Source: Promethearchaeota archaeon
GTDB taxonomy: Archaea; Asgardarchaeota; Lokiarchaeia; Sigyniarchaeales; SOKP01
Assembly (NCBI GenBank): GCA_011364975.1
Contig: RDOE01000083.1
Span: 1 to 14,570 of the forward strand
Direction of reading: 5' to 3'
DNA length: 14,570 nucleotides
Under the pieces are notes generated by a model. That model did not search any database, was not told where the DNA came from, and saw only the letters and a list, made by a program, of their open reading frames with translations. Positions 1 to 14,570 of the stretch are shown one piece after another; the stretch's first letter is position 1, and each line of letters begins with the position of its first letter. The translations under genes and the position numbers were made by a program.

Positions 1-2
1 CA

Positions 3-443
3 TATGAAAAGGGATATCTCACTGAATTACTGGTAGGAATGGGATTTGGATTCATTATAAGTGGTTTGGTTGCTCTTTTGGCCAAAAAGACAAGTGCTAA
101 ATATGATGAATTCAGAGATCCGATTAAATGGTCGCGAACATTAGATAGGAAGAAACTATTGGATCGTATAGATTTGATTCTTTTTAAACCAGCTAAAGCA
201 TTTTTCTTTGTTGATAAGTTATTTCTAAATTTACCAAGAGATGAACAAGAAAAGCTGGTATCAACCAGTGTAGTTTCTCTTGCAAGCGGAAGTCTTGGAT
301 TATGGACAGGAGCAATAGCTACAACACTAATTTGGGATCCAGATACAAGAAAAGCTCTTCAATTAAAATTAGCTATTTCATCATTTGCATTAGCAGGTGC
401 TTGTCTTATAGCAGCATTAGTTACATATAACATGGATTTATAA
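3..443 (+). CDS. Membrane-associated protein of unknown function, probably the 3' part of a longer gene (5'-truncated by the window)
   Basis: The frame of the 39..443 ORF is open back to nt 3 (YEKGYLTELLVG-MGFG...), so the ATG at 39 is probably internal. Several Gly/Ala-rich hydrophobic segments (LLVGMGFGFIISGLVALLA; VVSLASGSLGLWTGAIATTLIW; LAISSFALAGACLIAALVTY). No family recognised. Confidence 0.7.
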   Translation, partial: YEKGYLTELLVGMGFGFIISGLVALLAKKTSAKYDEFRDPIKWSRTLDRKKLLDRIDLILFKPAKAFFFVDKLFLNLPRDEQEKLVSTSVVSLASGSLGLWTGAIATTLIWDPDTRKALQLKLAISSFALAGACLIAALVTYNMDL

Positions 444-537
444 GTATATGAAGTAAATTATATAAATGACAATAACGTAAATAAAAGTAGTGGGTAAAAA
501 TTCAAAAGAGAATAAATAACATTTTAGAGTGAGAAAA

Positions 538-1011
538 ATGGCAAATATAGCGTATATATTTGGTATGATTGGATCTATTGGAATATTAGCATCTTCATTA
601 ATACTAGGTTTTATCACCTTTGCCGGAATGATGTTATCTGGATTATTTGGCGCAAGTGTTTTTTCCCCTGGTTTACCTCTCTATGGGATAAGTATTTTAA
701 TAACTGTAGTTCTGGGTATTATTGGTTTAGTTTATAACACAAAAGCAAAAAAGGGATCCAGATTAGGTTACATTTTAATACTTATTATTGGGGCGATTGG
801 TGCTATAGGAGTGTTTATTCCAATTTTTCCTGCTATTACCTATGATCTGGGGGGAGGTTCTACTTATCCGGCTCCTGCTGTTACTTTAGTCACTTCACTT
901 GTTTATATTGAATATTATTTCCTAATTAATGCTGGTATTATTGGTTTACTATCGCCAAAATTAGAATATACCCCCGAATTTGAGGATTATGGCATAAATA
1001 TTGAAAATTAA
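538..1011 (+). CDS. Hypothetical integral membrane protein (~4 TM helices)
   Basis: ORF 529..1011 starts at GTG; the ATG at 538 (MANIAY...) is the more likely start. Four long hydrophobic stretches and an acidic C-terminal tail. AT-rich TATA-like 'ttatataaa' at ~458-466 upstream. Confidence 0.75.
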   Translation: MANIAYIFGMIGSIGILASSLILGFITFAGMMLSGLFGASVFSPGLPLYGISILITVVLGIIGLVYNTKAKKGSRLGYILILIIGAIGAIGVFIPIFPAITYDLGGGSTYPAPAVTLVTSLVYIEYYFLINAGIIGLLSPKLEYTPEFEDYGINIEN

Positions 1012-1020
1012 TCTATAGAA

Positions 1021-1029
1021 TTTTTTTTT
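1021..1029 (+). terminator. Probable archaeal oligo-T transcription terminator
   Basis: Run of 9 T starting 10 nt after the stop at 1011, in a convergent intergenic region. Oligo-T tracts are established archaeal terminators. Confidence 0.45.
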
Positions 1030-1174
1030 ATCCTTCTATTTAATTATCATTGAAAGAGGAATAAAGGATATTCACTTACAATATTGAATATCATATGATT
1101 TCAATTTAAAGAGCATAATCAACTATTTTAGGATAAAATTAAGAGATATAAAAGAAAACAAGTTCAATAAAATC

Positions 1175-1912
1175 TTATTCTTCGCTTGGTTCTTGGTTTT
1201 TTTTAAATATCTCGTCCAATTTTGCTCTATCTTCATCACTCATTTTGCTCATAGCTTCGATATTTTGTCTCATAAGGTCCATCATTACTTTCTGTGAAAT
1301 TAATTGACTAAGCACGGGTAACGCAATACGAATACGTGTAAGTTCATAATTCATTAATTTGGCGTTATCTCGCATTTCAGCAAGTTCTTCTTTCGTCATA
1401 CCTTCTTCTCCAATTCCAGGGCAATCGACATCAACAACCTTATAATTTTTTCCATCATATTCTAAGGGATAGGTTCTGCAACTTAAGGGACGATTATCAT
1501 ATACTAAACACTGTTTATTCTCTTTGTTGTATAATGGGCACTTTTCTTCTAATAATTCTTCTATTGGAGTAGGGCTAAAAGGATCCCTAGCTTTTTTATT
1601 CTCCTCATCCTTTTTAGGTGGCAGTGGTTTTAAAATCAAATCAATTCCACCATCCGGTTTATGATAGATCTCTAAATATGGCATAAAGTTAGCAACAACT
1701 CCATTTTTAGCCCATAATTCTAAATCCCAAAAAGTCAAAGGGATTGGTCCACGAGCTAAACAACATTTATCACATCGAGTACATTTAAAAGTAAATTTGG
1801 CTTTTGGTTTCTCAGCTTCCTTATCCACTTCTTTTTCTTCTTGTTTTGGTTCTTCTACATCCAATTCTTCATTCGATGGCTTATCTTTTTCTTCTTTTTC
1901 ATTTTCTGACAT
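1175..1912 (-). CDS. YkgJ-family (CxxCxxCC) Zn/Fe-S cysteine-cluster protein
   Basis: Motifs F-K-CTRCDKCC, CPLY, CLVYDNRPLSCRTYP and CPG match the YkgJ/UPF0153 pattern. Glu/Lys-rich low-complexity N-terminus. ATG at 1912 (MSENEK) preferred over GTG at 1924. Confidence 0.88.
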   Translation of the reverse strand: MSENEKEEKDKPSNEELDVEEPKQEEKEVDKEAEKPKAKFTFKCTRCDKCCLARGPIPLTFWDLELWAKNGVVANFMPYLEIYHKPDGGIDLILKPLPPKKDEENKKARDPFSPTPIEELLEEKCPLYNKENKQCLVYDNRPLSCRTYPLEYDGKNYKVVDVDCPGIGEEGMTKEELAEMRDNAKLMNYELTRIRIALPVLSQLISQKVMMDLMRQNIEAMSKMSDEDRAKLDEIFKKNQEPSEE

Positions 1913-2113
1913 TTTGATTTTCACATTATTATTTTTTATTGAAATTGATTTGATGATGAATAATCAAAAGTGATAATAAACTTTCAAAAAAAAGTTTTAT
2001 TCTTTATGGATATTAAATTAATTTTTTTGATATTAAAAATTATGATATTTATAAACATTGTTCGAAAGTAATTAAATCCTCAAGATTATAAGAAATACAT
2101 CCCTAATTTTTGT

Positions 2114-2129
2114 AATAAAACTTTTTATT
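2114..2129 (+). promoter_or_regulatory. Candidate BRE/TATA promoter (palindromic AATAAAA-ct-TTTTATT) upstream of the archaeosortase
   Basis: A-rich BRE-like run followed by TTTTTATT about 40 nt before the ATG at 2171, inside the divergent 1925-2170 intergenic region. Motif inference only. Confidence 0.35.
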
Positions 2130-2170
2130 GTTAAGAAAATTTAGTTAATAAAACAATAGAATTTAGGGAT

Positions 2171-3208
2171 ATGGTTAGCTTTTTAGTGAAAAATAAGTAT
2201 ATAGTTTGGTTGGTACATTCACTTATTTTATTTAGTTTGTTTTTATGTGGATATTTTTTCCCTATCATCTCAAACTTATGGGGTATTATAGCGCTTTTAA
2301 TAATCACATTATTAATTTTTACATTCCAACTCTTTTTTGGACTAAATTCGCTTCCTGAGAATCCCTCGCTTAAAAACCGAGTGAAAAATACTAGCTACCA
2401 TATTTTAAACTCAATTTATGCGTATACTATTGGTTTTTCAATTCCACTTATGATTTCGTCTTCGCGCCTTAATTCAGCGTTTTTACTTATTCCCTTACTA
2501 ATTTTATTAAGTTACATCATTACAGATAAACCTTATAAAGAAAATTTTCGTTTGGACGAACCACTCTATTTTAAGAATCGTCCTATAATAGAATTTGAGG
2601 AGAAAAAGTACGCATTTTCTATAAATTCATTAATAATCTTAGCAATTGGTGCTCCATTGGTGGGATTTTTTACATATTTATTTTTCGATACTGAGATTAA
2701 TTATTGGTTACATGAGACTGTTGTAAAACAAACTGTATATTTTTTAAATTTATTTTTTGATATGGGTGCTAATGCAGTTTATAATCCCGTAGGGAAATAT
2801 TTTTGGAGTTTTAGTATTCCTGGACGATCCAGTATCTTTTTTGAAACATTTTGCACTGGTATCCAAGCTATAAATATATTTGTTGGTGTTATTGTTTGTA
2901 CTCCTCATAGTAAAGATAAAAATACTAATAAAGATATTTTGTGGCGGAAAGCGAAGTCGTTGATCGTATCCTCAGCAATTTTTTATGTGGTAAATATAAT
3001 AAGGATGCTTATTCAAATTTATCTTTATTATATTGGTTATCCATGGGAGAGTATTCATGTTTCCATAAGTGCAGCAAGCTCTTTTATCGCAGCAATAATA
3101 GTGTTACTTTTACATAAATGGATTCCCGAATTTATTATAAGTATTATTTATACAGGGACACTTATAGGGAATAAATTTAAAAAATTTCGAAAAAGAGATA
3201 AAGTGTAA
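2171..3208 (+). CDS. artH: Exosortase/archaeosortase-family transpeptidase with an extra N-terminal membrane domain (archaeosortase H-like)
   Basis: Multi-TM protein with the exosortase-type triad: Cys in FETFCTG (codon 2852-2854), Arg in VNIIRM (3002-3004), His in WESIH (3056-3058). About 130 aa of extra N-terminal TM region, as I recall for the Lokiarchaeal archaeosortase H. The family call is firmer than the subtype. Confidence 0.8.
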   Translation: MVSFLVKNKYIVWLVHSLILFSLFLCGYFFPIISNLWGIIALLIITLLIFTFQLFFGLNSLPENPSLKNRVKNTSYHILNSIYAYTIGFSIPLMISSSRLNSAFLLIPLLILLSYIITDKPYKENFRLDEPLYFKNRPIIEFEEKKYAFSINSLIILAIGAPLVGFFTYLFFDTEINYWLHETVVKQTVYFLNLFFDMGANAVYNPVGKYFWSFSIPGRSSIFFETFCTGIQAINIFVGVIVCTPHSKDKNTNKDILWRKAKSLIVSSAIFYVVNIIRMLIQIYLYYIGYPWESIHVSISAASSFIAAIIVLLLHKWIPEFIISIIYTGTLIGNKFKKFRKRDKV

Positions 3209-3280
3209 TAGAAATTAAATCAATATAATTTATAATCTATAAAGTGTAGTTCTATTTATTACTGAAATATACGACTAGTC

Positions 3281-4183
3281 ATGTTAGAATTCAAAATTGA
3301 ACAAAATGTTGTTGAGATTGGTAACGTAAAATTGGGAGGACAACCTGGAGAAAATCCCACCGTTATGATTGGTACGGTATTTTATGCTAAACATAAAGCA
3401 TTATTAAATGAAAAAACTGGTGAATTTGATAAAAATTTATTAGAACAAGAACTCAATGAATATAGTGAAGTAATTGAAGATACGGGAATACAAGGAATCA
3501 TTGATGTTGTAGGAGCATATCCTGAAGCCTTGGCAAAAGAATGCGAGTATATTGCAGATACCGTAGATTATCCCTTTTTGGTTGATGGTTTAAATGATAA
3601 TTCAAGAATTCCCGCGATTAAAATATTAAGTGAAAAAGGATTACTAGATAAAGCAATACTTAATAGCATAGATGAGTCAACAACTGAAGAAAACCTTCAA
3701 AAATTAAAAGATATTGGCTTGAAAAATGCAGTGCTGCTCACTTTTAGTAGTAGGCATATATTTCCAAAACAAAAGCTCCAATTACTTAATGATCATTTAA
3801 TCCCAAAGGCCCAAAAAGCGAATATAAAAAATATTATTATCGACACTGCAGTATTAGATTTAGCATCTATGGGAATTAATTTTGAAACCGTCCAACTAGT
3901 AAAAAATGAATTGGGTCTACCTGTTGGTTTCGCTCCGGCTAATGCAATTTACGGATGGAATTATATTAAAAAATATGGGGATACTCCTAGATGTGGGGCT
4001 ATAGCATCACAAATGGCTTATTGCGTAAGTGCGGGTAGTGATTTTGTATTATTTGGCCCGATTAAATTTGCAAAATGTGTAATCCCCTCAATTGCATTGA
4101 TTGATGCGATTAATTCTTACTATAGAAAAAGGATTCTAAGAAAACCTATATCAGAAAGATCCCCATTAAAACACATTTTTTAA
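3281..4183 (+). CDS. mtrH: MtrH-family pterin-binding methyltransferase (tetrahydromethanopterin S-methyltransferase subunit H-like), stand-alone
   Basis: N-terminal signature GGQPGENPTVMIGTVFY, plus PFLVDG, ILNSI, IIDTAVLD, LPVGFAPANA and GSDFVLFGP. Length of 300 aa is typical of MtrH. Confidence 0.9.
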   Translation: MLEFKIEQNVVEIGNVKLGGQPGENPTVMIGTVFYAKHKALLNEKTGEFDKNLLEQELNEYSEVIEDTGIQGIIDVVGAYPEALAKECEYIADTVDYPFLVDGLNDNSRIPAIKILSEKGLLDKAILNSIDESTTEENLQKLKDIGLKNAVLLTFSSRHIFPKQKLQLLNDHLIPKAQKANIKNIIIDTAVLDLASMGINFETVQLVKNELGLPVGFAPANAIYGWNYIKKYGDTPRCGAIASQMAYCVSAGSDFVLFGPIKFAKCVIPSIALIDAINSYYRKRILRKPISERSPLKHIF

Positions 4184-5685
4184 GAGATATATCTGATTAC
4201 CAAATCTTGTGTGTTTTCAATGAAATTAGGCAATTTCTTAATAATTTCGCTTTTACTATTTTCATCCTCAAGCAAAAATAAAAGATACATTATAGATTCT
4301 GTAAGCATTATTTTCTTAAAATAAATAACGGAATTAGATACATTAAAAATAGCTTCATTTACACCTCCGGATTTATATCTAGAAAATATTTTAAATAACC
4401 TTGTAAATTCAGGGGCGGATAATTCAAATATATTTACTAAATCTTCATTTGTTGGGACATTTATTAAATTCTTAGCATCCGGTGAGAAATAATCTGCTAG
4501 TACTAATCCTTCCATACTCAATAAAAGTGCCAATAGAGAACCTGAGCCTTGAGATAATATATCTAAATTATGTTTAATTAAATCCCGATTTGGACTTAAT
4601 TTAGCTAATCCTGAGGAAAAAGCTCTCAGTATAGTAAAAATTTCAAAAATACTTGTGACATGAATCTCAAGTGGCTTATTATTAAATAAAACACCTAATT
4701 CTTTCTTAATTATTTGGAGATTATCTTTTATTAGGAAAGTATCTATAATATCAGGATCTCCCTTTGTTAAGATTAAAATAATTGGCGTTTTTTGATTCAT
4801 TTTGTCCAACACTTCCAGAATATTTTGAAGATAATCTATGCTTTCTTTAAATCTATTCCTAGATTTAATATCAATAAAGTAATATATGAGATCTGCTTCA
4901 AATAAGTAGATCTGAGCTTTATTAATATATTTTTTCCTTAAACTAAGTTGACCTCCGAGGTCCCAAAGAAAAATATTAGCTCCAAGAGCTTCAATTGATG
5001 TAATTTTCGCCCCTCGAGTAGGTTTTAATCCAATTAGTTTTGAGAATTTTCTATTTACAGATAGTAAAAATGAGGTTTTACCAGAATCATCTAATCCCGC
5101 GCAAATTATTTTCATTTTTCTGTTTGTAGAAATGAGAGTTGAAGGCTTTTTCTCGATTTCTACAATTTGAGTAATGATCTCTTTAAAATCCTTTTCTATC
5201 TCCTCTTGAGGTTTATAATTATCTATAATTTTTTTATCAAATAACGTAAAAAAATTTAGGATGATCTCCTTTAATCGATTAATGTTATTATAAAAAAAGC
5301 TCCGTTTATTCTCATCTACTAATATACAAAAAGCAGTAGCTAATGGTAAATCATTGAAAGTAGTAGAAATAAAATGATAAAATGTAAGAGACGTTGCATC
5401 AAAATCTGGAAAGGGTATTATTCCAAAGTATTTAAAATCGCCCAAATCTGATTTTTGAAATATTGAACCATCTCCAATTAACAAACTCAGGTTTTTTATT
5501 GCAATTTGTGTATAATCTCGTACTGTTAGGGAAATGTGGTTATTTATATCTTTATCTTTATTAAATGATTCTGTTTCCCCGAGCTCTGTTGGTTTTGGAA
5601 ACATGTAGATTGGCTGAGGACCAAACTTATCATAGGTGCAAAAAGCAATTCCTTTAATGATTGAAGAATTAATGAGGTCTTCCAT
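4180..5685 (-). CDS. Fusion protein: N-terminal uDENN/longin-like domain, Arf/Rag-like small GTPase, C-terminal roadblock/longin-like domain
   Basis: G1 GLDDSGKT (nt 5097-5074), G2 PTRG, G3 WDLGGQ, G4 TKGD, G5 TSIFE. N-terminus GIAFCTYDKFGPQPIYMFP resembles the uDENN 'hhhxxFDxxxGPxhxxxhP' start. C-terminus LALLLSMEGLVLADYF is a roadblock-type beta-hairpin. Confidence 0.85.
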   Translation of the reverse strand: MEDLINSSIIKGIAFCTYDKFGPQPIYMFPKPTELGETESFNKDKDINNHISLTVRDYTQIAIKNLSLLIGDGSIFQKSDLGDFKYFGIIPFPDFDATSLTFYHFISTTFNDLPLATAFCILVDENKRSFFYNNINRLKEIILNFFTLFDKKIIDNYKPQEEIEKDFKEIITQIVEIEKKPSTLISTNRKMKIICAGLDDSGKTSFLLSVNRKFSKLIGLKPTRGAKITSIEALGANIFLWDLGGQLSLRKKYINKAQIYLFEADLIYYFIDIKSRNRFKESIDYLQNILEVLDKMNQKTPIILILTKGDPDIIDTFLIKDNLQIIKKELGVLFNNKPLEIHVTSIFEIFTILRAFSSGLAKLSPNRDLIKHNLDILSQGSGSLLALLLSMEGLVLADYFSPDAKNLINVPTNEDLVNIFELSAPEFTRLFKIFSRYKSGGVNEAIFNVSNSVIYFKKIMLTESIMYLLFLLEDENSKSEIIKKLPNFIENTQDLVIRYIS

Positions 5686-5766
5686 TCGCTAAAGCATTGA
5701 TATTTATATTTATTAATAAATATTGGTAGGTTAATTAATTATAAATAAGTTTTTTTTATTTTTACC

Positions 5767-6723
5767 ATGCTTAAAAAAATCGCAGAATCAATTATTACTA
5801 ATAAGAATATCCTTGAAAAGCGGGAAATAGAGCCAATAATTCAATTTATTGAGAATAACTCATTTAAGAGCGAAAGGATTTTTTCAGATATTGGAGAAGA
5901 TTCTGCCAGTATAAAAAATAATAATCAAATCTACACCTTAGTTACAACAGATAGAATAAAAACTAGTTTTGTCGAGAATTTTCCTTTTGGAGCAGGCTTT
6001 AGTGCGATTCTTGTTGGTGTTGATGATATATACGCATGTGGAGGTAAACCAATCGCAGTTAGTGTTATAATATCCTTTAAGGATAAATTAATTGGTCAAA
6101 AATTAATTGAAGGAATTTGTGAAGGATCCAAAAGGTTTCACGTACCAATAATTCGAGGACATACTAACATTAAAGATTATTATGAGCTGAGTTCTGCTAT
6201 GATTGGAGAGGTTAATTCAGAAAACTATATCTCTTCTAAAAATGCTCAATACCAAGATGATATTATTCTAGCTGTTGATTTTGACGGAAAAATCGGAAAG
6301 GCAAATGATATGTATTGGGATACTACTACTTTTAAATCTTCAGAAATTATTTTGAAGAAAAGAGCATCAATGAATTTAATTGCAGAGACACATTTAGCAC
6401 ATTCTTCACAAGATATCTCTAATGCCGGAATATTTGGTACTATAATTCAATTAACTAATTATTCAAAAACCGGTGCGAAAATCAACGTTAATAATATAAA
6501 AATTCCTCCTAAACTAATTGAAGCAAATTATAATCTTATTAAATTTAGTCAAATGTTTTTAACTACAAGCTTTATTTTGACTTCCTCAAAAAAGTCTTCG
6601 CAAGATATTATCGATATTTTTAGAAATCATGCAATGCAAGCTTGTTGCATAGGGGAAATAACCAAAGAAAGAATCCTTACCATAAGTGATAATCAAAAAG
6701 AAATTAAAGTTAAGGATTTATAA
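5767..6723 (+). CDS. AIR synthase-related (PurM-like) protein, methanogenesis-marker-2/sll0787-like
   Basis: PurM-superfamily motifs GEDSA, AGFSAILVGVDDIYACGGKPIAV, IIRGHT and DISNAGIFGT. WDTTT and DISNxG resemble the marker-2/sll0787 subfamily rather than ThiL, HypE or SelD. Confidence 0.8.
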   Translation: MLKKIAESIITNKNILEKREIEPIIQFIENNSFKSERIFSDIGEDSASIKNNNQIYTLVTTDRIKTSFVENFPFGAGFSAILVGVDDIYACGGKPIAVSVIISFKDKLIGQKLIEGICEGSKRFHVPIIRGHTNIKDYYELSSAMIGEVNSENYISSKNAQYQDDIILAVDFDGKIGKANDMYWDTTTFKSSEIILKKRASMNLIAETHLAHSSQDISNAGIFGTIIQLTNYSKTGAKINVNNIKIPPKLIEANYNLIKFSQMFLTTSFILTSSKKSSQDIIDIFRNHAMQACCIGEITKERILTISDNQKEIKVKDL

Positions 6724-7965
6724 TGTTTTAACTGGTTGTATTTTTGTTGAAGTTATTACTCGATTATCATATCCGAATTTTAAAACCTGAAAACTCATGA
6801 TAAATGGTATTATGCTTAGGATACTTAAGACTAATCCATAAAATATATCGTTTGGTAGTGAAAGTAAAATTCCACCAACAATAGGACCTAAAATTTGAGA
6901 TAAATTATCCAAGGATGTATTCAATCCCATAACTTGTCCTTGATTTCGAAAATCTACTGAGCGGCTTGTAAAACCAATAGTTATACCACGTGAAGTAGCT
7001 CCACTAAAACTTATGAAAAACACAGTTAGTAATAATTGCCAAGGAGCTATAACAATTCCTAGTAGAAAATATGCTAATAAATAACTCCCTAATCCTAACA
7101 TCGCTGTTTTAGGATCACCTAATCTTGTTCTAATTCTATTAAACGCAAATGCTCTAAATATCACTTGAAACAACCCCATGGCAGACAGAAAGAGCCCTAT
7201 AATTTGAGCGCTAAAATTAAACCGTATAAATCCAAACAAACTAAATGTACTCTGAAAAACTCCCATAGCTAGAGCAAGAAATGCATATTGAATTAATAAA
7301 AACATTGCCTTTTTATTTTTCCATAACGGAATTGATTCTTGTGGTTTATTATTGTAATTTATTTGACCATAACTCCATTGATTTATATCAACACCTAGTT
7401 TAATTGGATTAGATTCTTTAAGAAAGATAGCTGTGAAAATAAAGGTAAATAAAGCTACTGAACTAGCTAGTAAAGCGGGTAAGATTATTCCAAATGGTGA
7501 TAAAAATCCTCCAATCGCAGGACCAATTAGAAAGGCTAAGGTAAAAGTCACCCCAATATTTGTCATTTGCTTGGGTCGTTCTTGCGGTGGAACTATGTCT
7601 CCAATTACTGCTTTAGATATGGGGAATTGACCACCAAAAATTCCATCAACTATTCTTGCTATAAAAAGCATAATTATATTTTGTGAGAATGCTAGGATCA
7701 AAAAACCAGCAACAGTACCTGCTTGCGATATTAGCAAAAGGGGTTTTCTCCCATATTTATCACTTAGTTTTCCGAGAAATGGTCCAAAAAAAAACCCAAA
7801 GATAGCATTTGAGCTCAGAAGGAAACCAATTATTAGGGGGGAACTATTAAAAATTTGCATAAAGAAAGGGAGGTAGGGTAAAATAATACTAAATCCTAAT
7901 ATATCCACAAAAACTGCAATCCAGAGTGGTGTTAATTGAGGGTATCCTAATGAGAATTTTTTCAT
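6718..7965 (-). CDS. MFS transporter, TetA-like/DHA1 drug:H+ antiporter family
   Basis: 12-TM pattern; TM1 FVDILGFSIILPYLP with membrane Asp; motif A GKLSDKYGRKP; motif B ARIVDG; motif C-like LIGPAIGG; ILGPIVGG near the C-terminus. Confidence 0.93.
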   Translation of the reverse strand: MKKFSLGYPQLTPLWIAVFVDILGFSIILPYLPFFMQIFNSSPLIIGFLLSSNAIFGFFFGPFLGKLSDKYGRKPLLLISQAGTVAGFLILAFSQNIIMLFIARIVDGIFGGQFPISKAVIGDIVPPQERPKQMTNIGVTFTLAFLIGPAIGGFLSPFGIILPALLASSVALFTFIFTAIFLKESNPIKLGVDINQWSYGQINYNNKPQESIPLWKNKKAMFLLIQYAFLALAMGVFQSTFSLFGFIRFNFSAQIIGLFLSAMGLFQVIFRAFAFNRIRTRLGDPKTAMLGLGSYLLAYFLLGIVIAPWQLLLTVFFISFSGATSRGITIGFTSRSVDFRNQGQVMGLNTSLDNLSQILGPIVGGILLSLPNDIFYGLVLSILSIIPFIMSFQVLKFGYDNRVITSTKIQPVKTL

Positions 7966-8145
7966 ACTTTATAAAAGATTTAGAGAGATTAAACGTTTTC
8001 ATTAATAAAATATAGAAAGAATGGAATTAACACTTTAAGTTTAATATAGAATTTCTTGAACAACTAGTAGTTTATTAATGTTCGATATAAAATGTTATAA
8101 ATTTGCTGGTATTTCTTAATACAGTTAACCAAGTGTTGAACCATA

Positions 8146-8703
8146 ATGAAATTTAACTATAAAGAACAGTATAAGGGAACAATATCTATAATTGGAGCAA
8201 GCGAAATTGATTTCCCTACTAAAAAACTAGCAATCGAGTTAGGAAAATTATTAGCAAAAAACCGATATGCTGTTGCTTGTGGGGGATTATCTGGTGTAAT
8301 GGAAGCGATCTGTCAAGGCGTTAAAGAAGAAGGTGGATTAACAATCGGAATTATTCCATTTAAAGAAAAGGATTATGCAAATAAATATGTTGATATTGTT
8401 ATACCGGTTCCATTTTCCCAAGCACGGAATATAATAGTGGTACTAGCAGGAGATGTAGTAGTTGCTATAGCAGGTAAAGCTGGAACCCTCTCAGAGATAT
8501 GTTTCGCCTGGATTTACGAAAAACCAATTATTGCTTTAACGGGAGTCAATGGATGGTCCTCGAAACTCGCTGGAGAGAAAATTGATGACAGACGTACAGA
8601 TTTTATATATGGTGCTGTAAATGCTCAGGAAGTAGTTGATAAACTAAATGAATTGTTTGATAAAAAAATTACTACAAAATATAATTTGCCGGCTGAATTT
8701 TAA
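8146..8703 (+). CDS. TIGR00725-family SLOG/LOG-like Rossmann nucleotide-binding protein
   Basis: ISIIGAS, CGGLSGVMEAICQGVKEEGGLTIGIIP, ARNIIVV and GKAGTLSEI are characteristic of LOG-like TIGR00725 proteins. Confidence 0.9.
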   Translation: MKFNYKEQYKGTISIIGASEIDFPTKKLAIELGKLLAKNRYAVACGGLSGVMEAICQGVKEEGGLTIGIIPFKEKDYANKYVDIVIPVPFSQARNIIVVLAGDVVVAIAGKAGTLSEICFAWIYEKPIIALTGVNGWSSKLAGEKIDDRRTDFIYGAVNAQEVVDKLNELFDKKITTKYNLPAEF

Positions 8704-8842
8704 CTTAATAAAATTTACACAAATTCTGACTCAAGATAAGAATTATCAAGAATTATTTACCTTTTTTCAAAAGAATTTTTAAATCATACTATCATCATTT
8801 ATCTTACAAAAGAATATATTTTAAGATTAGTTTGATCTTCTT

Positions 8843-8849
8843 AAGGTGA
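8843..8849 (+). promoter_or_regulatory. Shine-Dalgarno-like element AAGGTGA
   Basis: AAGGTGA lies 7 nt before the GTG start at 8857 and matches the archaeal anti-SD consensus (GGAGGTGA), supporting this start. Confidence 0.5.
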
Positions 8850-8856
8850 AATTATT

Positions 8857-9825
8857 GTGACAATTCAATATCTATCTAAAGAAAAGAAGGTTAAAAAAGA
8901 AGAATTTCCTTCCACAAAAATCTTGTTTACAGGACTCGACAATGCAGGAAAAACAACAATTATTTATGCTCTCCAGAGAGAATTTTCTAAGATTGCTTTA
9001 TTGAAGCCAACTAGAGGTGCTCAGAGACGTATATTCGAGTTTCTAGGACGTGAAATATCTGAATGGGATTTGGGTGGTCAGTTATCTTATCGTATAGCTT
9101 ATTTAAAGAACCCTACAAAATATTTTGATGGAACTGAAATAGCAATTTATGTTATAGATATACAAAATAAGGCTAGGTTACCTGAAGCTATTAGTTATTT
9201 TAAGGATGTAATTGAACAATTTCGAAAGTTAGAAATAGAACCTCCAATTTACATATTTTTCCATAAATATGACCCTGCTTTAAAGAGGAATGCGATGAAT
9301 GAAATGAAGAATCTAGAACTAGATTTAAAAGAAAAGATTAAAAATTCTGTAGATTACAAAAAAGTCTTGTATTATAATACTTCAATATATGATCTTTCGA
9401 GTATCATTAAAGCTATGTCTGAAATTCTTTTAAATTTGTATCCAAAATCAGAATTAATTGAAAAAACTATTATAGAATTTGGAAAAAAGACGTATTCTGA
9501 AGGTGTTGTTCTATTAGATGATAATTCCTTAATTGTGGGTTCATATTATAAAGATGAAGAAACAAAAAACACTTTGTCAGCGTCAACCCCTTATTTTCTT
9601 ACTCTTAATGATAGTTTTGTCTTTACTCAAGCACAACCTAGTTTGCAGGATAAGGAAGATTTTATGGTTGTACAAAGATTTGGTAAAAATTTCATATTTA
9701 AACAAATTAAATTAAAAGGCGATTTGACCCCATATTACATATTAATACTTAAACAAGACCCAAATATTACTAAAGATGATTTTGAAGTATTTGCTAATTT
9801 ACTGAAAGAAATCCTATACAGTTAA
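8857..9825 (+). CDS. Rag/Gtr-like (Arf-related) small GTPase with C-terminal roadblock domain
   Basis: G1 GLDNAGKT, G2 PTRG, G3 WDLGGQ, G4 FFHKYD (HKxD is Rag-type), G5 TSIYD (as in RagC/Gtr2). C-terminal ~125 aa with GVVLLDDNSLIVGSY roadblock-type strands. Confidence 0.88.
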   Translation: MTIQYLSKEKKVKKEEFPSTKILFTGLDNAGKTTIIYALQREFSKIALLKPTRGAQRRIFEFLGREISEWDLGGQLSYRIAYLKNPTKYFDGTEIAIYVIDIQNKARLPEAISYFKDVIEQFRKLEIEPPIYIFFHKYDPALKRNAMNEMKNLELDLKEKIKNSVDYKKVLYYNTSIYDLSSIIKAMSEILLNLYPKSELIEKTIIEFGKKTYSEGVVLLDDNSLIVGSYYKDEETKNTLSASTPYFLTLNDSFVFTQAQPSLQDKEDFMVVQRFGKNFIFKQIKLKGDLTPYYILILKQDPNITKDDFEVFANLLKEILYS

Positions 9826-9962
9826 TCTTAATCCTTTCTTATACTCTTATAATTCGCTCTTTATAATTTTATATTTTAAATTACTAATATTAATAAAATT
9901 GTATTTTTATATTATTAATAGAATTTGATTAAAAATATCGGATTTCTAGGGATTGAAAAAAC

Positions 9963-10973
9963 GTGATTATTTGTTCTAATTGCGGTGCTACCAATAATGA
10001 GGCGAATGGGCATATATGTAGGAAATGTGGTGCATTATTGCCAATTTCCAATAAAACACCTCGAATAAGAATAGCTACAAAGAAGAAAGAGAAAGAAATT
10101 CTAAAAAGTGATAAACCTGTTAAAGACGAAGAACTATTTTTTAAACCTAGTAAATCAGAACTACATGATATTCCGCTAACGGAAGATATACATGTTAAGA
10201 CTACTTCTAAAGCAAAAGTTGAATCTTCAGAAATTATTAATACTCAAGATAGCGAATTTTTGGAAAAAATAGAAGAAGATGAGCAAGAGAAAGAAATATT
10301 AAAAGAAATTACTCCTAAACCCTATAAAGGATCAATAATTGCAGATAAAGGAGTATACGGCGTTAAACCTCAAGAAAAGATAATTGAAGAAAAGAAATTA
10401 ACCAAAGGTTCAGCTAATGTCTCCGAATCAGCGTTAGTTAAGCAGAAACAATTAGAGGAAGATATGACTAAGGTATTGAAGTTTCTTTCAAAAAAAGTGA
10501 CAGTTAAACCATTAGACGATTTAAAAAAAATTCCAGTAGCTAAAGAAAAAAAAGTAAAGGAGTTATCTCCATCAAGTATGAATGAAATCTTAAGAAATTT
10601 ATTAAAATTAGATATACATATTGAAGCATCAGCAATTATACAAAAGGATGGAACTATTTTAGCCTCAGCAATTTCATCTAGAATTTCTGATTCGTTATTC
10701 GGTACTATCGCTCAAAATTTATCCATGATTGGTAATGATATAATTGAGGGTTTAGATGCTGGAAAATTAATGAACATTTCGATTAGAGGATCCGAAGGAA
10801 TATTGGATCTCGCTCCAATTGACACTAAAGGAAAGTTAAAGAATGAAATAGTATTAATTATTTTTTCTCATCCAAAAGTGAAAAGTGGAATTATCCATTT
10901 TGCCGTAAATATTGTTAAGAAACAAATCATTGAATATTTAGGTTTATCGAAAGTAAAAGTAAAATTAGATTAA
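9963..10973 (+). CDS. Zinc-ribbon, Lys/Glu-rich disordered linker, roadblock/LC7 domain protein
   Basis: N-terminal CSNCG...CRKCG zinc ribbon; ~170 aa charged low-complexity linker; C-terminal roadblock domain (IEASAIIQKDGTILASAIS...LDAGKLMNISIRGSEG...KSGIIHF). Confidence 0.82.
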   Translation: MIICSNCGATNNEANGHICRKCGALLPISNKTPRIRIATKKKEKEILKSDKPVKDEELFFKPSKSELHDIPLTEDIHVKTTSKAKVESSEIINTQDSEFLEKIEEDEQEKEILKEITPKPYKGSIIADKGVYGVKPQEKIIEEKKLTKGSANVSESALVKQKQLEEDMTKVLKFLSKKVTVKPLDDLKKIPVAKEKKVKELSPSSMNEILRNLLKLDIHIEASAIIQKDGTILASAISSRISDSLFGTIAQNLSMIGNDIIEGLDAGKLMNISIRGSEGILDLAPIDTKGKLKNEIVLIIFSHPKVKSGIIHFAVNIVKKQIIEYLGLSKVKVKLD

Positions 10974-11762
10974 ATGTTTTTGAAGAAAAACACGATTAAT
11001 ACTAACCGTTTTAAAAAATTTTAAATTTGAAGTTAGTTCTTGTAGGAAGGCATTTAAATTTTGAATGCTAACCAAAGGTATAGAATTTTCATTGATTCTA
11101 ATCCAATTTAATTCCAATGTCACCATTATGGGGATTAAAATAAAGGGAAGTCTTTTTTTTATATTAACCTTAAGCGTTAACAATTGTTGAATCAGGTTTG
11201 AAAAAGTTTCGGGATTATTCTTTAAAGCAAATGTTCTCCTAAATTGAAGATTTGCAGCCTTACTTATTGCATGATAGGAATCTTTTCGCCTCCACTGTTT
11301 AGCATCTATTAGTAGTATATAATTCTGATATATTCCAACTACATCAATTTCATATCTTTTTTGAGATGTTTCTAACTTAAAATTAGATTTATCAGAAAAT
11401 CTAAAATTTTTAATTGTCTTATAGTTATTCTTTATTAAAATTTCCTCTACTAGTGACTCAAATCCCCAATAATCTAAAATTTCAGCAAGATTTTTAATAT
11501 CATAGCTTAAATATTTAAAGCATTCTGTAATAAATAATATTTTATTAATAACGATATACTCGATATAATTTCCTTTTTGAATTGAGACGAAATCGAATAA
11601 ATTAAGAAAGTCTCTAATTTCATATTTAGTAAAATGAGTAAAGTATTTAATCTCACTAATTTCATGCCATAACTCTATTACATCAGGGTTAGAATCCTTA
11701 AGAATGTCATAAATTTCAGAAAAAAACTGTTTTATTTTAGTGAATTCCAGTGAGTGTGCCAT
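10965..11762 (-). CDS. PD-(D/E)xK restriction-endonuclease-fold protein (Mrr/NERD-like)
   Basis: WGFESLVEEIL helix (Mrr-like FExLV), YEIDVVG (catalytic D) and LLIDAKQW (D/E-x-K), followed by the PIMVT strand seen in archaeal members. Confidence 0.8.
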   Translation of the reverse strand: MAHSLEFTKIKQFFSEIYDILKDSNPDVIELWHEISEIKYFTHFTKYEIRDFLNLFDFVSIQKGNYIEYIVINKILFITECFKYLSYDIKNLAEILDYWGFESLVEEILIKNNYKTIKNFRFSDKSNFKLETSQKRYEIDVVGIYQNYILLIDAKQWRRKDSYHAISKAANLQFRRTFALKNNPETFSNLIQQLLTLKVNIKKRLPFILIPIMVTLELNWIRINENSIPLVSIQNLNAFLQELTSNLKFFKTVSINRVFLQKHLI

Positions 11763-11956
11763 TGGATCAATATCTAAATTTTATTAATAATAATGAAGAG
11801 GGAGTGACAAAATAATGATAATTGTCTTAAATCTTCAACATATCTTAATAGAAAATTTCAGATAATATGTTAATAAATTATTTTTTTAAATATTTTGAAT
11901 ATTATAATGCAGATGATTAAAATTCTAAAAAGAAATTTATTTTAAAGAGAAATGAT

Positions 11957-13773
11957 ATGAAATTATTACCAAAAGTCTTTAGAACAGAAGGTGACATGGT
12001 TGAGTTCGATCCTTCCAAGATTTTAAATAGTATTATTGCTGAAACCGGAGTTAGTGAAGAAAAAGCAAAAGAAATTACTGAACTAGTCGTTAGGAGGATA
12101 ATTTCTTCAGGGATGCAATTTCTCTCTGGACCACACATACGAGAGATTGTTTGCTCTATTCTTTCCGAAAATCATTATGAGAAAGAAAGAAAATTATATA
12201 CTCGTATTGGTATGCCTCTTATGGATTACGAAGAAATCTTAGAACATGGATTAAAAAAAGAAAATGGTCAAATGCTCAATCCAGAAAAAATACATCATTG
12301 GGCAGCCAATCAACTTGCCGAAGAATATACTTTATTAAGAATTCTTAATGATGAAGAATCCAAAGCCCATTTGTATGGAGATATTTATATTCATCAATTA
12401 AAATATTTTGACTTAAGGCCATATAGCCAGATTTGGGATCCAAGATTAATTTTAAAAAATGGTCTACCTCCTATTACTAACTCAATCAATTATTATAAAT
12501 CAGGACCTCCTAAAGATTTACAAGAGGCGGTTTTTCAGTTAGCAAATTGGTTTGGAATAATTCAAGGCGAATTTTGCGGCAGTCAAGTTTACGATTTTTT
12601 AACAATTTTCCTCTCTCCTTTTGCGAAAAATTTAGATGATAACGCCTTAAAAAGTGCGATTAGAACATATATTCACCAAATTAATCATATATCAATGATA
12701 TTGGGTAAAGGATATCTGAAGAGTAGTATTTATTGTAGTCCTGTTATAATCGAACCTTTAAGAAATCTTCCTGCTATTGGCCCAGAGGGAAAAGTAATGG
12801 GTATTTATGGAGATTACGAGGATGAATGCCTGAATATTTTTAACGCATTTACTGAGGCATTTTCTTTAGGAGATTATAGTGGAAAACATAATAAGTGGCC
12901 TCTTCATGCTATTTACTTTAAAAAGGAATGGTTAGATTCATTTCGAGAGCAATATATTAACATTTTTAAGAGCATTTCATCAAATTATTACCCCATTTTA
13001 GTCAATACCTCTACAGAAGTATATAATTTAAAACTTGGATTAATTAAAGCTAATGAATATTTTAATCACGGCATCTTGCAAAAATTATCAATAAATCTCC
13101 CAAGAATTGCTTATTTAGCTAAAAATGAGAATACATTCAATGAATTATTATATGAGAAACTCAATCTATGCTTTAATATTTTAGATAAAAAATCCGAAAT
13201 AATTAAAAAACGACTAAAAACGAAACATCTTCCCTTTTGTAGTAGTTTAGTTAATAATCATCCATTATATAATTTTGATTTACAAGAGCTCTGCATAGGA
13301 TTCGTTGGATTAAATGAAGCCGTGAAAATAATATCGAATTCTGAAATGCATGAATCTATTGATGCATTAAATTTAGGGAAAAACATTGTTTTGGAGATGA
13401 AAAATCTGTGTTTACAACAGTCTCATAAAACAGGTTATGTATACTCACTAATCGAAGATTCATCAAATACAGCCACATTACGCTTTAAAAAGTTAGATCT
13501 AAAACATTTTCCGAAAATATCTAATATCGATGGTTTAAACCAAACTATATATATTGCAATTCAACCCACTTCCGAGAAGATTCTGGCTTAACTATCCAAG
13601 AGCTATTAAAAAAACAAAGTGAATTTCATATATTAATTAATAAAGGTGCTTTTGAGCGTTTTAATGTTAATAATAGAAAAATTCAAATAGATTCTCCAGA
13701 AAAGATTCTTGAAATTTTAGGGTTGGTTTGTTCAGAGACAAATATTAACGATATTCAATTTTACTTTCAATAG
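11957..13773 (+). CDS. ATP-cone + class III ribonucleotide reductase (NrdD)-like protein, catalytically degenerate, with a -1 frameshift at about 13525-13555
   Basis: ATP cone (VFRTEGDMVEFDPSKILNSIIAETG...LSGPHIREIV) and NrdD motifs YTRIGMP, AHLYGDIYIHQL, GILQKLSINLPRIAY and IGFVGLNEAV. The zero frame stops at 13591. The -1 frame (open 13525-13773) encodes YCNSTHFREDSGLTIQELLKKQSEFHILINKGAF...DIQFYFQ*, homologous to the NrdD YxNSxH...E-x-FH-x-L-xx-GG segment. Could be a recoded gene, a pseudogene or a sequence error. Confidence 0.8.
13534..13540 (+). other. Candidate -1 ribosomal frameshift heptamer T_TTA_AAC
   Basis: X_XXY_YYZ heptamer in the correct phase (ggT TTA AAC) inside the ~30 nt interval where the frame change must occur. 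No convincing downstream stimulatory structure seen. Confidence 0.3.
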
Positions 13774-13884
13774 TAACTTTTTGATTAAATGTTATTATTA
13801 CTTACAAAACTTTAAAATCGGAATCTTTTTTGATATATTAGAATATTAAATTAATTTTTATCAAACATTAGATTTTAACGTACC

Positions 13885-13897
13885 ATAAGTTTATATT
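13885..13897 (+). promoter_or_regulatory. Candidate BRE/TATA box (ataagTTTATATT) for the downstream GTPase fusion gene
   Basis: TTTATA core preceded by an A-rich BRE-like sequence, about 60 nt upstream of ATG 13955. Confidence 0.35.
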
Positions 13898-13954
13898 TTA
13901 ATAAATCAGGCCATATCTATATTTACGCTAATAAAAGACAGAACCTTTAATAAA

Positions 13955-14570
13955 ATGATTGAAAATAAATCAGAAATAGTGAAAGCAATTGTTTTAAGTC
14001 TGTTTGATGATGACGGACCTACTCCAAAAGTTTATTGGCCTGAAGATATGGATGAAAATTCCCGGTTATTAATAGCAATGAAAACAATCAGTCTTTTAAT
14101 GGGAGATTCTGTATATCAGGATGGTACAACCACCGAGGGAATTAATTATTTTGGAATCTTACCTTTTCCTGATTTGAAATTAAATGGCTTGACATATTTT
14201 TTTCTTATTTATGATCCTATGGCAAGAGGAAATGCAAAAGCAGCAACTATTACAATACTCATAGATGAAGAAGATAAAGGGTTTTTTTATGAAAATATGA
14301 AATATCTTCGCGTTATAATTGATAATTCCGCCTCTAAAATCCAAACTTCGAAAAGTTTTGATGAAGATCAAGATATTATGACAGAACTTAAAGATGAATT
14401 ATTTGATTTTACAAAAGAAATAAGAGATCCTTTTTCATTTAAAAAACAAATTAAAATACTCTTTGCAGGATTAGACCAAGCAGGTAAGTCCAGTTTTCTT
14501 TTAGCTGTAAAAAAAAGATATTCCGAGATTATAAAATCACTTCCTACAAAGGGAATTGCTAGATCTGATG
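13955..14570 (+). CDS. uDENN/longin-like domain + Arf/Rag-like GTPase fusion, paralogue of 4180..5685 (3'-truncated by the window; missing from the ORF track)
   Basis: Manual translation from ATG 13955 is open to the window end: MIENKSEIVKAIVLSLFDDDGPTPKVYWP...IAMKTISLLMGD...YFGILPFPD...ITILIDEEDKGFFYEN...IKILFAGLDQAGKSSFLLAVKKRYSEIIKSLPTKG. G1 GLDQAGKS at 14468-14491. Colinear similarity with the 501-aa protein. Confidence 0.9.
   Translation, partial: MIENKSEIVKAIVLSLFDDDGPTPKVYWPEDMDENSRLLIAMKTISLLMGDSVYQDGTTTEGINYFGILPFPDLKLNGLTYFFLIYDPMARGNAKAATITILIDEEDKGFFYENMKYLRVIIDNSASKIQTSKSFDEDQDIMTELKDELFDFTKEIRDPFSFKKQIKILFAGLDQAGKSSFLLAVKKRYSEIIKSLPTKGIARSD

What the first reader, a model, noticed from the sequence alone, without database searches (positions are those of the whole stretch)
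11957..13773. Class III RNR homologue that looks like a pseudoenzyme with an intact ATP cone
Seen in sequence: the first catalytic Cys position after the HIHDL-type motif reads YIHQLKYFDLRPYS, with Ser at 12425-12427 where NrdD has RPxC. The finger-loop region before GILQKLSINLPRIAY (~12986-13070) is short and has no Cys, so the thiyl-radical Cys is missing. Even with the frameshift repaired, the protein stops at DIQFYFQ* with no CxxC..CxxC Zn site and no RxxGY glycyl-radical loop. The following 180 nt are AT-rich and look non-coding, and no nrdG activase is nearby. Established: NrdD needs the glycyl radical and finger-loop Cys, and ATP cones bind ATP/dATP allosterically. Inference: the clean loss of every radical-chemistry element with retention of the ATP cone and barrel suggests a selected non-catalytic role, such as an (d)NTP sensor, a scaffold, or a regulatory partner that heterodimerises with the true NrdD.
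Basis: partly seen in the sequence, partly recalled or inferred. Interest (0 to 1): 0.85.

Follow-up and report, generated by a model that had tools for sequence, protein, structure and literature searches.

The report
Dead NrdD paralogue keeping its ATP-cone
This Asgard-archaeal gene is a copy of the anaerobic ribonucleotide reductase that has lost every part needed for radical chemistry but is kept by selection, apparently for its nucleotide-binding ATP-cone domain.

Summary
Window 11957-13773 (+) encodes a roughly 600-aa NrdD homologue with an ATP-cone and a full barrel. It has no beta-strand Cys (Ser157), no NxN flap, no finger-loop Cys (26-column deletion), no Zn site and no glycyl-radical domain.

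The frameshift is not biological. Contigs from three DNA runs of three studies lack the two extra letters at 13546, and a 99%-identical 604-aa protein is intact.

The gene belongs to a monophyletic paralogue family found in one Lokiarchaeia-type family, in about half of 101 genomes. It is under purifying selection: dN/dS is mostly 0.15-0.2, against 0.04-0.11 for the true NrdD. The ATP-cone is as conserved as in the real enzyme (78% identity), while the former active site has drifted (27%).

The genome has a canonical NrdD and an NrdG elsewhere. However, some relatives keep dead forms with no NrdD, NrdG or class I/II RNR, which weakens the "obligate NrdD partner" idea.

In genomes without the short form, the same slot (NERD gene | x | longin-Rag/Arf GTPase) holds a roughly 150-aa ATP-cone-only gene.

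Best reading: a non-catalytic, ATP-cone-based nucleotide sensor or regulator. I found no description of it in print.

The parts
11957..13773 (+). Short NrdD paralogue. The natural gene is 604 aa; the window copy carries 2 extra letters that split it into a 544-aa ORF plus a shifted tail.
   Evidence: AlphaFold2 model pLDDT 87.5. Best PDB folds are NrdD 9d3x, 8p28, 4coj and 1h79.
11957..12205 (+). ATP-cone, residues 1-83: a beta-hairpin plus four helices. Basic R9, R78, K79 and R83 are kept.
   Evidence: Secondary structure. Pfam 22.7-22.8 bits, sub-threshold, as in the canonical paralogue at 20.7 bits. Foldseek also hits NrdR and NrdB ATP-cones. Mean identity within the short family is 0.78.
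12206..12280 (+). Linker and degenerate flap, residues 84-108. The canonical ENANQD (NxN flap) is replaced by variable sequence.
   Evidence: The flap is defined in PMC11226230 (passages read). This stretch has low pLDDT.
12281..12451 (+). Conserved first core helix, HxH-type motif (YIHQ at 12386-12397) and beta-strand A.
   Evidence: Mean identity 0.78 within the short family and 0.69 to canonical. Motif census.
12425..12427 (+). Ser157 at the position of the first active-site Cys (RPFCQ in canonical NrdD).
   Evidence: The S/N polymorphism appears.
12995..13069 (+). Former finger-loop region, residues 347-371. It carries a 26-column deletion, has no Cys, and is predicted to form a short helix.
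   Evidence: Mean identity is 0.27 in the short family against 0.95 in canonical.
13546..13547 (+). Two extra letters in a (TA)n run that cause the apparent frameshift.
   Evidence: Left out in contigs of runs X1, X3 and X9, which come from 3 studies. P0002 reads straight through.
13771..13773 (+). TAG stop after ...DIQFYFQ. No Zn site or glycyl-radical domain follows.
13774..13954 (.). AT-rich intergenic spacer.
13955..14570 (+). Longin/folliculin-like plus Gtr1/RagA-Arf-type GTPase, cut by the contig end. It is the constant downstream neighbour.
   Evidence: Pfam hits. It lies directly downstream in 26 of 27 paralogue-type loci; the 27th is cut by a contig end.
10965..11762 (-). NERD-domain protein, the divergent upstream neighbour.
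   Evidence: Pfam hit. Present in 24 of 27 paralogue-type loci.
9963..10973 (+). Protein with weak, sub-threshold Zn-ribbon and Roadblock/LC7-like matches. It belongs to the conserved neighbourhood.

Best explanation
The gene encodes a catalytically dead paralogue of the class III ribonucleotide reductase NrdD.

Origin. It arose by one duplication inside a Lokiarchaeia-type family of Asgard archaea. It then lost the thiyl Cys loop, the beta-strand Cys, the NxN substrate flap, the Zn site and the glycyl-radical domain. It therefore cannot reduce ribonucleotides and does not need the activase NrdG.

Selection. It is kept by purifying selection. The constraint sits on the N-terminal ATP-cone, its linker and the first core helix and strand, not on the former active site or specificity hairpin.

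Most likely mechanism (inferred, not shown). The ATP-cone binds ATP or dATP, and the protein acts as a nucleotide-status sensor or regulator. It would work through nucleotide-dependent association, with the dead barrel serving only as a dimeric scaffold. This role would not depend on a catalytic NrdD partner.

Shown: the losses, the selection, the conservation pattern, the phyletic pattern and the shared locus.
Inferred: nucleotide binding and the regulatory output.
For: 1. Losses. 106 of 122 rows (120 hits, P0001 and the own NrdD) lack the finger Cys, all four Zn Cys and the Gly; 11 of 122 have all eight. Group consensus over 132 short and 31 canonical sequences agrees.
2. NrdD fold. pLDDT 87.5; best PDB matches are NrdDs with E 4e-26 to 1e-16.
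3. Selection. NG86 dN/dS in nine orthologue pairs is 0.056-0.331 for the short form and 0.043-0.107 for the canonical NrdD of the same genomes. Short exceeds canonical in 8 of 9 pairs. Seven further short-only pairs give 0.12-0.21. Of 24 variant sites between the window and three near-identical populations, 16 are synonymous and 8 non-synonymous.
4. Where the constraint lies. Mean identity within the short family is 0.78 for the ATP-cone, 0.78 for residues 109-165, 0.27 for the ex-finger loop and 0.37 for the C-terminus. Canonical NrdD is 0.74-0.95 throughout.
5. Single origin. In the tree the paralogue family is one clade of 32 rows, SH-aLRT 100.
6. Independence from NrdD and NrdG. G160 (96% complete) has the orthologue at the same locus but no canonical NrdD, no NrdG over cut-off and no PF02867. 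NrdG is found in G162, which keeps canonical NrdD.
7. The cone as the core. Of 101 family genomes, 14 carry a 144-163-aa ATP-cone-only gene, and none of the 14 has a short form. 12 of 12 fetched loci lie in the same NERD | x | GTPase slot. G127 and G121 carry, in that slot and in the same orientation, a 162-aa protein 53-54% identical to residues 2-101. It keeps the FLSGPHIREIVCS signature.
8. No stand-alone NrdD-type radical domain in the own genome.
Against: - Nucleotide binding was not tested. The ATP-cone scores below Pfam's cut-off (22.7-22.8 against 25.8 bits). One of the two N-terminal basic residues of typical cones is Thr here. The same is true of the presumably active canonical paralogue.
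- The short form is not found in about half of the family genomes searched, so it is dispensable or replaceable.
- Group A cone-only proteins sit on a long separate branch, so descent from the short form is unresolved. The shared slot could reflect a link to the neighbours rather than homology.
- High identity of the cone and first helix to canonical NrdD (0.74 and 0.69) is also what a NrdD-binding partner would show.
- MAG incompleteness could hide an RNR in the 'RNR-less' genomes.
- Transcription evidence is one 204-nt contig in one RNA library, which may carry DNA.
Confidence: 0.55

Rival explanations
1. It is a regulatory partner of the true NrdD. The dead paralogue would form heterodimers through the conserved core helix, or mixed ATP-cone pairs, with canonical NrdD and tune its activity. 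This would resemble the dead Rnr4 subunit that partners Rnr2 in yeast class I RNR (recalled, not checked here).
For: The own genome has canonical NrdD and NrdG. The cone and residues 109-165 are 0.74 and 0.69 identical to canonical NrdD, the best-kept parts. In solved NrdDs the cones pair up and control activity (PMC11226230, passages read). Most genomes with the short form also have canonical NrdD.
Against: G160 keeps the orthologue, and G121, G127 and G177 keep another dead form, without canonical NrdD or NrdG. About half of the NrdD-bearing family genomes lack the short form. The specificity-site hairpin at the dimer interface is poorly conserved (0.49).
Confidence: 0.2
2. It is the input or scaffold of the neighbouring GTPase module. 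The NrdD-derived ATP-cone protein would work with the adjacent longin-Rag/Arf-type GTPase, and perhaps with the roadblock-like and NERD proteins, reporting nucleotide status to it.
For: The GTPase gene lies directly downstream in 26 of 27 paralogue-type loci. When the short form is missing, an ATP-cone-only gene occupies the same slot in 12 of 12 group A loci, and also in G127 and G121.
Against: Synteny is generally well kept in this family; the canonical nrdD locus also keeps its neighbours across genera. A 181-nt AT-rich spacer argues against one transcript. Group A genes point the other way, towards NERD.
Confidence: 0.1
3. It is a decaying pseudogene left after duplication.
For: The window copy is frameshifted. 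The family evolves about 2-4 times faster than canonical NrdD and is patchily distributed.
Against: The frameshift is absent from contigs of 3 of 3 DNA runs. More than 100 intact ORFs of about 600 aa exist. dN/dS is mostly 0.12-0.21, with extremes of 0.056 and 0.331. Variant sites split 16 synonymous to 8 non-synonymous. The cone is 78% conserved.
Confidence: 0.03
4. It is still an enzyme. Either it is an RNR using an unknown radical source supplied in trans, or the barrel has acquired a new non-radical activity on nucleotides.
For: Several near-complete relatives have only dead-looking NrdD homologues and no other RNR. An HxH-type triphosphate motif is partly kept: YIHQ in 49 and HIHK in 37 of 132. 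One 85-aa PF01228 frame exists in the genome.
Against: No Cys is available at the finger loop, and the flap and substrate-loop Glu are lost. No NrdD-type radical domain occurs elsewhere in the genome. The barrel columns invariant in the mixed alignment of short and canonical forms are by construction shared with canonical NrdD; no check for residues conserved only in the short family was run. The former active site is the least conserved part. The barrel is lost entirely in some lineages.
Confidence: 0.04

Closest known systems
Canonical class III RNR NrdD (own-genome copy at G000:C124; solved structures from T4, T. maritima, P. copri, S. thermophilus)
   Same: ATP-cone plus ten-stranded barrel fold. 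It is 53-56% identical to family NrdDs over residues 2-350. It shares the LNLPR, GLNEA and RLD.KHFP motifs.
   Different: It lacks both active-site Cys, the NxN flap, the Zn ribbon and the glycyl-radical domain, and scores below the NCBIfam equivalog cut-off.
NrdR (bacterial ATP-cone transcription repressor)
   Same: In both, an ATP-cone is used for regulation rather than catalysis. The model's cone matches NrdR structures 9fxk_F and 9a6n_B in Foldseek at E of about 2-3e-3.
   Different: This protein has no Zn-ribbon or other DNA-binding domain. A wHTH is found instead on a third paralogue in the same genome. NrdR has no RNR barrel.
Yeast Rnr4, a dead class I RNR beta subunit
   Same: An RNR paralogue that lost catalytic or cofactor residues yet is retained.
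   Different: Different subunit and RNR class. Rnr4 is an obligate partner of Rnr2, whereas this family persists without a catalytic partner in some genomes.
Aminoacyl radical enzymes, i.e. GRE homologues with Ala, Ser or Thr in place of the radical Gly (PMC11528403, passages read)
   Same: Non-canonical members of the glycyl-radical superfamily. P0108 and P0113 have Ser at the Gly position.
   Different: Those enzymes keep the radical domain and the Cys. The window's protein has neither.

Membership tests
Class III ribonucleotide reductase (NrdD), catalytic | NrdD barrel fold / Pfam PF13597 | tested here: met
   Pfam E 5.2e-52 for P0001 and 6.8e-59 for P0002. Foldseek top hits are NrdDs.
Class III ribonucleotide reductase (NrdD), catalytic | Thiyl-radical Cys at the tip of the finger loop | tested here: not met
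   26-column deletion with no Cys. Alignments to the S. thermophilus and T. maritima chains are.
Class III ribonucleotide reductase (NrdD), catalytic | C-terminal glycyl-radical motif (RxxG[FWY]) and CxxC..CxxC Zn site | tested here: not met
   The protein ends about 60 residues before them. No separate copy exists in the genome.
Class III ribonucleotide reductase (NrdD), catalytic | Cys on the first beta-strand (RPFCQ here; Cys171 in P. copri) | tested here: not met
   Ser157, with an Asn variant. Canonical sequences read RPFCQ in 31 of 31.
Class III ribonucleotide reductase (NrdD), catalytic | NxN substrate flap and HxHD triphosphate motif (PMC11226230) | tested here: not met
   The flap is variable: none of the commonest short-form strings keeps the NAN found in 31 of 31 canonical sequences. 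HxH is only partly kept (YIHQ in the window).
Class III ribonucleotide reductase (NrdD), catalytic | NCBIfam equivalog score (TIGR02487) | tested here: not met
   174.6 bits against a cut-off of 326.35.
Class III ribonucleotide reductase (NrdD), catalytic | Dependence on the activase NrdG | tested here: not met
   The one NrdG of the genome is on another contig. NrdG is absent over cut-off from 4 genomes that keep only dead forms, and present in G162, which has canonical NrdD.
ATP-cone domain (PF03477) | Beta-hairpin plus four-helix fold, and profile match | tested here: inconclusive
   The fold is predicted and matches NrdR and NrdB cones. Pfam gives 22.7-22.8 bits, below the 25.8 cut-off.
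ATP-cone domain (PF03477) | Binding of ATP or dATP | not testable with these tools
   Basic R9, R78, K79 and R83 are kept and RKLYTR is nearly invariant. The second N-terminal basic residue is Thr, as in the canonical paralogue.
Pseudoenzyme (dead paralogue kept by selection) | Catalytic residues lost, ORF intact across many genomes, dN/dS well below 1 | tested here: met
NrdR-like transcription regulator | DNA-binding domain fused to the ATP-cone | tested here: not met
   No such domain in this protein. It is present only in the third paralogue.

The most novel reading that the evidence does not exclude
The NrdD-derived ATP-cone proteins that always sit beside a longin-Rag/Arf-type GTPase gene are the nucleotide-status input of that GTPase module. 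They come as a full dead barrel, a 162-aa cone-only form, or a 150-aa cone on the other strand. This would be an archaeal forerunner of Rag/folliculin-type nutrient sensing built from a dead ribonucleotide reductase. The repeated death of NrdD in this order would mark lineages that live with no RNR at all and depend on partners for deoxynucleotides.
Probability: 0.07. Interest if true: 0.9.

Novelty: new variant of a known kind. Interest (0 to 1): 0.68.

Why it matters
RNRs are treated as indispensable enzymes, and the ATP-cone as their on/off switch. This family shows the switch surviving the enzyme.

- The radical machinery was lost at least three separate times in the sequences examined: in the paralogue family, in the genus g6 forms at the canonical locus, and in the P0108 type. 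There may be a fourth loss, in G148.
- The ATP-cone is kept each time, in some lineages down to a cone-only protein in the same locus.

This gives a natural system for asking what an ATP-cone does when freed from catalysis. It also flags near-complete Asgard genomes with no recognisable RNR, which bears on their syntrophic dependence. Finally, these genes are annotated as 'anaerobic ribonucleoside-triphosphate reductase' in public records, which can mislead metabolic reconstructions.

Tried and rejected
Leads that went nowhere:
- Complex prediction of the 162-aa cone-only protein (A2) with its neighbouring GTPase (A3) gave 'no answer' (best score 0.24, mark 0.32). This is not evidence either way. 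Full-length hetero- or homodimers of the short form and NrdD exceed the 1000-residue limit and were not sent.
- PADLOC gave no hit for the short form, NERD, the cone-only protein, the roadblock-like protein or the GTPase.
- Literature searches found no description of dead NrdD paralogues in Asgard archaea. The Tn7 preprint 10.1101/2025.07.27.667033 (passages read) mentions nrdD only as an attachment site. The GRE review PMC13450708 and PMC11528403 (passages read) do not cover it. Paper supplements were not consulted, and subscription papers are not in the library.
- The ATP-cone tree (99 columns) could not resolve whether group A cone-only genes descend from the short form.
- G138 and G120 (another family) first looked like further short forms. 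They turned out to be a frameshifted and a contig-cut canonical NrdD that keep the finger-loop Cys.
- The RNA evidence is one 204-nt contig, too little to claim expression.
- The 'shorter' protein search mostly returned contig-end fragments. Only the group of about 162 aa (P0284-P0288, P0291, P0293) looks like complete cone-only proteins.
- The idea that the window's frameshift is programmed was dropped because contigs from three studies lack the extra letters.
Full report
**What is in the window.**
An ORF at 11957-13591 (+) gives 544 aa (P0001). The reading continues in the +2 frame to a TAG stop at 13771-13773.
- Pfam finds NRDD (E 5.2e-52, profile positions 7-434 of 562) and a sub-threshold ATP-cone (22.8 bits against 25.8).
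- NCBIfam's NrdD equivalog scores 174.6 bits against a cut-off of 326.
- Downstream, 13774-13954 is AT-rich with no ORF of 60 aa or more.

**The frameshift is not biological.**
The best database hit, P0002, is 99% identical, 604 aa long and reads ...NQTIYCNSTHF... straight through. I laid contigs of three DNA runs from three different studies on the gene. All three leave out 2 letters at 13546, inside a (TA)n run. One of these runs may be the window's own sample. I therefore treat the natural gene as an intact 604-aa ORF and used P0002 for all later work.
One 204-nt contig from a metatranscriptome run lies on 12266-12469. That is too little to claim expression.

The same genome has a canonical NrdD (714 aa, contig C124) with RPFCQ, HSQCCRK, CPSC...CPQC and RITGYY.
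I took a census of eight key positions over 122 rows: 120 hits, P0001 and the own NrdD. 106 rows lack the finger-loop Cys, all four Zn Cys and the radical Gly. 11 rows have all eight.
A group comparison of 132 short and 31 canonical sequences shows:
- a 26-column deletion in place of the finger loop;
- a C-terminus about 60 residues shorter;
- the first Cys replaced, mostly by S, N, E or T (RPFCQ in 31 of 31 canonical);
- the ENANQD stretch, invariant in canonical sequences, variable in short forms;
- the substrate-loop Glu replaced.

The ENANQD stretch is the NxN flap that contacts the substrate in P. copri NrdD, according to PMC11226230 (passages read). An HxH-type motif is only partly kept; the window has YIHQ.
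Position 157 is itself polymorphic S/N among near-identical populations.

**The fold is that of NrdD.**
An AlphaFold2 model of P0002, built with a 117-row alignment, has mean pLDDT 87.5 and pTM 0.81. It shows a beta-hairpin plus four-helix N-terminal domain, a low-confidence linker (residues 84-110) and a full barrel. The ex-finger region is predicted as a short helix. Foldseek against the PDB returns NrdDs first: 9d3x, 8p28, 4coj and 1h79, with E from 4e-26 to 1e-16. Weaker matches of the N-terminal domain to NrdR and NrdB ATP-cones also appear.

**It is a family under selection, not a wreck.**
- The first search gave 599 hits. Most of the 120 listed are 590-625 aa and 48-70% identical, from Promethearchaeota/Lokiarchaeota-type MAGs. 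Where named, they are annotated as anaerobic RNR.
- In 101 genomes of the window's GTDB family, 52 have a near-full-length match (E of 7.7e-150 or better). Four of these are a different, second kind described below.
- In a sample of 151 genomes from 25 families of the phylum, the listed matches of this short type all lie in this one family. 51 low-scoring matches were not listed.
- A tree rooted with NrdDs of five other families puts the paralogue family in one clade (32 rows, SH-aLRT 100). The clade arose inside the family after genus g4 split off, and its branches are about 2-4 times longer than those of the canonical clade.
- NG86 dN/dS for nine orthologue pairs is 0.056-0.331 for the short form and 0.043-0.107 for the canonical NrdD of the same genomes. 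Short exceeds canonical in 8 of 9 pairs. Seven further short-only pairs give 0.12-0.21.
- For the window's own lineage, 24 variant sites against three populations split 16 synonymous to 8 non-synonymous.

**Where the constraint sits (mean pairwise identity).**

| Region (P0002 residues) | Short family |
|---|---|
| ATP-cone (1-83) | 0.78 |
| First core helix, HxH, strand A (109-165) | 0.78 |
| Specificity-hairpin region (166-262) | 0.49 |
| Ex-finger loop (347-371) | 0.27 |
| C-terminus (531-604) | 0.37 |

The canonical family is 0.74-0.95 throughout.
The cone is 0.74 identical between the two families. RKLYTR and FLSGPHIREIVCS are nearly invariant in both. So the 'intact ATP-cone' part of the finding holds in a comparative sense. 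The cone is as well kept as that of the presumably active enzyme, although both fall just under Pfam's threshold.

**Relation to the real enzyme.**
The genome has one NrdG over the NCBIfam cut-off, on contig C123, and no class I/II RNR. No stand-alone NrdD-type radical domain exists elsewhere in the genome. The nine PF01228 hits are PFL-like enzymes, plus one 85-aa frame.

Against an obligate partnership with NrdD:
- G160 (96% complete) has the orthologue at the same locus. It has no canonical NrdD, no NrdG over cut-off and no PF02867.
- In genus g6, G121 (99% complete), G127 (98%) and G177 (79%) also lack canonical NrdD and NrdG. PF02867 was searched in G121 and G127 and not found; it was not searched in G177. 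These three genomes, and G165, carry a 624-aa form. In G127 and G177 I read the flanks, and the gene lies at the canonical nrdD locus. It keeps RPFCQ but has lost the finger loop and the C-terminal domain. It branches beside the canonical clade and has dN/dS of 0.13-0.21 (NG86).
- P0108, P0113 and P0121 nest inside the canonical clade and are a third kind: finger loop deleted, Gly changed to Ser in two of them.
- The only NrdD of G148, in a sister family, reads RPFSQ, shows no finger-loop Cys motif and has KITDYY. It may be a fourth loss.

So loss of the radical machinery with retention of the protein has recurred.

**The locus.**
- In 26 of 27 paralogue-type loci, a longin/folliculin-like plus Gtr1/RagA-Arf-type GTPase gene lies directly downstream on the same strand. 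The 27th locus is cut by a contig end.
- A NERD-domain gene lies divergently upstream in 24 of 27.
- In genomes of the same genus without the short form, the roughly 900-bp slot between NERD and the GTPase gene holds a 144-163-aa ATP-cone-only gene on the other strand ('group A', 41-45% identical to residues 16-97).
- Group A occurs in 14 of 101 family genomes, and none of the 14 has a short form. 12 of 12 fetched loci are in that same slot.
- In G127 and G121 the slot holds, in the original orientation, a 162-aa protein that is 53-54% identical to residues 2-101. It has the NrdD-type cone signature followed by a basic tail.
- The same 161-162-aa protein recurs in several database clusters.
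- The origin of group A is unresolved; it sits on a long separate branch.

I read this as a reduction series in which the cone is the part that is kept.

**Interpretation.**
Shown: a dead NrdD paralogue; intact in nature; maintained by selection; constraint concentrated on the ATP-cone, linker and first helix; persistence without NrdD or NrdG in some genomes; cone-only genes in the same slot.
Inferred: the cone binds ATP or dATP, and the protein is a nucleotide-status sensor or regulator acting by nucleotide-dependent association, with the barrel as a scaffold.
Rival readings are a regulatory partner of NrdD, an input to the neighbouring GTPase module, an enzyme with unknown chemistry, and simple decay. 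They are weighed in their own sections. The single complex prediction I ran (cone-only protein with the GTPase) gave no answer.

**Comparison with what is known.**
It works like an ATP-cone regulator, for which NrdR is the nearest functional analogue, and it looks like NrdD. It fails six of the seven NrdD features I tested, so it should not be filed as an RNR.
I found no description of such paralogues in the searchable literature. Supplements and subscription papers were not seen.

Noticed in passing
L003:409-2376 (G000:C113); L073:1099-3414 (G038): A third NrdD-derived paralogue of 655 aa: DUF7347 winged-helix, ATP-cone and an NrdD-like core, without Cys1 or the radical domain. It is a large family with 470 hits. 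A 772-aa relative in another Asgard family keeps CxxC..CxxC and an RNIGHY loop but has no Cys1 or finger Cys. It looks like an archaeal NrdR-style regulator built on a dead RNR.
   Followed up: partly
G121, G127, G177 (genus g6); L045:1429-3303, L046:1465-3339: These genomes (99%, 98% and 79% complete) have no canonical NrdD and no NrdG over cut-off. PF02867 (class I/II RNR) was searched in G121 and G127 and not found; it was not searched in G177. In G127 and G177 a 624-aa dead form at the canonical nrdD locus and the wHTH paralogue remain. These may be RNR-less archaea.
   Followed up: partly
L074:694-1140(-), L079-L090; L091:3183-3671(-), L092:3076-3564(-), L093:2919-3434: ATP-cone-only genes (144-171 aa) occupy the slot between the NERD gene and the longin-GTPase gene in genomes that lack the short NrdD. 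A further group of 135-155-aa cone-only proteins lies elsewhere in some genomes.
   Followed up: yes
P0108, P0113, P0121; L099 (G148): Further independently degraded NrdDs. P0108 and P0113 have the finger loop deleted, the Zn site kept and Gly changed to Ser. P0121 has Tyr at Cys1. The only NrdD of G148 has RPFSQ and KITDYY.
   Followed up: partly
rows such as G174:C111, G176:C1, G202:C35, G152:C45, G166:C21, G209:C211: Canonical nrdD open frames of 1189-1687 aa that match in separated pieces. They probably carry inteins, but I did not examine them.
   Followed up: no
G007:C56:74558-76102 beside G007:C56:72595-74385: A degraded NrdD-like copy with in-frame TGA and TAA stops lies next to a canonical nrdD in another Asgard family.
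   Followed up: no
G187:C63 (L029) against G089 (L031): G187 has two short copies. One is nearly identical to that of G089, although their canonical NrdDs are not close. This points to a mis-binned contig or a recent transfer.
   Followed up: no
G000:C19:2184-2372: An 85-aa open frame matches the C-terminal half of PF01228 (51 bits). It could be a GrcA-like spare-part radical domain or a fragment. The genome also has eight PFL-like enzymes.
   Followed up: no
window 3281-4183, 4180-5685(-), 8146-8703, 8857-9825: The window also carries an MtrH homologue, two further Gtr1/RagA-Arf-type GTPases and a SLOG/LOG-like protein, a typical Asgard gene set.
   Followed up: no
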